This document shows positions 1-64,000 of a stretch of DNA of 64,000 nt, piece by piece. Numbering within the stretch: position 1 is the stretch's first letter; the number at the start of each line of letters is the position of its first letter. The notes beneath the pieces are model-generated. The model did no database searches and was not told where the DNA came from. It was given only the letters and a program-made list of their open reading frames with translations. Position numbers and translations under genes: made by a program. Where the stretch lies: the sequence record NC_041972.1; one strand, written 5' to 3'.

Positions 1-1
1 C

Positions 2-190
2 GATGAGTCGATCGAGCACATGGTAGAGAAGTTCGGGGATGGCGGTTATGCCTGGGAGAGCTACCCGACATATGCGGCAGTGATGCACGGTGATGCGATC
101 CAACAAGTGAAGCAACAACTGCGCAGTAAAGAAGGAAAGGCGCAACTCAAAGAGTACGCTGAACTCCACTTTGATGAGTGGGTAGAGTAA
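2..190 (+). CDS. 3' end of hypothetical protein (starts before window)
   Basis: Open frame DESIEHMVEKF...HFDEWVE ends TAA at 188-190 and is followed by a hairpin terminator. Confidence 0.6.
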   Translation, partial: DESIEHMVEKFGDGGYAWESYPTYAAVMHGDAIQQVKQQLRSKEGKAQLKEYAELHFDEWVE

Positions 191-198
191 GCTACGTG

Positions 199-227
199 GC
201 CGGAGGATTACCTCCGGCTGTTATGCC
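199..227 (+). terminator. Hairpin terminator with TTATGCC tail
   Basis: GCCGGAGG-ATTA-CCTCCGGC then TGTTATGCC. Confidence 0.7.
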
Positions 228-350
228 TGTTCTTTCTTCTTTGTAATTCCCAACACATTCGGTCTTTGTTATACAAAGGCTATAATCTTTGTCCCGAGCT
301 AAGGGTAACGTGAACAGTTATGCTGGCTTACTTTTTAAAGGTATCTTTTC

Positions 351-881
351 ATGGATGGTTTATTTAATCTCTCCTCATGGCAATCGCTTTTACTTGTGGT
401 GGTCGTACTCCTACTGTGGTTGTATTACCAACGACTTCAACACCTGCGTCGTAAGTATCATCGTCGTAATGAACGCATGATGGCGCAGAGCGTGGTCATG
501 ACATCCCGGCTGTTACTGAGTACCTTCTCGGAGATTGTGGAACGTGCTAAGGAAGAGGACATCTACCAGCGTGATCCTAACTCCCCGATTGCGGCAGACC
601 GGGCCAGTGCGATGGCCTGCTCCTCCATCTTCAGTGGGTTGTATAACCTGGTTGTGGTGCCCGTCACCACCCTTGATCCGGTGTTCAACGATTTATTGAT
701 TACCGGTACTGAGCGGGAAGATGTTGAGGAAGGGGTCTTTGTGTCGTTTTATTTGGGTGAACAGCGTAATGATGTGGTTAGGCATTTTATACCCGACCGG
801 TCGTTACAGGCCTTTATCACCCAAACGCGTGCCTTCAGTGCTTACCTGCGACAGGCTGCGAATACAAAACCACCACAATGA
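351..881 (+). CDS. Hypothetical membrane-anchored protein
   Basis: 176 aa; N-terminal hydrophobic helix (LLLVVVVLLLWLYY) followed by a basic stretch. Confidence 0.7.
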   Translation: MDGLFNLSSWQSLLLVVVVLLLWLYYQRLQHLRRKYHRRNERMMAQSVVMTSRLLLSTFSEIVERAKEEDIYQRDPNSPIAADRASAMACSSIFSGLYNLVVVPVTTLDPVFNDLLITGTEREDVEEGVFVSFYLGEQRNDVVRHFIPDRSLQAFITQTRAFSAYLRQAANTKPPQ

Positions 882-889
882 GGTGACAC

Positions 890-1420
890 ATGACCAATTA
901 TGGTTTTCTGCTGAACACAGTACTTCTGGCTTTTCTTATTTGGTTTGGTTACCGACTGCACAAGTTGGTGAACAACAGCGAGAAAGCCACCCTCGCCGCT
1001 GATCATAACGCCAAGCTGCGCTTCCTGACCTATGCGGCCCGGCAGATAATGAGTGACTTGTATACGTCGCTCAATCTTCCGACGCTCACTGGGTGTGCGA
1101 AGATGTATCTACGCGATGACGGCAAGCTTGATAATATTGAAGTCATTATGCGACTCTTCATGAAAACCCATAATGAGATTATTACCAAGCTCTCCGAGGG
1201 ATTGGTGTCAGACCATTTGAAGATCACCGATGTTAAAGTTACCCATGATCTGGTGACCAACGAAGTGCTCATCACACTCTTGTATCCGAATAAAGTCACT
1301 GACATCCTGGTCTTCCATCATAACCACCTGGCGCAGGCGATCTACCAACTGGATCGTTTGCAGCATCGGCTCTCAACGTTCCACAAAGCGGTGCCGAACC
1401 GCGACCTGTACCAACTCTAA
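890..1420 (+). CDS. Hypothetical membrane-anchored protein, probable paralog of 4967-5572
   Basis: 176 aa; GAGG RBS; N-terminal TM; C-terminal KVTHDLVTNEVLITLLYP...FHKAVPN resembles EVSYETQSDRIIFTLTRP...YKAAFPN. Confidence 0.75.
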   Translation: MTNYGFLLNTVLLAFLIWFGYRLHKLVNNSEKATLAADHNAKLRFLTYAARQIMSDLYTSLNLPTLTGCAKMYLRDDGKLDNIEVIMRLFMKTHNEIITKLSEGLVSDHLKITDVKVTHDLVTNEVLITLLYPNKVTDILVFHHNHLAQAIYQLDRLQHRLSTFHKAVPNRDLYQL

Positions 1421-1425
1421 ATCAA

Positions 1426-1452
1426 GGGAGGGCTTCGGCTCTCCCTTATGCC
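1426..1452 (+). terminator. Hairpin terminator with TTATGCC tail
   Basis: GGGAGGGC-TTCG-GCTCTCCC TTATGCC. Confidence 0.75.
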
Positions 1453-1540
1453 ATCCGTTCTTCTTTTTTGGTTATTACTATGAATTGCAAGATTCACCAC
1501 GTAGTTCGTTTCACTTATTAACCCCTAAAGAGGAATAGTC

Positions 1541-3463
1541 ATGACAGATAGCACTACAGCGCAGAGCCCGACCGTGACGTTAGACCAAGTCATCGCGTCA
1601 GGCGGCCAGATTGTCTTCCTGGACAATGGCGAACTGAAAAGCTTTCCTGTCTCTCAGATCACTGACTTACTGAAAAGCGGCATGTCTACTGACGTGTTGG
1701 GTCAGGCTGATTCTCTGAGTATGTTTGGTCAGGTGGAGTCGTTCGAGGCTCTACGTAAGCTTAAGCCACAGAAAGAAGGTGCACGCATCTCTCTTCGTGG
1801 CTGGAACAAAGGCAGTTGTCTGGGTGGTGGTGAGTTCATTGGTCACCTCGTCACCAAAGAGCTTAAAGCCCGTCCAGATGATGGCGGTATGATTGCAGCC
1901 GGTAGCGGGTTCTTCTGGGAACGTGTGTGCTCAGATTGCGGGCAAATGAACGTCACTCACTTCGGTGCGCTTCCTGGCGCAACTGCAGCGACTGATTGCG
2001 TGCCAGCAATGACCGCCATGCTGAACTGGAGTAATGCCAACGCTGTTGGTTTAGGAATTCAATTCCCAGCCGGTACTTTCTTCGCTTCCAGTTTAAAGTT
2101 CACCAAAGAGATCGGGTATTTCCGTATCGCCGGTAATCACATCAACTTTGGTTATTTTGCTAACACGGTATTGGTGAGTGACACTACTGAAAACTTTATG
2201 TTGGATGTTGCGGCCCGTCGGGTTGAGTTGGCAAATATCATCTTCCGCGGTGTGAGTACTACTGAGAAGCCGAATAAGAAAGGGATCTTTAATAACATCG
2301 TCATTGGTGGTCAGTACTTCAACATGACCTGTGTGCGGTTTGAGAAAATCGGCGGGACCTGTGTTAATCTGATCGATACTCTCGATACCAAGATGACACA
2401 ATGGTACGCGTCACAATGTACTGGTGATGTGATCGTTAACAAATGGTCCGATCGTCAGGCAGGTGGCTGGAACCATACCACTGCTGTTGAAATGACCAAC
2501 TTTAACATCCAGAAGTGTGTTGGTGGTAAAGTGTTTGACATGCAGCGCTGCGCTCAGTCGTTTATCACTAATGGCTGGATCGAGCACTGTGATGATCCAG
2601 GCGACCTGTCTAATGGTCAATGGACGGTAAATGGCCTGAGTATCGAAGATTGTAAGAAACCATTGAAGGCCTCTTACGCTCGCTTTATTGAAATTCAGCG
2701 TAACCTGCAGTCCGGGTCACGGATCGACTACTCCATTGACCCAGAGCTCGAAGAGTGGCTGAGTGAATGGGAACGCGGTCGTCTGGATATCGCCAACCAC
2801 GGTATCTTCATCGACGGTACCTTAGAGCCGGGTACGATCATGTCTCGCAACAAGCTGAGCAACAGCAGCGACAAAGCGAAATGGTTCCGGGTCGGTACCT
2901 GGTACAGCCCATCTGAAGGCGACTCCATTGACATCAACTTGGTCGGCACAGGTAACTTCCTGTCGGTCGCACCAAAGCTTGATGATATCGATGGCGTGCG
3001 TCAAGGTGGCGGTAACACCCTGATCCGTGTGCAGTTGAAGAAAGACTCCGTAGGTGCGACCTTAGAACCACATGGTTCAAGCCCCCTGCAAGCGGCGAAG
3101 ATTGCCAAAGTCGGTGCCGGTAAGTTTGTGATCTACGCCCAGCTGAAACCGTATACCCGTAATGTGATCCCGGTGATTGTTGCAACCGGTGCCACGCACT
3201 ACGAAGCCGGTGTCTCTTATTACTTCCGTCCGGCGATTGCCTCGATGAGTGATGAAGAGATCGCAGCAGTGCCGGATGCGGTGATGATTGCTGAACAGTG
3301 GTCGCTCGGTCAACTGGCCGGTGTGGGCGCCACTAACGAAGGTAACCTGATGCTGAAGAGTAAGATCGTTAACGATCACTTGCAGGTACAGGTCATGGTT
3401 AGCCAAGCACAATGGGCGAAACCAGAACTTCGTTATATCGAGCTGAAGAAAGAAGCCAAGTAA
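1541..3463 (+). CDS. AmsF/WceF-like tailspike-type beta-helix protein (putative exopolysaccharide glycosidase)
   Basis: 640 aa; GGGEFIG...DDGG...WER tailspike N-terminal motif; VTHFGA...DC..A start typical of pectate-lyase-like beta-helices; N/G/T-rich repeats; resemblance to AmsF is from memory, not a search. Confidence 0.6.
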   Translation: MTDSTTAQSPTVTLDQVIASGGQIVFLDNGELKSFPVSQITDLLKSGMSTDVLGQADSLSMFGQVESFEALRKLKPQKEGARISLRGWNKGSCLGGGEFIGHLVTKELKARPDDGGMIAAGSGFFWERVCSDCGQMNVTHFGALPGATAATDCVPAMTAMLNWSNANAVGLGIQFPAGTFFASSLKFTKEIGYFRIAGNHINFGYFANTVLVSDTTENFMLDVAARRVELANIIFRGVSTTEKPNKKGIFNNIVIGGQYFNMTCVRFEKIGGTCVNLIDTLDTKMTQWYASQCTGDVIVNKWSDRQAGGWNHTTAVEMTNFNIQKCVGGKVFDMQRCAQSFITNGWIEHCDDPGDLSNGQWTVNGLSIEDCKKPLKASYARFIEIQRNLQSGSRIDYSIDPELEEWLSEWERGRLDIANHGIFIDGTLEPGTIMSRNKLSNSSDKAKWFRVGTWYSPSEGDSIDINLVGTGNFLSVAPKLDDIDGVRQGGGNTLIRVQLKKDSVGATLEPHGSSPLQAAKIAKVGAGKFVIYAQLKPYTRNVIPVIVATGATHYEAGVSYYFRPAIASMSDEEIAAVPDAVMIAEQWSLGQLAGVGATNEGNLMLKSKIVNDHLQVQVMVSQAQWAKPELRYIELKKEAK

Positions 3464-3488
3464 GGCAAGCGCGTTATACCGCTAACTG

Positions 3489-3517
3489 GAGGAGGGGATT
3501 CCCCTCCTCTTTATGCC
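3489..3517 (+). terminator. Hairpin terminator with TTTATGCC tail
   Basis: GAGGAGGGG-ATT-CCCCTCCTC TTTATGCC. Confidence 0.75.
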
Positions 3518-3535
3518 GCCCTAGATTTTACCAGA

Positions 3536-3553
3536 CCTATATTACCCTTGTGA
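3536..3553 (+). promoter_or_regulatory. Putative early (virion RNAP) promoter
   Basis: CCTATATTAC-cctt-GTGA; contains the phiKZ early consensus TATATTAC; motif recurs 9 times, always intergenic. Confidence 0.7.
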
Positions 3554-3637
3554 TCTCTGTAGAAATAAACGGAATCACCCAGTCTTATAACCCGCTGACC
3601 AAACAGAGTGTCGGCTAAACAAAGAAGAGGAAATACC

Positions 3638-4339
3638 ATGACTACCCGTAAGATTGCTCGCTTAGACAAACTCGCTAAATTTGTAAACGACAATTTTGAT
3701 CGTGATTACAACCTGCCCTTTGCGATCGAGATCGAACAGCATGAAGATAAGTGGCACGGTACTCGATACAGTCTCAACCTGACTCAGCCAGAGTGTGACG
3801 GCAGTCCAGTAAAAACGTTATTCCGTTCGAAGGTGTTACCGGCTGAATTCGTTGGTGATCGGTTTACACGGCTAGAAGGTAGTGTGGCCGGGATGGCGCC
3901 TGGGATCGAACTCCTGGGACAAGTTGCCTGGTACTGGATGTTATCAGAGGCAAACGCTGCTGATCGCGAATTGGGCGTGCAGGTGGCGTTGATGGCCTGG
4001 GATGCCTGGACACTGGCAACCGCCATATTTGATGGCTCTAAGGCCCGTGATCTCTTCGAGCGTGACGATTTCCTTTGCCCTGGCGTAACACTGAATCAGC
4101 ACGTCCTGTGCGAAAAGTTTGTCAGAATGGATCGTGAAGTATGGCTAAAGCGTCGCACTAAACTGCTCGATGATGTTGTGGTTATTGAAAGTCGCTGGAC
4201 CTTCGTAAAACAATATATCGGGGCAGGTGGTCTCGGTCATGAAGAGAAACACACTGTCGCCGAGGTCACCAAACGCAGGCAAGCACCCGCGCCTTTTGAA
4301 ATTATCTTTAAGGCCAAATCGTCTCCTTTTAATCCATGA
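3638..4339 (+). CDS. Hypothetical protein
   Basis: 233 aa from ATG after AGAGG RBS, downstream of early promoter motif. Confidence 0.75.
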   Translation: MTTRKIARLDKLAKFVNDNFDRDYNLPFAIEIEQHEDKWHGTRYSLNLTQPECDGSPVKTLFRSKVLPAEFVGDRFTRLEGSVAGMAPGIELLGQVAWYWMLSEANAADRELGVQVALMAWDAWTLATAIFDGSKARDLFERDDFLCPGVTLNQHVLCEKFVRMDREVWLKRRTKLLDDVVVIESRWTFVKQYIGAGGLGHEEKHTVAEVTKRRQAPAPFEIIFKAKSSPFNP

Positions 4340-4401
4340 GAATGCGGAGGGGGTTTCGACCCCCTCCATTATTGCTATTTTAAGTTGCAGAAAATCTAAC
4401 G

Positions 4402-4419
4402 CCTACATTACTAATGGGA
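4402..4419 (+). promoter_or_regulatory. Putative early promoter
   Basis: CCTACATTAC-taat-GGGA. Confidence 0.65.
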
Positions 4420-4456
4420 TAGGCCTGATCAACAATTCTAATTAAGGGAATTTGTA

Positions 4457-4927
4457 ATGAGTGAAATCACGTTTAAAGACGCGCGGTATTACGACCTGAT
4501 CACCAAAGAACAATTGCAACCTGGACACACCATCCTGCTGAGCCTCAAAGGGCAACCAGCGGGCGTCATGACCCCAGCAGTACAATGGGCTAAAGACAAC
4601 CTGGAAAACGCGGTCGTGGTGTACGGTACGATTGACGATCTGCAATCAATCCGTAAAGAGATCAGCAGTTGCGATCAACCGGTAGCTGTGGTCCTTACCG
4701 GCGGCTACCATGCAACGTATGAACTTACTCACTGGGCGCGGGAAAACCACGTAGTCGTGTTCCTGGCTTCAGATGCCGATGCACCGCGTCCACGTTATGC
4801 AGTACTGCTCGGTACCTGTCTGATCCAGCTGACTTATGACCAGACTGGTCGAGTGAGCTCTGCTACCGCCATTCGTAATCAAGCAACCGCATCAGGCTGG
4901 GTGATTGACTTCACCACTGACGCATAA
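4457..4927 (+). CDS. Hypothetical protein
   Basis: 156 aa, AAGGG RBS, alpha/beta pattern. Confidence 0.7.
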   Translation: MSEITFKDARYYDLITKEQLQPGHTILLSLKGQPAGVMTPAVQWAKDNLENAVVVYGTIDDLQSIRKEISSCDQPVAVVLTGGYHATYELTHWARENHVVVFLASDADAPRPRYAVLLGTCLIQLTYDQTGRVSSATAIRNQATASGWVIDFTTDA

Positions 4928-4966
4928 CTCCTTATTCATCCAATTAATTTAACCTGAGGTAATATC

Positions 4967-5572
4967 ATGCAACTTCATCAATACGTCGCCCTCTTACTCG
5001 GTGTGGGTTTAATCACGATCATTCTCGTTATGCTGGTCGCCTGGCTCGTACTTGAGAACCAACGCAAATACGCCGCATTCCAACGGGTGCGTTACGAAAA
5101 CATGCTGCGCTATCGCCTGACCGATTTCAGCAACCAGGTGACGGCAGATCTCTCCGCCATGTTCCTGCGCTATTTACTCTCCCCGCGGGTTGGTAGTACT
5201 GAGCGGGTGAGTGTGGAGGCAATTGCCGGCACCATCCAAGGCATGCTGCAAGCGATCGCCGCTCACCAAAACCATGAGTTTAAAAGCTCAGAGGTTGGTG
5301 ATACGTTACTGGGTCTGTTGATTAAAGAGGTCTCTTATGAAACACAGAGTGACCGGATCATCTTTACCTTGACACGTCCAGGTGCCACGAACCTCACTTA
5401 TACCTTGACACACCCCGAAGCGTACGGCGCGATGCTCTGCTGTGAGCTGGAAGACTATCGCATGCGTCTGCGTGACCGCGCAACCCTGCAGATCAAGCGT
5501 GAGTTCGATCAGGTACCGCAAACGTATAAAGCCGCCTTCCCTAACTCGGAGCGGATTAATACCACTGCGTAA
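4967..5572 (+). CDS. Hypothetical membrane-anchored protein, probable paralog of 890-1420
   Basis: 201 aa; GAGGT RBS; N-terminal TM helix. Confidence 0.75.
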   Translation: MQLHQYVALLLGVGLITIILVMLVAWLVLENQRKYAAFQRVRYENMLRYRLTDFSNQVTADLSAMFLRYLLSPRVGSTERVSVEAIAGTIQGMLQAIAAHQNHEFKSSEVGDTLLGLLIKEVSYETQSDRIIFTLTRPGATNLTYTLTHPEAYGAMLCCELEDYRMRLRDRATLQIKREFDQVPQTYKAAFPNSERINTTA

Positions 5573-5671
5573 TAAATGGGAGGCCTTGCCTCCCTTTATT
5601 TTTTGTCATTGTAGTAAATGTGTACAACTTAACTAAATCATTTAGTAAACGTAAAAAGGAAAGTCAGCATC

Positions 5672-5968
5672 ATGTCAAACGAAGCCATTCTGAAAGCCCT
5701 GGAAACCATTGCCACTACGTACCCAAAAGTTGAGGTGGTGTCGATTGGTGGGATCATTGCCTGCTTCGGCACGATGAAAGATGGAAAGGTAGAAACCACG
5801 GTGTTTGGCAATCTGCCCGAGTTCACTGTCGCCAATGTGAAGAAGCTCTACAATGCGAAGTGGTCACAACGTCAATTGGGTTATATGTACGGTACATCAC
5901 AAGCCCAGATCGCTAACTTCATGAAGAACCGTGAGGTTAACGTTCCCAATACGGTAAAAGGTTATTAG
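5672..5968 (+). CDS. Small protein with putative C-terminal helix-turn-helix
   Basis: VKKLYNAKWSQRQLGYMYGTSQAQIANFMK fits an HTH pattern. Confidence 0.55.
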   Translation: MSNEAILKALETIATTYPKVEVVSIGGIIACFGTMKDGKVETTVFGNLPEFTVANVKKLYNAKWSQRQLGYMYGTSQAQIANFMKNREVNVPNTVKGY

Positions 5969-5969
5969 C

Positions 5970-6260
5970 ATGAAATGGTACGAACGACTGGTCGAGAGCA
6001 CGCTGCTGCGGTTTCTGGCAACCTTCCTCTTAGCCTGCTTGTGGTCCCTGCTCCTCTTAAGCCAATGCTCGTTAGCACTCGATCTCACCTTAAGCGTGAT
6101 CTCTCTGGTGATTGTGTATAACCTGCGGGATTTCTTAAAGGACTTGCACCACGGTGTTTCAACCCGTCATGACTTCGCAGGCTGGTTTGTGCTGAACGCT
6201 GCTGGTATGGCATTGCTCTCGGCAATCATTAACGCCCTGTTCATCTTACATAGACTCTAG
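5970..6260 (+). CDS. Small multi-pass membrane protein
   Basis: 96 aa with three hydrophobic segments. Confidence 0.7.
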   Translation: MKWYERLVESTLLRFLATFLLACLWSLLLLSQCSLALDLTLSVISLVIVYNLRDFLKDLHHGVSTRHDFAGWFVLNAAGMALLSAIINALFILHRL

Positions 6261-6268
6261 GAGCTCTC

Positions 6269-6850
6269 ATGTCAAAGAAACTCGATACCCGTAAAAGTAT
6301 GTTCCTGGCCTTGGTGTTACGCCACCGTCCTGAGGAGATCGGAATTACCCTGGATGAGAACGGCTGGGCTAAAGTCAGCGAAGTGATCACCGGGTTTACC
6401 TTTACCGGTCGTGGGCTCTCGTTACCTGAACTTGAGATCATCGTTGAGACGGATGAGAAGAAACGCTACCAGCTCTCTGACGACAAGTGCTATATCCGCG
6501 CTGTGCAGGGGCATTCTCACGAAAGCGTGATGAACATGCAGCTGGAAGTGGCGACACCGCCAAAGTACTTGTATCACGGCACCCAACAGATCTCCTGTGA
6601 ATCGATCGAGCGACAAGGGATCTTGCGCCTTAAACGTTTATATGTCCACCTAACGGATGACATCGAAGCGGCTTGGCGCGCAGCAACTCGTAAACGAACA
6701 GCCGGTGCAGTCTACCGAATCGACACCGAGAAGATGACGCGGATGGGCCATGTGTTCTATCGCGCTGAGAACGGGGTCTGGCTGGCGAAGCGCATTCCTT
6801 TCTCAGTCATTGAGATGGTTGATGCACATGACGAAGAAACAAGTACCTGA
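6269..6850 (+). CDS. kptA: RNA 2'-phosphotransferase (Tpt1/KptA, NAD+-dependent)
   Basis: Family motifs LRH, D.NGW, K.RY, IRAVQGHS, LYHGT, R.YVHLT, W(LA) all present. Confidence 0.92.
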   Translation: MSKKLDTRKSMFLALVLRHRPEEIGITLDENGWAKVSEVITGFTFTGRGLSLPELEIIVETDEKKRYQLSDDKCYIRAVQGHSHESVMNMQLEVATPPKYLYHGTQQISCESIERQGILRLKRLYVHLTDDIEAAWRAATRKRTAGAVYRIDTEKMTRMGHVFYRAENGVWLAKRIPFSVIEMVDAHDEETST

Positions 6851-7112
6851 GTGGTGGAACAGCATCTTGTTACCGGTTGGTTTCATGATGATCTGGGCAG
6901 GGTATGTAATAGGTGGGCAGTTCCTCAGTTTCTGGGGGTGTGTCTGTGTCACGTTGATTTGTGGTGGGGTTTCGTACCAGCACTGCATGCGCTCAACCAA
7001 GTATCGCAAAAATTCCGTAAGCTGGTTTATCTGTTGGAATGCTTACGGTATCATCGCGTGTTTGGGTATTGGGTTTATGGTAGCAGCAATTTATCTAGGC
7101 GGAGTCAAATAA
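6828..7112 (+). CDS. Small membrane protein
   Basis: 94 aa from internal ATG; 3 hydrophobic segments; overlaps kptA end. Confidence 0.6.
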   Translation: MTKKQVPEWWNSILLPVGFMMIWAGYVIGGQFLSFWGCVCVTLICGGVSYQHCMRSTKYRKNSVSWFICWNAYGIIACLGIGFMVAAIYLGGVK

Positions 7113-7385
7113 GTGAAAAGTAAAACAGGCAGTAAGTTAACACGCACGTTGTTGTTTTGTTTTGGTGCTTACATCACAGGGATGTTTGCCTTGATGATGA
7201 TCCTGTCATCACAAAGCACTGCAGACATCACTGCAGGGAACTATGACAAAATGAGCGTGGATGACTCGCCTGAGTTTATTTTAACAGATCGCAGTAATGG
7301 ATGTAGATACGTCTATGACTCGGTTACCAAAACAGCCCACACTGCAACAGGCTTCGATTACTGTCTGTCGCTAAGGAAAGAATAA
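7113..7385 (+). CDS. Small membrane-anchored/secreted protein
   Basis: 90 aa; GGAG RBS, GTG start; N-terminal basic plus hydrophobic segment. Confidence 0.6.
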   Translation: MKSKTGSKLTRTLLFCFGAYITGMFALMMILSSQSTADITAGNYDKMSVDDSPEFILTDRSNGCRYVYDSVTKTAHTATGFDYCLSLRKE

Positions 7386-7457
7386 TGGTTCGTGCGTATC
7401 GACACTCTGAGCTGCTACGATGGCCGCATCCCGCGGCCTGCACTCGGAGTTCGTTCT

Positions 7458-7685
7458 ATGTCTATTGCAGTCAACCGTCACCACGCTAAACGTTTAAAGG
7501 CCAAACGTAAACACTACTGGAACGTCGGCGGGAAACGCCAGAACAACAAGGCGGTGGGAATTATCTTCCATACCCCGTGCAAATGCAGCTGCACCATGTG
7601 CGGTAACCAACGCAAGCATTGGGGACGTCCGATCCAGGAAGTGAAACAAGCGGCCCGTTTTAGTGATACGGTCACTGACATTTAA
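7458..7685 (+). CDS. Small basic Cys-rich phage protein
   Basis: 75 aa; GGAG RBS; HTPCKCSCTMCGNQRK putative Zn-binding motif. Confidence 0.65.
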   Translation: MSIAVNRHHAKRLKAKRKHYWNVGGKRQNNKAVGIIFHTPCKCSCTMCGNQRKHWGRPIQEVKQAARFSDTVTDI

Positions 7686-7733
7686 CCATGCAAGGGGAGT
7701 TGTTGGCTCCCCTTCTTTATTTGAGGAATCCGC

Positions 7734-8099
7734 ATGAAACGCGGCTACCCATCAGGCCAGCCGATTGAAGTCGAAGTCGGTGGAGTCATGTACCAATTTA
7801 ACCCCCTTGAAAACATGCTGGCTGATCTGCGTGCCAATAAGTTGATCATCGTGTGTTGCAGTAATAAGAAGCGTGCCATTACCGATATCTGGATGTGTGA
7901 TGCCGAGATCGACTACTCGACGCAGTCACGCATGGAACACATCTTGGTCAGTGATCGTTGCAAGCGGTTCACCAAAGACTACGCCTTAACGCGAGTGGTG
8001 GATGTTGATAGCCGGTCATTGACGATTGCCGGCCCAGATAAAAAGATGCTGTCGATGGTGATTATGGGGGATACCCTCTACGCCGTTAAACCAAGCTAA
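7734..8099 (+). CDS. Hypothetical protein
   Basis: 121 aa, GAGG RBS. Confidence 0.7.
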   Translation: MKRGYPSGQPIEVEVGGVMYQFNPLENMLADLRANKLIIVCCSNKKRAITDIWMCDAEIDYSTQSRMEHILVSDRCKRFTKDYALTRVVDVDSRSLTIAGPDKKMLSMVIMGDTLYAVKPS

Positions 8100-8119
8100 C
8101 AGAACAGAGGGCTAACCAA

Positions 8120-8242
8120 ATGACTTTATTAAAGATCGCAGCTGGCGCATTGTTCCTGGGTTGGATCATTACCGCAGGCATCACCACCATCGATGCGTAC
8201 CTTTCCCCTGAACCTACCGAAGGGAAGTCTATCCACTTCTAA
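8120..8242 (+). CDS. 40-aa membrane peptide (below ORF-track cutoff)
   Basis: MTLLKIAAGALFLGWIITAGITTIDAYLSPEPTEGKSIHF; AGAGGG RBS; fills the gap between neighbours. Confidence 0.55.
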   Translation: MTLLKIAAGALFLGWIITAGITTIDAYLSPEPTEGKSIHF

Positions 8243-8264
8243 CCGGCGCCATGAGGTCTGTTTG

Positions 8265-8753
8265 ATGAAAAATGATTTAAGCAGTTTCATGAAAAATACC
8301 ATCAGTACTTTAACCATAGTGCCAATGCGTATTGGTGGTAGCTTTTGTGCTTTCCTCTCTGCTGAACACCATGCGGAAGCGATGGCAAATGATGCCGGTG
8401 GTAAACACGGTGACCATGATAACCTGGTGAACGGCCTCTTCAATACAGATTGGTTTCCAGTTGGATTTGGTGATACTGTTAAAGAAGCTATTGCGGATCT
8501 TGATGAGCGCGTCACTAACTTCACCAACGACCCTGACGATGAAAATGGTATTATTTACAAATACCTTTTCGACATGCTCGTCTGTCGAGCTTATCGGGAA
8601 ACAGGAACAGGTCATTATACTCTACAACCTGGTTTCTTCCCAAACGCCATTCCTGAATGGCTTAAGTCATTTAGTAAGATTAGTGAAGATCTTATCGACG
8701 CTTATGTTGAACATGTTCCAATTAAAATGGACTCGGGCTGGACCCCTCTATGA
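8265..8753 (+). CDS. Hypothetical protein
   Basis: 162 aa from ATG after GAGGT RBS. Confidence 0.7.
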   Translation: MKNDLSSFMKNTISTLTIVPMRIGGSFCAFLSAEHHAEAMANDAGGKHGDHDNLVNGLFNTDWFPVGFGDTVKEAIADLDERVTNFTNDPDDENGIIYKYLFDMLVCRAYRETGTGHYTLQPGFFPNAIPEWLKSFSKISEDLIDAYVEHVPIKMDSGWTPL

Positions 8754-8851
8754 ACAATGTTTGGCTTTTAGTAATGGCCCTTATTTATACAACAGGGCTT
8801 ATTGCCGCATGTGTGGTTGCACGCATGGCAGTCTTTCATCATGTGATTTAA
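8750..8851 (+). CDS. 33-aa membrane peptide (below ORF-track cutoff)
   Basis: MNNVWLLVMALIYTTGLIAACVVARMAVFHHVI; ATGA overlap with upstream stop. Confidence 0.5.
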   Translation: MNNVWLLVMALIYTTGLIAACVVARMAVFHHVI

Positions 8852-8860
8852 GGGGTCATT

Positions 8861-9139
8861 ATGAGTAAAGGTACTTTGAAAGGCCTTGGTGTGGTCCTGG
8901 CGTGTCTTGTGATCGGCGTGTTGTTGTTTGTTTTTGCAACCGCTGTTCAAGCTGCTGATACACCGGTTAACCCCCACTGCGTCGCTATCACCAATGACAG
9001 TACAATTACCACCCAGTGCGACGACGGCACCGTGGTCATTACCAACACCGCAACCTCGACGGTGATGGTGTGTCATGTAAGTAAAGAAACAAAAGGTCTT
9101 CCGCAATGCGTGAAAGACCGGGTTGTCATTTCTAATTAA
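8861..9139 (+). CDS. Small secreted protein
   Basis: 92 aa; signal-peptide-like N-terminus ending VQA-A; four Cys in beta-rich mature part. Confidence 0.65.
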   Translation: MSKGTLKGLGVVLACLVIGVLLFVFATAVQAADTPVNPHCVAITNDSTITTQCDDGTVVITNTATSTVMVCHVSKETKGLPQCVKDRVVISN

Positions 9140-9154
9140 ATAAAGGAGCCAGAC

Positions 9155-9991
9155 ATGCACTTACTTGATAGTCCTGACGTTTGGATGCCCATACCTGGAT
9201 TCTCACGTTACGAGATCAATGAGGTAGGTGTAGTCAGGAATTGGAATAAACAAATCATTAGCCAATCTAAATGGGGTGATTACTTAAAGGTTGTTATTGC
9301 GGCCGATGACGGCGAACAGCGGATGATCATGGTCCATGTTGCGCTATGCCTCGCCTTCCATGGCAAGCGTCCCGATCTAGGTCCTAATGTTCTAGTAGTA
9401 ACAGTAAACCATAAAGACGGTAATAAAGAAAACAATACCAAATCTAATGTCGAGTGGGTGTCTAACTCAGACAACGTGTTACATGCCTATAAGACTCGTC
9501 TTAACAAGACATCTCAGCATGTGTTGATCGATGATGAGTTAACCGGCGAGCGATTCTCGGTACATTCTTACGAAGAGCTTATGCGCTGGGTCGGTAGTCC
9601 TCATTTGAAAGGCCGAATCTTTTGTAGCATATACCGAGACAAACTTTATCAAGATAGATATCGAATCACCGAATTACCTGGTTATGAACCAGGGTCAGGT
9701 GCGGCGGCAGCTATTCAGATTAAAGTGTTCGATATTGCGGCAAAGCATAATTTACGGAAGAGCGCATATGACGGCTATGTATTTGGCAGCGTCGATGAAG
9801 CTTCCGGAATGTTAAGTTTGAGTGTGTCGCGTATAAAAACGATATTAAGGCTGGGTAACCTGATTTTATTCAACGGTTACCTTTTCATGAAAGCTAACGA
9901 TATGCGAACTATACCTGGTTTCACTAAAGAACAAGTGGAAAAGTCACTTCGCATATTTAAAGCAAAACAACGACGTAAGAACATTTACTAA
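9155..9991 (+). mobile_element. Free-standing HNH homing endonuclease (NUMOD4 + HNH + NUMOD1-like)
   Basis: W.PIPGF..YEI...G.VRN (NUMOD4); VH...C.AF...VNHKDGNKENN...N.EW...DN..HA (HNH); FGSVDEAS..L..SVSRI DNA-binding repeat; abuts nrdB. Confidence 0.88.
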
Positions 9992-10004
9992 AGGTAAACA
10001 CAGC

Positions 10005-11141
10005 ATGCAGTACAGTACTTTCAACCAGAATAAAGTTGACTATCTCCAAGAACCAATGTTCTTTGGTGAAGCCGTGTCTGTTTCTCGCTACGACCAACAG
10101 CGTTATGAAATCTTTGAAAAATTGATCGAGAAACAACACAGTTTCTTCTGGCGTGAGATTGAGGTCGATGTGTCTAAGGATCGTATTGATTTCAATACAA
10201 AGCTCACCGACAGTGAAAAACACATCTTCATCAGCAATTTGAAATACCAAACCCTGCTGGACTCGATTCAGGGTCGCAGTCCTAACGTGGCATTCCTGCC
10301 GATCTGTTCTATCCCGGAACTCGAAACCTGGATGGAAACCTGGTCGTTCTCTGAAACGATCCACTCGCGCTCATACACCCACATCATCCGTAATGTGTTC
10401 AATGAACCAGGGGTGGTGTTTGATGATATCGTCACTAACGAACACATCAAAGCCCGCGCAGCATCAGCAACCAAATACTACGATGAGTTGATTGAACTCA
10501 CGTCTTACTGGAATCTGTTGGGTGAAGGCACTCACGTGGTCAACGGTAAGAAAGTCGTGGTTAGTCTTCGTGCACTGAAACGCCTGCTATTTCTCTGTAT
10601 GGTGTCTGTTAACGCATTAGAAGCTGTTCGTTTCTATGTGTCGTTCGCCTGTTCATTTGCCTTTGCTGAACGTGAGTTGATGGAAGGCAATGCCAAGATC
10701 ATTAAACTGATCGCCCGCGATGAAGCCCTGCACCTGACCGGCACTCAGTACATGATCAATCTCTTGAAGTCTGGCGAAGATGATGCTGAGATGGCGGAGA
10801 TCGTTAAAGAGTGCTGGAAGGAAGCCTGGGACATTTTTGTCGAAGTTGCCGAACAAGAGAAAGATTGGGCAGCTTACTTGTTCCAGGACGGCGGAATGAT
10901 TGGTCTGACGGAGAAGGTGATCGTTCAATATATTGAATATATCACTAACGTCCGCATGCGGGCTATCGGAATGGATATTCCATTCCCTAACGCCACCAGT
11001 AATCCAATCCCATGGATCAACTCCTGGCTGGTCTCTGACAACGTACAGGTGGCTCCACAGGAAACAGAAATTACATCCTATCTGGTCGGTCAGATCGACT
11101 CGAAAGTGGACGCCAACGATTTCGACGATTTCCAACTGTAA
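10005..11141 (+). CDS. nrdB: Class Ia ribonucleotide reductase beta subunit
   Basis: 378 aa; E. coli-like throughout: [14 protein letters not shown] (radical Tyr), [18 protein letters not shown]-terminal SYLVGQIDS...DFQL. Confidence 0.97.
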
Positions 11142-11189
11142 CTGCTAGGCACCCATGCTTCGGTGTGGGTGCTGTATAAAGGAGGATGT

Positions 11190-11786
11190 ATGGATGTAGG
11201 GCAACGCAATGTCCAGATCTCAGATCAGTATGAGATTATCGGCATGGCGGGTGTAAACTACCTGCCTTTAAAGAAGTCTTCCTCCGATACATACCGCGTG
11301 GTGTTGTGTCGGCTGGATGGGTTAGGGCGTGACAACACTAACTTGCATTATGACATCGATGATGCTTTCACTGACCACTACCGCTTTATCACCCAGCAAC
11401 TCCCCTTTGCCGAATTTGATGGTAGGGATCGTGTCACCACACTCATGCAGAACTGGCAAGGCAAAGCCACCACCGAGATCATTGACAATATCTTTAGTTC
11501 AATTGATCCCGATGCAGGTGCCTTTACGCTAGAAAGCATCAGTGTGGAAAACGGTTACCTTTATGGCGAGGTCAGATTAGCCAATAGCATTGTGGGAACG
11601 AACCTCTCCATGATGCTGAACCATCCACGTCCCGATCAGACGGCCATGATCTTTGGTGTTCGCTATCTGTCCGTCAATACCAGGCTTGATGGCCTGCAGT
11701 ATGCTGACGTCAAGAAGATCTGCGCGTATGACGTGAATATCGTCAGCGAAACCGAATTAACCCAACGTCGTAACGGGGTAAAATAA
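11190..11786 (+). CDS. Hypothetical protein
   Basis: 198 aa from ATG after AAGGAGG RBS. Confidence 0.75.
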   Translation: MDVGQRNVQISDQYEIIGMAGVNYLPLKKSSSDTYRVVLCRLDGLGRDNTNLHYDIDDAFTDHYRFITQQLPFAEFDGRDRVTTLMQNWQGKATTEIIDNIFSSIDPDAGAFTLESISVENGYLYGEVRLANSIVGTNLSMMLNHPRPDQTAMIFGVRYLSVNTRLDGLQYADVKKICAYDVNIVSETELTQRRNGVK

Positions 11787-11820
11787 TGAACCGTTTAAAA
11801 GGTGCTGTGAGAGCCTATAA

Positions 11821-12438
11821 ATGAAAAGAACAAAAAATATAAAGCTTGATCGTTTTCGTAAGGCATGGAAATTTAAGAAGGTTACGCTGGCATTGATGGT
11901 GGTAACCGGATCGTTTTACCTGGTGGCGTGCGATGAGCCGCGTGATCAGCAAGTGCAGATGTATCAGAATGCGGATGACTGTAGTCGAGCTCGCCCGCAA
12001 GACAAGCAGCGCTGTTCTGATGCGTACAATAACGCCCTGCGTGAATCTGAGCGTACTGCCCCGCGTTACGGATCGAAAGGAGATTGTGATGCCGAGTTTG
12101 GCTCTGACAATTGCTACCAATCCACGGCTCATAGCTCGACCTGGATGCCGTATATGGGCGGATACATGTACGGGCGCAACGGGAGTTACGCACAGCCGTT
12201 GTATTCCTCACGGGTAACGTCAAGTCCTGCCTATCACCGCTACGTCGATGCTGGCGGACGTAACTACGGCAGTGCTATCTCTGGACGCTCGATTAATACC
12301 ACACGCAGCGCGTTAGCGCCCAAGCCTGTAGTCACTTCAACCATTACCCGTGGCGGGTTCGGTGCAAGCGTGGCACACATGAGTAGTTCTCATTCTTCGT
12401 CCAGTCACAGCAGTGGCGGACATTCATCTGGCGGTTAA
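11821..12438 (+). CDS. ygiB: YgiB/UPF0441 (DUF1190) family lipoprotein
   Basis: MKRTK.I, lipobox LVAC, YQNADDC, AYNNAL.E.ERTAP.Y, DC.AEFG, WMP.M.GYM.G, QPL.SS, APKP...T.TRGGFG match enterobacterial YgiB as recalled. Confidence 0.9.
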   Translation: MKRTKNIKLDRFRKAWKFKKVTLALMVVTGSFYLVACDEPRDQQVQMYQNADDCSRARPQDKQRCSDAYNNALRESERTAPRYGSKGDCDAEFGSDNCYQSTAHSSTWMPYMGGYMYGRNGSYAQPLYSSRVTSSPAYHRYVDAGGRNYGSAISGRSINTTRSALAPKPVVTSTITRGGFGASVAHMSSSHSSSSHSSGGHSSGG

Positions 12439-12447
12439 GGAACAGTA

Positions 12448-12969
12448 ATGCAAATCCCCGGTATGCCAACTTCATTTGAAGAGCTGTGCAGTATCATTGT
12501 TAAACTCGGGTTAGTTGATGCCTCGGTTGAAAAGACCACTGAGCTTTTGTGGCAGTCTGTCGAAGACCACGGCTACACCCATCGGTGGGACGACCCAGAT
12601 CAAGAGATGACGTCAACAGAACGTTGGTTCAACCGCGCAGAAGAGTTGAAAATGACGTTCCATGGTGATGTTGTCGCCATGCTGGTTGATTGGTCTATTA
12701 TGACGGGTCGTATGGCTCAGTACCATAATGACATTGATTATCAGCAATATTATCGCAACTGGTTGGCTTCGCAGATCAGTGTTAAGCTACAACTCGATGA
12801 GGAAGGCGTCACCGAAACGACCTTACATCCACCAACCTATCGCTATCTTCAAGGTGGCAAGATCTTTGTCATCAATGCAGCCACTTCTGGTAACGGTGGT
12901 GGCATCAACTATTACACCATGTCATTAGAGGAGTATGTGAAGTACATTAAAACGCAACCGGCTATTTAA
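12448..12969 (+). CDS. Hypothetical protein
   Basis: 173 aa, AAGGA RBS. Confidence 0.7.
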   Translation: MQIPGMPTSFEELCSIIVKLGLVDASVEKTTELLWQSVEDHGYTHRWDDPDQEMTSTERWFNRAEELKMTFHGDVVAMLVDWSIMTGRMAQYHNDIDYQQYYRNWLASQISVKLQLDEEGVTETTLHPPTYRYLQGGKIFVINAATSGNGGGINYYTMSLEEYVKYIKTQPAI

Positions 12970-13002
12970 TGTAAGAGCCCGCTATCAGTAGGAGAGTTAC
13001 GT

Positions 13003-13305
13003 ATGGCGAACAAAAGTGTTATCGGCGTGATCAAATACAGTCGGGTGGACAACAAAGACACCTGGACAGTCTACCAGCACGGTAAACACGTTGAGCTTTT
13101 CCAGAAAGCTTTCCAGCATCCCATCGAGGCGTTTAAGCTTCGGGATATTTCCAAAGTAGGTCGGCCTGAAGTCAGTCATGCCTCGGGCCATTATCCGATC
13201 GTTGATAACCCCAGTATCCGCGTCTTCTACGAAGATGGCAGTATCGGTGTGGGTGCGGGTGCGTTAATCAACATCATGTTGCAACAGTATCAATTAACGG
13301 AGTGA
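13003..13305 (+). CDS. Hypothetical protein
   Basis: 100 aa, AGGAG RBS, directly upstream of higA-like gene. Confidence 0.7.
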   Translation: MANKSVIGVIKYSRVDNKDTWTVYQHGKHVELFQKAFQHPIEAFKLRDISKVGRPEVSHASGHYPIVDNPSIRVFYEDGSIGVGAGALINIMLQQYQLTE

Positions 13306-13309
13306 CATC

Positions 13310-13600
13310 ATGGGTAAAGTCAAAGAGATTTTGTATGGTCGCCGCGGTAGCACGGCCGGTGAGATTCTTAAGTTAGAATACATGGAGCCGTTAAACCTCA
13401 CCGTCGATGAAACAGCAAAGAAACTGAAAGTTGCAAAGTCTACCATCAGCCGGATTATTAATGGCCGTTGCCGCTTGAGCAAGCCCCTTGCCACCAAACT
13501 TGCCAAAGCGTTCGCCACTACTCCGGAATACTGGATGAACTTTGCTGACAACTGCACCAACCCCTATCCAAACTTGCGGGCCAAGGGCTGGTACAGATGA
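13310..13600 (+). CDS. higA: HigA-like Xre HTH antitoxin
   Basis: GEIL..EYMEPL.L.....A..L.V....IS.I.NG...LS...A.KLA.AF.TTPEYWMN matches the HigA antidote family. Confidence 0.85.
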   Translation: MGKVKEILYGRRGSTAGEILKLEYMEPLNLTVDETAKKLKVAKSTISRIINGRCRLSKPLATKLAKAFATTPEYWMNFADNCTNPYPNLRAKGWYR

Positions 13601-13818
13601 ACATCGCCGAACCCATCTATGAGGTGGAAGTCGGCAAAACGTATCTGTCACCTTCGGGCTTGCCGTTCGAAGTGTTGTTCTTAGCCGCCCATGGTCAGGA
13701 CTGCACGGTGCCGATGGTGGTATACCGCAACCTCACCCCGACGTACGACAAACCTGCAGGGCAGATCTGGACCACATCGGAGTCACTCTTTCTAACACAA
13801 TTCCGCGTGCCTGCGTGA
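13597..13818 (+). CDS. DUF1653-like small SH3-type protein
   Basis: G..Y....G..FEVL..A.H......MVVYR.L....IW.....F pattern. Confidence 0.65.
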   Translation: MNIAEPIYEVEVGKTYLSPSGLPFEVLFLAAHGQDCTVPMVVYRNLTPTYDKPAGQIWTTSESLFLTQFRVPA

Positions 13819-13862
13819 TGCTATGGCGGTAACTGACCGTCCATCACTACAGAGGCAAGCGC

Positions 13863-14168
13863 ATGTCTACGAACGAGAACTTTCATGTATCCGATCAGGC
13901 GATTATCGATGCCATCCTGGAATACACCCGTAACGGGAAAGAACCAGCTGTAGTCAAGTACGACCCCGATGGCCCTGAAGCAGAACGCATGAGTCAGGAA
14001 CATCGGATTGTCACCTGGTTTCAAGACATCCGTACCATTGTTGACGCGGTATGTCAACGTCCAGGTTTCTCCGGGCTTAACGTGCTGAAGATCGCAACCC
14101 GTGCTATGGAACAGGATATCATAGCACAGTCAGCGGGACCGGCATCGCCTATTAACCCTGAACTGTAG
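13863..14168 (+). CDS. Hypothetical protein
   Basis: 101 aa, GAGG RBS. Confidence 0.65.
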   Translation: MSTNENFHVSDQAIIDAILEYTRNGKEPAVVKYDPDGPEAERMSQEHRIVTWFQDIRTIVDAVCQRPGFSGLNVLKIATRAMEQDIIAQSAGPASPINPEL

Positions 14169-14189
14169 AAAATAAGAAGACTTTCACAC

Positions 14190-14447
14190 ATGCAATTAAA
14201 AGACCTGCTTACCTGCATTCGCCCGGGTGATGTTATCACCAATACCGCCTGGCCACAGGGACGGACCTTTACCGTCTCAACGGAGTTCATGAAGTTTCAT
14301 ACCGGTCGTGGTACGGATGTTCATGAACGCAATTCATGCCCAGATGGTGCGTGGCACGGTTGGTCGGTAGCAAACAAATATGCCACCGTACTTAACCGTC
14401 GTGCAGTAGCGCAATCCCACAACCCGATTAAAGAGGACGTTTCATGA
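14190..14447 (+). CDS. Hypothetical protein
   Basis: 85 aa; ATGA overlap with next gene. Confidence 0.55.
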   Translation: MQLKDLLTCIRPGDVITNTAWPQGRTFTVSTEFMKFHTGRGTDVHERNSCPDGAWHGWSVANKYATVLNRRAVAQSHNPIKEDVS

Positions 14448-14845
14448 TTACCATTACGGACATGCACGATGAAGAAGGGTTCACTGACGAAAAGAAAGAT
14501 GCGTTAGTGAAACTTCTGCCAGAAGACAACAACGGTCTTGCACACACCTATCGTTTTACTGATGGTGCTGAAGAGAACCCGTTTGAAGGCTTCCTGATCA
14601 TCGGCGCCCCAACGCTGGTTTATCACTTTATCCGCACCGGTAAGAATGACGCGGGTGAAGAAGAAGAGACCTATCTGGGCCAATACGTCCCAACGGTCGA
14701 TGGCGGTGTAATGCCAGAGAACGGCCTGGGTCAGAACCTGAGCGACAACGTGGGTACTCGCGTGGCAGAGTTTGAATCTGTTATTCGTAGCTTCCACCGT
14801 AAAGTGCTCGAGCGTCTGGGTCAGCCAGTCCCTGGCGCACGGTAA
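14444..14845 (+). CDS. Hypothetical acidic protein
   Basis: 133 aa, GAGGA RBS. Confidence 0.7.
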   Translation: MITITDMHDEEGFTDEKKDALVKLLPEDNNGLAHTYRFTDGAEENPFEGFLIIGAPTLVYHFIRTGKNDAGEEEETYLGQYVPTVDGGVMPENGLGQNLSDNVGTRVAEFESVIRSFHRKVLERLGQPVPGAR

Positions 14846-14851
14846 GATGAC

Positions 14852-14880
14852 ACCCGGGGGTTCTCCCCGGGTTTTATGCC
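14852..14880 (+). terminator. Hairpin terminator with TTTATGCC tail
   Basis: ACCCGGGG-GTTCT-CCCCGGGT TTTATGCC. Confidence 0.75.
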
Positions 14881-14951
14881 GTCTTTTTATTTTTTGTTAC
14901 AGATTACATAGATGGTACTTATTATACACCACTACTGAAAAGGAATACATC

Positions 14952-15857
14952 ATGTCTGAGCAAGCCGCTGTAAAACCGAAGAATTATACCAACCTGACTG
15001 TCACCATCGCCGGTAATGACCCAGTTGCTGCCACTGCCGTTGCCAGTGTGTTATCAACGTACCTGAACGAAAAGGGTCTGGCCGGTCGTCGGCTGGGTGA
15101 GAATGCTATCGCCCCTGACTTCGCGGTGCAATCTGTTGAAGGTCTGGCTGCTGACCAGAACAACAGTGTAAACGTTTCTGTTGACACCCTGACCATGGAA
15201 TCCCTGCAGGGCAGAACGCAGGTCTGGGATTGGCCAACCTGGGGTGATAGCGAACAACCCTGGACCGCGCTGGTCGGTGACGAACTGCGTAACCTCTGGT
15301 CAACGTTCTCCGGTGTGCAGAAACGCGCTATCTATAAAAGCCTGGCGGCACTGAACATCGTGGTAGAAGACGATGAGATGACCGAAGAGAAAGCACAGGA
15401 GATCATCAACAACTCCGAAGTGTATGTTGATCTGCGTGATGTGCGTAACGACGGCAGTTATAGACGCGTGCTGATTGACGGCACTGCGACCATTGAAGAG
15501 CTTGATGCCATCAAGTTCATCTTCCAGACCGCTCGTGAAGGCAACCCGGTCACCCACGAAGACATCACACTGCAACAGCAGCAGGATACCAGCAACGGCG
15601 CGCATGCAGCACCTGAACTGCCGGATGGTCGTGAGACACCAGAGCTACCGGATACCCTTGAACCGCTGGCCAGTCCGGAATACAACCCGGAAGATTTAGA
15701 GCCGGGTACAGGCATTCCCGCGGTAAACCCAACTGACCCTTCGCTGGCCCCACAAACCAAACAGCAGGCTGTGTCGTTTGACAACAGCGATAAAGCTACC
15801 CTGGCTGCTGCGCCTACTTCAGGAACCGTCCGTCCATCCGACGACATGGGAGACTAA
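14952..15857 (+). CDS. Hypothetical protein with acidic, Pro-rich C-terminal tail
   Basis: 301 aa from ATG after AAGGA RBS; duplicated PELPD. Confidence 0.75.
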   Translation: MSEQAAVKPKNYTNLTVTIAGNDPVAATAVASVLSTYLNEKGLAGRRLGENAIAPDFAVQSVEGLAADQNNSVNVSVDTLTMESLQGRTQVWDWPTWGDSEQPWTALVGDELRNLWSTFSGVQKRAIYKSLAALNIVVEDDEMTEEKAQEIINNSEVYVDLRDVRNDGSYRRVLIDGTATIEELDAIKFIFQTAREGNPVTHEDITLQQQQDTSNGAHAAPELPDGRETPELPDTLEPLASPEYNPEDLEPGTGIPAVNPTDPSLAPQTKQQAVSFDNSDKATLAAAPTSGTVRPSDDMGD

Positions 15858-15861
15858 GTCA

Positions 15862-16260
15862 ATGCTACCGAAGTCTGAACCAATCTCCATCTTCAGCGTC
15901 TCGAGTGTTCAACTGACCGAAACGTCAGAAGCGCACTTTCGTAAAGAGCTGAACGAGGCAGATGCCATTCACTCTGTCTACGCCTTTAAAGATGGCTCGC
16001 AATTCGGTGCCCGCTTTAATGGCTTTCTGGTGATCACCGGCCCTATCCTGGCGTACCAGTTATTCCGGGGCAGTGAACTGGAGTCGTCTGAGTTCGTCGG
16101 CACCTTTATGTACGGTGAAGGCGGGGAAGCGATTATCCCAGAGAACGTTAAAACGGTGTTCAGTCAATATGACCGTAACCGAGTGACCCAGTTTAAGGCA
16201 TTAGCCCAAGCACTGCACTCAGCGGTCACTGACCACATCAAAGGGGTACGGCGTGACTGA
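15862..16260 (+). CDS. Hypothetical protein
   Basis: 132 aa from ATG after GGGAG RBS. Confidence 0.65.
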   Translation: MLPKSEPISIFSVSSVQLTETSEAHFRKELNEADAIHSVYAFKDGSQFGARFNGFLVITGPILAYQLFRGSELESSEFVGTFMYGEGGEAIIPENVKTVFSQYDRNRVTQFKALAQALHSAVTDHIKGVRRD

Positions 16261-16957
16261 CATCATTTCAACACCAGAAGCAGCGGCGGCCCTGCCGGCG
16301 TTTAAAGGGGTGTTGGGTGAACAGGTAAAAGGCTTCGGAGCAAGCCAGCTCACCGGCTGGCATATTGTGGTCGCTGATCCGACTGACCTGCCAAAGGGGG
16401 TGCAAGAAGGCCTCAGTGCTTTGGTGGGTCGCTCCAGCATCTTTACCTACCTCGGTGCCCGCTGGGTATTTGACAGCATCGGCACCGGTTATCTGCAACG
16501 CACCCGTATGGTCATTGACCCTGACACGGTTAACATCGAACAGATTGAAGACCGGTCTGCTCAACACGGTATCGTCCGGGGAAGTGAAGATCGTCGAGAG
16601 TGGAACCTGGGTAACTGGGTCGCACACCTCGGGGGTCGCATCAACCGGGATAGCTACCTGGAGTTCGGTAGTCTGTATGCATTAGATCAGATGATCAATC
16701 AGATGCATAAATTGATGTTTCGCACCAAAGATGATGAGCTGAAGATTCACATCGTGGGCGGGTCACCTGATGATCAAAAAGTTATTGCACTGCTGATTGG
16801 CGGTGTCTTGGACGACTACGATGTCACCCCGAGCACCAGTCTTGGTAAACTCATTGAAGAGGCATCAGTTAATCCCCCTTCAATGGATAGCCTGAACGAC
16901 ACAGCGGATCATTCGTTGCGTCTTAAAATTGAAATTAATATTGTGCCTCGTAACTGA
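16253..16957 (+). CDS. Hypothetical protein
   Basis: 234 aa, GTG start after AAGGGG. Confidence 0.7.
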   Translation: MTDIISTPEAAAALPAFKGVLGEQVKGFGASQLTGWHIVVADPTDLPKGVQEGLSALVGRSSIFTYLGARWVFDSIGTGYLQRTRMVIDPDTVNIEQIEDRSAQHGIVRGSEDRREWNLGNWVAHLGGRINRDSYLEFGSLYALDQMINQMHKLMFRTKDDELKIHIVGGSPDDQKVIALLIGGVLDDYDVTPSTSLGKLIEEASVNPPSMDSLNDTADHSLRLKIEINIVPRN

Positions 16958-16986
16958 GGCCTTATTTCTCGTCGAAGGAAAAAGAG

Positions 16987-17634
16987 ATGGCTGACATTAA
17001 CTATTACGAACTGATTCGCAACTGGGGTAAAGCCCGTAACATCATCGGTGGTGGTTCTACCCCGATCGATCAGTTCATCAAAGGCACCACGGAAGCGGCA
17101 GAGCTCTGGGCCAATGTGTTGGGTAAAGAACCCGCTAAGCTGAAAGATGACATCGGCGATACGCTGGTCTGTCTGACACAGTCTTACGGCATTGCTGGCA
17201 GTGTGGTGATTGAAGACGCGGCATCTCATGCTGACCAGTACCTGGCATCACTGCGTAAAGATTACGAAGCCTACGGCGAATGGGCGCTGAAACGCTTTGC
17301 CCTGAAAGTGCTGCGTAGCATGTCTGACATCTCGGCGCAGATTGAACACGCCCAGTTCGACCCTGACCGCCATTGCCCGGACCGTCTGTCTGATGAAACT
17401 GCAGAGCTGGTAGCCGTCCTGACGGTGATTGCAGAGAACCAGGGCTGGACGCTGGAAGAGTGTCTGGAAGAAGCGTACAACGACATCAAAGACCGTAAAG
17501 GTGTGATGTTCAACGGTGGCTTCGTAAAAGAAGCGAGCCTGTCAGTTGAGCGCGCGCAAGAGATGCTGGCTTCTGGCACCGTCGGCGGTGTGGGTGCTGA
17601 ATACCTGAATGACTACATCAGCACAAACAGCTAA
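16987..17634 (+). CDS. MazG-like NTP pyrophosphohydrolase with internal insertion
   Basis: I..W...RNI, K...EA.EL, KDDIGD.LV.L and LEECLE.AY.DIKDRKG....G.FVKE phage MazG-like motifs. Confidence 0.8.
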   Translation: MADINYYELIRNWGKARNIIGGGSTPIDQFIKGTTEAAELWANVLGKEPAKLKDDIGDTLVCLTQSYGIAGSVVIEDAASHADQYLASLRKDYEAYGEWALKRFALKVLRSMSDISAQIEHAQFDPDRHCPDRLSDETAELVAVLTVIAENQGWTLEECLEEAYNDIKDRKGVMFNGGFVKEASLSVERAQEMLASGTVGGVGAEYLNDYISTNS

Positions 17635-17651
17635 CTGTAAATAAAGTTAAA

Positions 17652-17694
17652 CCTACATTACCTAAGGGATAGTGAAAGCTATCCCTTTTATGCC
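17652..17694 (+). promoter_or_regulatory. Putative early promoter overlapping a hairpin-TTTATGCC element
   Basis: CCTACATTAC-ctaa-GGGA; AAGGGATAG-TGAAAG-CTATCCCTT hairpin begins at the inferred start site. Confidence 0.6.
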
Positions 17695-17715
17695 AATTAT
17701 GATTGAGGAGTCAAA

Positions 17716-18096
17716 ATGAAACAGGTTGCTGCGAACGTAAATGTTCTTTCTGTCGATTATCGTTTCGGCGCTAAACAGATGGAGACCTACGCCAAGTTTA
17801 TCACTGACGCATTAACGGCGGGTCGGAAAGTCTTTATCCATGCCGATAAAGAAGCGCGAGCAAAAGTGAATGAGCTCTTTCCTAAAGTCCTCGGCCAGGA
17901 GGTGATGGAGAAGGTACTTGTTCGTGCCTACCCCGTCAGTGAACTGACTGCCATTAACGTCGGGCGGGGCATGTCCAGCGTGTCGGCAATCTTCATTAGC
18001 AAAACCGGGCGCTATACCGATCAAATCACGAAAACGTTTTCAGCCGTCAAAGACCATGATGCGTTGATTGTTGAATGCAGCGAAGTGGTGGCGTGA
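17716..18096 (+). CDS. Hypothetical protein
   Basis: 126 aa, GAGGAG RBS. Confidence 0.75.
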   Translation: MKQVAANVNVLSVDYRFGAKQMETYAKFITDALTAGRKVFIHADKEARAKVNELFPKVLGQEVMEKVLVRAYPVSELTAINVGRGMSSVSAIFISKTGRYTDQITKTFSAVKDHDALIVECSEVVA

Positions 18097-18446
18097 TGTC
18101 AAAGGCTAAAGCAGTCTGGGATGACCTCTCATACGCCCTGCTCATTCTGGGTGCGTGGCTTCTGTATATTGTCTTTGTTGGCTGGCGTGCTTATTTCTTC
18201 CCAGAGAAAACTATCATCAAGAACGATGAGGATTTACTGGCGTACCAGGAAACCGCCGGGCGTTTCAATCGGTTTGTCAACGAAGCATTAGAAACGGTGA
18301 TTGCTGACACGGAATGTTTATATCCCATCACAATCACTAAACGCGGGCATTGGTTCTTTGCCGCAGATATGTTTACTGTTCAGAATGCCAAGTGCATAAG
18401 TCAGGTTGGTCTCAATAATAACGTGACGACTACCCCGATCAGTTAA
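18096..18446 (+). CDS. Hypothetical membrane-anchored protein
   Basis: 116 aa; TGATG coupling; one TM helix. Confidence 0.65.
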   Translation: MSKAKAVWDDLSYALLILGAWLLYIVFVGWRAYFFPEKTIIKNDEDLLAYQETAGRFNRFVNEALETVIADTECLYPITITKRGHWFFAADMFTVQNAKCISQVGLNNNVTTTPIS

Positions 18447-18503
18447 GCCTCAAGGGAGGTAATCCCTCCCTATCACTCATTAACCTACTTGTGGAGATTT
18501 GCC

Positions 18504-18920
18504 ATGACAACGTCGCGTACTGACTTGATTACTAGCCGGATCAAAGAAGCATTGAATGGGGTCCGGGTACAAACCAGTGAGCTGTATCATGAATCGACTG
18601 ATGTCGCATCGTTCGGTGCGGTAAAAACGGTGATGTTCTTTTGGAATATAGCTGACAATGATTTAACTGCTGAGATGGTTGAGCGTGAAATCCTGGTCCG
18701 ACTACAGACCGAGAACATTTACGTGGCCTTTCACAAAACCCGCCGGCGTGAAGGGGAGCGCTTAATCGCGGCCAGTATTGCCTGTAATCCGAATAACCCG
18801 AATTACACCTACGGTAACCTGCGGGGCTTCACCCAGATGTGGTTACAGAAAAGCTTCGGGGCAACGAAAGAACGTCTGCAACAAAAACAACGTGACAGTA
18901 ATTTATTTATCCGCCGTTAA
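18504..18920 (+). CDS. Hypothetical protein
   Basis: 138 aa, GGAG RBS. Confidence 0.7.
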   Translation: MTTSRTDLITSRIKEALNGVRVQTSELYHESTDVASFGAVKTVMFFWNIADNDLTAEMVEREILVRLQTENIYVAFHKTRRREGERLIAASIACNPNNPNYTYGNLRGFTQMWLQKSFGATKERLQQKQRDSNLFIRR

Positions 18921-18936
18921 TTAAGGAAAAAAGAAC

Positions 18937-19512
18937 ATGACGCAAGAACAGTTTGAAATAACCAAAGCACAGAACGTCGAAGAACCACAGTACCGTGATG
19001 TTATCGTTACTGTTGATGGCCTGAATGTGCTGAACATTAATCTGCCGGGCATCGGTTCCTGGTCGCCCCGTTTCAGCGTGCAACTATCTGGTGACCGGGC
19101 GCTGAACGATAATGGTCAACGCCATGTCTATAATGCCGCTGCTGGCATGCTACATACCTTGATTGTCGGTGACACTGAGCTAACCAACCTGGTACCGCAC
19201 GCCAATATCAGTCGTGAAGATCTCGACAACGATATCCTGCAGGCTCGTGAGCTGGTAGAGAAGGCCGTCAATCAGCTGCGGGATAACCCAGGTGATTTAT
19301 CGTTGTATTGTCACTCGCTGGCAATCACCGTTACCACGGTTGATTTCGACTTAATCGAAAAGCGCATCCTGAGTGATGAAGCAATGGACAAAGTAGAAGC
19401 ATTGATCGCACAACCTGCTGAAGCGTCAGAAGCTCTCACCAAGCTAGTGACGGGTCCACGTAAGCATCTCATCCGTGAAGACCTGGGTAATGATGACCAG
19501 TCATCAATCTAG
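18937..19512 (+). CDS. Hypothetical protein
   Basis: 191 aa, AAGGA RBS. Confidence 0.75.
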   Translation: MTQEQFEITKAQNVEEPQYRDVIVTVDGLNVLNINLPGIGSWSPRFSVQLSGDRALNDNGQRHVYNAAAGMLHTLIVGDTELTNLVPHANISREDLDNDILQARELVEKAVNQLRDNPGDLSLYCHSLAITVTTVDFDLIEKRILSDEAMDKVEALIAQPAEASEALTKLVTGPRKHLIREDLGNDDQSSI

Positions 19513-19684
19513 TAATTAAATACTAGACAGTGTAATCATATGCGATAAGGGGGTCTGGTGAAAACCATATCCCTTTACGGATTATGCTGTCTTTTTTTTT
19601 GGTTAAGAAATACTAGCCTTCTCCATTATATGCAATTTACACGATACACTTTTCTATTTATTACATCAGCAAGAGAGATAAGAC

Positions 19685-19828
19685 ATGAGCGCACCTGAAG
19701 AATTTGATATGGACGACCTGGAATCACTGGACCTGGAAGGCGCTGAGAAAGCGGCAGAAGAGAAAGCAGCCGGCGGTGGTGAAGCCCTGTCTGATGGCGA
19801 AGCGGATTGCGAAGGTTGCAAGATCTAA
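19685..19828 (+). CDS. 47-aa acidic peptide ending in CxxC-K-I, resembling the NrdA C-terminal redox tail
   Basis: MSAPEEFDMDDLESLDLEGAEKAAEEKAAGGGEALSDGEADCEGCKI*; purine-rich AAGAGAG upstream; in-frame TAA at 19679-19681; codons like other phage genes (GAA, CTG, GGT); missed by ORF track (<60 aa). Confidence 0.75.
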   Translation: MSAPEEFDMDDLESLDLEGAEKAAEEKAAGGGEALSDGEADCEGCKI

Positions 19829-19881
19829 ATGCTGTGATGTGAATCGGGTCTGATATGGGATCAGTTAACCGAGGAAACATC

Positions 19882-20181
19882 ATGAACATCTATCTTGTCC
19901 AACGCAAATCAGAGCCCCGTTACACACCGGATTCATTTATCGCTGTTGCAACATCGACCGAAGAGGTGCTGATGATTCACCCTAGCTACTTTCAGGGAAA
20001 GAACACACCTGTGAAGTTTGACGAGGCAATGGCCGCCCTCTGGGCGAATGAGTTATCCGATCAGCCAATGGATCATCAATGGGTTACCGATAAGAACGAG
20101 CTCGAGGTCACCTATCTGGGTCAGGCTGCGATGGAGTTGACCGGCCCCACGATCATTGAGATGTGGTACGGGTACGCCTGA
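19882..20181 (+). CDS. Hypothetical protein
   Basis: 99 aa, GAGGA RBS. Confidence 0.7.
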   Translation: MNIYLVQRKSEPRYTPDSFIAVATSTEEVLMIHPSYFQGKNTPVKFDEAMAALWANELSDQPMDHQWVTDKNELEVTYLGQAAMELTGPTIIEMWYGYA

Positions 20182-20187
20182 TCATAC

Positions 20188-20214
20188 GGGGAGGCTTCGG
20201 CCTCCCTTTATGCC
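20188..20214 (+). terminator. Hairpin terminator with TTTATGCC tail
   Basis: GGGAGGC-TTCG-GCCTCCC TTTATGCC. Confidence 0.75.
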
Positions 20215-20258
20215 GGTCGTTATCCTATGACTTGTATTTGGCAGGTCTGAGGTGACGT

Positions 20259-20870
20259 ATGTTTAAACGTTTCATGTTCTATCTGTTCAGTAAGTTATTT
20301 GACCATAAAGGGGAGTACACCATGTCCGAAGCAGTGAAAGATCAGCAAAGCAATGATGTTAATGCAACCAACGATGTTGAGGTGCAGCCAACACCTGCTG
20401 AGACCTCTGCACCGGAACTGGCATCTAACGATGTGGTTGCCGCACCGGAAGCCGCAGGCGATGCCCGTCCTGAAGTCCAGGATACGGTAGAGTCGACGCC
20501 AGTGGTGATTGAGCCGGTTGCAGTTGCTGAACCATCCGCACCTGTCGTGGCACCTGCTCCTGTTGTTGTACCTGCGGCTGAGCCAGCTCCCGCACCTGTA
20601 GCACCGACCACCCCGACCGACAGCGATAAGACTGAAGGCGAACCCGATACCAATCGCTTCGACCATCTGGCCAGTACTCTGAAGAGTTTACTTCAGGTAG
20701 CCGGTCATGAGCTCGACGAAGCATTTGACGATGCAGTACCTTTGGCAAAACAGATCGCTTCCAGTGACGAAGAGTTCGGTGACAAGCTGAAAGACATCCT
20801 TGTGGTTGTTGGTCGTGAATACGGCGAAGCTTTCCATCATTTCTTCAGCTATGCGAAGAAGCACATCTAA
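20259..20870 (+). CDS. Pro/Ala/Glu-rich linker protein with duplicated helical C-terminal module
   Basis: 203 aa; alternative start at 20322 (GGGAG RBS). Confidence 0.7.
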   Translation: MFKRFMFYLFSKLFDHKGEYTMSEAVKDQQSNDVNATNDVEVQPTPAETSAPELASNDVVAAPEAAGDARPEVQDTVESTPVVIEPVAVAEPSAPVVAPAPVVVPAAEPAPAPVAPTTPTDSDKTEGEPDTNRFDHLASTLKSLLQVAGHELDEAFDDAVPLAKQIASSDEEFGDKLKDILVVVGREYGEAFHHFFSYAKKHI

Positions 20871-20948
20871 GAAAACAGGGGGCGGGATTTCCTGCCCCTT
20901 TTATGCCGATTATCTTATAACTGACTTACATCATTAAAGGGTTTTACC

Positions 20949-21914
20949 ATGACAGTTATTCAGCACGAGGCTATTGGTTATTGCGGGCATGCCATGATGG
21001 TGCACCAAATGGAAAAAGATCAAGTAACCATTAAGCAATACGCAAAGCAGTTGGAAGGTGCCGGGTTGGAGGCGTTTGATACTCCTTCGCACAAACTGGT
21101 ACTGCAGGGTATGTCAGCTCGCTACGGCGACTACATGAAACTTGGTTCTGGCCAGGAAGGCTTGGGAACAATGGTTCTGTTGGGGGTGGCTATCGGTGGT
21201 GGAGTAGCGGCATACAAGAAATTGATGCTGGCGAAAAACTCCCCGATTACAAAAGATATCAGTGATGTATTGAGTAAGGTCACTGAAACCTATACCCCGA
21301 AATGGCTCGAAGGTAAAGCCTCGGTTAATAAAGATGTAACTTGCGGAAAACTGAATAAGTTATTCGGTGGGTCGGAGTTGTCAGTACTTGATACTGCAGC
21401 CATCAAATACGCCACACAAGCTGAACGTGAAACAAAAGCAGCCGGCGTATATTTGACAGGTGCGTGGGATAAAATAAAACCTCTGTTAGAGCGGTGGAAG
21501 AAAGCTGGTGAAGGGGAGGAGGATGAAGTCATCGAGCTAATGACTGATCTATACCCAGAGCCACCTTACTCCACCATGCCTGTTATTCACGCCAATACCC
21601 CTGGCGGTAAAGGTGAAAAAGTTAAAGCTCTCTCAGAGGCTGAATACCCTAAAGCAGTTGCGTTATTGAAAGCACTCCTGAAAGCCGCCGAAGAAGTCGA
21701 CGGGATGTCTTATGATATTGCCAATAGCGTTGGATTTAAAGATCACTGGTACGAGGGTATCCCGACCGATAAACGTGGCGAGGAGCACGCATTCCAATAC
21801 GGACACTACCGCTACTACCTTGACCATTATGGTGTAAAGACATGGAGTCAACACGAAGCATTGATCAATGCTGCCCGCGGTGTCGAGGAATGGATCACCA
21901 AGTCATTTAAGTAA
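20949..21914 (+). CDS. Putative internal head (ejection) protein with propeptide
   Basis: 321 aa; AGLEA and GQEG G-x-E motifs in the first 70 aa, then a short hydrophobic G-rich segment, as in phiKZ-like head protein families. Confidence 0.6.
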   Translation: MTVIQHEAIGYCGHAMMVHQMEKDQVTIKQYAKQLEGAGLEAFDTPSHKLVLQGMSARYGDYMKLGSGQEGLGTMVLLGVAIGGGVAAYKKLMLAKNSPITKDISDVLSKVTETYTPKWLEGKASVNKDVTCGKLNKLFGGSELSVLDTAAIKYATQAERETKAAGVYLTGAWDKIKPLLERWKKAGEGEEDEVIELMTDLYPEPPYSTMPVIHANTPGGKGEKVKALSEAEYPKAVALLKALLKAAEEVDGMSYDIANSVGFKDHWYEGIPTDKRGEEHAFQYGHYRYYLDHYGVKTWSQHEALINAARGVEEWITKSFK

Positions 21915-21998
21915 TCGCTACGAGGGGAGGTGTGATCACTCCCCTTTTATGCCGGGCGAGGAATCGTATAGGTGCTTTTGCCAACGAGGAATCTTATC

Positions 21999-22781
21999 GT
22001 GTTTGAAATGCTTTTAGGCGGTAGTCCGAACGGGAACTTGCCATTTGGGCAGTTGTTAGCCAAAACAACAACAGACTTTACAGTCCCTGCCGGAGTGACC
22101 GATATTTCCGGTGTTGCTATCGGTGGCGGCGGCGGGAACTCACGCGGCAATACCATTGGTGGGTCAGGGGGTGATTTGCGCTGGCGGAATCACATTGCCG
22201 TTATTCCAGGTGAAGTGCTGTCACTTATTACCGGTGTGGTAACAGCGGCTGGTAAACCGGGCACCTCCAGTAAGATCATCCGTAAGTCAACCGGCGAAGT
22301 ATTACTGATCGCTAAAGGCGGTGACTCCACCGATGTATCAACGCCGATCAATGGAGCTGATATAGGTGGAGGGAACGGCGGTGTTGGCACCAATCCATCA
22401 GGTGGTGGAGCTGGCGGGTATACCGGCAATGGCGGTAAAGGTGGTTCAGCTGCCGATGTTGACTCTGGCGGTGGTGGCGGTGGTAGCTCTTATACCTTCA
22501 GCGGAAACAGTTTTGGTTGTGGCGGTGGGGGCATCTACCCTAACGGCAAAGGCGCTGATGGTGGTGCGCCGCCTGTCAATACCGGCAGTCAGGCATTTGG
22601 TGGCAGAGGGGGTTCTGGTGGTAATCCTGGTCAAAACACGAATGGGGGCTTATACGGCGGTGGTGCTGGCGCACCCATTAGGATAACCTATGCAACAACA
22701 GGGACTGCTGGCTGCATCCGACTCATTTGGGGTTCAGGTCGCGCCTTCCCAGCTACGAAGACTGCAGATATTACAGCTTAA
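21999..22781 (+). CDS. Glycine-rich-domain virion/tail accessory protein (paralog 1)
   Basis: GTG start gives MFEMLL; F.VPAGV, PGE.L, GGGAGGY.G.GG, RLIWG.GR.FP shared with 22791 and 34856. Confidence 0.7.
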   Translation: MFEMLLGGSPNGNLPFGQLLAKTTTDFTVPAGVTDISGVAIGGGGGNSRGNTIGGSGGDLRWRNHIAVIPGEVLSLITGVVTAAGKPGTSSKIIRKSTGEVLLIAKGGDSTDVSTPINGADIGGGNGGVGTNPSGGGAGGYTGNGGKGGSAADVDSGGGGGGSSYTFSGNSFGCGGGGIYPNGKGADGGAPPVNTGSQAFGGRGGSGGNPGQNTNGGLYGGGAGAPIRITYATTGTAGCIRLIWGSGRAFPATKTADITA

Positions 22782-22790
22782 GGACTGATC

Positions 22791-23396
22791 ATGTTTGAAA
22801 TGTTATTTTGCGGCAAGCCAGCATCAGTTGGCGGCCAACAACTCTTCACTACTGCCGGTACCTTTAGCTTTGTAGTCCCGGCGGGGATTACTGAGCTCGA
22901 CGCCTATACTCAAGGTGGTGGCGGTGGTGGCGGTAATGGTAACCCAGGTGTATACAAAGGAGCGTCAGGCGGCTCTGGCAAAGTAGGTGCTAACGGTTAT
23001 CTGAACAATATTTCAGTTACACCCGGTGAAACACTGACCGTTATTGTTGGTGCTGCAGGTGCGGCATTAAAAGCTGGGGAGGCGACCCAATTACTTCGTG
23101 GCAGTAACGTGTTACTTGCTGTAGCGGGTGGGGCCGCAGGTGTTACAGCAACTGGCACAAGCAGTTCTGAGAACAACCTAGGCACTAGCGGTACCGCGGC
23201 ACCAACGATTCCAGGTAATACCACAACCTACCCTGCTGCAAACAAACGCCCTGGAAGTGGTGGTAACGGTGGTGCGGGGCGTTACAACGGCGGGGGTGGC
23301 ATAGTGACCGGACCAGGTATCGCAGGTGGCTGCCGCCTGATGTGGGGTAAAGATCGCGATTACCCATCAACAGGCGTAGCTGACGTCAAGATGTAA
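22791..23396 (+). CDS. Glycine-rich-domain virion/tail accessory protein (paralog 2)
   Basis: MFEMLF start; FVVPAGI, VTPGETL, RLMWGKDRDYPS. Confidence 0.7.
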   Translation: MFEMLFCGKPASVGGQQLFTTAGTFSFVVPAGITELDAYTQGGGGGGGNGNPGVYKGASGGSGKVGANGYLNNISVTPGETLTVIVGAAGAALKAGEATQLLRGSNVLLAVAGGAAGVTATGTSSSENNLGTSGTAAPTIPGNTTTYPAANKRPGSGGNGGAGRYNGGGGIVTGPGIAGGCRLMWGKDRDYPSTGVADVKM

Positions 23397-23448
23397 ATAT
23401 GTAAATACTCGCTTTCTTATATAACCCTTCCCTCATTGAGATTGAATT

Positions 23449-24027
23449 ATGGCCAAGATGACTTTCTATTACGCTTCGATGAACGCCGGAAAATCCACCG
23501 CATGCATCCAAGCAGGTTACAACTATTTAGAACGCGGACTGCGGGCCTTGATGATCAAGCCTGAAGTTGATAACCGCGATGACACAGATAAAGTCAGCTC
23601 GCGTGTCGGTCTCAGTGCGAAGGCGGTTGTTTTTGACAGTGAGGTTAATCTAACCGAACTGGTATTACACCAGATGAAGACTTCCAAGGTCTCGGTGGTA
23701 TTGGTTGATGAAGCGCAGTTCCTGACACCGGATCAAGTCAAAGAGCTCAGTGACATCGCCGACTTCGAAGACATCCCCGTGGTCTGCTATGGTTTGCGTA
23801 CCGATTTCCAAGGTGAACTCTTTCCTGGGTCTGCAGCCTTAATGGCTCGCTCAGATCGCCTTAAAGAACTGATCGGTGTTTGCCATTGTGGCAAGACAGC
23901 TCACTTCGTACTGCGTCGTGATGACAAAGGTCAGGTGGTGAAAGAAGGCGAGCAAATCCTGATTGGCGGGAATGACCGCTATGAAGCAGTGTGTCGCAAG
24001 CACCATCGCGTGGCCATGCTGAGTTAA
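23449..24027 (+). CDS. tdk: Thymidine kinase
   Basis: MNAGKS Walker A, VDEAQFL, YGLRTDF, CHCG, GG...Y...CR.H. Confidence 0.96.
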   Translation: MAKMTFYYASMNAGKSTACIQAGYNYLERGLRALMIKPEVDNRDDTDKVSSRVGLSAKAVVFDSEVNLTELVLHQMKTSKVSVVLVDEAQFLTPDQVKELSDIADFEDIPVVCYGLRTDFQGELFPGSAALMARSDRLKELIGVCHCGKTAHFVLRRDDKGQVVKEGEQILIGGNDRYEAVCRKHHRVAMLS

Positions 24028-24042
24028 GCCTAAGAGGTAGGT

Positions 24043-24759
24043 ATGTTAGAAATGATAATGGCGATGCCAAAGGCGTTGATACCTAAAGCCGGTCAGCCGC
24101 TGATGGGATTTAACTTTGACCAGGCTAAAAGTATTAGCGCACCGAGTGCAACAGCATACTCCGGCGGGACGATTGAAACACTTAGCGCCAGTAACGCCCT
24201 TGCGGGATATAACCGTAGCTTGCGTTGTAATGGTACGGTGACCAACGTTACCCCGCTGAGCGCATTATCAACCCTCGGGCTGGGTGATTTCGCCTTAGAG
24301 TGTTACGCCTGGATGACCACAATTCCCAGTACCTATTTCCAACTCTTCCTGCTTCAGTTCGCTAACGGCAAATATCTCACCATCCGTGTGGGTGATGGCG
24401 GGTACGGTCAGCGCATGCAGGTGGGGATCGATTTAGGCAATGGCGGTAACTACTGCAGTAGCAAGACTGGCCCTTCATTGCGTAACGGCTGGCATCATTA
24501 TGCTTTTGTGCGTAAAGCCGGGAAGTGTCGCTTCTTCATTGATGGCCAGCTTCAGTTACTGGCGCTGGGTACTAGCACCACCTTTAACCTCACTGAGTTT
24601 AACGGGAACTTTGATCTGTCGGGTAATTTGAGTTCGTTCGCTATTGGTAAAGCCAACTCCGGCGCGGGTGATATGTATATGCCGGAATTCCTCTTGTCCA
24701 ATACCGCACGCTATCAAGAAACCTTTACACCACCTCCCGGCCCTATCTACCGCCCGTGA
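24043..24759 (+). CDS. LamG/concanavalin-A-like lectin domain virion protein
   Basis: MLEMIM start; GDF.LEC, GWHHYAFVRK....FFIDG, IG, RY..TFTPP. Confidence 0.75.
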   Translation: MLEMIMAMPKALIPKAGQPLMGFNFDQAKSISAPSATAYSGGTIETLSASNALAGYNRSLRCNGTVTNVTPLSALSTLGLGDFALECYAWMTTIPSTYFQLFLLQFANGKYLTIRVGDGGYGQRMQVGIDLGNGGNYCSSKTGPSLRNGWHHYAFVRKAGKCRFFIDGQLQLLALGTSTTFNLTEFNGNFDLSGNLSSFAIGKANSGAGDMYMPEFLLSNTARYQETFTPPPGPIYRP

Positions 24760-24765
24760 CATTCT

Positions 24766-24792
24766 GCCAGGGTTTGTCCCTGGCTTTATGCC
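24766..24792 (+). terminator. Hairpin terminator with TTTATGCC tail
   Basis: GCCAGGG-TTTGT-CCCTGGC TTTATGCC. Confidence 0.75.
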
Positions 24793-24809
24793 GTCCAAAG
24801 TATCTCAGT

Positions 24810-24827
24810 CCTACATTACCCTTGTGT
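24810..24827 (+). promoter_or_regulatory. Putative early promoter
   Basis: CCTACATTAC-cctt-GTGT. Confidence 0.65.
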
Positions 24828-24881
24828 AGAAAACAACATTGTTAACTTAACCTATAGTGTTTTAGCTGGGAGGTTTTTAAG

Positions 24882-25244
24882 ATGAATCACTTATTATTGG
24901 ATGTGACAGAGAACGTCGCACCGATCACTCGCCAGTTTACCAACACTGATTGGGATGGCATCTTGCGTGATGTTAGCTTGTACATCATGCGCCTTTACTG
25001 TGCCTCCCAAGTACTTGGCGAACATATTCCTCATAACCCTGCGGCGCACTTAAAGGACATTCAGTGGCGCTATGGCTTTGACCCGAATGACGGGTCGGTC
25101 TCGGTAGAGTTTGTGAAACTGTATAAATGCCTGAGTGATACCATCGGGCTTTATGTGACACAGACCAACCCCACTAAACTGTTAACCGTAGTACGTGTTT
25201 CAACGGCTAACAATATTTTTCAACTGCACTTAGGATATGCCTGA
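24882..25244 (+). CDS. Hypothetical protein
   Basis: 120 aa, GGAGG RBS; TGATG coupled to hslU. Confidence 0.7.
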   Translation: MNHLLLDVTENVAPITRQFTNTDWDGILRDVSLYIMRLYCASQVLGEHIPHNPAAHLKDIQWRYGFDPNDGSVSVEFVKLYKCLSDTIGLYVTQTNPTKLLTVVRVSTANNIFQLHLGYA

Positions 25245-26953
25245 TGTCATCATTAACCACCAATGAAGTTGTTGAGCATTTAGACCAGTATGTTATTGGT
25301 CAGCTGGATGCCAAACGGGCGATCGCACTGGCGTATCGTGAACGAAGCTTGAAAGCGGAAAACAGCGGAGAAGGCTGGCGTTACATTACCCCCTCTAACA
25401 TCATGATGGTCGGGCCGTCAGGCAGCGGTAAGACGGAACTGGCTAAGCAGTTAGCGGACATGACCAACTCACCTTTTGTGAAGTGCGAAATCACCGAGTT
25501 CACACAAGTCGGTTACTACGGGCGTGACGTTAAAACCATTCTGACTGATCTGTTGAAAGAGGCCATTCGGATTGCCCCGGAGATCTGGCGGAAAGAAAAC
25601 AAACCAAAACTCAGTAAAGCGAACCGCGACCTGTTGGCACTGATGCTCAAAGACCCGGAAACGTTGGATGCCTTTGCTAAAGCGTTGAACATCACTGCTG
25701 ATAAATGCACCGTGCCGTTTGTGGAAGAGAAACTCCTCAACGGCACCACCCTGCGTAAGCTCAATGTGCGTTATGGTTGGCGGGCAAATCCTTTATTGGC
25801 AGCCATCGATAAACGGGCGGATAAACCGGAGAAGGGAGAAGAAGAGCCACCAATGGAAGATGCGGCGGCGTGGACACAGTGGTATGTCCGCACCAAGATG
25901 AACTTTAGCAAGCTCGGGTATTCAGGCACTGAAGACAGTCTGGTGAAAGAAGCTGCCCGCGTGTTAGAAGCGATTCCTATTAAGGATAAGATGGAGCCCG
26001 TGCTGATTGAGGTGATTGGCGAAACCCTTAATGAGAAACGCAAAAAGATCATCGCTGCCCGCGGCGCCAGTCAGCCGAAACTGATTCGTCTGCTGCTGGA
26101 TGAGAAAGACTACAAAGTCCTGTGCCGTAAGCTACTGGAAACAATGGGTTCCCGACTGTGGATGAAGCTTGACACTATCATCGATATCGGTGATGCGCTG
26201 AATCAAAGCAAGAACCCACCGCCGGACTTCATTGTTAAACTGGTTGAAGAACGTGGCATTGTCTTCATTGATGAGTTCGACAAGATCTTCCTCGACAGCC
26301 GGGGCGAGAACGTCGGTAACATGGGTGTAGTGCGTGACCTGATGCCTTACCTTGATGGGGTCGTGACTGAAGTCTCTACGGTCAATGAACGTGAACGGGG
26401 TGGTGGGTTATTTGGTGAACGGAACGAGAAGTACATCATCAATACCGCTAATATCCTCTGGATCGCATCAGGTGCGTTTCATCTCGCTAAGGTGAGTGAT
26501 GTGCCCGCTGAGATCTTAGGACGTCTCCCTGTGCATGTGAAGCTCAATCGCTTGACTGCAGACGATCTGGAAAAGGTACTCATCAAACCCCACGGGTCGA
26601 TCATTGCGGGCGTCACGCTACTGATGTCAGCGGAAGGAGCTGAGTTCGTTATTGATGCTGCTGCGATTCGTGCCATTGCTGATCTGGCCTATGAGTGCAA
26701 TACCGTCGGTGAGGATACCGGGGCACGTCGTCTGAAAGGCGTCTGCTTTGAGTTGTTCCGCGACATGCTCTATGGCGCATCCAACCTATTACCTGACCAA
26801 AAGAAAGTGCACTTCACCGCAGAGCAAGTAATGGCTGAGCGTGAACGCATTCTGGCGACTGTTGAACGCCGTAAAGAAAAACCCAAAGAAACCGACCCTG
26901 CTCAGCGCTTTGCAAAAGCCATGAAAGAGCTTGGGGCTTTGGTTAACAATTAA
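25244..26953 (+). CDS. hslU: HslU/ClpY-like AAA+ unfoldase with divergent I-domain and C-terminus
   Basis: LD.YVIGQ.DAK.A.A.A, P.NI.M.GP.G.GKTE, K.E.T.FT.VGY.GRDV, GIVFIDE.DKI, RDL.P..DG, I.SGAFH, GRLP.V.L, GARRL. Confidence 0.88.
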   Translation: MSSLTTNEVVEHLDQYVIGQLDAKRAIALAYRERSLKAENSGEGWRYITPSNIMMVGPSGSGKTELAKQLADMTNSPFVKCEITEFTQVGYYGRDVKTILTDLLKEAIRIAPEIWRKENKPKLSKANRDLLALMLKDPETLDAFAKALNITADKCTVPFVEEKLLNGTTLRKLNVRYGWRANPLLAAIDKRADKPEKGEEEPPMEDAAAWTQWYVRTKMNFSKLGYSGTEDSLVKEAARVLEAIPIKDKMEPVLIEVIGETLNEKRKKIIAARGASQPKLIRLLLDEKDYKVLCRKLLETMGSRLWMKLDTIIDIGDALNQSKNPPPDFIVKLVEERGIVFIDEFDKIFLDSRGENVGNMGVVRDLMPYLDGVVTEVSTVNERERGGGLFGERNEKYIINTANILWIASGAFHLAKVSDVPAEILGRLPVHVKLNRLTADDLEKVLIKPHGSIIAGVTLLMSAEGAEFVIDAAAIRAIADLAYECNTVGEDTGARRLKGVCFELFRDMLYGASNLLPDQKKVHFTAEQVMAERERILATVERRKEKPKETDPAQRFAKAMKELGALVNN

Positions 26954-26968
26954 CCCTCTGGAGTTGTC

Positions 26969-27508
26969 ATGGACCACAATACCGCTCTTTGTACGTTAAA
27001 CCCGAAAGTCTTGATTCAGAATGAGTTGTATCGCTTCATTCGTCTGTACGCTTTGTTTAATGGCTTGGATGTCCACGATGTGAAAGCAATAACCAAGAAG
27101 ATCAATTCTGGCGATTGTGGTCTGGCGGCAATTACCGTGCACCACCTGCTAAAAGAAAAGTACAAACTGGATACGGATATCCTGATGTGTCGTAATCACT
27201 GCTGGCTGGCTTATCACGAAGGTGAATACGACACGGCCTTTCCCAGCGGCTACACGAAACGGGTGGTGGAGGTCTGGGATGGAAGCCCGGATGAGCCTGT
27301 CCACTATTTAACCTTTCAGGAAGCGTGTGATGAATGGATGCCGATGGATGTCAAAGGGGCTTACATTGTGAAAGCCTTCTGTGCCATCACGTGGACACAG
27401 TTTCCCAAAGAGCTTCAGCATTGCTTAGACAATGCGGACGAATATGAGATGCCGGGTATTGCAGCGCAGTACGAGGCGAAATGTAAATTTGTCACTGACA
27501 ACATGTAG
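26969..27508 (+). CDS. Hypothetical protein with putative Cys-His-Asp (transglutaminase/papain-like) triad
   Basis: GDCGLAA...RNHCWL...EYDT; GGAG RBS. Confidence 0.6.
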   Translation: MDHNTALCTLNPKVLIQNELYRFIRLYALFNGLDVHDVKAITKKINSGDCGLAAITVHHLLKEKYKLDTDILMCRNHCWLAYHEGEYDTAFPSGYTKRVVEVWDGSPDEPVHYLTFQEACDEWMPMDVKGAYIVKAFCAITWTQFPKELQHCLDNADEYEMPGIAAQYEAKCKFVTDNM

Positions 27509-27515
27509 GTGGATT

Positions 27516-28055
27516 ATGTCTGACGTTATCGTTATTCCTCGTTTAAGTGTAGTAAAAGGCGGATCGTATCAGCAGGTCAGTGGCGGTGTGTTGGCGCAGC
27601 TGCGACTTATCCTTGGGCCGGATATCCGCAACGTTATACTGCATGGCGCCCAGCGCAGTCATGCTAAGTTGTTAGTGGATGCACTGCGGGCAGAGTACGA
27701 GCCCTTTGGTGTGACGCTGCAGTTCAATGCCAAGCCGTTGTATGACACGCTGGACATCAGCTGGCCAGACAGTGATGCGGTGACAATCCTAACCCTTCGC
27801 CCTGAAGAGTTTGATGTCGAAGCGCCGTTACGTCTGAGTCACGATACCCACATCGTGGTTATCAGCACCAAACCGATACTGACCACCCAACTGCTCAATC
27901 TCTACGACCATGCTGTCATGAGCGGTGTGCACGTTACATTGTTCACCACCGGGTATGTTCCAGCTGGGATCGTGTTGCTTGAGCCGTTGGAAGGGTTTGT
28001 TTATCAACCGATGATTGACAACGTCATCAAGACGCGAGCGATGGCGCACGTGTAA
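27516..28055 (+). CDS. Hypothetical protein
   Basis: 179 aa from ATG after AGGTGG. Confidence 0.65.
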   Translation: MSDVIVIPRLSVVKGGSYQQVSGGVLAQLRLILGPDIRNVILHGAQRSHAKLLVDALRAEYEPFGVTLQFNAKPLYDTLDISWPDSDAVTILTLRPEEFDVEAPLRLSHDTHIVVISTKPILTTQLLNLYDHAVMSGVHVTLFTTGYVPAGIVLLEPLEGFVYQPMIDNVIKTRAMAHV

Positions 28056-28148
28056 TTGGCGACATAATCTGCTGTTTATATGTTAACCGGCCTCCTGGTT
28101 ATTCCGGGAGGCTTTTATAGCAGCATTCATTTTTTATCGAGGTTGGGT

Positions 28149-28499
28149 ATGGTTGGTATTGGCTTATCTGTCTGCTTTCGTTTACGTGCAGAAGAAGTCG
28201 ACCCTTTCTTGGTGGGGGTGTGTAATTACGATGTCCTGATCACCGAGGAACGGGTGCCCAGTTTATTGAAAGAGCTGGAGGGGATGTATAAGCGGGTGAT
28301 GTATCGTTACGATCATCAGTGTGATTTCAAACTGGAAGGTAACCTGTTGGAGATCGTGTTGCCGTTTCATCCTAACCCGTTTGAAGGAAAGCTTGCACCG
28401 GCAATCACCGTGCGCATCCCTAAAGATGTGAACTATGCGGTGAACGGGTGTATGAAAGAAACCCATGAAGTGTTGTATCCGCTGACCAAAGCAGCTTAA
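28149..28499 (+). CDS. Hypothetical protein
   Basis: 116 aa from ATG after GAGGT. Confidence 0.65.
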   Translation: MVGIGLSVCFRLRAEEVDPFLVGVCNYDVLITEERVPSLLKELEGMYKRVMYRYDHQCDFKLEGNLLEIVLPFHPNPFEGKLAPAITVRIPKDVNYAVNGCMKETHEVLYPLTKAA

Positions 28500-28511
28500 A
28501 GAATTTATAAA

Positions 28512-28529
28512 CCTACATTACTCTCGTGA
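28512..28529 (+). promoter_or_regulatory. Putative early promoter
   Basis: CCTACATTAC-tctc-GTGA. Confidence 0.65.
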
Positions 28530-28558
28530 TGTAAGATAATTAACTAAGTGGGTGCATT

Positions 28559-29176
28559 ATGGCCTGGAATGGGTATGTCCTGGAATTCTTGGGCAATGAC
28601 CTCGGGAAGTATTACCTGGGAATCAGTAACATCGATGCTAAGCAGCAAGATGAGTTGATGCTTGCAGCATTGCGTGCCGGTGGTCCTGCGTTACCAGTAG
28701 AGATCCAAACAGCCTATAAACAGATGGCTGAGAAAGAAGTCTTGCTGTTTACCCATGTTCCGTTTAATGCGGAGTACGCGGTTGTGGAAGCCTGGCAGAA
28801 TGACCACATTCATGCACAGTCTCTGAAAGCACGTCGGTTTCGATTCCCGAGTCATCGACGAGAGACACTGTTCCAATGTATCAATGCCGAACAGATTGTC
28901 AGTAAGATAAAGCAATTGCGCAGTCGAGTGACCGTGCAAGCCGGTATCCGCTTTGATGGCTTTTATCATCCGCAGCTGATGATGACAGACCAACAATGGG
29001 TGCAGGAGCTGGAGATGCTCAATCAACTGCAATCGCTTTATTATTATCTGGGCGATTTCATTGAGTTCTTTGATGAAGAGTTCAAGGAGTTCAAAGGCAC
29101 CGAAAGTGTCAAGGCGTTACCGTACCGCAATCCGTATTTCATCAACTTAGGATTGCAGTTAAGTCAGATGTGTTAA
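28559..29176 (+). CDS. Hypothetical protein
   Basis: 205 aa downstream of promoter motif. Confidence 0.7.
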   Translation: MAWNGYVLEFLGNDLGKYYLGISNIDAKQQDELMLAALRAGGPALPVEIQTAYKQMAEKEVLLFTHVPFNAEYAVVEAWQNDHIHAQSLKARRFRFPSHRRETLFQCINAEQIVSKIKQLRSRVTVQAGIRFDGFYHPQLMMTDQQWVQELEMLNQLQSLYYYLGDFIEFFDEEFKEFKGTESVKALPYRNPYFINLGLQLSQMC

Positions 29177-29228
29177 CCCTCCTACCTTGGCCTATCATGG
29201 CCGCTTACTAAAGCAAAGAGAGATTACC

Positions 29229-29858
29229 ATGAATATCATCAACACTGTATGTGAACTGACCAACATCTCCATCGCCATCAGCATCACCCATGATGAGGAG
29301 GTGAACTCCACCCTGGTGGCATTGGATATCAACAATGTCCCGTTCTTCAGCTACCAGTGGGGTCAGGTAACCAAAGGTCAGCGTAAAGTCCAGCTGGGTG
29401 CTACAAGCCATGGCCTGAGTGCGTTGTATCTGCACCTGCATCACAATGTCATCGACAGCCGTAACACCGACATCGCCCAGTGTTATCTCACCAACCGGGA
29501 TGAGATCTTAGCCGTCGTGCGAGACCTGGGTGTGATCTTCAATGGCACTGAGTGGATTGAGAAACTCGATATCTCGCATTACCGTCTGGCAATCGAAGAG
29601 CAGTTCCCAGGGGAAACCAAAGCAGTGATGGTGCTGACCAGCAAGGGTGATGAACACCGTGCGGCGTACACTTTCACTGCTAACAATTTAGGTGACCTTA
29701 TGGGGACCGGGATCAAGCGGGGTGAGACGGTGGTGTTAAGCGGACATAACAGCCGATTTGTTCACGACTACGCATCCACTGTAGTGCCGCCTCAGATCAG
29801 CGATGTTATCAGCAGTCATGCCGATACATTGAAAGCCCGTTTCCCGGCGTTAGTTTAA
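29229..29858 (+). CDS. Hypothetical protein
   Basis: 209 aa from ATG after GAGAG. Confidence 0.7.
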   Translation: MNIINTVCELTNISIAISITHDEEVNSTLVALDINNVPFFSYQWGQVTKGQRKVQLGATSHGLSALYLHLHHNVIDSRNTDIAQCYLTNRDEILAVVRDLGVIFNGTEWIEKLDISHYRLAIEEQFPGETKAVMVLTSKGDEHRAAYTFTANNLGDLMGTGIKRGETVVLSGHNSRFVHDYASTVVPPQISDVISSHADTLKARFPALV

Positions 29859-29891
29859 TCTCCCCTTTTCCTTCTATTTAGAGAAACCGTT

Positions 29892-31505
29892 ATGCACATT
29901 CAAGATATGACTTTTCGCATTCACACAACTATAAGTTCACGTGACGATCTGGATAACGTTGTTCGCCTGGTCAATCAAAATGATGAGGTGATTATTGAAC
30001 ACGCACTTCATGACGCCATGCTGCCTGTAATTTATCAAAATGATAAACTGGCTGCTGCGTATTTGGCGGTGGTTTACATGTACACCCGTGACATGCCAGA
30101 AGGACAAGGTGCGGCAAGCTATGACTTCCATCGTACGGCCGGCATTATCCTGGATCAGTTTGTAGAAGACAGTAACCTGGGTGAGTTCGAAGCAGATGAC
30201 TGGGGTCAGATTGAAGTGATGGTACCCAACCTACCAGAAGGGGTGCGGGCCTTTGTACATACCACCGATGGGTCTGATGTGAACATCCGTATCTATCGCC
30301 AAGACCGCGGTCTGGTGAATGAGCGTCTGTTTACCTACAGCGATGAAGAGACGGTTCCTTCTATTGAAGAGATGCTTGCGCAATGGGATGCTGATGTCGC
30401 TCCTACCGCAGATCCGGTACAGGAAAACGCAGCCAGCATCTCGTTTGGTGACGTCTCCTTTATTTACACCCTGGACATGAGCAAGGAAGGGCGCGAACAA
30501 CGTAAAGCTATTATGCAGGTGGTAATTGGTGATCGCCTGGTCGCTCAGCAGAAAGTCCATGAGAACACCCAGCCACTCATGTATTACATGATGGAAGTGT
30601 TCAACATGTTGGCGCTGCGCATGACCGTGGGTCCGGTAGAAGGCATTAACGCTCAAGACCGGGTAACCTTACTGACGGCTATCAGCGGGTTTGTGGGCGG
30701 GCATTTAGCGATGCCTGATCAGGTGCAAATCGCAGAAGGTATGCAGTACATGCACGAAGGTGCGATCAGTGACGAAGTAACCTACATGGTTTCACATCAG
30801 CTGATTGCCGACAACCATCTGCGGGCGACCTACCAGTTCAATACCGTGGTCGATGAAACGATGCGTCGTTCAATCACCATGTGTGATGAAGTGAGCTACC
30901 TGGAAAACCCGATGAGTCCACAGGCGTTCTTCACTGCGTATCAGGCAGACCTCAGCCGTGAGCTGAAACTGTCTCGGATGTTTGACATCGCAATGATTGC
31001 GGCCATCGATCGCGGTCAGGGTCTCGGTAAAGATAACGAACTGCTGTATCGTATCAAAGAAGACATGAAGTACTTCAAAGAGATGACACTGCATTCACCG
31101 GTGATCATGGGACGGAAAACATATGAGTCGTTACCGAACCCGTTGGTAGATCGCCTGAACATCGTTATCACTACCGCCCCGACCAACACCTATACCACCC
31201 GCTCAGGTGTGGTGTTCGTCAACAGCAAAGAAGAAGCCCTGTTGCACGCGAAAGGTTATCTGGCTGAACATGGAGGTGATAAGATCTGGATCATCGGAGG
31301 CGCGAGTATCTATGCTGCATTCCTGCCGGATGCCAAAGAGATCCATCTGACCACCATCGGCACTGAGCGTGAAGATGCTGATACGTTCTTCCCGGAAGTT
31401 GATCTGCGTCAGTTTAACGCTGCACGTCAGTTTGAGGAAGACCAGGTGTTCGAGCGTGAAGGTGAAACCTTTGGCTACAACCGCGTCATCCTGACCCGTA
31501 AGTAA
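29892..31505 (+). CDS. folA: Unknown N-terminal domain (~360 aa) fused to dihydrofolate reductase
   Basis: From nt 30978: IAMIAA....GLGKDN.L....EDM..FK..T....VIMGRKT.ES...L..R.NIV, IWIIGGA.IY, D.FFP; continuous frame. Confidence 0.9.
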   Translation: MHIQDMTFRIHTTISSRDDLDNVVRLVNQNDEVIIEHALHDAMLPVIYQNDKLAAAYLAVVYMYTRDMPEGQGAASYDFHRTAGIILDQFVEDSNLGEFEADDWGQIEVMVPNLPEGVRAFVHTTDGSDVNIRIYRQDRGLVNERLFTYSDEETVPSIEEMLAQWDADVAPTADPVQENAASISFGDVSFIYTLDMSKEGREQRKAIMQVVIGDRLVAQQKVHENTQPLMYYMMEVFNMLALRMTVGPVEGINAQDRVTLLTAISGFVGGHLAMPDQVQIAEGMQYMHEGAISDEVTYMVSHQLIADNHLRATYQFNTVVDETMRRSITMCDEVSYLENPMSPQAFFTAYQADLSRELKLSRMFDIAMIAAIDRGQGLGKDNELLYRIKEDMKYFKEMTLHSPVIMGRKTYESLPNPLVDRLNIVITTAPTNTYTTRSGVVFVNSKEEALLHAKGYLAEHGGDKIWIIGGASIYAAFLPDAKEIHLTTIGTEREDADTFFPEVDLRQFNAARQFEEDQVFEREGETFGYNRVILTRK

Positions 31506-31560
31506 TTTAACCCCCTGGGGAGGCAACTCCCCATTCTTGTCTATAAAGGAAACATTTCTC

Positions 31561-32193
31561 ATGGCGATTGAAAAAGCAGCAGTACCGGCAAATGTAGTTG
31601 AGATCACTGGCAAGACCCTGGACCAGGCCCGCGGCGATATCCCGAACGCCATCATGTTACTGGACAGCAATACGGTCGATGTGCGCTACACCCCGGCATT
31701 CAATAAACTGCCTGCAGATTTGCAGCACGTCATCCTGGTTGCACAGACCGGCAACCCAGTGATCTCATTAGAGCGCCCACTGGATGCGACCGGAAAGGTT
31801 GACGCGACCAACCCGAACATGGTGATTGCCGCAGCAGTACAAAAAGATGGCCAGCCATTAGGGATCTACCACCCTGCTCTGATGGGTCGTCTGCGTCAAA
31901 TTCCAAACGGCTATCTGCTTTATACCCACTACCACACCAGTAGTAAAGCGGACTTCTCTTATCCGGCGTTTGAGAAAGCCTTGGCGGAATATTGCATGCT
32001 GGCGTTTGCGTTAGGTACGAAAGAGCAACCGGTGGTAATTAACATGCCCGGTCTGCAATGTGCCAATAGCTTCGTCTGGGAAGAGATCAACGGTGAGCGT
32101 GTACCAACACTGAGCCCGCGTCATCTTGAGCGTGTGAAAGAAGTCATTGCTAACACCATGTTCGCCGGGTCAACGGTTTATCTGGTGCTGTGA
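31561..32193 (+). CDS. Possible degenerate macrodomain protein
   Basis: C-terminal YLLYT...FSYPAFEKAL....INMPGLQCA...W...V..VI echoes macrodomain NLYT...Y.AL..IAMP.IGCG...W..V..II. Confidence 0.45.
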   Translation: MAIEKAAVPANVVEITGKTLDQARGDIPNAIMLLDSNTVDVRYTPAFNKLPADLQHVILVAQTGNPVISLERPLDATGKVDATNPNMVIAAAVQKDGQPLGIYHPALMGRLRQIPNGYLLYTHYHTSSKADFSYPAFEKALAEYCMLAFALGTKEQPVVINMPGLQCANSFVWEEINGERVPTLSPRHLERVKEVIANTMFAGSTVYLVL

Positions 32194-32384
32194 TGAAAGC
32201 GTGCCCTCTCTGTGCTTCATCGGCTAAGACCTACAAATACGCGTTAGTGTTCTGGGGCGTGCGTTGTACCAGCTGTATGTTGTTCCTCAAAGATATGAAC
32301 ACCTCTGAGGCGGCGGCTATTCGTCAGTGGGATACGCGCATTACCCCCGAAGAGAAAGCAGCAAAGAAACGCAAGAAAGCTTAA
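32193..32384 (+). CDS. Lar/Ral restriction-alleviation-like Zn-finger protein
   Basis: K.CP.C...V.C..C.....EA.AI..W..R pattern; TGATG coupling. Confidence 0.7.
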   Translation: MKACPLCASSAKTYKYALVFWGVRCTSCMLFLKDMNTSEAAAIRQWDTRITPEEKAAKKRKKA

Positions 32385-32405
32385 CCCCTGGATAAAGGAG
32401 TCGTC

Positions 32406-32720
32406 GTGCTGAAAAGAACAGTACTGAGTTTGGTCACCTGCTTTATGCTATCGGGCTGTGGAATGGCAGAATCCGAAGATGTGCCGGTCAAATCGGTTGA
32501 GGGCGTTGTGATCAGCGATGAGGTCTGTCAAGTCGGTCAAAAGTGCGAGGCAGTGATTGCCCGCGATCAAACCGCCTGGACATACCAGATTGCAGAAGGG
32601 CCTTTTAAGAAAGGCACGGTGCTTTATAAAGCGTGTGCATATCACCGTACACACGAGCGCTGCAGTTCGGTTTGGTCACCCACTCCTGATCGGTTTATTC
32701 CGCCGGAGTCAAAGAACTAA
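32406..32720 (+). CDS. Small lipoprotein
   Basis: AAGGAG RBS; lipobox LSGC; four further Cys. Confidence 0.7.
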   Translation: MLKRTVLSLVTCFMLSGCGMAESEDVPVKSVEGVVISDEVCQVGQKCEAVIARDQTAWTYQIAEGPFKKGTVLYKACAYHRTHERCSSVWSPTPDRFIPPESKN

Positions 32721-32780
32721 GTTGTAACCACGGCGTGTCATGCGCCGTTTTAATTTAACCCTGCTGTAAGGTAATTCACC

Positions 32781-33869
32781 ATGAAAGACTCAGAACACCA
32801 AGATACTACAATTGATAATGTCTCTCAGTATGCGGGAGAACTGGCGGACCTGATTGAAGAGTTTGTGGCAGACCGATTTACCTTAATGGACGATGCGGTT
32901 CTTGAATCCCTTTATGCCGACTTACCGGATGTCACCTATTTGAAAGGTGTGGTGAAAGGCTTACGTCGAAACCTGATGCGGCAGGCAGCGTCGATCAATG
33001 TCGAAGACGCATACCCGAAAGTTATGGTGTTTAAAGAACAACCGTTAACCGCTGAGGATATCAAAGAGATTATCCAGACTGATTGTCCTGACATGCCGGC
33101 GGATAAAGTTACACAAACCGTAACAGAAGTCATGACGGTAACTGATGAAGAAGAAGACGACGATAACAGCGAAGCGCTGCGTCTACGGGAACGCAACAAA
33201 CCCGAACATATCCCAAGCCTTGATGAACTCATGCAAGCGGATGGGAAAGGTTGGGGTTCGGTGAGTGCGGTGATCACACCCCCGCCAGTCATTGAACCTG
33301 CTCGTCCTGCAAGACCCTCACGAGCTGAACGCTTTGGCACCTCAAATGTTGAGTTAGCTGAATTACTGAGCCAGGCCAAACCGGGCAGTGTGTTCTCTGC
33401 TGACACCATTAAATCTGCAAAAGATAAAAACCTGGTGCTGGTGAAATCCCCCGAGACAAAACACTTTGAACCCCTGCGTTTGTTAGAACGTTCTGATCCG
33501 CAATATTACCAATACATGTGGCCAGCATTATTCGAAGCCCTGGAGGCTGTGTTGAATGACACAAGCTTAACGGTGAATCGGATGCGTCGTCTGGATGAAG
33601 AGATGCTTGAGCGCTTTGGTGATACCTTAGCTGCCGCGGTCACGACTATCCTGAGTATTGGTAATCACGATCTGTTGATTAAAGAGAACGTCAACTATTT
33701 CATGCAGCAGTGTAATGATCGTGGACTGGATATCAAGCTCTATATGGGCGCTAAGGTTTATAAGCAAGGTCGCTGGATTAACACCTGGATCGACGCAGCA
33801 TTACAAACCCCTAAAGGCAAGTTTATCTTTGGTACCCCGGAGGTGGATGTGGTATGGCAAGCGAAATGA
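32781..33869 (+). CDS. Hypothetical acidic protein
   Basis: 362 aa, AAGGT RBS. Confidence 0.75.
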   Translation: MKDSEHQDTTIDNVSQYAGELADLIEEFVADRFTLMDDAVLESLYADLPDVTYLKGVVKGLRRNLMRQAASINVEDAYPKVMVFKEQPLTAEDIKEIIQTDCPDMPADKVTQTVTEVMTVTDEEEDDDNSEALRLRERNKPEHIPSLDELMQADGKGWGSVSAVITPPPVIEPARPARPSRAERFGTSNVELAELLSQAKPGSVFSADTIKSAKDKNLVLVKSPETKHFEPLRLLERSDPQYYQYMWPALFEALEAVLNDTSLTVNRMRRLDEEMLERFGDTLAAAVTTILSIGNHDLLIKENVNYFMQQCNDRGLDIKLYMGAKVYKQGRWINTWIDAALQTPKGKFIFGTPEVDVVWQAK

Positions 33870-34171
33870 TTGAATGGGAAAAGCTCTTTAACTCGCTAAA
33901 GGCGATTGAACAAAGCGACCAGGTCTGTGATTTACCGACGCGCAATCTGTCGGTCATGATGGCACAGCGGCGCCTCAAGGCTGGATTGCAACGCGCAGTG
34001 AAACGGGTGGATGCGATCATGAGCGCACAGGTACAAACCGACGAAGCGTACGATGAACTGATGCATCGACTGCAAGCGCTGGCATTGCCTGTAACTGTGA
34101 CGCGCTTTACCGGTGGGAAGTGGAATCATGGAGTGATCAGAACCAAGAAAGGTACGATCATGTATGGTTAG
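33866..34171 (+). CDS. Hypothetical protein
   Basis: 101 aa; ATGA overlap. Confidence 0.65.
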   Translation: MIEWEKLFNSLKAIEQSDQVCDLPTRNLSVMMAQRRLKAGLQRAVKRVDAIMSAQVQTDEAYDELMHRLQALALPVTVTRFTGGKWNHGVIRTKKGTIMYG

Positions 34172-34484
34172 AAATAATGTTGTCTCTATTTATAAACCGA
34201 CGTTTCGTAAACGTCTCGCTGTCGACCCGATGGTACTCATCACCGAGTTGCAGCATGTCTTTACAGTGATTGAACTGTGTAAAGCATCTAACAAATATGA
34301 CCATCGTGTGTATGGTAAATTGCTGAAAGATGAGGTACAATTAGTTCGTGACTGTGCAGCGGTGCTTGTACGACATGTGCAGACACCATCCATCGTGCAG
34401 ATGTTGCAAACCGCAATTATCCACGAGAAGCCGGTTGAGTTGATTGCAGCCCGACACGGTGAGTTTTTACAATTGATAAATTAA
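34164..34484 (+). CDS. Hypothetical protein
   Basis: 106 aa; overlaps upstream stop. Confidence 0.6.
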   Translation: MVRNNVVSIYKPTFRKRLAVDPMVLITELQHVFTVIELCKASNKYDHRVYGKLLKDEVQLVRDCAAVLVRHVQTPSIVQMLQTAIIHEKPVELIAARHGEFLQLIN

Positions 34485-34510
34485 CCCCTGAGTATAAGGA
34501 AAATAAAAAT

Positions 34511-34801
34511 ATGGCTAAGAAGATTACCGCAGCAGCTTTAGAGAAAGACATCTTTGATCACGAAGGCATCCGTGTCATCTTCCGTGTACCAACTGGTAAG
34601 CGCATTGCTGAACAGAAATACACTGAAGTCTTCACGAATCGTTCGCCAAAGAACTACACGTTAAAAACCTTACGCGAACGCATCGTCCGTGTGGTGGGTG
34701 AGAACATTGAGTTCTCCATCATCACAGGCGGCGGTGAGATCGCAAACGGCAATTACAAGATCGGTAACTTACGCACCACCTACGAAGTAATCGAAGAGTA
34801 A
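34511..34801 (+). CDS. Hypothetical protein
   Basis: 96 aa, AAGGA RBS. Confidence 0.7.
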   Translation: MAKKITAAALEKDIFDHEGIRVIFRVPTGKRIAEQKYTEVFTNRSPKNYTLKTLRERIVRVVGENIEFSIITGGGEIANGNYKIGNLRTTYEVIEE

Positions 34802-34806
34802 TAGAC

Positions 34807-34847
34807 GGCATAAGAGGAGGAGCAAATGCTCCTCCTCTGTTTATGCT
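34807..34847. terminator. Bidirectional terminator with TATGC on both strands
   Basis: GGCATA-AGAGGAGGAGCA-AA-TGCTCCTCCTCT-GTTTATGCT between convergent genes. Confidence 0.8.
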
Positions 34848-34855
34848 CTTTTTTT

Positions 34856-35695
34856 TTATCCTGCGACTACAGTCTGGTCGGCAGTTAACGCAGAAGGGAA
34901 GCTTCGACCTTTACCCCAGATGATACGAATACCACCTGTACCTGGTGTATACGCACTCCCCATCCCAGCGGCGCCACCGAATCGCCCACCGGTACCACCA
35001 TTTGCGGCTGTACCGGCAGACCCGGCTTTACCAAACTGCGTAATTGTACCACCTGCTCCGGATGTGCTGCCGATTGAGATATCCCCACTGGTACCTTCGC
35101 CGTAGAGACCAACACCCCCGCCCCCGGCACCATAACGGTTACCGTTGTAAGACCAACCAGCACCACCGCCGCCGCCACCTCCTTTACCGGCCTGACCATC
35201 CGCTGTAGGACAACCACCCATTCCGCCATCACCGGAGTAGCCACCCGCGCCACCACCGCCGTTATTGGTACCGGCAGTCTGTCCACCCAACCCACCGTTT
35301 CCACCACCGAGAAGAGGTAGATTAATGGGAGTGCTGGTACTGGTCGAATCACCACCTCTGGCTAACAACAAGACCGTATTACCCCTTAAGAGTTTACTGT
35401 CGTTGCCGGTCATGTCACCAACGATCAGGGTCAGAACTTCACCCGGGGTCACTTTCAAACGGTTGACGTAACGTAGATCGCCACCACGCGCACCGATATG
35501 AGGCGTGCCGGTAAGTCCTTTGCCACCCGATCCGACCGCCACAGCACAGATATCAAACACACCGGCAGGTACCGTCCAAGAGGTGGTCCCGCTGGTTGCA
35601 AATATCTGTTGACCTACCGCAGTGGTGTCACTATCCGGTAACGGACCTCCCCCGGATACTGGTCGGTAACTTGAGTTCAGTAACAGTTCAAACAC
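34856..35695 (-). CDS. Glycine-rich-domain virion/tail accessory protein (paralog 3)
   Basis: GTG start after AAGGAG; MFELLL; W.VPAGV, GGDLR, VTPGEVL, GGDST..STPIN, RIIWGKGRSFPS align with 21999. Confidence 0.75.
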   Translation of the reverse strand: MFELLLNSSYRPVSGGGPLPDSDTTAVGQQIFATSGTTSWTVPAGVFDICAVAVGSGGKGLTGTPHIGARGGDLRYVNRLKVTPGEVLTLIVGDMTGNDSKLLRGNTVLLLARGGDSTSTSTPINLPLLGGGNGGLGGQTAGTNNGGGGAGGYSGDGGMGGCPTADGQAGKGGGGGGGAGWSYNGNRYGAGGGGVGLYGEGTSGDISIGSTSGAGGTITQFGKAGSAGTAANGGTGGRFGGAAGMGSAYTPGTGGIRIIWGKGRSFPSALTADQTVVAG

Positions 35696-35704
35696 GGTAA
35701 CTCC

Positions 35705-37828
35705 TTACCAGCTAAATGCTTTATTGGCACGTGGCATAGTCACTTCCATTGGGATATCTTCCGTGACGAGCTCTTGGCTTTCCAGATCGTCTAACCATGC
35801 TTCCATTCCTGCTGAGAGGAACTGGTGCTCGTGCGCACTTTCTTCAAACGATTCCAACCCTACTGCTTCAGCGATCTCTTCAACTTCAACGTTCGAACCA
35901 TAACGGTCCAAGCCCATCAGTGCATCAACCTGAGACTTCGACCAGGCCATGATGTCTTCTGAGCGTGTTGAGATGTTCGGCATGGCACCGGTATCCAATA
36001 CGAAGTTAAAGATGTACACTTCGTCTTCCTGGCCAATACGATGCATACGTGAGACAGCCTGCTCGTAGTGGTGGAAACGGAAGGGTTTGTTCAGCATGAG
36101 ACCACAGTTTGCTTCAGTCAGAGGTACGGCTTCTGCCAGTGAGCGGAAGGTGGCGATCCCGGGGTTAACGTCTTCAGAAGCACGGAACGACTTCACCATC
36201 TCAACCAGGTCTTTGTTGGTATCGCCGTAAACCACAACTGGCTTATACCCCAGACCCCGACAGATCAACGCCATGGTTTCCAGCGCAGGCACAAAGTCAG
36301 TGAAGATCAGGGTCTTCTTTTTGGCGTTGTCAATGTAGGTACCGAACGGAATCGCCTCAGCAAGCTCTACGTGACACATGGTGCGTTCTTTACCCAACAC
36401 CCTACCCAGACACTCCCCTTTGATTTTCAAGTCCACATACTTGATTACAGAGCGGGCATCTTTGAACGTCTTACGCATGTGGTCCGGGAGCACCGGGATG
36501 ATGCGCTTGAGTTCGTACTCATTACAATACTGACTCATGTAGGCCATCGAGTAGGGATCAAACCCCTGGGTGACAAACGTGTTCACGTATTGGTTGTAGA
36601 GTTTGAAGTCCTCTTTCTCTTTGGGGGAGTGCAAGGTCTTCTCATACCACCCCAGTGCATCGTCGTAGATTTTCTGGTAGGCCGGCTTGTTGTCGGTATA
36701 GAACTTAAACCGCTCTTGAATGAACGCCATCATGATCCGTTGGATGTTATCCAGAGTATAATGCGCACCATTCTTAATCTTGATCTTCACCGTCATCTCG
36801 ATCGGCTTGGTGGTCATGAACTTCGACTTCGGTACTGAGAAGCTCACAATCCCCAATCGGTTCGCCAGGATGTCGTTGGCTTTGGTGGCTGTCTTGCCCC
36901 AGATTTTACGCATCGCTAATTCAACATCATTAGTGAAACCGGGGATCAGGGTACGGAACAACGGTACAGCTTCAGTACCCATTGCGGTCAGCGCAGTACC
37001 GGAAGCCCAGACGATATCCTGCGACCCTGAGACCTGGCAGAGTTCCACAAACAGGTTGGTGCGAATCGACTCTTTGGTTTTCTGGTTTAAGTTGTGCGAC
37101 TCATCGAGGATAATTCCGACGTTAGGTAGACGCAGCTCTTTCACCATCTTCACCACTTCATCCAATCGCTCGTAGTGCGCAACGATCCATTTGGTGCCTT
37201 TACGGTATGGCTGGTCATACTCCGCAACCCAGACCGACTCCTCTGTCGTAAGTTCTGTGGTGATCGTGCGCTCCCAAACATCGCGTGTGGCTTTCTTGGG
37301 GGCAATGACAATCACGTAATCTTTCTTACGACAGAGCATGGTCATGATACTGCAGAGCGTCTTACCGGCACCGGGGGCGGCAGAGAGTAAAGCACCGCGC
37401 AGGCCGTAGCGTGGGATCACTGTGTTGTAGTAGTTCAGCCAGTTGCGTTGTTCAGGTAGTGGGGTCTTTTTAACATATTTCAACTGGTTCAGGTCGATGA
37501 TATCTTCATACTGCTCCTCGAGGTTGCGCATCCAGGTGTTCTTGCGCAGCAGCTCCAGGATCTTACCCAGGCCCCGACGATCTGACCAGGTCTTATCGTG
37601 CTCGTAGAGTTGCTTTAAGATGTACTCGACTTCGATGGCAAAGAAGCTGTTAAAGCTGATCTTGTTCTGGGTTACCTCTCGAAAGAGATAGCCGGCAATT
37701 TTACTGGTCTTCCAGACCTTGAGAATATCGCGCGTTGCCAGCGGGGCATTAAAGCCAGTGATGGTGATGATATCGTTTTTCTCTTCGACGTTAATGAACC
37801 CTAACGCCCGACGCAGGTAGTCAAACAT
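35705..37828 (-). CDS. SF2 (SNF2/DEAD-like) helicase
   Basis: 707 aa; AAPGAGKT (I), ILDESH (II), SGT (III), QAVSRMHRIGQ (VI). Confidence 0.9.
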   Translation of the reverse strand: MFDYLRRALGFINVEEKNDIITITGFNAPLATRDILKVWKTSKIAGYLFREVTQNKISFNSFFAIEVEYILKQLYEHDKTWSDRRGLGKILELLRKNTWMRNLEEQYEDIIDLNQLKYVKKTPLPEQRNWLNYYNTVIPRYGLRGALLSAAPGAGKTLCSIMTMLCRKKDYVIVIAPKKATRDVWERTITTELTTEESVWVAEYDQPYRKGTKWIVAHYERLDEVVKMVKELRLPNVGIILDESHNLNQKTKESIRTNLFVELCQVSGSQDIVWASGTALTAMGTEAVPLFRTLIPGFTNDVELAMRKIWGKTATKANDILANRLGIVSFSVPKSKFMTTKPIEMTVKIKIKNGAHYTLDNIQRIMMAFIQERFKFYTDNKPAYQKIYDDALGWYEKTLHSPKEKEDFKLYNQYVNTFVTQGFDPYSMAYMSQYCNEYELKRIIPVLPDHMRKTFKDARSVIKYVDLKIKGECLGRVLGKERTMCHVELAEAIPFGTYIDNAKKKTLIFTDFVPALETMALICRGLGYKPVVVYGDTNKDLVEMVKSFRASEDVNPGIATFRSLAEAVPLTEANCGLMLNKPFRFHHYEQAVSRMHRIGQEDEVYIFNFVLDTGAMPNISTRSEDIMAWSKSQVDALMGLDRYGSNVEVEEIAEAVGLESFEESAHEHQFLSAGMEAWLDDLESQELVTEDIPMEVTMPRANKAFSW

Positions 37829-37907
37829 AAATGCCCCTTAGGAAAGTTAAATCATACTAATGTGATCTATAAAATAACGTGCGATATAGAATCTATATTT
37901 TTACATA

Positions 37908-37940
37908 CCTACATTACGGTAGTGATATGTTGTACAACAT
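37908..37940 (+). promoter_or_regulatory. Putative early promoter followed by a perfect 14-bp palindrome
   Basis: CCTACATTAC-ggta-GTGA, then ATGTTGTACAACAT at 37927-37940. Confidence 0.6.
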
Positions 37941-38033
37941 AAAACATATTAGTTGGGTATACTAAAGTTTTATTAGATCCACTACACTTTCGAATAGTGT
38001 TTTAGTATACAACCAACAACTTGGAGGTCCACT

Positions 38034-38105
38034 ATGGATCGTTTAATCATTTTCACCGGGGTAATCGTTACATTCGTCATTAGCATTGCGATGACTGTGA
38101 CGTAA
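38034..38105 (+). CDS. 23-aa hydrophobic peptide
   Basis: MDRLIIFTGVIVTFVISIAMTVT; strong GGAGGT RBS. Confidence 0.6.
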   Translation: MDRLIIFTGVIVTFVISIAMTVT

Positions 38106-38121
38106 CACAAAGGAGAGGGTT

Positions 38122-38535
38122 ATGAATCGCCCTACATTGACCGTTCGCGGCATGATCGATGAGCTATTAGCCGCTGCAAAAGCGCAACACCCAGATATAA
38201 CTCGACTGGCAATAAAGGTCGCATATATTCAGAATGAAAAAATTAAGTACATTGTGAATATCACCACCGCTACAGGAGTGATACCATTCACGGATGAAAG
38301 TCAGATGGATGTTATGGGAGTTGTCGAGCATGAGGTGGCAAAGATCACCGAACGCGAACGCAATAGACCCAACGTAGGCGAATTAGACATAGCCAGTAAC
38401 ACCACAATAAACCTGTATACGAAGTTTAGGCGCATCTTTGGGCCTCGACCCATTATCACAGTGAAATTGGGTTATCTTGATCCCGTCACCCCTAACGTCA
38501 ACAGGGTTACCGTGGAATTAGACTACACTTACTAA
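38122..38535 (+). CDS. Hypothetical protein
   Basis: 137 aa, AAGGAG RBS. Confidence 0.7.
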   Translation: MNRPTLTVRGMIDELLAAAKAQHPDITRLAIKVAYIQNEKIKYIVNITTATGVIPFTDESQMDVMGVVEHEVAKITERERNRPNVGELDIASNTTINLYTKFRRIFGPRPIITVKLGYLDPVTPNVNRVTVELDYTY

Positions 38536-38540
38536 AGGGT

Positions 38541-39125
38541 TTGACAATAATGTTAAACAAAATCATTACTGAGAATGTTGGACGCATCTCACTGAAGGTC
38601 TGGGATAACTGCGAAGATTATTTGCTTCGCGTCACCCAGGGGATTAAACGTGACATCATGCGGGAAATCAAAACGCATGGTGGTCGCACGCAATTCCGCG
38701 TCACTGTCCGTAACTCTCTCGGCTATAACAAGGCCGAGGGGATCTTTCACGATCTGCAAGTGGTGGTCACCTGTCTGGCCACTTCCAAAGAACTGAAAGA
38801 AACCGTGCGCCTGCCCGTCAGCAAAGACAACCCCCTGGCCATTATCCAGGGTACGTTAATGCATGCGGCGATCAAAGCCAACGCAGTGCGCAGCTACACC
38901 TCGATGAACTCACGGGCTGATGAAGTCCGTAAGACACTGAAGAGCAACCTGGATGACATGCTGAAAACGCACTCCACGGTCATCTCAGTGCATCAACACA
39001 AATCTGGCCATCCTGAAATTGCTGCGGAATTCATTCAAACTGACGGTCCTTCCATGGCCGCCTTATTTGAGAAACTTGCGCAGCACTCCCCATTGGGTGG
39101 TCTCTCAACACAACCTTCCATGTAA
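38541..39125 (+). CDS. Hypothetical protein
   Basis: 194 aa; start may be ATG at 38550. Confidence 0.7.
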   Translation: MTIMLNKIITENVGRISLKVWDNCEDYLLRVTQGIKRDIMREIKTHGGRTQFRVTVRNSLGYNKAEGIFHDLQVVVTCLATSKELKETVRLPVSKDNPLAIIQGTLMHAAIKANAVRSYTSMNSRADEVRKTLKSNLDDMLKTHSTVISVHQHKSGHPEIAAEFIQTDGPSMAALFEKLAQHSPLGGLSTQPSM

Positions 39126-39182
39126 GTTCTTGTAATCGGCTGGGCGGGTGAGTATCACCGCCTGGCTTTCCAGGAGTCTATT

Positions 39183-39683
39183 ATGAGCACCTTGCTTAGA
39201 GAACTCCTCTCTGGACCCGCAATTCCTTTCGGGTTGGTAATTGGTATACTCGTTTGGTTATTGCATGTGAAGCTGTCAAACAAATCACATCGACATGTTT
39301 ACGATGTGGTCGGTCATCAATTGGTTAATGATATCGAACACCTGTGCCGGGAACTAGCCAGCCCATCGGATCATCGGCGTTACATCAAAACCGATCTTCC
39401 ACCACAAGGTGATCAGATTAACTACCTGCGTAAGCACATCGAATCGCACCTTAAAGCGCGTGTAACTAAATACATCGATGCTGCTTGTTATAACGACAGG
39501 ACAGCCCGCAGACCACGGGCGAAGTTACACGTCAAGGTGGTTAACCTGGCGCATATGGGGCAAGGGCTTGAGATAAGTTTTAAACTAGGCCGAGGGATCT
39601 TCACCGATCACCGTACCTATTTTAAACCATCCACCTATGCCCATGTCAGTCTCTTCTTTAAAGATGAAGTTCTTTCCAAATAA
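39183..39683 (+). CDS. Hypothetical membrane-anchored protein
   Basis: 166 aa, AGGAG RBS, N-terminal TM. Confidence 0.7.
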   Translation: MSTLLRELLSGPAIPFGLVIGILVWLLHVKLSNKSHRHVYDVVGHQLVNDIEHLCRELASPSDHRRYIKTDLPPQGDQINYLRKHIESHLKARVTKYIDAACYNDRTARRPRAKLHVKVVNLAHMGQGLEISFKLGRGIFTDHRTYFKPSTYAHVSLFFKDEVLSK

Positions 39684-39695
39684 AGGAATCAGTAG

Positions 39696-41012
39696 ATGTC
39701 AAGCAAAAAAGCAGCCAAAGTCAATCCAAAGAAACAACACAAACAAGCTGTTGCGCAGCAGACGCAGCAGGTTAACGGTGACCTGGAATGGGCCCGTGGT
39801 ATCTTTAGCCATATCGACAGCTATTTTGTTCAGCAGGTGAATAACCTGGTGCACCGTCGTTATAAAGGCAGCGACAACTATCCGAAACATTTCGGTGCCC
39901 GTGTTGAGATCAATGAAAAACACGGTCGCTACGACATCCTGAAATTCCTGAGCTGGGATGAAGCCGGTGTGCTGGATGACTTCGGTAACCAGACCGGTGA
40001 GTTCGAACTCGGCTACGTGCATTTCCATCGCCTGAAAGAGATCTCGCAGGATGCACACAAAAACAACCGTCCGGTGGATATCGGCTGGGCGTATGTACCG
40101 CACGTTGATTTCGAACACTCCGTTGATGCGGCCATGAAAGCGGCAGCAAAACATGATCACTTCGAAGCGGCGGTGCGTGCACATCTGCAAGGCGCGCTCG
40201 ATGTCTATGCGACCCTGGTCGATGAACTCAAAGCTGAATACCAGCCTGAGAACGCAGACGGTCAATACGTTGGCGTGTGTTTCTACTTCAACCCAGAAAC
40301 CAACGTATTGGAATACGTGATGCAGAAACACGGCGTAACCGATCTGATCGACGGTAAAGCCTCTGAGCGTGACTTCCGTGACCTGCCGGCTGGCGCTGAA
40401 GTTACTGGCCCAATCGTGGTGGATGGCGATACGGACTTCCGTAACTACAACTCCTGCATGCTGCGTCTGGTCAGTGAAGTGGCGCGTTGGGAACGTATCA
40501 GTAAACCAAACAAAGAGTGCATGGAAACCGCAGCAACGGATCTGGTCGGTCGCATGATCACCAATGCCGAAGCGGCGTTTGAGAAAGCCAAAGAGAAAGC
40601 CGCTGCTGAAGGTATCACAGCAGATCTCTCTCTGCGTTACAATGGTCTGCGTGGTCTGCTGGAAGTGGTCTACAAAGATGAGCTGGGTAATACCGCGCTG
40701 GTTGATATCGGTATGGACGCAGCCGCTGTGCTGTTAATCATGACCCGTATCGAACCGGATCTGCAGATGTACGTCACCCCACGTTTCAATAAAGCCTTTG
40801 TTGAGCGTTTCGGTGCAGGTGACCAGCACGTCAAAAATGACAACGGTGATGTGATCGCCACCGAAGTCCCGGCGCGTGGCCTGACTGCTGACTTCCTCGC
40901 TTTTGATGAACTCGCTGTCACCAGTCAGGCGTCACCGGTACAGGAGCTGGATGATGCGTTTGATAAAGACGACGAACCGGCTGCTGATGAAAACTACGCC
41001 CTGAAGGCGTAA
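39696..41012 (+). CDS. Hypothetical protein
   Basis: 438 aa; basic N-terminus, acidic C-terminus; strongly biased codons. Confidence 0.8.
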   Translation: MSSKKAAKVNPKKQHKQAVAQQTQQVNGDLEWARGIFSHIDSYFVQQVNNLVHRRYKGSDNYPKHFGARVEINEKHGRYDILKFLSWDEAGVLDDFGNQTGEFELGYVHFHRLKEISQDAHKNNRPVDIGWAYVPHVDFEHSVDAAMKAAAKHDHFEAAVRAHLQGALDVYATLVDELKAEYQPENADGQYVGVCFYFNPETNVLEYVMQKHGVTDLIDGKASERDFRDLPAGAEVTGPIVVDGDTDFRNYNSCMLRLVSEVARWERISKPNKECMETAATDLVGRMITNAEAAFEKAKEKAAAEGITADLSLRYNGLRGLLEVVYKDELGNTALVDIGMDAAAVLLIMTRIEPDLQMYVTPRFNKAFVERFGAGDQHVKNDNGDVIATEVPARGLTADFLAFDELAVTSQASPVQELDDAFDKDDEPAADENYALKA

Positions 41013-41100
41013 GTTCGGTTATGGGGGAGGGCTTCGGCTCTCCCTTTTAACAGTTATCTTTCTTTTTTATTTGATTTTTTACAATGCAGATTTTTTCAGA

Positions 41101-41118
41101 CCTATATGACGGAAGTGA
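41101..41118 (+). promoter_or_regulatory. Putative early promoter (variant)
   Basis: CCTATATGAC-ggaa-GTGA. Confidence 0.5.
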
Positions 41119-41173
41119 ATAGAGCCAGTAGTCACTGACTCGACAATCTTAATTCACTTACGAGGTATAGATT

Positions 41174-41611
41174 ATGAAACTGAATAAACTGCGTTATGTT
41201 CTTTCTAAGGGATTCATTTCTCTTTGTGCCGACAACATCGAAGCCATGGGCATGGAAAGAGTTATCCGTATGGCCGAACGTCGTTACATGTTCGCTAACC
41301 CAAAAGCTGACGAAGTCGAAATCGACGAGTCTGATGTTAACCGTGCCCTTAGCATCGCTAAGAACAAAGATGCACGCTATGACCGTATTGCTAACCTGTA
41401 CTCTTGGTTGGCACGTAACATCTCTGGTGTTCGTAACACTGCGGCGTTAAACCGTGATGTAATGAAAAGCCTGTGGATGAGCTACCGCGGTTATATCACT
41501 GCAAACGCTCTGGAAGAACTGTGGGTGGTTACTAAGGTGTATGACAATGGTACTGACCTCGAAGTTGAGTTCAGTGAAGTTTGTGCCCTGATTGCCAACA
41601 GCGAAGTATAA
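41174..41611 (+). CDS. Hypothetical protein
   Basis: 145 aa, GAGGT RBS. Confidence 0.75.
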   Translation: MKLNKLRYVLSKGFISLCADNIEAMGMERVIRMAERRYMFANPKADEVEIDESDVNRALSIAKNKDARYDRIANLYSWLARNISGVRNTAALNRDVMKSLWMSYRGYITANALEELWVVTKVYDNGTDLEVEFSEVCALIANSEV

Positions 41612-41621
41612 GGAGCACATT

Positions 41622-42107
41622 ATGTCAAACGGGGTAATGTGGATGATGCTAGCGGCCTGTATCGCTATCGGCTTCAAGATTATCGGTACGGCCTTATCTT
41701 CCCCGGCCTCGACCGTTGCAGATCTAAAACGCTGGGCTTCTATTAAGACACCAGATTTCATTGATGCGGCTTTCACCGGGGAAACGATGTATTGCATTAC
41801 TGAGCGTACTGCTAAACGCCATTTGGAACTTTATGGTCCAGACGGTATCGTAGGTATGTACAGTGATGTGTTTGATGAACTTAGACAATGTACCACTATG
41901 GACGGGTGGTTAATCGACGGTAGGATTGTCGACAATAAAAACGGAGCAGTACAGATCGCCTTGAACATGACCCGCAACGAAGTGGTTCTCAATAAAGCAT
42001 ACGTTGTCCCATACTTGCAAATCCTGCGAGTCACCGACACGTTCTCTCCTGAGATTCTCCGTCGTTCTGTTCGTGATGTTCAGGTTATTAATGCAAATGT
42101 TGTTTGA
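41622..42107 (+). CDS. Hypothetical membrane-anchored protein
   Basis: 161 aa from ATG after AAGGAG; N-terminal TM. Confidence 0.7.
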   Translation: MSNGVMWMMLAACIAIGFKIIGTALSSPASTVADLKRWASIKTPDFIDAAFTGETMYCITERTAKRHLELYGPDGIVGMYSDVFDELRQCTTMDGWLIDGRIVDNKNGAVQIALNMTRNEVVLNKAYVVPYLQILRVTDTFSPEILRRSVRDVQVINANVV

Positions 42108-42121
42108 TCCCTCCGAATTTT

Positions 42122-42150
42122 AGGCCAGGTGCAAACCTGGCCTTTATGCC
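42122..42150 (+). terminator. Hairpin terminator with TTTATGCC tail
   Basis: AGGCCAGGT-GCAA-ACCTGGCCT TTATGCC. Confidence 0.75.
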
Positions 42151-42322
42151 GGCCTGGGAATGGTACCCGTTATGCCACTATCAATTAACCAAAATGTAGA
42201 AATGGTAGATTGGCCTAACCAAGGGCCAACTACCTAGCCGTCATACTGCGCTGGGGGTTCGATGTAACCCCCAGGCAACCCTTATCTATTTAACCTAATT
42301 TAACACCAGGGAATTTACTAAA

Positions 42323-42487
42323 ATGGCTTTTATCAAATCACTGTTCCATAAAGCGTCTTCTACTACTCCTGTTAACATCAGCGTAATCGAAGCCCAGCTG
42401 GAAGAGACCCAACGTATCCTGAACCGTTTAAACAAACATCAGACATCAACCGTCCGTGGCGAACGTACTCGCCACAATCACCACTGA
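42323..42487 (+). CDS. 54-aa hypothetical peptide (below ORF-track cutoff)
   Basis: MAFIKSLFHKASSTTPVNISVIEAQLEETQRILNRLNKHQTSTVRGERTRHNHH; CAGGGA upstream. Confidence 0.5.
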   Translation: MAFIKSLFHKASSTTPVNISVIEAQLEETQRILNRLNKHQTSTVRGERTRHNHH

Positions 42488-42533
42488 GTGGTGTGCACGA
42501 AAGCAAGAAAAGTGTAGTGCAGAAAATCTCACA

Positions 42534-42551
42534 CCTATATAACCTGGGTGA
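42534..42551 (+). promoter_or_regulatory. Putative early promoter (variant)
   Basis: CCTATATAAC-ctgg-GTGA. Confidence 0.55.
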
Positions 42552-42612
42552 TATACAGTAGTAAATCAATTGCAGTAACCAACTTAACCTAATTGTCTTG
42601 TGAGGTATTATC

Positions 42613-43242
42613 ATGTCAAACGTACTCGAACTGAACACAACTCCTTCTAACCCGGCAATGGCTGAAGCTTTCCGTAAAGCAGCAACCAAGGATCTCTCGC
42701 CGGAACTGGGCGGTGATACCTTACAAGCCGAATTAGCAAACATGGAACGTGCAAAAACTGAGCCTGAATCAAACACTGCACGTCTGGCCAAAACCTTAGC
42801 GGGCATGACTTCTTCTGTGAAGGACATGAACGAGACGCTGCACGAAGCAGCAGGAGAGAACACCATGCATCACACTGATGGCGCTGATAACATGTTCAGC
42901 GAAGTAGAAGAAATGATCGAACCTGAATTCACCGGCAGTCACAGTCGTGTCAAAGCCATGGCACTGACTGCAGTGGGTTCAATGATTGCCTCGACTGCAG
43001 TTGCGGCGCTCTTCACACAGGACAGCAAGACTGTCAAGTCAGTTGCGGTAACGGGTCTGTTAACCACCGGCATGCTGGTTGGTATGGAAGCGGTTCAGGC
43101 TAAACGTAATCCGACGATGGCGGATCGTCTGGTCATGGGCAAGAAACGTGCCGCCAAGTTACTTGGTGGTGGTCTGGCAATCGGTGCGGCAACCATGTCA
43201 ATCGGTTTAACTGTAGGTCGTATCTTTAACTCCGGAGAGTAA
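42613..43242 (+). CDS. Hypothetical protein with small-residue-rich hydrophobic helices
   Basis: 209 aa, GAGGT RBS; three A/G/V/T-rich C-terminal helices. Confidence 0.75.
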   Translation: MSNVLELNTTPSNPAMAEAFRKAATKDLSPELGGDTLQAELANMERAKTEPESNTARLAKTLAGMTSSVKDMNETLHEAAGENTMHHTDGADNMFSEVEEMIEPEFTGSHSRVKAMALTAVGSMIASTAVAALFTQDSKTVKSVAVTGLLTTGMLVGMEAVQAKRNPTMADRLVMGKKRAAKLLGGGLAIGAATMSIGLTVGRIFNSGE

Positions 43243-43243
43243 C

Positions 43244-43624
43244 ATGAGCCAGTTATTCGATAGTATCGAAGACGTCGTCGAACCAGTAGTCGATCTGAAT
43301 GTGGCGAAACGTACCCTGATGTTAGCATCCGGGGTACGAGCTGTGGCACTGGCAGTGGGTGTCGGTGTCGGCGCTGCTGCCATGAAGATCAAACCTTCAA
43401 CTGCGGTGAAAGCCGCAGTGATCCCAGCGGTGATCGAACTCGGTGCAACTTACCTCGGGGTGAGTCGTGCCAGCGAAGTCGAGATCCTGGATAAAGAAGC
43501 AACTGTCAGCAACAAATCACACCTCAACGATGCAGCCGTCAATTTCATTGCCGGTGCCGTTGCCATTGTAGGCGGTGCAGTGATTGCCCGTGTACTCAAA
43601 GGGCCGGAAACACCGGCTGAATAA
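43244..43624 (+). CDS. Hypothetical hydrophobic protein (VEP..AKRTLM family)
   Basis: 126 aa, GGAG RBS; three hydrophobic helices. Confidence 0.75.
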   Translation: MSQLFDSIEDVVEPVVDLNVAKRTLMLASGVRAVALAVGVGVGAAAMKIKPSTAVKAAVIPAVIELGATYLGVSRASEVEILDKEATVSNKSHLNDAAVNFIAGAVAIVGGAVIARVLKGPETPAE

Positions 43625-43639
43625 TCCCAGTAAAGGAAC

Positions 43640-43834
43640 ATGACCATGTTTAACAAAACCTGCGAACAGAAAGAGCCAGCTTGTGAAGTCACCATCAATC
43701 TTAACGTACAGATCGTAGGCATGGCCGTGGGTTGTGTTCTTGCGCAGAGTGAGAACACCATGGTCAAAGCCGGTGGCGTGGGCTTGGTAGCCGCGTCCTT
43801 CCTGGGCATGATTAAGAAACTGTCTAAACTGTAA
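43640..43834 (+). CDS. Small hydrophobic protein with glycine-zipper-like helices
   Basis: 64 aa, AAGGA RBS; IVGMAVGCVL, AGGVGLVAASFLG. Confidence 0.65.
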   Translation: MTMFNKTCEQKEPACEVTINLNVQIVGMAVGCVLAQSENTMVKAGGVGLVAASFLGMIKKLSKL

Positions 43835-43900
43835 TTCCTTGTAGTAACCAAACCCAATCAAACTCACTGTAATTAACCTAACTGTAAAAGAGAGAATATC

Positions 43901-44200
43901 ATGGAAAACATCAACGCATCTGCAATCAACGAAACTGCTAAAACTGCCGGCGCTACTGTTGAAGGTATCGTAAAAGAAACCATGTTCGCGAAAGTGGCAG
44001 AAGCTGTCGAACCAACTGTTGCGAAGAAGATCGCCAAACGCACCCTGATGGCAGGCGGCGTGTTAGCGCTCTGTGGTCTGGGTTACTTCGGCTACCGTGC
44101 GCTGAAGAAAACCAAAGCAGTCGTAATCATCACCGAAGGCGATGCAGCTAACGAAACCACCACTGACACCACCGTGGTAGCAGACGACACTGCTGCGTAA
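43901..44200 (+). CDS. Hypothetical membrane protein (VEP..AKRTLM family)
   Basis: 99 aa; VEPTVAKKIAKRTLMAGGVLALCGLGYFGY. Confidence 0.75.
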   Translation: MENINASAINETAKTAGATVEGIVKETMFAKVAEAVEPTVAKKIAKRTLMAGGVLALCGLGYFGYRALKKTKAVVIITEGDAANETTTDTTVVADDTAA

Positions 44201-44270
44201 TTTTGTGAGGGCTAGGATATCCTAGCCCTTTCCTTTCTCACTCTTTTTTTTTGTTAAAGTAGGGACGCCC

Positions 44271-44741
44271 ATGCATGCAATCACAACCGGTACCGTCGCT
44301 ATTCTGATCTTCATCACCTTCTTGTTTATTTCAGAATGGCGATTAAAGGTAAGTAAGAACCTTATCTTCAAAGAAGTCACCCGAATCGCGTACTCGATTA
44401 TTCGCTATACCGACGTCAAGCAGATCACCCCGGAGATCTACCTTATTGCGGCTGAACTACAAAACCGCATGGTAAAGGTAGGGAACTTCAGCGTGACCGA
44501 GAAGGACCGGGAAGTCGCCATGACGATTGCCAAGTACATTTCAATCTTTGGCAACCAGCGGGTGCGTGATCCGGTTATCCTGTTGCACGTGATCGCCAGA
44601 CGGCTAAATGAGTTCGATGGGATATCCGCTAAATCGCTGGTCTCCACCAATGGCCGCCTGGAACTCGTTATAGGACGTGATGACGCCACAGACTATGATC
44701 GGGTCATCTATCGCTTCAACTCCCCGCAGACGCTCTTCTAG
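44271..44741 (+). CDS. Hypothetical membrane-anchored protein
   Basis: 156 aa, AGGGA RBS, N-terminal TM. Confidence 0.7.
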   Translation: MHAITTGTVAILIFITFLFISEWRLKVSKNLIFKEVTRIAYSIIRYTDVKQITPEIYLIAAELQNRMVKVGNFSVTEKDREVAMTIAKYISIFGNQRVRDPVILLHVIARRLNEFDGISAKSLVSTNGRLELVIGRDDATDYDRVIYRFNSPQTLF

Positions 44742-44777
44742 GCCGGCATAAGGGGCAGGGTTTCCCCCGCCCACTTA

Positions 44778-45416
44778 TTAACTGGTTAACCGTGCTTCGT
44801 AATCCGCAATGATCGTGCGTAACTGGGCAATGGTGTTGTTGGCTTCCAGCAATTGTGCGTGTTCCGTTGTCCGGCGTTTAATGGCGTTCAAACGGTTCTG
44901 CTCGGCCAATCGATATTGCTCAGCCGTCACAGCATTAGTAGAAGGAGCCACCGCAATCGCAATGGTAGGTTCTATCCCGATCAAATCACTGATCGCTGCT
45001 TTAATCACATCTTGTGTTTGTTGCAATTGATCAATGATCACCGACGGCACTGCACCCAGCGACATCGACATGACAATGTACTGATATTGAATTGCCGAGT
45101 CATCAGGGAACTGGGTGATGTACGTACTGGGGATGTAGATCGGGGTACGACCTACCGCGCTTAAGGTGATGATGTTTGCCGCCACCAATACATCCGCATC
45201 CATGTCCGCTTGCTTTAACCCCACCGGGGTATAGACACGCGCCAGAATGTCGACGCCTAAAGCCTGGAGCTCCTGGAAGGTACGAATGGCTTGCACGGTA
45301 TAGATCACACCTGGATCAACCCGAGCAAAATCCGTGACGTTGGCCGCACCCATATACGGGGTGGCGACTTTGAACAACCCCTTCGTTAGAATGGGTGGGG
45401 TTAATGACGTTGCCAT
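44778..45416 (-). CDS. Putative virion structural protein
   Basis: 212 aa, AAGGAG RBS, C-terminal coiled coil; in operon with 45427-46740. Confidence 0.6.
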   Translation of the reverse strand: MATSLTPPILTKGLFKVATPYMGAANVTDFARVDPGVIYTVQAIRTFQELQALGVDILARVYTPVGLKQADMDADVLVAANIITLSAVGRTPIYIPSTYITQFPDDSAIQYQYIVMSMSLGAVPSVIIDQLQQTQDVIKAAISDLIGIEPTIAIAVAPSTNAVTAEQYRLAEQNRLNAIKRRTTEHAQLLEANNTIAQLRTIIADYEARLTS

Positions 45417-45426
45417 GGACTACTCC

Positions 45427-46740
45427 TTATGTGTACAGTGACTCAACATAAGGTTTCGCCACGACTAAAAACTTAATGCCATTAACAGACTTCGCTGCAC
45501 AGATTACACCGTCGCGCACCACGCGGGAGATCTCTGATGGCAACTCACTGAACTCCGACATGGTCTCAGCGGCGATCAGCATCTGTTGCATGGCAAAGAT
45601 AAACGCCTGGGTCTCTGGTGAGATCCGGTCAAACTCCACATTGTCAGACGGCAGCAGGGCGTAATCCGGGTAGAGCTCTTTCAGCTTGATCTGGCCACCG
45701 CGGTTAGTCGGTTTCGCCACACTGTAGAGTGCCAGGGATTTATGCAACGCCGGGAAGACCTGCAGTGACGCTTTGATGTGATCTGCCGGATACCACTTCA
45801 TTACCTTGGTCGGCATCTCCAGCATTGTTTCATAATCCACAACCGGAGAGTTGGTGCCCGTTTCGGTGGTTTTGTTAGGAATGCTATAGGAGCGCCAGTC
45901 AGGTGCAATGACATACTCGATCGGGTTAAAAAGATCAGGGATGACTAACGCCCACTCATCTTCACCGAACTTTGAGTTTGCCAGGATATCGGCTTTCAGC
46001 AACTCATAGATCGCATCATCGTTGTTACCGTTCTTACCGTAACCGACGATGGTGAAATATCCCGTCTGCCATTTACTGGTATTCTCTTTGTCGTAGATCT
46101 TGAATTCAATATCACGAACAAAGGTCGGCGGATTAATGCCCATGATGGCATTAATGTTCTTGGCGATATCGCCTTTCGTTACCGAATCGATTGCAGTTTT
46201 TGCTGTTGCGTAATCTTCGTGCAACACATCAATTTGGCTCAATGGGACAGGATAGTCAGCAAAGAGTTCATAGCGCGGGTAGCTCAGCTCGAACGACTCA
46301 TCAGATAACCAAATCTTGATGGTGTTGTCATCGCTGCCACTCAGTTTACCTGAGACCCATTCAGGCGCCCAGTACTTACCGTCAGTGATCATGTCACCGA
46401 TTGCTAAGTTTTCCCATGACGTATCGAAGTCTGCTTTGATCTGCTGCAGCGCAATCGTCTTGTCATTGGTGAAACGACCATCAGCAATACGCACGAGCAT
46501 CCACGCCTGCAAACTAAGGATTGCCAGACTGTAAGTATTCGCTAATTGGAACGCTACGTTATTCTCATCAACTGCTGTGAAAACAAGTAGAGCAGTACCT
46601 GGTTTATCCGTGTTAGTGTACGTCCCAATATCCCGTGAAAAAGACATTGAGAGTTGCGATATTTCGCCAATGGGGTTAGTAACACCTTTCTGGTTGTTAT
46701 TCAGTGACGGATACACCGAAAACCCTAAGATCGTTTTCAT
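45427..46740 (-). CDS. Putative virion structural (tail/baseplate) protein
   Basis: 437 aa from ATG after AAGGG; phiKZ-like core context. Confidence 0.6.
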   Translation of the reverse strand: MKTILGFSVYPSLNNNQKGVTNPIGEISQLSMSFSRDIGTYTNTDKPGTALLVFTAVDENNVAFQLANTYSLAILSLQAWMLVRIADGRFTNDKTIALQQIKADFDTSWENLAIGDMITDGKYWAPEWVSGKLSGSDDNTIKIWLSDESFELSYPRYELFADYPVPLSQIDVLHEDYATAKTAIDSVTKGDIAKNINAIMGINPPTFVRDIEFKIYDKENTSKWQTGYFTIVGYGKNGNNDDAIYELLKADILANSKFGEDEWALVIPDLFNPIEYVIAPDWRSYSIPNKTTETGTNSPVVDYETMLEMPTKVMKWYPADHIKASLQVFPALHKSLALYSVAKPTNRGGQIKLKELYPDYALLPSDNVEFDRISPETQAFIFAMQQMLIAAETMSEFSELPSEISRVVRDGVICAAKSVNGIKFLVVAKPYVESLYT

Positions 46741-46818
46741 AGCTCGCCCTTTACATGGGATGGGATTAAGATACATAACATTTAACACAGTGTACGAGGG
46801 CCTGTAGGGAGACGAGAC

Positions 46819-47226
46819 GTGTTGTGGTTAAAGCTATTCTTTTGGAGTCTTCCTTTCATAAAAAAGCGGTCAAAGACTTTCATGGCCGATGGAGCGACTC
46901 GTTATAATGCATCGAAAAAAGCACGGGGTTGGTTCTACGCTATTTCGATGTCATTCTTTCTATTCCTTGGCATCCTTACCTGGGGCTACCGCCAGTATGA
47001 CTACCTGTCCAAACAGAACCGTCATATGACTGAAGAGATCTCCCAGCTTAAAGGTCGCATCAACATCTACCCTACTCTTTCTGATACAATTGAACAGAAC
47101 CGTTTGTTATTGACACAAAACCATGATCTTGCAGAGGAACTCATTAAAACTCGTCAAAACAATAACGAGTTATATAAAGAGAACCAAAAACTGCAAAGTC
47201 AGCTTGAAAAAGCATTAGGTAAATGA
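46819..47226 (+). CDS. Membrane-anchored coiled-coil protein
   Basis: 135 aa; central TM then ~75-aa heptad region (type II topology, spanin-like architecture). Confidence 0.65.
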   Translation: MLWLKLFFWSLPFIKKRSKTFMADGATRYNASKKARGWFYAISMSFFLFLGILTWGYRQYDYLSKQNRHMTEEISQLKGRINIYPTLSDTIEQNRLLLTQNHDLAEELIKTRQNNNELYKENQKLQSQLEKALGK

Positions 47227-47300
47227 TGAACACCCGTTTTGGTAATTTATTACGTAGTTGATCAATTATAAGAGAGATATTGTTTATTCGAGGGTGTTTC

Positions 47301-48821
47301 ATGGACAAGTTACCAAGTACCGCACTGCCAAAGGTGTCAATGGTTTTATACACCGATGGCGGTTGTCGTCAAAACATCGGAGGCTGGGGAATACATGGTT
47401 ATTCCTGGCTGGTTGAAGACGATGACAAAAAGAAAAAGAAAAAGCCGGCGCGTGACGTCCCGTCAACGACTGGCTACATTGTAAAAGACGATCCGAAACT
47501 CGACAGTCGTGAAGTGGTCAGGCCCCACGAAGTGATTGAAGGGTTTGGTGGGATTTTACCTAACACCACGAATAACGTTGCGGAACTCACAGCAACTATT
47601 AATGGTATTGACTTAGCACTACAGCAGAACACAGAAAAGCTCCTCGTCATCTCCGATTCCAAATATGTCGGCGACAATGCAAAGAATCAATTGCATCGTT
47701 GGATGAAAGCCGGCTGGAAGAAAGCGGATGGCGGGGATGTTGCCAACAAAGAGCTGTGGGAAACCCTCAGCAGCAAACTTGATGAGCTGAAGTATCGCGG
47801 CATCTCGTTTGACATCGAATGGCTGAAAGGGCATGCGGGTCACCGTGGAAATCAGTTCGCTGACTACATGGCAACCCGTGGTGTCTTTAAAGGCCGTGTT
47901 GGTGACGCTACCCCGTATTATCAGATCCAGGATGCTGGTGAGTACGATAAGTACAAAACCGAACGTCCGCGCTTTGTCACGCACTCGCGCTGGTACTTCA
48001 CGTTACAGACTGAAAAGTTGATGAACAAGAATGAACAGGGCTTGTACGAGTATTGCTTTGGCCACCCAAGTAAAGGGGATGCTGATCAACAGTACTTAGG
48101 CAAAGCGTTAGCCGACACCGCCTTTAGCGTGGTGTGGTTGAAAGCACCTGAAGAGTGTTTGGATCTGGTTTATTCACGCACCAAAGAGATCGCTACCGAC
48201 GTTTACGGTAACGCCTTCATTGGTCGCCTGGATAACATTTACAACTCATTCATTCACAAAGAGATCATGGACTACGGCGGGTCGTTATTGCAACGTGCGA
48301 ATAAGTACAACAATGACATCACCAACTGTACCGATGCTCAAGTGGTGCGTGAGTGTAACCCGCCAGGTATCTCTTACCGGGCACTGTCGAATTTAGGACA
48401 GCTTAGTAAGATCCTGAATGAATTTGTCAGCGACAGTTTACCTGCGACAACCAGGGTGGTAGAGATTACTGACAAAATCTACCAGACCGTGAAAGGTAAG
48501 AAAGAAGATAAGCTGGCATTGCTCGGTTCGATTCGTCAAACCGACAAAGCGCTCAAGTTCGATGTACCGTGTGATGTACTCGACAAAGCGATCTCCGTCG
48601 AAGTTACAGCCACGCTTGGATTGACCTTACCCAACCGTAATACGTTAAACGGTCTTACGGAACTCAATCCAAAGGTATACCTGTTCTTGACAAAAGAGTC
48701 CGACATTGCATTTCGCTACGGATCGATTGTGGTATGCGATGAAGGGTATTGCATCATGGCCAACGTATACGCTGACCTGCGTACGCTGTCAAAAAAGGAT
48801 CTGGAGCGTTGCGGGCAGTAA
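47301..48821 (+). CDS. rnhA: Ribonuclease HI with long C-terminal extension
   Basis: YTDGGC, GGWG, TNN.AEL.A, SDSKYV, V.NKELW, W.KGHAGH.GN..AD..A catalytic motifs in first ~210 aa. Confidence 0.92.
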   Translation: MDKLPSTALPKVSMVLYTDGGCRQNIGGWGIHGYSWLVEDDDKKKKKKPARDVPSTTGYIVKDDPKLDSREVVRPHEVIEGFGGILPNTTNNVAELTATINGIDLALQQNTEKLLVISDSKYVGDNAKNQLHRWMKAGWKKADGGDVANKELWETLSSKLDELKYRGISFDIEWLKGHAGHRGNQFADYMATRGVFKGRVGDATPYYQIQDAGEYDKYKTERPRFVTHSRWYFTLQTEKLMNKNEQGLYEYCFGHPSKGDADQQYLGKALADTAFSVVWLKAPEECLDLVYSRTKEIATDVYGNAFIGRLDNIYNSFIHKEIMDYGGSLLQRANKYNNDITNCTDAQVVRECNPPGISYRALSNLGQLSKILNEFVSDSLPATTRVVEITDKIYQTVKGKKEDKLALLGSIRQTDKALKFDVPCDVLDKAISVEVTATLGLTLPNRNTLNGLTELNPKVYLFLTKESDIAFRYGSIVVCDEGYCIMANVYADLRTLSKKDLERCGQ

Positions 48822-48831
48822 AGGGTGACTT

Positions 48832-49188
48832 GTGACCACGTTATTCGCCGGTGCACCAACCAAGCTTCCGATGATGGACCTGTCTGCGATCATTGATCCA
48901 GATAAGGATATCGAGTCTCGGCTTAAACGGAAACTGTTATTAACTTTCGTTTGTCATTGTCGACGTCCTCGTGCGAGTGCAGATGAGCTTAACCGCACAC
49001 ATGCGCTATGCGAGGATTCGGCAGACGTTGAGCAGTGTCTTGATTACATCTCGCGCATGGGTCCTGAGTTCAGTGAAGCTTACGATGGTGTTGATCTTGA
49101 ATGTGTGATGGATATCATCGGGCGTACGCCTGAATGGCTCCGTTACGGATCTGCTATTGAAATGTGGACAGACCTCAAGCAGTTGTAG
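48832..49188 (+). CDS. Hypothetical protein
   Basis: 118 aa, GTG start after AGGGTG. Confidence 0.65.
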   Translation: MTTLFAGAPTKLPMMDLSAIIDPDKDIESRLKRKLLLTFVCHCRRPRASADELNRTHALCEDSADVEQCLDYISRMGPEFSEAYDGVDLECVMDIIGRTPEWLRYGSAIEMWTDLKQL

Positions 49189-49228
49189 GGCATAAGAGGA
49201 GGGCGTGAGCCCTCCTCTACTTTATGCT
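49189..49228. terminator. Bidirectional terminator with TATGC on both strands
   Basis: GGCATA-AGAGGAGGGC-GTGA-GCCCTCCTCT-ACTTTATGCT between convergent genes. Confidence 0.8.
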
Positions 49229-49236
49229 GCTTTTTT

Positions 49237-50034
49237 TTATTTGACTTCTTTTGCCAACTTCACTGCAGTGTTGTTCAGTGCCGTTCCTGTTGAAATGAAC
49301 AGGGTATGACAAACACTATAGAGATCAGCCGCACGGGCCGTAGACAGCAGCGTCTTCGCCAGGTTGTCGATATCAGCCTTACTGAGTACCAGTTCGCCAG
49401 ACTCAATCTGACTGAAGACCAGATCAGACAGTTCCGCCACGCGTTTCACCGCCAGGTTGAAGTTGTAGATCTGCCCGCGCTTTAACATCGCCACGAGCTT
49501 ATTAAAGTCAGTGTAGACGTTGGTGAATTCCGTCAGGTTCGGGAAACGGGCGGCGAAGCTGATATCGGTGACATCTTTTCCACCCAGCGATTTACCTAAC
49601 ATTGCTTCCACTTTACCCAGGATAGCCTTGTCCACGTTCGGGGCGTACGCCACACTGGCATTACCCGCAGAGACACCCGCGAGCCAGGAGTGCAGCTTAC
49701 TGATGTGGGTCGACTCCAGCATGGTGCAGAAAGCCCGGGCAGTGGCCAGGTTCTCAACCCATTCCTGATAGCTGACATTCAGACGCGCCGGTTGATAGAT
49801 CGTGCGATCCATGAAGTCGGTGTAGTTGTGCGATGCCAGCGCTTTGGATAACGGGCTGAGGTCAGCGGTGATCAGATCCTGTGCAGTGCCATACGCACGA
49901 TCACTGAAGAACTTCTTAATGCCATCAAAGAAGTTGCGGATGGGGGCAATAATGTTTAATGCTTCGAGGCCGGCACCGGTTGACTCACGCAGTTCCTGGT
50001 AGTCGGCTTCGAGGTTTTCAATGTTGTACGACAT
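49237..50034 (-). CDS. Putative virion head protein with N-terminal propeptide
   Basis: 265 aa; acidic N-terminus ending GAGLE-A, a prohead-protease-type site. Confidence 0.65.
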   Translation of the reverse strand: MSYNIENLEADYQELRESTGAGLEALNIIAPIRNFFDGIKKFFSDRAYGTAQDLITADLSPLSKALASHNYTDFMDRTIYQPARLNVSYQEWVENLATARAFCTMLESTHISKLHSWLAGVSAGNASVAYAPNVDKAILGKVEAMLGKSLGGKDVTDISFAARFPNLTEFTNVYTDFNKLVAMLKRGQIYNFNLAVKRVAELSDLVFSQIESGELVLSKADIDNLAKTLLSTARAADLYSVCHTLFISTGTALNNTAVKLAKEVK

Positions 50035-50115
50035 ATGTACTCCGTGAGATAAAAGTAATCTGTTACATAAGATGACTTATTATGAAGGTATTATTAATTA
50101 AAAGGACCGCACACA

Positions 50116-51501
50116 ATGTTGTCATTCGGTGAATTTGTTGAGAAGTCACGCCCTATTCGACCTTTCTTGAATATCGGCGCGGGCTTTGATATCCCAACCG
50201 GTAGCTATCGTTTCGGTAAGCACGGTGAATCTATTCTTAATGGTGGTCTGGCACCATTCATTGCGATTGTTGGTAAAGGCAACACCTTTAAAACAGCGAT
50301 CGGTTGTTTCATGATGACCCGCGTGCTGGAGCGCTACAATAACTCTAACGGTCTGCACTACGATACCGAGTGTACGTTCAGTGCCGATCGTCTTACCAGT
50401 CTTACCAGTCGTCTGGGTCCGAATGCTGCTGCAGAGTGGCTGGCCAACGAACGTATCTACCTGACTGATGACTCCATCATTAAAGGTAACCAGTGGTTTA
50501 AGAAATCGGTGCAGGAATACTCCGAAGCGAAGAAGAAAGCCAAAATGGGCACGCTGCCGTTTGTGGATAAAGATGGGAACTTAATCCCGTATCCATACCC
50601 GACAGTCAACTTTGGCGATTCCATGTCTGAGATGAAATTCGACGATCTGGAAAAGAACTACGCCAAGATGGAAATCGGCCAGGGTGAAATGCAAACGGAA
50701 GCCATGCGTGTGTCGAATGCCAAACGCATGTTAATCGAAAAGACCCAGGGTTACGCCAACGCCGGCGGCATGTATGTCATCATGACAGCGCACTTAGGTA
50801 AAGAGCTGAACATGGATGGTAAACCACAAGAGAAGAAAACCACCTTTATGAAACAAGGTGACAAAATCTCTAAGGTGCCTTCACAGATCCTCTCTCTGCC
50901 AAACAACGCCTGGGAGATCTCTACCGGTACGGTGTTGATTGATAAGAACACCAAAGAGTGGATGTACCCGAAACAGGGTCGCAACGACGTGGATACCAAC
51001 GGTAACCCGGACATGATCACTCTGGTGGCGAAGAACCTGCGCGGGAAGAATGGCCCGTCTGGTGTGCCGTGGGAGTTCGTGATGTCACAGTCTGAAGGCC
51101 TGCTGCCATCCCTGACTGAGTTCCATTACATTAAGAACAACGGCCGTTATGGCCTGGGTGGCAATGACCGTAATTATTATGTTGAATTGTGCCCAGATAT
51201 CAAGCTGCAGCGCACCACCGTGCGTGATCGCATCGACGATAACCCTGAGTTACGTCGGGCATTAGAGATCACCATGGAGATGTGTCAGATGCGTTTCCTG
51301 TGGCATACCCGCGATCCAAAGTACAACATGACTCCTCAGGAACTGCGTGAAGGCCTGGAGAAGAAAGGGTACAAATGGGATCAGCTGCTCAACACCCGTG
51401 GGTTCTGGACGTTTGAAGAAGACAACCATCCATTACCATTCTTAAGCACAATGGATCTACTCCGCATGTATCATGATGAGTATCGCCCATACTGGCTGTA
51501 A
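50116..51501 (+). CDS. uvsX: UvsX/RecA-like recombinase (phiKZ type)
   Basis: 461 aa; FDIPTG, IAIVGKGNTFKT Walker A, YDTE, NFGDSMS Walker B, VIMTAH. Confidence 0.8.
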   Translation: MLSFGEFVEKSRPIRPFLNIGAGFDIPTGSYRFGKHGESILNGGLAPFIAIVGKGNTFKTAIGCFMMTRVLERYNNSNGLHYDTECTFSADRLTSLTSRLGPNAAAEWLANERIYLTDDSIIKGNQWFKKSVQEYSEAKKKAKMGTLPFVDKDGNLIPYPYPTVNFGDSMSEMKFDDLEKNYAKMEIGQGEMQTEAMRVSNAKRMLIEKTQGYANAGGMYVIMTAHLGKELNMDGKPQEKKTTFMKQGDKISKVPSQILSLPNNAWEISTGTVLIDKNTKEWMYPKQGRNDVDTNGNPDMITLVAKNLRGKNGPSGVPWEFVMSQSEGLLPSLTEFHYIKNNGRYGLGGNDRNYYVELCPDIKLQRTTVRDRIDDNPELRRALEITMEMCQMRFLWHTRDPKYNMTPQELREGLEKKGYKWDQLLNTRGFWTFEEDNHPLPFLSTMDLLRMYHDEYRPYWL

Positions 51502-51581
51502 GTGTACCCACTGTGGGAGAGGGTTATCCCTCTCCTTCTTATACCGTCAGTAGAGGGAAATAAGCTAATAGGAAGCAGTAT

Positions 51582-52001
51582 ATGCTTAACAAAGAAATAC
51601 GCATTGTCGTTGCGTCGACTAAAGGTTTCAACGACGCAGAGCGTTTAAAACTGACTATTGACGGCCTCCTGGAAGATATCTATTACCTCAACGAAGGGGT
51701 AGGTGATGAGGACGAGGAGTTGATCACTGATGCCAAGATCGTTTTCATCACCAATGGCGAACACAAAACAGCGGCTGAGTTGCTGCCTGGTGTGTTGGGT
51801 GATCGGAACATCGACATCGAAGTGATCAAGGTTGATTGGTCAAAAGGTAAGAAAGCGTTTTTTGATAACTGCGCTGTATTGGGTGCGAAGTCGACCCACG
51901 GCGTCATTTTTACGGACAGCAAAGATGACGGGATGCAGACACTGCTGAAAGCATGTCTCGATGCCGGCTCACGCGTTCGTACTTATAGCTCTGCTATTTG
52001 A
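51582..52001 (+). CDS. Degenerate SLOG (YspA/DUF2493-like) protein
   Basis: RIVVAS..GFND..L...I...IVF..G...DW..GK.AF..N..V.....VIF.D aligns with the SLOG half of 52492-53373. Confidence 0.55.
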   Translation: MLNKEIRIVVASTKGFNDAERLKLTIDGLLEDIYYLNEGVGDEDEELITDAKIVFITNGEHKTAAELLPGVLGDRNIDIEVIKVDWSKGKKAFFDNCAVLGAKSTHGVIFTDSKDDGMQTLLKACLDAGSRVRTYSSAI

Positions 52002-52015
52002 GAAAGGTAACCCCC

Positions 52016-52462
52016 ATGATAGCCTCAGAAGCTCACGTTAGTATACTTGACGTTAATGTCACCCACGTTGTATGCACAGTTAATTGCGAAGGGCATATGG
52101 GTCGTGGCATAGCCTTGTATCTGCGTAAGTGTATTCCGGGGCTATATGAGCGGTATAAACACCTGTGCAGTTTAGGGATCATCACGGTAGACAAACTCTG
52201 GATCTACCCATCACACCCCCGTCAGATTCTCTGCTTTCCAACCAAAGATAAAACCTGGGAAGACAGCAAGCTTGAATGGATCGAAGCCAATCTCATAAAG
52301 CTTCGTGACAACTACAAAACAAAAGGCATTGTCTCTGTGGCGATGCCTCCTCTTGGATGTGGAAACGGTAACCTAAAGTGGGATGAGGTGCGGAGCCTCA
52401 TTTATGCCATCTTGGGCGATTGTGACCTTGAAGTCCACATCTGTTTAGGTAAACCGAAGTGA
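52016..52462 (+). CDS. DarG/TARG1-like macrodomain ADP-ribosyl glycohydrolase
   Basis: TVNC.G.MG.GIA, I.CFPTK..W..SKLEWI..L..L, SVAMPPLGCGNG.L.W.EV..LI. Confidence 0.88.
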   Translation: MIASEAHVSILDVNVTHVVCTVNCEGHMGRGIALYLRKCIPGLYERYKHLCSLGIITVDKLWIYPSHPRQILCFPTKDKTWEDSKLEWIEANLIKLRDNYKTKGIVSVAMPPLGCGNGNLKWDEVRSLIYAILGDCDLEVHICLGKPK

Positions 52463-52491
52463 GGGAAACACCCTGAATAGGAGCCAGTATT

Positions 52492-53373
52492 ATGTCTGAT
52501 AACGCACGCGTTTTACCCGATCCACGCGAAGATGGCAAGACGCACATCAACGTCTATAGCCGTGGCGCTTCCTGGTTAGGACAGCAACTTTCTAATATGT
52601 CCTACTACGACTTCGCACATCCACGCTACGGCGTGTTCGCCTCGTTGGAGGGCTTCTGGTATTGGTTGTCTACGGGCAAGCAACACGAGGAGTTACGGAA
52701 GCTTGCCGGGGTCAAAGCGAAAATGACCGGCCGGGAGTTCGAGACGATCCCAAATGAAAACTTTGAAGAAGAGTTCAAAGAAGCCATGCGTCTGCGTCTG
52801 GAGCAACACCCGATCATTGCTAACGCCCTGGCTGAATCGTTACTGCCGTTAAAGCACTACTATTGTTACGGTGGGAAAGTGATCGACTTGTATGACCGCC
52901 ACAAATGGCAGATGGACTTCTACGAGGAGTGGCGTAAAGCCAATGCCCCCGAAGACACCACCTTGGTATTGTTGATCTCTGGCTCACGTAAAGAGAAAGA
53001 CTACGACGCCTTTAAGCACATCGTGATGACCTACCTGCAACCGTATATCGACAAGATAAAGGACACGTACAAAATCACCCTGCTTTCGGGGCTCGCCTGG
53101 GAAGGTCCCGATGACATGGCAATTCGTCTGTGTCGGGAAGAAGGCTTCATGTTGATTGGTCTGCCGGCTAAGTGGAAAGAGCAAGGCAAAGCCGCGGGCA
53201 TGATCCGTAATGGTGCCATGGGGCGGTTGTGTAACAAGGCTCTGGTGTTCTGGGATGGCGAATCACCGGGGACAAAAGGGATGATTGATTACCTGAAGAA
53301 AAATACTATAGACCATCTTGTGTATTTACACGGTAAACATGAACCTGACTGGAAAGCCCCGGAGACATCATGA
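52492..53373 (+). CDS. NADAR (T4 gp30.3-like) - SLOG (DUF2493/YspA) fusion
   Basis: N-half LSN...F..P.YG.FASLEGFW..L...LAG..AK..G; C-half ISGSR..DY, LSG.A..G.D, W...GK.AG.IRN..M, VFWDG.SPGTK.MI. Confidence 0.75.
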   Translation: MSDNARVLPDPREDGKTHINVYSRGASWLGQQLSNMSYYDFAHPRYGVFASLEGFWYWLSTGKQHEELRKLAGVKAKMTGREFETIPNENFEEEFKEAMRLRLEQHPIIANALAESLLPLKHYYCYGGKVIDLYDRHKWQMDFYEEWRKANAPEDTTLVLLISGSRKEKDYDAFKHIVMTYLQPYIDKIKDTYKITLLSGLAWEGPDDMAIRLCREEGFMLIGLPAKWKEQGKAAGMIRNGAMGRLCNKALVFWDGESPGTKGMIDYLKKNTIDHLVYLHGKHEPDWKAPETS

Positions 53374-54044
53374 CCCCAGCACGCGAACAGACCCAGCAAT
53401 TTGTGATCGAGGCTATTGCTGAGATTCTCCCCGGTTCTAAGAACCGGGATATCTATATCGACTTCTTCTCGCGGTTGAGCGATGAGGCGTTTGATGCCCT
53501 GATGCAGCGGATGGATGAAGACCAGGAGATCTTCCCCTTCTACCATCCGAACTTTACCGGCACGGTAATTGATGTTGAACGTGTGATCAAGTTAATTGAA
53601 AAGCACGGCGACACTATCATGGAGCAGCTCTGGGATATCGACCCGGAAACCGGACTGCAGTACCTGACTCCATTGAAGTATCCGGTGCTGTTACTTCCGC
53701 TGCGTATTCAGCAGCAGAAGCTGCAGAAGAAGATGTCGATTCCAAAAGACAACAACCACATCGACGATCTGACTAACCAGCCCACCACCGAATCCAAAGG
53801 GGCTTCTTTGTCTTACCCGGAAGTGCAGATCATCTATGCCATGGGTGGTGACAAGATTCTGGAAGAGACCATGAAGGTCCGTGGTGGTGATGAGAAGGCG
53901 TTTCGTGATTACAATAACGAAATCATTGCAAGCGGCGGTGTCACCATTGGTGCAATCAGCAGCAGCAAGACCAAGGTGAAGTCCACCAAAACCGTGCAAG
54001 TGATTCTTGAGGCCATGCACCTGAGCAACAACCTGGCCAGTTAA
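53370..54044 (+). CDS. Virion RNA polymerase beta subunit, C-terminal fragment (phiKZ gp149-like)
   Basis: DPETG..Y..P, LPLR..QQ...KK.S, D..T.QP...SKG..LS.PE, LEE..KVRGGD correspond to RpoB C-terminal motifs. Confidence 0.82.
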   Translation: MTPAREQTQQFVIEAIAEILPGSKNRDIYIDFFSRLSDEAFDALMQRMDEDQEIFPFYHPNFTGTVIDVERVIKLIEKHGDTIMEQLWDIDPETGLQYLTPLKYPVLLLPLRIQQQKLQKKMSIPKDNNHIDDLTNQPTTESKGASLSYPEVQIIYAMGGDKILEETMKVRGGDEKAFRDYNNEIIASGGVTIGAISSSKTKVKSTKTVQVILEAMHLSNNLAS

Positions 54045-54053
54045 GGATGCAAC

Positions 54054-54614
54054 ATGAGTAGCTTGATAAACAACCTGACCGGTAAAAACAAAGTTGAGTT
54101 CAGCCCGATTGATCTTGACAGTGAAGTCGAGCGGGTTGTCTCTGAGTATGTCGGTACATACTTACGCAACCGTATCTTTCTGGCGGCGCAATCGAAGATA
54201 CCGGTGAATGAAGACCCGGGGTATCTGCAGATTGTAAACTTCTTGGCGTTGGTCAACATGGAGTTCAACCATATGCGCATGTGGTCTACGTCTGACATGA
54301 CCAATACCGTCTGGCCGCAGATCGTTGAAGATGAGTATGTGTTGCGCTTTGTGTTTAAAGGCACTACCCATGTCAGTGTGCGGTGCTTTGATGGCGACGT
54401 ACCCTTTCAGAAACTGGTCGACCACGTGGCCGGTTCTCTAAGCTGCATGTCGCACGGCGGAAATGAAATCATCGCAGCAGCGTTAACCCAGGTCCTGCCA
54501 CGCAATGACGAACTGGTTGAGCTCTTTACCGGTAACCAATGGTCGTTGTTCATTTATTACCTGACGCGCATTAACATCATTGAGATTGTGACCAATTCGG
54601 GAGGTAGTGTATAA
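54054..54614 (+). CDS. Hypothetical protein
   Basis: 186 aa, AAGGA RBS. Confidence 0.75.
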   Translation: MSSLINNLTGKNKVEFSPIDLDSEVERVVSEYVGTYLRNRIFLAAQSKIPVNEDPGYLQIVNFLALVNMEFNHMRMWSTSDMTNTVWPQIVEDEYVLRFVFKGTTHVSVRCFDGDVPFQKLVDHVAGSLSCMSHGGNEIIAAALTQVLPRNDELVELFTGNQWSLFIYYLTRINIIEIVTNSGGSV

Positions 54615-55342
54615 TGGTGGGCGGAGATCGTATTGGGTGTTACGTCCCCCTGGATGCTTTGTTGGATACCCGTATCGGGGTCATTGACCAAGTGGCCGGG
54701 GAAGTAGGATTGGAGTTGGTTAAGTCATGGTACCATACTCGCACGGCTGATCGCTTTGACCGAAAAGGCACACCGTTAACGCAGGCGGCATATCAGGCAG
54801 CCTGGGCCGCCCGCAGTGAAGAGACCTTAAAGCGTACACGCATGACCTTTGTGCCGATGTACCTGATGAACCTGATCAGTCGCTTTAACACCTCACACGG
54901 CATGCCGATCATGGCCGCAACCTACAACATCACGGTGAACACGTATCCGTATCGGTTATCCGATGAGCGCAAAGAACAACTGCAGAAGATCATCGAAACG
55001 TACACGTCGGGCATTGCTGAAATCACCATTGACTATATCAGTCCAGCAGACCTGACTGTCGAGTACGTGAAGGCGAACTACTCCGTGTGCATCATGTATG
55101 AGTTTGATGAATGGTTGATGTTGCATAAAGACGAGTTCAGCCAGACCCAGATGCCCGGGACCGTAATCCTGGCACCTAAGTTGTATCTGGCGGATGTGGG
55201 GGAAGATGTGATTAAGCGGGCAGAGCAGACCGATGGCTTTGCAGGCCTGAGCCTGGCACTCTGTGCATTGGTGACAGTGGTGTTCCTGGATGTAAGGTTG
55301 TTCTCTTATGTCACAGACACACCACCGAATCTGGATGAGTGA
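54614..55342 (+). CDS. Hypothetical protein (possibly HAD-like fold)
   Basis: 242 aa; N-terminal YVPLDALLDT. Confidence 0.7.
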   Translation: MVGGDRIGCYVPLDALLDTRIGVIDQVAGEVGLELVKSWYHTRTADRFDRKGTPLTQAAYQAAWAARSEETLKRTRMTFVPMYLMNLISRFNTSHGMPIMAATYNITVNTYPYRLSDERKEQLQKIIETYTSGIAEITIDYISPADLTVEYVKANYSVCIMYEFDEWLMLHKDEFSQTQMPGTVILAPKLYLADVGEDVIKRAEQTDGFAGLSLALCALVTVVFLDVRLFSYVTDTPPNLDE

Positions 55343-55801
55343 TTACTTCTTTTCGCCGCCTGGGTTCATGATATCATCGTACTCGATGTGTTCACTGCCT
55401 TGACGGGTCTCACCTGCTTTAAACTCCGGGACCGGTAACTGACTGGCATCCGGGGTTGGAGCAGGGACGGCGGCAATCGAGGTGTCTGCACCTTCACCAC
55501 GCAGGGCAAAACCACCGGCAGCCAACACTTGCTTAACTGCACCGATGATAACAGCACCTTGCGCTTCGTCGTTCTCTTGGGCTTTCTGCTCAAGGTCAAG
55601 ACGTTGACGGTTAATGATGGATTTGTCGATATCACCCATCGCGGTCAGGGCGATCTTCAACATCTTCGGGTCTTGTCGGGAGGCCTTGATGGGAGCACCG
55701 GACTCAGAGTCCTTCTCATCAAGGATATCTTCGACAATCCCTAACCGTCGCATTTGCATACGACGCATCAAGGCCGCATCGTCTAATTCATAATCAGCCA
55801 T
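55343..55801 (-). CDS. Hypothetical protein
   Basis: 152 aa from ATG after GGAGG. Confidence 0.7.
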   Translation of the reverse strand: MADYELDDAALMRRMQMRRLGIVEDILDEKDSESGAPIKASRQDPKMLKIALTAMGDIDKSIINRQRLDLEQKAQENDEAQGAVIIGAVKQVLAAGGFALRGEGADTSIAAVPAPTPDASQLPVPEFKAGETRQGSEHIEYDDIMNPGGEKK

Positions 55802-55823
55802 GAGGCCTCCAGAATAATTCACA

Positions 55824-55841
55824 CCTACATTATCTAGGTGA
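55824..55841 (+). promoter_or_regulatory. Putative early promoter (variant)
   Basis: CCTACATTAT-ctag-GTGA in a divergent intergenic gap. Confidence 0.6.
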
Positions 55842-55866
55842 TCGTAGTGTATTAAAAGGAATCGTT

Positions 55867-56397
55867 ATGCGCTTTTTTAAAAAGCTTGCACTCAAACGAT
55901 GCATGGCGATGTTGCGTGATGCGAAGCACGATACCTTCACCGCGCAAGAAAGCATGAACGTTCTACATGTGCTTGATACCGTGATTTCCACGGACGGCAT
56001 CATAAAATATTTCGATGTTCGGGTTTCGCTCTCCATATTGATGGAAACACAACTCCCCAATGCGATGGCGATGCTGGACTTGATCACCGAAATAAACAAA
56101 CACATTCAAAAGGATTTGGATGCCACGTTACCGGATCACGGGACACTATTTGCTGAGTTTCGTGATCTGCGAGTCTTAAGCTTATATGACTGGTTATCTG
56201 ATAGCGCGGGTCGAGTAGTAGATGCACCACACTTTTACCAACTGTTCATTGATCAGTTGAACCAATTAATTACCGTTATAGTGAACTGTGAAGACCAGGC
56301 AACCCAACAGTATTATCTGCGTAGATTGCAACCACTCTACAACGAATTACTGGGAACAGTGTATGCGGCGTTACACTGCGGAATGCTGAGTCTCTAA
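55867..56397 (+). CDS. Hypothetical protein
   Basis: 176 aa, AAGGA RBS. Confidence 0.7.
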   Translation: MRFFKKLALKRCMAMLRDAKHDTFTAQESMNVLHVLDTVISTDGIIKYFDVRVSLSILMETQLPNAMAMLDLITEINKHIQKDLDATLPDHGTLFAEFRDLRVLSLYDWLSDSAGRVVDAPHFYQLFIDQLNQLITVIVNCEDQATQQYYLRRLQPLYNELLGTVYAALHCGMLSL

Positions 56398-56408
56398 GGA
56401 GTTATCAG

Positions 56409-56873
56409 GTGTCTGACAAGAAAAAACCAAGGGATCAATTGACGGAGATGTTAACCGATCCGACAAAGCGGTCACGGCAGACCGCGCATCCGTTGGTGAG
56501 GCTCTGGCGACAATTCATGGCACGGGAGCTCATCACTCCTTCCAAATGGGGTGCCTTGATTGCCGAGCACATCACTCGATTGCGACAATACAAAGAAATG
56601 GATGTCCAGGCTGTTGGTACCGAACGGGGTAATTTAAAGAAAGCGTTTATTGAAAAGAACACCATGTCTTTTTCGGCGTTTCAACGTGGCTTACGTTTCC
56701 TGGGTTTTGCCAAGGTCACGATCATCGTCATTGCAGAGCGACCTAATGGTGAGAAGGTTGAAGAGCGTGTCGAGATTGAATTAATTAAGCGTATGTTTAC
56801 AGCAGGAACACCGCCAGCCACACCGCCGACAGAGAAAGATAAACCCGATTCTGATAAACCGCCTGAGAAGTAA
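56409..56873 (+). CDS. Hypothetical protein
   Basis: 154 aa, AAGGAG RBS, GTG start. Confidence 0.7.
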   Translation: MSDKKKPRDQLTEMLTDPTKRSRQTAHPLVRLWRQFMARELITPSKWGALIAEHITRLRQYKEMDVQAVGTERGNLKKAFIEKNTMSFSAFQRGLRFLGFAKVTIIVIAERPNGEKVEERVEIELIKRMFTAGTPPATPPTEKDKPDSDKPPEK

Positions 56874-56944
56874 AGACGATACTATAGAAGATGGGACTTC
56901 GGTCCCATCGCTATTCCCTTCTTTTTTTTTGTTGAGGTTTGATC

Positions 56945-58015
56945 ATGGCTGGAGTGGATATTGGGCAATCGATTCAAAACTCGATTAAGGCAGCAGGTTC
57001 AGTAACAACCAACGCCGTGAACAAAGTTCAATCAACTTTTGTCGGAGGCGTGAAAGAAGACCTGGCATTAATCGATGCCAAAGCGAAGTCAGCGGTACAA
57101 ACCCTGAACTCGTTTAAAGATACCCAGATTGGTGCGATCGATGGCTTTATCAAGAAAGTCTCCGGGGGTGCACTCAGCATCTCTGAACTCTCGAGCATCA
57201 TCGACGTACGCAATGGCATCAGCATTGACTACCAGCGCCTCTATCGTCGCTTAGGGGACGCGGCGGGTTTCCCGATGGATTCAATCATTGGGATGACAGC
57301 TGATCTTAAAATGGAAGTGGCGAATCTCCTTGATGCCTATTCCAGCAAGAACTACACCTACCTGCTTAATAAAGCCGGCGTGAAGATCGGGGTCAATGAC
57401 TCAAGCTATCAAGCGGCACAGTTGATTGCTGGCGTGATCAGTAAGATGTCCAAGTCGGACTCTGACTTTAATACCATGGTGGATGAAGCAGCGCAACTGG
57501 CACTATTGAATGTCATGGTGCGTAATGCGGTGCAGGTCGGACTCTGGTCAGGGATTGATACCTTACTGGGTCAGTACACTGATAAAGCAGCCGGGATCAC
57601 CAATCTGGCGACCTGTGCCCAGATCTCGATTCGGGGCGGCGATGTCTTTACCACCAAGTACATCATTGACACCGTCGGGATTGCGCGGGTCACTGCACTG
57701 AACACCGATTTCCTGACTGACATGTTACGCTACTTTAAGTTCAAGAGTGATGTGACTGCGGATCAGTACGCGAACTACCTGGCAACGTTGACTTACTGCT
57801 TACAACAGGCCGAAGCGGATTGGGCATATATGCAGTTCGGGACAGTGCGGGCATTGCGGTTAAAGCCGTTCACCAATGCGTCAACGGATGCGATCACTCT
57901 GTTCCAGCATACTGACGAATACCGTCAGCACGTCATGATTGCCCGGACTTATCCACCCCGTGATCTGATGGATTTACTGAAACAGAATTACCCGTACATG
58001 GCTGTCGTGCAATAA
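56945..58015 (+). CDS. Putative virion structural protein
   Basis: 356 aa, GAGGT RBS; core structural context. Confidence 0.6.
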   Translation: MAGVDIGQSIQNSIKAAGSVTTNAVNKVQSTFVGGVKEDLALIDAKAKSAVQTLNSFKDTQIGAIDGFIKKVSGGALSISELSSIIDVRNGISIDYQRLYRRLGDAAGFPMDSIIGMTADLKMEVANLLDAYSSKNYTYLLNKAGVKIGVNDSSYQAAQLIAGVISKMSKSDSDFNTMVDEAAQLALLNVMVRNAVQVGLWSGIDTLLGQYTDKAAGITNLATCAQISIRGGDVFTTKYIIDTVGIARVTALNTDFLTDMLRYFKFKSDVTADQYANYLATLTYCLQQAEADWAYMQFGTVRALRLKPFTNASTDAITLFQHTDEYRQHVMIARTYPPRDLMDLLKQNYPYMAVVQ

Positions 58016-58019
58016 CCAA

Positions 58020-58054
58020 CATAAGGAGAGGGCCAGCGCCCTCTCCTCTATGCC
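58020..58054. terminator. Bidirectional terminator
   Basis: CATAA-GGAGAGGGC-CAGC-GCCCTCTCC-TCTATGCC between convergent genes. Confidence 0.75.
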
Positions 58055-58065
58055 GTCTTTCTTTT

Positions 58066-58782
58066 TTATGCCGACCCTATTAGCTCTAACACTGGGCGCC
58101 AATGCATATTGCTAGCGGTATAATTTTTGTTAGTATTACCGCTTTTGGTAACAGCGCTGTACGGTCCAATGTTGTTACTTGTGACGTTGACTTGTGTTTC
58201 CTGACACTGTATAAGTGTCGAGGATACAGCTAAGTTGATCGAAGCCCACTTTTCCCCTGACTCAGTTTGCGCGGCAGTAGTCTCGCTGGCAATATGGAAC
58301 ATGGTGCGACCCCATTCTGATGTTTTCTCAATCGCATTAGGGGGGTAGGCCAATGGGTCTGCTAAACCACATTTTGGTAATCGTACCAGAAACTTATAAC
58401 CAAGAAAGGTGATGGTCTTATTCTGCGGCACTAATGGCGTTGCTGGGTATGGGTATTTGCCCGGCCCTGCGATGCCATACACCATCCCTTTGGCATACAG
58501 CTGCTCCCAACTACACGAATTTATCATAGTGGCAGTAGGAATGAACAAGATTTTACCATCAACAACAAACTTCGCCCATGTGACGCCGCTGTTATATACG
58601 GTCCCATTGTTAAAACCGGTTAAGGAGCGTAGCGTTGCAGTATCTATAAACTGGCTAGGTGGGATCGTGCCGTAATATCCGGTTTCATACCCTGGACTGG
58701 GATTGTAATAGTTGAGTAGGGTTGCTGGACCCGGTCCAGTACCCACTAACTTTTTCCCACCAAAAAATAACATTTCTAACAT
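58066..58782 (-). CDS. phiKZ gp131-like tail/baseplate-associated protein
   Basis: MLEMLF start; GYYG....FI, W.KF..DGKILF.P, SW..LY..G.VYG, F.VRL, SEW, terminal WRPVLEL. Confidence 0.8.
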   Translation of the reverse strand: MLEMLFFGGKKLVGTGPGPATLLNYYNPSPGYETGYYGTIPPSQFIDTATLRSLTGFNNGTVYNSGVTWAKFVVDGKILFIPTATMINSCSWEQLYAKGMVYGIAGPGKYPYPATPLVPQNKTITFLGYKFLVRLPKCGLADPLAYPPNAIEKTSEWGRTMFHIASETTAAQTESGEKWASINLAVSSTLIQCQETQVNVTSNNIGPYSAVTKSGNTNKNYTASNMHWRPVLELIGSA

Positions 58783-58906
58783 AGCGTTAACCTTGGTTAA
58801 AGACGTTCATAGAATCTACAGGAAGTCTAGGTCATGCACCGAGAATAAGGTGAGGGAGTGGCGTTTGCCACTCCCTTCCACCTATGCTGTTTTTTTTGTT
58901 GAAGGA

Positions 58907-60895
58907 TCAGTTGCGGTACGTACCCTCGACAAAGGCGCTGATAGCTTGCCCGACCAGCGAGGACGAGAAGGTTGCAGCCATTTGGGTTGGGGACACCCAC
59001 TGTTTCACATCAAGCTGGGTCTTGGCTAACACGCGTGCCAATTTGTCTGAACGGTAGATCTGTTCATTCAATCCCATACCAGACAGCACCGCCAGGTAGT
59101 CGGAGTAGTTGTTGTCATCGGTCATGAGCTTAGCCGCTGCACGGGCCGGGTTGGTTAAGTCACCCGGGTTCAACGCAGGATCGATCGGTGCATGCAGCAT
59201 TGGTGACATATCGGCCACCGAGAACGTCACGTCAATCCCCAAAGGATGTTTGTCTTTGTTCCAGCCCACGTTACCCACACCACGTTGAATACTCATTGAG
59301 TCGATCATCCCTAAACGGGTTTGTGAGCGACCTTTTGAATACGCTTCGACTAAGAACGGTGAGGTATAGGCCTGAGCGCCCACAGAACGCGGCAGGACCA
59401 TGTTTAACAAACAAACCAAGGGAATGATCAGGTTCTGGATGCGTGCCACTGGGTGACCGTACGGAGAGCGTAGATTGATGGTGTACGTTTCCCGGGGTAG
59501 TGACGCAGTCGAGCCTGTCCAGTGTTGTGGGATCTCAATATAACCTTGGCCCAGCATCAGGTTAACAATCCCACCAAGACTGGTGCCGGATGCATAACCT
59601 TGGACTACCTGCATACTGGAGTCAATCAAGGCATCGATCGGTGCAAAGCCAGTCTTACCGCCGCCGGCCATGAAGCGAGCATCCTGTGCTGCAGTAGACG
59701 CGCCGTTCAGTATTCCGGTTAACTGGTTCTCACCAAACGAACTCTGGAAGGATTCTCCGATCGCGCCGTTATGGTTCACCTTGAAACCAATAAAGGAACC
59801 GCCATCCCGCAACTCCGATTCCATGTGGTCGAGTACACTGTTAAAGAACCCAGTGGATTTCTCCACATCTGTGACCGACGCAGCATCACCGGTGGCAGTT
59901 GGTGCAGTTACTCCGGTATCGCCATCAGCATCCGTGGTGTAGTTCCCCGCCCCTTCCATCCCGGTACCAGACGGATCTTTCACCTGACCCAATCCCGAAC
60001 TGAAGTAGGATTGCAGATACGTGGTCAGATTAGACTCTGGGCTGTCGCCAGCCGGATCGGTCCATTCGTTACCGTGTTTGTTAATCGCCCGGATCGCACT
60101 GTTACGTTCCGTTACCGAAGAGGACTCGATACGCTGGGCCAGTGCTTTCTGCCAACGAATGTGTTTACGGTTTGCACGGTTAGCAAGATAGAAAAGGTCA
60201 ACAGAACCATCAGCACGCCACAAACCAGGCAACATGTTCGCAAGCAGTTTACGCTCGTTCGGTGTGTAAGCAGAGAAGTCAAACGTTTGTTCCTTAGCCT
60301 GAGCATGACGTGTACGGAATGCCGGTGGGATAATCCCCATGTTGATCATGATGGCGTTCAACATATTGGTGCAGGATTTCCAATAGAGCGGCATCGCGTT
60401 TTTGGAGTAATAGAACTTGGATTTCGGAATCCCCATCAGCCAGGTAACTGTGGTATAGGTGACCGAGATGGCCTGCAGTGGCCAGTGCACAATCGCTGAC
60501 GCCGCTTCGGCAAAGTGGAACAACCAACCCGGGGCACGACCAGTACGCGCCAGGTAGGCGGCATTGGCATCAAACATGTTGGCCAGGAAACTGAAGATCC
60601 CGTTGAACTCCGGCACCCCCATACGGAAATAGACCACATCGGCATTGTCATCAATGTTAGCACTATAGTCCGACCCCATTCCACCAAACTGATCATTCCA
60701 CCAACGACTGGCACGAATGTCACAGCTCGGCGACCACTGAGGCGGTGGGTTAATCCAGAAGTTACCACCCGGGGTTGTGTCTGTGAATTTGTTTCGGGCC
60801 TTCTGATATTGCCTACGGTCTTTTAACCCGTCATCAATATTTACACCAGAAAGCATAAATGCCTGTTGTAAATAATCATGGTCTTTAATGTTCAT
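58907..60895 (-). CDS. Putative tail/baseplate structural protein (phiKZ gp182-like position)
   Basis: 662 aa directly after the giant tail-lysin gene; YTINLRSPYG and G.IDS.SIQRG baseplate/tube-like motifs. Confidence 0.6.
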   Translation of the reverse strand: MNIKDHDYLQQAFMLSGVNIDDGLKDRRQYQKARNKFTDTTPGGNFWINPPPQWSPSCDIRASRWWNDQFGGMGSDYSANIDDNADVVYFRMGVPEFNGIFSFLANMFDANAAYLARTGRAPGWLFHFAEAASAIVHWPLQAISVTYTTVTWLMGIPKSKFYYSKNAMPLYWKSCTNMLNAIMINMGIIPPAFRTRHAQAKEQTFDFSAYTPNERKLLANMLPGLWRADGSVDLFYLANRANRKHIRWQKALAQRIESSSVTERNSAIRAINKHGNEWTDPAGDSPESNLTTYLQSYFSSGLGQVKDPSGTGMEGAGNYTTDADGDTGVTAPTATGDAASVTDVEKSTGFFNSVLDHMESELRDGGSFIGFKVNHNGAIGESFQSSFGENQLTGILNGASTAAQDARFMAGGGKTGFAPIDALIDSSMQVVQGYASGTSLGGIVNLMLGQGYIEIPQHWTGSTASLPRETYTINLRSPYGHPVARIQNLIIPLVCLLNMVLPRSVGAQAYTSPFLVEAYSKGRSQTRLGMIDSMSIQRGVGNVGWNKDKHPLGIDVTFSVADMSPMLHAPIDPALNPGDLTNPARAAAKLMTDDNNYSDYLAVLSGMGLNEQIYRSDKLARVLAKTQLDVKQWVSPTQMAATFSSSLVGQAISAFVEGTYRN

Positions 60896-60957
60896 TCACC
60901 AACTCCGAATGATTAAGAATAAGAAGGCGGGGCATGACCCCCGCCTGATGTTACTGA

Positions 60958-63900
60958 CTAGCCATTACCGTATTTGCGAGCAAAGCTCACCGGTGGTGTA
61001 CCAGCACCACTGGCAGGTGCTTGCGGTGCCGCCGGTGCAGGTTTGTTCAACATCTGGGTTTGCACCGCAATGAACTGCTTCATGATCTCAACCAACGAGT
61101 TCATGTTATTGTCGATGTTCGCCAGGTGGTCTTTACTGCCAGAGATCGCCGCAGCAGACTCTTTCGGTAAGACCGGTACGGGTGCCGGTGCAGGGGTAAC
61201 TGTCGTGACCTGCGGGGCATTAGGAACCTGCCCTTGGGTCGGTTGCATGCGAGGAGGTGTGTTAAGGGTTGGGGTGGTTGGTGTTGGCGTAGACGCATCA
61301 GCGGCTGCTTGCTTATCGATAGCCGATGCCGTGGAGTCTTTGGCATTCGGTGTCGATGAACCTGCAGAAACGGCTGCTGCTACACTTGGTCCGCTTGTTG
61401 ACTTCAATGCTGGCGCATCGCCCTGGCCCGGAGGTGGTGCTACGGTATTAACCGCAGATGCACCCGGTGCAGTCAGCTCAGCTGCCGTCTTCGCACCCGA
61501 CAGTGCCGGAGTAGAAGGTCCGCTCTGTGCTTGACCGGCTGCCAAGGTTTGTGCCTGGTTATCTTCAGCTGCATCACCTTGTGGGCCAGCAGACTGATCT
61601 TTACCCGACAGAATGTCATCAAACTTCCCAGTCCCCATCAGATCCGTATACTGTTTGAACAACTGACCACGTTCAGCTAAACCGTGTGTCCCGCCGTTGA
61701 CCAATTTGGTAACAGTATTCAGATCCCCTTTCTTCGCAGCTTCCTCAATCCCATTACGCGACTTCCAATACCACAGTGCTGACTTCGCAGCCATGGTTGG
61801 GTCAGTCGAGAGTTTATCGGGATCGGACACCAGGTCAACGCCAAGGCCTTTACTGGCGGCTGCGTAGTTGGCTTTACCGGTCAGCTGCATGAAGCCACGT
61901 CCACGGTACTTCCAACCATCACCCGGTTTGTCGTTCCCCATACGACCGCCGTAGATCGAGTTGGCAATCGCCACTGGACCCGCTGTCGCTAACTGCTGCG
62001 CGGCTGCCAGGGTGGGGAAACGGTTAGGCCAGAGCTTCATCAGAGTCTCTGCTTTATAACGCAGGTTCTCTTCGAGCTTGCTAAAGCCTCCGGACTCCAG
62101 GTGGGTCTGGGCCAAGAGCATGGCGAGTTCTTGTTTATCCGTAATGCCGGACTTCATGGCTTCACGAATCAAGATACGCGCACCCTCTTCAGCACCTGGA
62201 CCTAACTTAATCGGCCCAACCTTCCCGGTGTTGTCAATCCCCCCACCTGCACCTGCCGCACCACCTGCCGCACCGCCACCATAGGCTGTCTCGATACGTC
62301 CCGTTTCCGGGTTGTATGTTGTTACCTGACGCTGAGAGGTATAGACTTGACCGGTGCTCGTCTTCACTTGGTTGTTCACCATGTTACCGGACGAGTCCTT
62401 ACGCCAATCTTTCTCAGTAGTGCCATCGGCCCGTTGTTGCACACCGCCTTTTACCGCTTCGGCAGAATACTGCGCTTGTTTGACTTGTGCCTTCAGGTTA
62501 TTCAGGTGGTTTTGAACAACAGAGGCATCGTCATTAAGTTCACCGGTTGACCACGGCGAGGTCTTAATGGTCCAAACAGAGATCGCATTCACGCCATCGC
62601 TGTATTTGGCATTGGTCATCGCTGTCGCTGCAGCGAACTTCAACTCCGGTGGCATCTTCGGCACAGCAAGCGTCGGTCGGCTGTCTCCAGTCTGGGTATA
62701 GACCGTGCTGGCAAACGCTAAGTACGCCGGTAAGAAGCGACGAGTAAACCACGGCTCCCATGACTTGTAAGACCACTGGTTGGATGGACTCAAACCAAAG
62801 CTTGCAGCAACAACCCGGTAGATGTCTGAGGCTTTACCGTCAAACGTCGCACCGTTATCTGCAAACTTGATCTTGTTCGCCATCACCAGTTCCAACTGCA
62901 GGAGTGTCGACACACGATCAACATCCAACGTTGGCAGGCCATACACTTTCATCCGCAGCGCAGTGAGGTCATCCATCGCCTGACCGGCTTTAGGTAGCAA
63001 GCCACCTAAGAGATCCCCGGCACTGACCACAGTACGATCACCGGTAAACCACGACGACTCTTTATGACCAACCGTTTTCAGCTCAGGGATATCGCCATTT
63101 GGGTTAATGGCTTTGACCATGTCACTGCTGAGTTCACGACTGGAGGCAACCTTATCCATCCCGGTTGCAAAGACCGACGCTGATTTCCCTGTGGTCATCT
63201 TCTGAGCTTTGTTGCGCAGACGATCCAGCACATCTTTTACCAGCGCTTCGGTCTGTTTGCGATCGGTTGCATTCAGATCCGGGAAGATACGGCCGGTAAA
63301 CATGTACGGGTGATCAGATGACTCATCGAACTGCTGTGCACGTTTGGCGATCTCGTACTTCGCCGCTTCATCCGTCGACTTATCCAGATCCATGAAGGCC
63401 TGGCTTGGCAGGACTTGTTTCGCCACGGCTTTGTGGGTCAGGTAAACCGGCTTGAAGCGATGCAGGAACCAACCCGCGAATTGCTCCACTTGATCACGGT
63501 CATTCGGGTCATCAACAAACAATGAACCGAGTTGTGCGATTGGGGCTTTCGGGTCGAGTGAGGCATAGCCATCATCGGTGGTTTTGACATACGGCTCTAA
63601 CGCTGCTTCCAACTTCAGGATGGCCGAGACATGACTGGAGTCATTATCCGGAACACCATACTGACGCAGACGCATCTGCTGCAGTAAACCCGGGTCATTA
63701 AACCAGGTGTATAAAGAACGACCGATAGCACCGCCCCCTAATGCACCAATGGCCCCGCCCGCAATAGCACCGATGGCTGTACCGACAACTGGTACGACTG
63801 AACCGATAGCCGCACCCATCGCCGCACCACCCAGGATACCGCCAACACCGGAGCCAGCGGCTTCTGCCACACCTGCGTTGTCACCTGACTTGTACGAATC

Positions 63901-64000
63901 CCACGCTTCCAGTGCTGAGACCCCGGCTGTGACAATCCCGCCACCTTTAACCAATAGTTTCAGGTTACCGGCAACACCACGGCCCAGCATACCGCCTGTA
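60958..64000 (-). CDS. 3' part of giant tail tape-measure/lysin protein (phiKZ gp181-like) with GH19 domain
   Basis: Frame stays open to the window edge; Gly/Ala-rich GA.IG repeats; GH19 motifs AM.LAQ..HES, EENL.Y, YRGRG..QLTG..NY, SA.WYW, VNGG..GL..R at ~61640-62190. Confidence 0.85.
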   Translation of the reverse strand, partial: TGGMLGRGVAGNLKLLVKGGGIVTAGVSALEAWDSYKSGDNAGVAEAAGSGVGGILGGAAMGAAIGSVVPVVGTAIGAIAGGAIGALGGGAIGRSLYTWFNDPGLLQQMRLRQYGVPDNDSSHVSAILKLEAALEPYVKTTDDGYASLDPKAPIAQLGSLFVDDPNDRDQVEQFAGWFLHRFKPVYLTHKAVAKQVLPSQAFMDLDKSTDEAAKYEIAKRAQQFDESSDHPYMFTGRIFPDLNATDRKQTEALVKDVLDRLRNKAQKMTTGKSASVFATGMDKVASSRELSSDMVKAINPNGDIPELKTVGHKESSWFTGDRTVVSAGDLLGGLLPKAGQAMDDLTALRMKVYGLPTLDVDRVSTLLQLELVMANKIKFADNGATFDGKASDIYRVVAASFGLSPSNQWSYKSWEPWFTRRFLPAYLAFASTVYTQTGDSRPTLAVPKMPPELKFAAATAMTNAKYSDGVNAISVWTIKTSPWSTGELNDDASVVQNHLNNLKAQVKQAQYSAEAVKGGVQQRADGTTEKDWRKDSSGNMVNNQVKTSTGQVYTSQRQVTTYNPETGRIETAYGGGAAGGAAGAGGGIDNTGKVGPIKLGPGAEEGARILIREAMKSGITDKQELAMLLAQTHLESGGFSKLEENLRYKAETLMKLWPNRFPTLAAAQQLATAGPVAIANSIYGGRMGNDKPGDGWKYRGRGFMQLTGKANYAAASKGLGVDLVSDPDKLSTDPTMAAKSALWYWKSRNGIEEAAKKGDLNTVTKLVNGGTHGLAERGQLFKQYTDLMGTGKFDDILSGKDQSAGPQGDAAEDNQAQTLAAGQAQSGPSTPALSGAKTAAELTAPGASAVNTVAPPPGQGDAPALKSTSGPSVAAAVSAGSSTPNAKDSTASAIDKQAAADASTPTPTTPTLNTPPRMQPTQGQVPNAPQVTTVTPAPAPVPVLPKESAAAISGSKDHLANIDNNMNSLVEIMKQFIAVQTQMLNKPAPAAPQAPASGAGTPPVSFARKYGNG

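Follow-up and report, generated by a model that had tools for sequence, protein, structure and literature searches.

A phage copy of an unnamed enterobacterial small-protein family whose C-terminal end resembles the redox tail of class Ia ribonucleotide reductase

To our knowledge, all descriptions so far of the re-reduction tail of ribonucleotide reductase (RNR) treat it as part of the alpha subunit, and our literature search found no paper on a free RNR tail or on phages that carry nrdB only. In the alpha subunit, the cysteine pair of the tail reduces the active site and is in turn reduced by thioredoxin, and the binding of the tail and the binding of substrate in the pocket are mutually exclusive (PMC11903788). 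A large subunit made of separate polypeptides is known from Aeromonas phage Aeh1, in which the products of the split NrdA, NrdA-a and NrdA-b, reassemble (PMC3045599). Small proteins are also known to act on the enzyme: Sml1 interferes with tail-mediated regeneration, to go by the title of a 2007 PNAS paper given in PMC4078304, and Hug1 binds the RNR small subunit (PMC4245953). The gene described here, from an Erwinia phage, encodes a free-standing small protein with an end that resembles the alpha tail.

The window, that is the whole stretch of 64,000 nucleotides that was analysed, belongs to Erwinia phage vB_EamM_Deimos-Minion (Agricanvirus), to whose record megablast matches it at 100% identity, and adding 62000 to a window coordinate gives the corresponding coordinate in KU886225.1. 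The first-pass annotation had pointed to a separate ORF of 47 aa that its own list of open reading frames did not contain. This ORF is confirmed and was absent from that list only; GenBank KU886225.1 already annotates 19685-19828 as DM_112/gp112, hypothetical protein. The purine-rich ribosome-binding site and the upstream in-frame stop codon that had been described with it can both be read directly from the sequence, as can the end of the translation, ...DGEADCEGCKI followed by TAA. The gene, its parts and the elements on its 5' side are as follows.

19546..19600, plus strand: in the interval that separates gp111 from gp112, stable hairpin (19546-19577), then about 14 nt and nine consecutive U (19592-19600)
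19671-19678, plus strand: purine-rich ribosome-binding stretch AAGAGAGA, just 5' of gp112, from the sequence
19679-19681, plus strand: in-frame TAA that closes the gp112 frame upstream, from the sequence
19685..19828, plus strand: small-protein gene DM_112/gp112, 47 codons and TAA; member of phrog_10239 and of an enterobacterial 43-aa family
19685..19771, plus strand: N-terminal half of gp112 (residues 1-29), an acidic/aromatic start and a predicted helix (residues 10-29); family-specific
19772..19825, plus strand: flexible acidic C-terminal tail of gp112 (residues 30-47) with an NrdA-tail-like end, as judged by low pLDDT and a motif match
19808-19810 and 19817-19819: Cys42 and Cys45 of the gp112 tail, followed by Lys46 and Ile47

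The hairpin at 19546-19577 has a predicted RNA folding energy of -21.1 kcal/mol (z=-3.2). A scan for consensus terminators found none between gp111 and gp112; the hairpin with its U-run is no terminator of the canonical type and probably either stops transcription or has a regulatory function. On both sides it is flanked by copies of a 26-nt motif (AAATACTAG, 11 nt, and then A/T-TATGC), located at 19518-19543 and 19608-19633, 90 nt apart. This motif is absent elsewhere in the window, for which 0.14 occurrences are expected by chance, and the pair may represent a promoter or regulatory element of the gp112 transcription unit. Directly 3' of gp112 lies another hairpin (19834-19883; -18.5 kcal/mol, z=-3.5), which pairs across a purine-rich stretch and across the ATG at 19882. 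This ATG is one of two possible starts of gp113, and the hairpin could exert translational control of that gene. Further downstream, the adjacent, glycine-rich and unannotated gp116 (21972-22781) and gp117 (22791-23396) look, from their sequences, like tandem paralogues with similar C-terminal ends.

With regard to the protein itself, phrog_10239 (function unknown) matches gp112 over its full length (residues 1-47, E=1.5e-29). Pfam and NCBIfam contain no family for either the phage or the bacterial peptide at E<=1, phmmer with gp112 against PDB sequences returned nothing and a profile search of the same sequences gave one chance match (E=0.88); no library that was searched has a supported name for the family. 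The terminal hexapeptide was also looked for in the literature, and no paper was found. In the AlphaFold2 model of gp112, helices occupy residues 10-14 and 17-29 with pLDDT values of 71-81, and residues 30-47 have no secondary structure and pLDDT values of 54-61, so that the tail is predicted to be disordered. The best explanation of the modelled protein is an acidic helix followed by a disordered acidic tail that ends in the redox motif of the class Ia alpha subunit. The possibility that gp112 is a redoxin with a thioredoxin fold was rejected, given that no Pfam or NCBIfam family matches it and that the cysteine pair sits in the disordered end.

As judged by sequence comparison, gp112 is the phage copy of a widespread, unnamed enterobacterial small-protein family. 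By tblastn, all Agricanvirus records contain the peptide, with 96-100% identity, and AH06 also has it, with 74.5%. A scan of one genome per bacterial species gave 25 chromosomal free-standing ORFs of about 43 aa, belonging to the genera Erwinia, Pantoea, Izhakiella, Mixta, Hafnia, Rouxiella and Enterobacillus, and these align end to end with gp112 at 51-61% identity. A profile search of 5.8 billion proteins returned 200 family members, nearly all of them named 'hypothetical', which include proteins from Serratia, Sodalis, Leminorella, Budvicia, Pragia and others. The host E. amylovora carries a member as well (P0089), on 323 contigs. The peptide is not an invention of the phage; it belongs to this chromosomal family in Enterobacterales, the host included, whose NrdA keeps a tail of its own.

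The members are also highly constrained. In an alignment of 51 sequences, in which gp112 shares 44-98% identity with the other 50, F7, D8, E39, D41, E43 and G44 are conserved at a level of at least 90%, which includes the N-terminal Phe-Asp, and C42, C45, K46 and I47 are invariant (51 of 51). Of the ORF and its terminal cysteines, on whose conservation in relatives the first-pass annotation had hinged, the ORF is conserved in all Agricanvirus records and in metagenomic relatives, and the cysteines are present in every aligned sequence. For the bacterial homologues the median dN/dS is about 0.06 at a dS of about 1.3, a ratio by which the bacterial family is under strong purifying selection. That gp112 is a chance ORF or the decayed 3' remnant of a lost nrdA is refuted by this conservation, and we regard it as extremely improbable. 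The ORF is indeed short and of low complexity, and an HNH endonuclease gene adjoins nrdB in this phage, but it aligns end to end with bacterial genes that stand alone, are closed by terminators of their own and show this low dN/dS, its conservation extends through all Agricanvirus records and the metagenomic relatives, and its N-terminal half is conserved yet unrelated to NrdA.

In bacteria, the Erwiniaceae copies follow yedI, and those of Hafnia and Enterobacillus sit between nhaB and fadR/cstA; terminator-like hairpins with U-runs follow the bacterial copies. At the loci examined, the copies are not located beside nrd genes, and the upstream regions of bacterial and phage copies have no motif in common with the nrdA promoter beyond chance 9-mers. 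E. coli is without the gene at both syntenic sites: yodC was rejected as an unrelated gene, and no more than about 220 bp, with no annotated gene, separate nhaB from fadR. Four of the chromosomal proteins of 43-44 aa (P0012, P0020, P0077 and P0119) are named 'Conjugal transfer protein TraD' in UniRef. We rejected this identity, as no Pfam or NCBIfam family matches at E<=1 and the loci are chromosomal; a tblastn search of 72,556 plasmids with two family members gave no match. An identity as RiPP precursor was also rejected, on the grounds that the bacterial neighbours are genes of the yedI/yedA/yedP type or nhaB, fadR and cstA, and that the phage neighbours of gp112 are unrelated hypothetical genes. 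The copy of Pantoea stewartii (L022:3998-4129) is found in a different, unannotated context, and its sequence type matches a viral contig of 36 kb from IMG/VR (L045:~10001-10129), which suggests that this gene sits in a prophage-like region.

Besides Agricanvirus, at least four other phage lineages have copies of the family. In the unrelated jumbo phage pEa_SNUABM_5 the module forms the C-terminal 40-odd residues of a very acidic protein of 208 aa, Pantoea phage AAM37 (50 kb) carries the peptide, and further viral copies are found on IMG/VR contigs of 36, 240 and 279 kb. An exhaustive HMM search of 1.84 billion representatives gave 31 proteins at E<=0.001, all of which are either small or phage-like proteins of 169-223 aa with the module at the C-terminus. 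There is no NrdA among these 31, and no other protein family with a gp112-like ending was found in that search. In the phage-like proteins, three to four different N-terminal domains, all unknown, precede the module, and their only matches are to unknown PHROGs. One apparent member of 715 aa (P0036, from a single 90% cluster) was rejected as a mis-clustered tape-measure-like protein.

To describe the likeness of gp112 to class Ia NrdA tails, the spacing of the cysteines has to be taken into account. The NrdA of enterobacteria, Erwinia and Pantoea included, has the ending ...DDGCESGACKI, in which four residues separate the cysteines. To the E. coli protein the likeness of gp112 is weak and not significant (BLASTP E=0.93; -0.7 bits with the family HMM). 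When the family was compared with E. coli-type tails alone, hhalign gave P=0.024 and a probability of 2%. We also assembled a set of 81 NrdA sequences, namely 79 of class Ia from viral contigs together with those of Erwinia phage pEa_SNUABM_47 and Vibrio phage Va2. The cysteines are separated by two residues in 74 of the 81 and by four in the remaining 7, Lys-Ile is the end of 44, and of the 6 residues that precede the first cysteine, a median of 4 are acidic. The layout of gp112 is that of these tails, with an acidic disordered end and a cysteine pair placed two residues from the carboxy terminus. The resemblance extends to the letters themselves: NrdA of pEa_SNUABM_47 ends ...DDDCDSCKI and family member P0274 ends ...EEDCDSCKI. 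Both spacings, two and four, are found in NrdA and in the peptide family, in which the metagenomic member P0008 has four residues between the cysteines.

Against the 81 full-length class Ia NrdA sequences, the family HMM aligns only at the extreme C-terminus. The best score was 20.6 bits (E=1.8e-6 for 81 targets), obtained for L092 with nearly the whole peptide aligned to the tail, and dozens more NrdA scored 10-15 bits. Among 10,760 six-frame ORFs from the examined loci, a decoy pool of modest size, the 85 top-scoring sequences are all family or NrdA, and the best of the others reached 5.8 bits. In the reciprocal direction, an HMM of the last 14 residues of NrdA tails ranked 34 family ORFs above every other ORF. 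hhalign of the family with 67 diverse tails gave a probability of 91% and P=9.6e-7 over the last 14 columns, but it should be underlined that the tail-match statistics do not come from independent events, since the NrdA sample consists of related viral sequences. The NrdA signal arose only with diverse tails and not with E. coli NrdA alone; it is confined to the last 14-23 residues, an acidic region of low complexity, and an HMM of the N-terminal half found family members only and no NrdA.

At the level of sequence, the tail likeness is therefore specific and significant for NrdA with two-residue cysteine spacing, and the gp112 tail lies inside the range over which class Ia NrdA redox tails naturally vary. 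Of the resemblance first proposed, the part that stands is that to two-residue-spaced tails, carried by the hhalign P value and the reciprocal HMMs, whereas that to the E. coli tail, which had been named as the model, does not; likewise, the likeness claimed for the ORF as a whole is borne out for its last residues but not for its N-terminal half. As gp112 is free-standing and the genome is without nrdA, we class it as tail-like only and not as NrdA.

The same data bear on whether gp112 could be a small thiol or metal protein of a general kind, without any dedicated link to RNR, that is a thioredoxin/glutaredoxin (Trx/Grx) substrate, a decoy, a redox sensor or a metal-binding peptide, whose tail has come to look like that of NrdA by convergence. 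Two cysteines two residues apart are a generic redox and metal motif, and such a role would suit an N-terminal half unrelated to NrdA, bacterial copies without genomic linkage to nrd genes, the presence of the peptide in AAM37, a phage without RNR genes, and the fusion of the module to several different N-terminal domains. However, the match also covers the acidic run, the Asp before the first cysteine and the Lys-Ile of the carboxy terminus, which is identical, it holds in the reciprocal direction and is specific among the 10,760 ORFs, and the 1.84 billion representatives yielded no other family with such an ending. On balance we consider this reading unlikely, though one that deserves serious weight.

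The RNR genes of the phage are represented by the following feature.

10005..11141, plus strand: nrdB (DM_94, gp94), class Ia beta subunit (Pfam PF00268, E=1.9e-48); the only RNR gene of the genome

Over its whole length, the product of this gene shares 74% identity with E. coli NrdB (279 of 378 residues, BLASTP), and in this comparison it retains the alpha-binding C-terminal tail. Mass spectrometry of Deimos-Minion lysate detected gp94, and gp112 goes unmentioned in the published lysate proteomics (PMC6690015). The first-pass annotation had seen nrdB but no nrdA in the window, an observation that is upheld and can be extended to the complete genome of 273.5 kb: no nrdA is annotated among its 324 features, tblastn with E. 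coli NrdA gave no match better than E=1.4, and a Pfam scan of seven large hypothetical proteins (five of at least 660 aa and two of about 520 aa) revealed no nrdA. Among the scanned proteins were a chimallin, an internal head protein and a divergent family B DNA polymerase; the others had no Pfam family. With this result, the suggestion that the phage encodes a tail-less NrdA elsewhere, to which the peptide would add the tail, fails, because the Deimos-Minion genome has no nrdA, and we give it practically no credence. The genome does encode thymidylate synthase, DHFR and thymidine kinase, and no ORF of at least 60 aa in it contains an active-site motif of the Trx/Grx type.

A number of other features of these genomes were observed. 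DM_227, which lies outside the window (KU886225.1 183278-185413) and carries the annotation hypothetical, has a match to the Phikzvirus chimallin family (E=2.1e-46), and Deimos-Minion is therefore a nucleus-forming jumbo phage; the divergent family B DNA polymerase is DM_225. An HNH endonuclease gene, gp93, precedes nrdB gp94 (window 9155-11141), and the order of nrdB and the HNH gene is reversed in some Agricanvirus members (PMC6690015). The nrdB alleles differ by about 22% within Agricanvirus. Erwinia phage AH04 (Meadowvirus; L131:4001-7376) likewise has a host-like nrdB without an adjacent nrdA, and jumbo phages with host-like NrdB are absent from the best NrdA matches. Near nrdB the window encodes a DUF1190 protein (11821-12438; PF06693, E=3.8e-42), and a DUF1190 protein is also encoded by pEa_SNUABM_5 (L130:35465-36004), another carrier of the tail module.

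Taken together, the tail motif and the genomic setting make it plausible, although somewhat less than probable, that gp112 acts in trans as a free 'alpha tail' that engages the host NrdA and/or the host Trx/Grx. Because its end is the same as that of the alpha tail, the free peptide should meet the same partners. The gp112 tail would then dock where NrdA's own tail docks, in the active-site pocket, and its cysteine pair would cycle between dithiol and disulfide, with the host thioredoxin/glutaredoxin system as the reductant. That gp112 touches NrdA or Trx/Grx at all, that its cysteines cycle, and in which direction it would act are inferences on our part. For such a peptide, action on the host NrdA paired with the phage NrdB would be our preferred reading. 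In its widest and rather doubtful form, the proposal is that Enterobacterales possess a class of trans-acting RNR alpha-tail peptides that phages have captured repeatedly, and that in Deimos-Minion NrdB and a free tail would take over and speed up the host NrdA in place of a full phage RNR.

Several observations count against this. The poor match to the four-residue tails of the E. coli and Erwinia type speaks against the free-alpha-tail reading as such. A dedicated role in RNR function is made less likely by the intact NrdA tail that the family-carrying hosts have of their own, by the lack of both nrd linkage and a common promoter motif in bacteria, and by the peptide in AAM37, a phage for which no RNR gene is annotated and in which tblastn with E. 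coli NrdA and NrdB found no match. AAM37 also shows that co-occurrence of the peptide with nrdB-only genomes, which the first-pass annotation had proposed to test, is not a rule.

The opposite direction of effect was also considered, in which the peptide would be a tail mimic that fills the pocket or the reductant sites of the NrdA tail and slows re-reduction, as a functional analogue of Sml1. The tail-motif evidence is the same for such a brake as for a free alpha tail; the mutual exclusion of tail and substrate in the pocket (PMC11903788) provides a means, and, with a tail already present in cis in the hosts, a further copy is easier to understand as a regulator than as a spare part. A brake nevertheless seems counter-productive for a phage that invests in dNTP supply with NrdB, thymidylate synthase, DHFR and thymidine kinase. 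Moreover, the strict invariance of both cysteines is what redox cycling needs and more than blocking needs, and no sequence search revealed any likeness to proteins of the Sml1 type. We therefore hold a brake to be distinctly unlikely; a boost is slightly favoured over it because both cysteines are invariant, as they are in functional tails.

If the link of the free alpha tail to RNR is true, a conserved free-standing protein with the alpha-tail motif would constitute a new layer of control or support of bacterial RNR, and it would help to explain how beta-only phages exploit the alpha subunit of their hosts. Without this link, the proteins would still form a well-constrained, uncharacterised small-protein family with a hypothesis that can be checked. 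Many Enterobacterales have the family in their chromosomes, and several phage lineages have it too; among the carriers are an important plant pathogen and the phages that are candidates for its biocontrol.

Compared with known systems, gp112 is like NrdH, thioredoxin and glutaredoxin, which feed electrons to RNR, in being a small protein with a cysteine pair. These redoxins have a thioredoxin fold of about 75-110 aa with the pair at the start of a helix, whereas gp112, with 47 aa, has no Pfam match, a single predicted helix and its cysteine pair at the terminus. Sml1, Hug1 and their relatives are, like gp112, small, disordered and free-standing, and they act on RNR; unlike gp112, they are inhibitors, exclusively eukaryotic, and without the cysteine pair motif of the tail, and no sequence relationship between gp112 and this group was found. 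A precedent for part of the RNR large subunit as a separate polypeptide is provided by NrdA-a and NrdA-b of Aeh1. There, however, it is the catalytic body that a homing endonuclease has divided into two halves, both of them present, whereas Deimos-Minion is without nrdA and gp112 corresponds to the tail motif only. With regard to the class Ia NrdA tail, gp112 differs in not being attached to an RNR catalytic body (the Pfam PF02867 barrel) and in having an N-terminal acidic/aromatic motif and a helix of its own, and it resembles the two-residue-spaced tails and not the four-residue tail of the NrdA of its hosts. What it has in common with the NrdA tail is the predicted disordered acidic C-terminal end, the cysteine pair and Lys-Ile, followed directly by the stop codon.

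Follow-up and report, generated by a model that had tools for sequence, protein, structure and literature searches.

Three adjoining genes on the plus strand of the genome of Erwinia phage Deimos-Minion, an Agricanvirus and one of the RAY-like jumbo phages that form a nucleus, encode a divergent SLOG protein (ORF1), an orphan DarG-type macrodomain (ORF2) and a NADAR-SLOG fusion protein (ORF3). We consider it somewhat more probable than the alternatives combined that these genes form a counter-defence cassette, in which an AdfM-type ORF2, ORF3 and the putative partner protein ORF1 would keep the phage DNA inside the phage nucleus free of ADP-ribose adducts. The macrodomain half of this reading is well supported by sequence homology, and the NADAR-SLOG half is plausible.

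The locus and the macrodomain gene

The window analyzed here is a 64,000-nt stretch of the sequence record NC_041972.1. The original prediction placed three tightly linked genes between uvsX and an RNAP subunit, and this arrangement is confirmed: the three same-strand ORFs are flanked upstream by a gene for a UvsX/RecA-like recombinase (50116..51501, +; phrog_97, E 1.8e-56) and downstream by one for a fragment of the RNAP beta subunit (53370..54044, +; phrog_3233, E 1.7e-99), the ATG of which overlaps the stop codon of ORF3 (ATGA). In phage RAY, the latter piece is annotated as 'vRNAP beta subunit 2', and gp150, UvsX-like by annotation, is nuclear. Among the 353 stop-to-stop segments of the window, each domain profile matched the expected ORFs only; the gp30.3 profile retrieved ORF3 alone (E 3.3e-4), and the SLOG profile retrieved ORF3 first and ORF1 second. 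A scan for sigma-70 promoters and terminators produced counts at or near the shuffle expectation; the phage uses its own RNAPs, and the scan is uninformative.

Two start codons are available for ORF2, ATG 52016 (148 aa) and TTG 51998 (154 aa). The ATG is most likely the actual start: it is preceded by the Shine-Dalgarno-like GAGAAAGG, a kind of signal missing from the TTG, and corresponds to the start codon of the RAY, AH06 and SN37 genes. The protein encoded from this start (52016..52462, +) matches Pfam Macro PF01661 (E 7e-10, 39.3 bits, cut-off 22), PADLOC DarG (E 4e-41) and positions 8-145 of the 338 positions of the NCBIfam DarG model NF048014 (E 7e-38, 130.7 bits, which is lower than the full-length cut-off of 250 bits, the C-terminal half of DarG being absent). 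The best matches in the PDB are the DarG macrodomains 5m3i (E 9e-23) and 5m31 (E 6e-21), compared with 3e-6 for TARG1. ORF2 is thus much nearer to DarG models and structures than to other macrodomains, as had been proposed from its DarG-type motifs. All motifs quoted in that proposal were recovered: ORF2 contains TVNCEGHMGRGIA, FPTK and PPLGCGNG, and ORF3 contains LSN and SLEGF.

A tblastn search with ORF2 matched PHIKZ104 at E 1e-11, and N23, K77 (the Lys of FPTK, numbered from the ATG start) and PPLGCGNG align across ORF2, AH06, SN37, DE15 and PhiKZ gp104. The Lys of FPTK was reportedly recognized as catalytic in DarG by Jankevicius et al. in 2016. A scan of genome contigs with single-sequence patterns, which were too strict, confirmed no relatives of ORF2.

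ORF2 consists of the macro domain only, with neither the C-terminal DarT-binding domain nor, at this locus, an adjacent DarT toxin gene. Because it is confined to the macro domain and its neighbors are SLOG and NADAR-SLOG genes, we rejected the possibility that ORF2 is the DarG antitoxin of a full DarTG2 system and classify it as an orphan AdfM-like enzyme. AdfM (PhiKZ gp104), the chimallivirus anti-DarT2 enzyme characterized in 2026, takes DarT2 ADP-ribose off DNA, relieves the toxicity of DarT2 and enters the phage nucleus by import; removal of T-ADPr from single-stranded DNA together with nuclear import is known for AdfM of PhiKZ, PhiPA3 and Asesino only, and N23A is the Asn mutant tested in AdfM (PMC13309987). 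The predicted link between the macrodomain and reversal of DarT2 modification is strong by homology to this enzyme, the tested Asn being retained in ORF2. Phage DNA is most likely cleared of ADP-ribose by this protein, which would hydrolyse DarT2-type ADP-ribose on thymidine in single-stranded DNA.

ORF2 resembles AdfM in several respects: both are orphan macrodomains formed of one domain and encoded by jumbo phages that form a nucleus, profile and PDB comparisons place ORF2 in the DarG type, N23 and the FPTK Lys are kept, and both the DarT-binding domain and a neighboring toxin are missing. However, identity to AdfM of PhiKZ and Asesino is only about 35% and extends over approximately two thirds of ORF2, bacterial DarG macrodomains and the coliphage DE15 macrodomain give higher scores than PhiKZ gp104, and the gene neighborhood is different. 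In a synteny check of PhiKZ gp100-109, no NADAR-like or SLOG-like neighbor of gp104 was found, which indicates that chimalliviruses do not share the cassette as a conserved block. The cassette also resembles the bacterial antitoxins DarG1 (NADAR) and DarG2 (macro), which reverse guanine and thymine ADP-ribosylation of single-stranded DNA, respectively (PMC11543638), in that it contains both types of catalytic domains; unlike these systems, which use one or the other, it combines the two and lacks a DarT gene, a DarT-binding domain and a toxin-antitoxin organization.

The NADAR-SLOG fusion protein and its SLOG paralog

ORF3 (52492..53373, +; 293 aa) comprises two domains. The N-terminal one (residues 1-155; 52492..52956, +) had been compared by eye with T4 gp30.3 and called a NADAR, and structural and profile comparisons agree. 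With the AF2 model of ORF3 (pLDDT 90.6) as the query, Foldseek retrieved 8bau, a NADAR with ADP-ribose (probability 1.00; TM 0.52 relative to the target, across 174 columns), all other matches in the top 50 being SLOG or other Rossmann-type folds. The top two matches of the ORF3 family profile in the PDB are both NADARs (8bau, E 0.0057; YbiA 2b3w, E 0.087), and hhalign comparison of the family of the N-terminal domain with that of T4 gp30.3 (AdfN) yielded a probability of 96.4 and E 1.4e-9. Profile-profile comparison was needed, the match of the family profile to the single T4 gp30.3 sequence being weak (11.9 bits). No NADAR match was obtained for ORF3 in Pfam, NCBIfam or PADLOC; specifically, PF08719 (NADAR) and PF08010 (Phage_30_3) did not match ORF3 at E<=1 or any of its 86 relatives at E<=0.001, and a single-sequence phmmer search of the PDB returned noise only (RelA, E 0.6). 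Judging by the profile comparisons and the structural model, the N-terminal half of ORF3 is a NADAR-superfamily domain of the His type, belonging to the phrog_652 clade.

The key NADAR positions are retained in this domain with one exception. E53, invariant in 59/59 relatives, aligns in two independent alignments with AdfN E36 and PnNADAR E43, members of a set of conserved Glu residues, together with EcC7 E88, that contact the distal ribose. H122, equally invariant (59/59), aligns with the invariant His in the last strand of the gp30.3 family, in keeping with the phage (gp30.3) NADAR subfamily, in which His replaces Glu or Asp in that strand (PMC11543638, PMC11125620). K77, G80 and R81 match K75, G78 and R79 of PnNADAR, which bind pyrophosphate. 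The exception is the Lys seven residues after the Glu (PnNADAR K50, EcC7/DarG1 K95, AdfN K43), which is essential in E. coli C7 NADAR/DarG1 (PMC11543638) and important in AdfN: it corresponds to S60 in ORF3, and this column contains S in 24, K in 11, A in 10 and L in 6 of the 59 relatives.

Compared with AdfN (PMC11825919; PMC11125620), the N-terminal domain of ORF3 shares the NADAR fold, profile-profile homology, the aligned Glu and the last-strand His typical of 'phage NADARs', but it falls into a separate clade that is not seen by PF08010 and PF08719, has Ser in place of K43, and carries an extra conserved N-terminal D-G-x-x-H-I-N motif as well as the SLOG fusion. The phrog_652 clade includes 1,421 clusters at 50% identity and is represented in 535 phage genomes. 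We found no assayed member of this clade in the literature searched. AdfN-type NADARs of three phage groups counter DarTG1 (PMC11825919), and the NADARs assayed so far all hydrolyse guanine-ADPr on DNA (PMC11825919, PMC11125620).

The C-terminal half of ORF3 (residues 156-293; 52957..53373, +), originally described as an intact YspA-type SLOG, is, by its homologs and predicted fold, a YAcAr/DprA-like SLOG domain. The SLOG assignment stands, whereas 'intact' has to be qualified, because on its own ORF3 matches Pfam YAcAr at E 1.3e-4 with 22.1 bits, below the gathering cut-off of 28.2. It matches phrog_289 at E 1.1e-20, the YAcAr motifs GSR, SGxAxGxD, RN and GxSxGT are visible in the alignment, and YAcAr is matched by 33/86 multidomain relatives (best E 9.6e-13). 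Foldseek searches with this half retrieved ShosA, DprA, ThsA-SLOG and LOG, and a BFVD search with ORF3 returned many YAcAr/DUF2493 proteins. The Pfam DprA family (PF02481, DNA_processg_A) does not match ORF3 at E<=1, and 8/86 relatives match it weakly. ORF3 has a Rossmannoid SLOG fold with a GSR-type loop, as do the SLOG domains of DprA/Smf and ThsA; unlike DprA/Smf, it lacks the Pfam DprA match and the flanking domains of DprA, its N-terminal half resembling a NADAR instead of the SAM domain of DprA, and unlike ThsA, it has no SIR2 effector.

ORF1 (51582..52001, +; 139 aa) is, on the evidence of profile comparison, a divergent YAcAr-type SLOG paralog. It matches phrog_289 at E 1.6e-6 and Pfam YAcAr only at E 0.19, but hhalign aligned its family with the SLOG family of ORF3 over 119 columns (probability 96.5, E 7.4e-10), and two of its relatives carry the PF10686 flag. 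The call of a degenerate SLOG was accurate, in that the homology is accompanied by replacement of the signature motifs (GSR by xKG, SGxAxGxD by TNGExKT, and RN by DN). The AF2 model (pLDDT 66) has a five-unit beta-alpha topology, and the fold search with this model was non-specific, returning Rossmann folds of a generic kind and YpsA in 12th place. The ORF1 family consists of 15 clusters with a length of 138-139 aa and 49 invariant columns; this constancy of length and sequence across clusters down to 52% identity led us to reject the possibility that ORF1 is a decaying pseudogene. ORF1 is probably a non-catalytic partner or regulator of the SLOG domain of ORF3. In the passages of PMC7824862 and PMC9503650 that we consulted, we found no mention of a small divergent SLOG paralog of this type.

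Domain fusions among relatives

Macrodomains and NADAR-SLOG proteins also occur in a single polypeptide. The equivalent locus of pEa_SNUABM_37 encodes one Macro-NADAR-SLOG protein of 429 aa, and metagenomic fusions of this kind, of 422-428 aa, exist as well; these natural fusions indicate that the Macro and NADAR-SLOG genes work together. In Chaseviridae, a DarG-like macrodomain and a phrog_652-type NADAR alternate in one hotspot beside ssb. The recurrent fusion partners of ORF3 relatives are Macro, DUF4326 and DUF488, and not recombination proteins; DUF4326, a predicted ribose-phosphate phosphatase, is fused in 30/86 multidomain relatives.

The NADAR-SLOG fusion, which had been singled out as the unusual feature of the locus, turned out to be common: as noted above, a YAcAr domain is present in over a third of the multidomain relatives (33/86), and Iyer, Burroughs, Anantharaman and Aravind (2021, 2022) described NADAR-SLOG in jumbo phages computationally (PMC7824862, PMC9503650). 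The parts of the cassette are real, but cassettes of this kind are already on record. The SLOG, Macro and NADAR architectures (with or without DUF4326) that those papers report for jumbo phages and giant viruses match the cassette in domain set, fusions, neighborhoods and the YAcAr type of SLOG. They differ in that soluble ADP-ribose derivatives are the substrates predicted there, whereas the DarG-type macrodomain and the nuclear RAY gp153 point to DNA in the present case.

Predicted function and alternatives

RAY gp153, which is 100% identical to ORF3, co-localizes with the phage DNA in the nucleus (PMC10299810). Because of this nuclear localization, we favor a DNA-directed role over a cytoplasmic form of the 'sensing or recycling' of ADP-ribose originally suggested for the SLOG domains. 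Under the counter-defence reading, while ORF2 would act on thymidine adducts, the NADAR half of ORF3 would most likely function as an N-glycosidase that removes ADP-ribose attached to a different base (guanine, the DarT1 target, or another), and the SLOG half would most likely tether the NADAR to single-stranded DNA or to the ADP-ribose moiety. The original proposal that one cassette could erase both DNA ADP-ribosylation chemistries is still an inference: the NADAR domain of ORF3 lacks the essential Lys, a residue present in only 11/59 relatives. A more specific version, which we put forward tentatively and regard as possible but on balance doubtful, is that ORF3 represents a new Lys-less NADAR clade, a de-ADP-ribosylase imported into the nucleus that rides single-stranded DNA via its DprA-like SLOG domain and removes a guanine, cytidine or other adduct beyond the reach of the neighboring macrodomain, giving a two-chemistry nuclear module with ORF1 as a degenerate SLOG regulator. 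Several observations weigh against the counter-defence reading: S60, the lack of Pfam NADAR/gp30.3 detection, the low-confidence model of ORF1, the rarity of DarTG in E. amylovora genomes (PMC13480210), and the preference of the first describers of such architectures for soluble ADP-ribose derivatives as substrates (PMC9503650).

That preference corresponds to an unlikely but substantive alternative, namely that the cassette degrades, instead of DNA adducts, soluble NAD-derived signals or toxins (Thoeris-type cADPR isomers, ADPr-1''P, ADPr>P), with the SLOG domains binding or cleaving the signal and the Macro and NADAR domains dividing the ribosyl linkages between them (Iyer, Burroughs, Anantharaman and Aravind). 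Activities of this kind are proposed for phage SLOG/Macro/NADAR/DUF4326 combinations in PMC9503650 and PMC7824862; the SLOG domain of ORF3 resembles the 3'cADPR-binding SLOG of ThsA in Foldseek searches (6lhx, 7uxs, 8btp), the frequent DUF4326 fusions would fit, and the lost Lys could reflect a non-DNA substrate. However, the macrodomain of ORF2 is of the DarG type specifically, and DNA is the substrate of DarG2-like macrodomains, AdfM among them, as well as of all NADARs assayed so far; furthermore, RAY gp153, the exact counterpart of ORF3, accumulates alongside DNA in the phage nucleus, whereas Thoeris-type signalling is cytoplasmic.

We consider it quite improbable that, as the RAY and GenBank annotations imply, ORF3 is a DprA-like recombination mediator acting with the adjacent UvsX, with ORF1 as an accessory single-stranded DNA-binding protein, the macrodomain as a general 'phosphatase' of Appr-1''-p and a purely structural N-terminal domain in ORF3. 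The proximity of the UvsX-like gene, the nuclear location of both gp153 and the UvsX gp150, the DprA structures among the best Foldseek matches of the SLOG half and the DNA_processg_A matches in 8/86 relatives are all compatible with such a role, and Iyer et al. have suggested that DprA/SLOG serves jumbo phages as an additional single-stranded DNA-binding protein. Against it, YAcAr is the better family for ORF3, the conserved N-terminal half is of the NADAR type and has invariant residues at the catalytic positions, and the recurrent fusion partners lie outside recombination. Least probable of all is that the NADAR-like half is an inactive reader of ADP-ribose or modified DNA that recruits the macrodomain enzyme to damaged sites, a role with which the lost Lys and the natural fusion with a macrodomain would agree, but not the invariance of the catalytic-position Glu and His in 59/59 relatives, which are mostly stand-alone proteins of about 150 aa without a partner domain.

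If ORF2 and ORF3 both act on DNA, phages that form a nucleus would carry paired countermeasures against the two DarT chemistries. Activity of both on DNA would also extend the 2026 AdfM result, with the phage nucleus as a leaky shield that needs enzymatic back-up (PMC13309987), assign a function to the very large uncharacterized phrog_652 NADAR clade, and, for the first time, open viral YAcAr-type SLOG domains to experiment. What is gained in practice at present is the corrected annotation of RAY gp151-153 and their orthologs. Proteins of the phrog_652 clade are absent from the report of a DefenseFinder-based survey of Erwinia phages, and their current annotations include 'hypothetical', 'DprA-like', 'phosphatase' and 'GTP-binding'.

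The cassette locus

Over the 2.1 kb surrounding the cassette, identity is 100% with Erwinia phage vB_EamM_Deimos-Minion and 99.4% with phage RAY, two members of the genus Agricanvirus. RAY is a jumbo phage that has been characterised and forms a phage nucleus (PMC10299810). Downstream of a UvsX-like gene (50116-51501, plus strand), the plus strand encodes ORF1, the SLOG paralog (51582-52001, 139 aa), ORF2, the macrodomain protein (starting at ATG 52016, 148 aa), and ORF3, the NADAR-SLOG protein (52492-53373, 293 aa), followed by an RNA polymerase (RNAP) beta-subunit fragment (53370-54044). Their counterparts in RAY are gp151, gp152 and gp153, respectively. All motifs quoted in the original prediction were found in these ORFs, and the observation stands. 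The mechanical ORF list starts ORF2 at TTG 51998; ATG 52016 is preferred because a Shine-Dalgarno-like sequence is present at the ATG only and the same start occurs in RAY, AH06 and pEa_SNUABM_37.

The GC content varies little over the region (0.47-0.52). The stop codon of ORF3 overlaps the ATG of the RNAP beta-subunit gene (ATGA, 53370-53373), so that translation of a predicted counter-defence gene may be coupled to that of a polymerase subunit. A terminator-like hairpin with a T-rich tail (51519-51534) lies in the 80 nt that separate ORF1 from the UvsX-like gene; it is no more than a match to a consensus, and shuffling the region yields a similar number of sites of this kind. Erwinia phage AH06, an 84%-identical relative, carries two additional small genes inside the cassette, neither of them in Deimos-Minion: gene 159 (L001:3569-3916, 115 aa), between the macrodomain and NADAR-SLOG genes, and gene 161 (L001:4801-5085, 94 aa), annotated as 'RNA binding protein', which precedes the RNAP gene. 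Neither matched any of the cassette domain profiles.

The macrodomain of ORF2

ORF2 matches Pfam Macro above the threshold, the macro half of the NCBIfam DarG equivalog (E 7e-38) and PADLOC DarG (E 4e-41). Among solved structures, its best matches are the DarG macrodomains of M. tuberculosis (E 9e-23) and T. aquaticus (E 6e-21) and a Thermosipho DarTG fusion, with TARG1/OARD1 trailing at E 3e-6. The predicted DarG-type macrodomain was thus borne out by both family models and structures. The GenBank label of ORF2, 'phosphatase', is a legacy Appr-1''-p annotation. Unlike the DarG antitoxin, ORF2 consists of the macrodomain alone, without the C-terminal DarT-binding domain or an adjacent toxin gene, and is therefore an orphan enzyme rather than an antitoxin.

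A tblastn search with ORF2 retrieved PHIKZ104 (E 1e-11, 35% identity) and the Asesino macro protein (E 4e-9). PhiKZ gp104, named AdfM in 2026, strips DarT2-derived ADP-ribose from DNA, rescues DarT2 toxicity and undergoes import into the phage nucleus; PhiKZ lacking it is sensitised to DarTG2, and the N23A mutation reduces AdfM activity (PMC13309987). In a five-sequence alignment, N23 of ORF2 coincides with the AdfM asparagine altered in N23A, and the FPTK lysine and the PPLGCxNG loop are kept in all five macro sequences. ORF2 is accordingly assigned, from these sequence comparisons, to the DarG-type macrodomains of the AdfM kind.

The NADAR and SLOG domains

No curated model in Pfam, NCBIfam or PADLOC detects a domain in the N-terminal half of ORF3, and PF08719 has no match among 86 ORF3 relatives. 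Four independent lines nevertheless support its predicted identity as a NADAR-superfamily domain. The AF2 model of ORF3 (pLDDT 90.6) matches 8bau, the Phytophthora NADAR (PnNADAR) with ADP-ribose (prob 1.00, TM 0.52 on the target), which is the sole structure among the top 50 matches that is neither a SLOG nor another Rossmann-type fold. A profile of 59 stand-alone relatives, searched against the whole PDB sequence set, gave 8bau (E 0.0057) and E. coli YbiA 2b3w (E 0.087) as the top two. The same profile of 59 relatives aligns in hhalign with the T4 gp30.3 family, PF08010 (prob 96.4, E 1.4e-9, 130 columns), which corresponds to AdfN (PMC11825919), and the gp30.3 profile matched only ORF3 among the 353 ORF segments of the window. 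The anticipated NADAR domain and its likeness to T4 gp30.3 hold up; the original prediction would have failed if this half did not model as a NADAR, and the model does match one. Two depositors have already used 'DUF1768' or 'YbiA' for ORF3 relatives.

E53 is invariant (59/59 relatives) and occupies the column of PnNADAR E43 and AdfN E36, both experimentally tested (PMC11543638, PMC11125620, PMC11825919). The invariant H122 aligns with the invariant histidine of gp30.3, at a position taken by Glu in YbiA-type and Asp in DarG1-type NADARs (PMC11543638, PMC11125620), and K77, G80 and R81 correspond to K75, G78 and R79 of PnNADAR, which bind the pyrophosphate. These residues place the N-terminal half among the His-type 'phage NADAR' kind of the superfamily. 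ORF3 shares the Glu and His with AdfN/gp30.3, but the lysine seven residues past the Glu (K50 in PnNADAR, K95 in EcC7 NADAR, K43 in AdfN; PMC11543638, PMC11125620, PMC11825919), which is essential in E. coli C7 NADAR and important in AdfN (PMC11543638, PMC11825919), is replaced with Ser, and is present in only 11 of the 59 relatives. By sequence, this half belongs to a separate, very large clade, phrog_652 (1,421 clusters at 50% identity; 535 phage records), which lacks this one defining residue and has its own conserved D-G-x-x-H-I-N motif. Its catalytic activity is a prediction.

The C-terminal half of ORF3 (residues ~156-293) contains the YAcAr motifs GSR, SGxAxGxD, RN and GxSxGT, and its fold resembles those of DprA, ShosA, the ThsA SLOG domain and LOG, as well as dozens of viral YAcAr/DUF2493 proteins. 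This SLOG, called intact in the original prediction, matches phrog_289 (E 1e-20), and its Pfam YAcAr score is slightly under the threshold. The ORF1 family is narrow (15 clusters, all 138-139 aa) and aligns with the ORF3 SLOG family (prob 96.5). Each signature position of ORF1 is replaced by another residue that is itself conserved, so 'degenerate SLOG' is a fair term, but the gene is under constraint rather than in decay.

Candidate function of the cassette

Several observations favour a joint role of these genes, with DNA as the target. At the same locus of Erwinia phage pEa_SNUABM_37 (UvsX-like gene, small SLOG gene, then RNAP gene), a single 429-aa protein combines Macro, NADAR and SLOG, and fusions of 422-428 aa are also found in metagenomes. 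RAY gp153, 100% identical to ORF3, co-localises as a GFP fusion with phage DNA in the nucleus, where it was read as 'DprA' (PMC10299810). Two collinear Chaseviridae, Escherichia phages ST32 and vB_EcoM_DE15 (DE15), share flanks of 93-97% identity around a hotspot just upstream of the adjoining ssb; ST32 carries a phrog_652-type NADAR-like gene (L006:2713-3471) and a 65-aa ORF there, and DE15 a DarG-like macrodomain (L007:2923-3363) closer to ORF2 than PhiKZ AdfM is. This swap mirrors the choice between NADAR and macro in DarTG1 and DarTG2.

The best-supported reading is nuclear DNA de-ADP-ribosylation, in which the ORF2 macrodomain would act on thymine adducts and ORF3 on another base adduct, with its SLOG domain as a possible tether to ssDNA or ADP-ribose. 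Its chief rival, put forward by Iyer/Aravind (PMC7824862, PMC9503650), holds that domain combinations of this kind break down soluble signals derived from ADP-ribose. This fits the ThsA-like fold of the SLOG domain, the fusions to DUF4326 and the absent NADAR lysine; the DarG-type macrodomain and the nuclear gp153 speak against it. That ORF3 is a DprA working with UvsX would account for the neighbourhood and localisation but leaves the conserved NADAR half and the fusion partners unaccounted for. E. amylovora genomes do contain DarTG, but seldom (PMC13480210), which leaves the selective agent in nature uncertain.

The NADAR-SLOG fusion had been singled out as unusual; however, the architecture has been described as a computational observation since 2021-2022 (PMC7824862, PMC9503650), and YAcAr is the partner in 33 of the 86 multidomain relatives (DUF4326 in 30, DprA-type SLOG in 8, Macro in 4, DUF488 in 2). 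AdfN has been known since 2025 (PMC11825919) and AdfM since 2026 (PMC13309987). New here are the placement of RAY and Deimos-Minion gp152 with AdfM, the reinterpretation of gp153, the nuclear 'DprA', as a NADAR-SLOG protein, the missing lysine of its NADAR clade, the divergent SLOG paralog and the Chaseviridae swap locus.

A DefenseFinder survey of Erwinia phages listed no Adf-type gene among the common anti-defence matches (PMC13480210). Public records label these genes in conflicting and largely misleading ways ('hypothetical', 'DNA binding protein', 'phosphatase', 'ADP-ribose binding protein', 'DprA-like', 'DNA processing protein A'), and PHROG 289 bears the name 'GTP-binding domain'. In the alignment of ORF3 with its relatives (A1), four DUF4326-NADAR-SLOG proteins (P0007, P0010, P0012 and P0014) contain a second stretch of ~100 aa between DUF4326 and NADAR, with motifs of its own: a WL...L..RDP..... 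pattern recurs downstream of DUF4326. The stretch could represent a partial duplication or one more domain.
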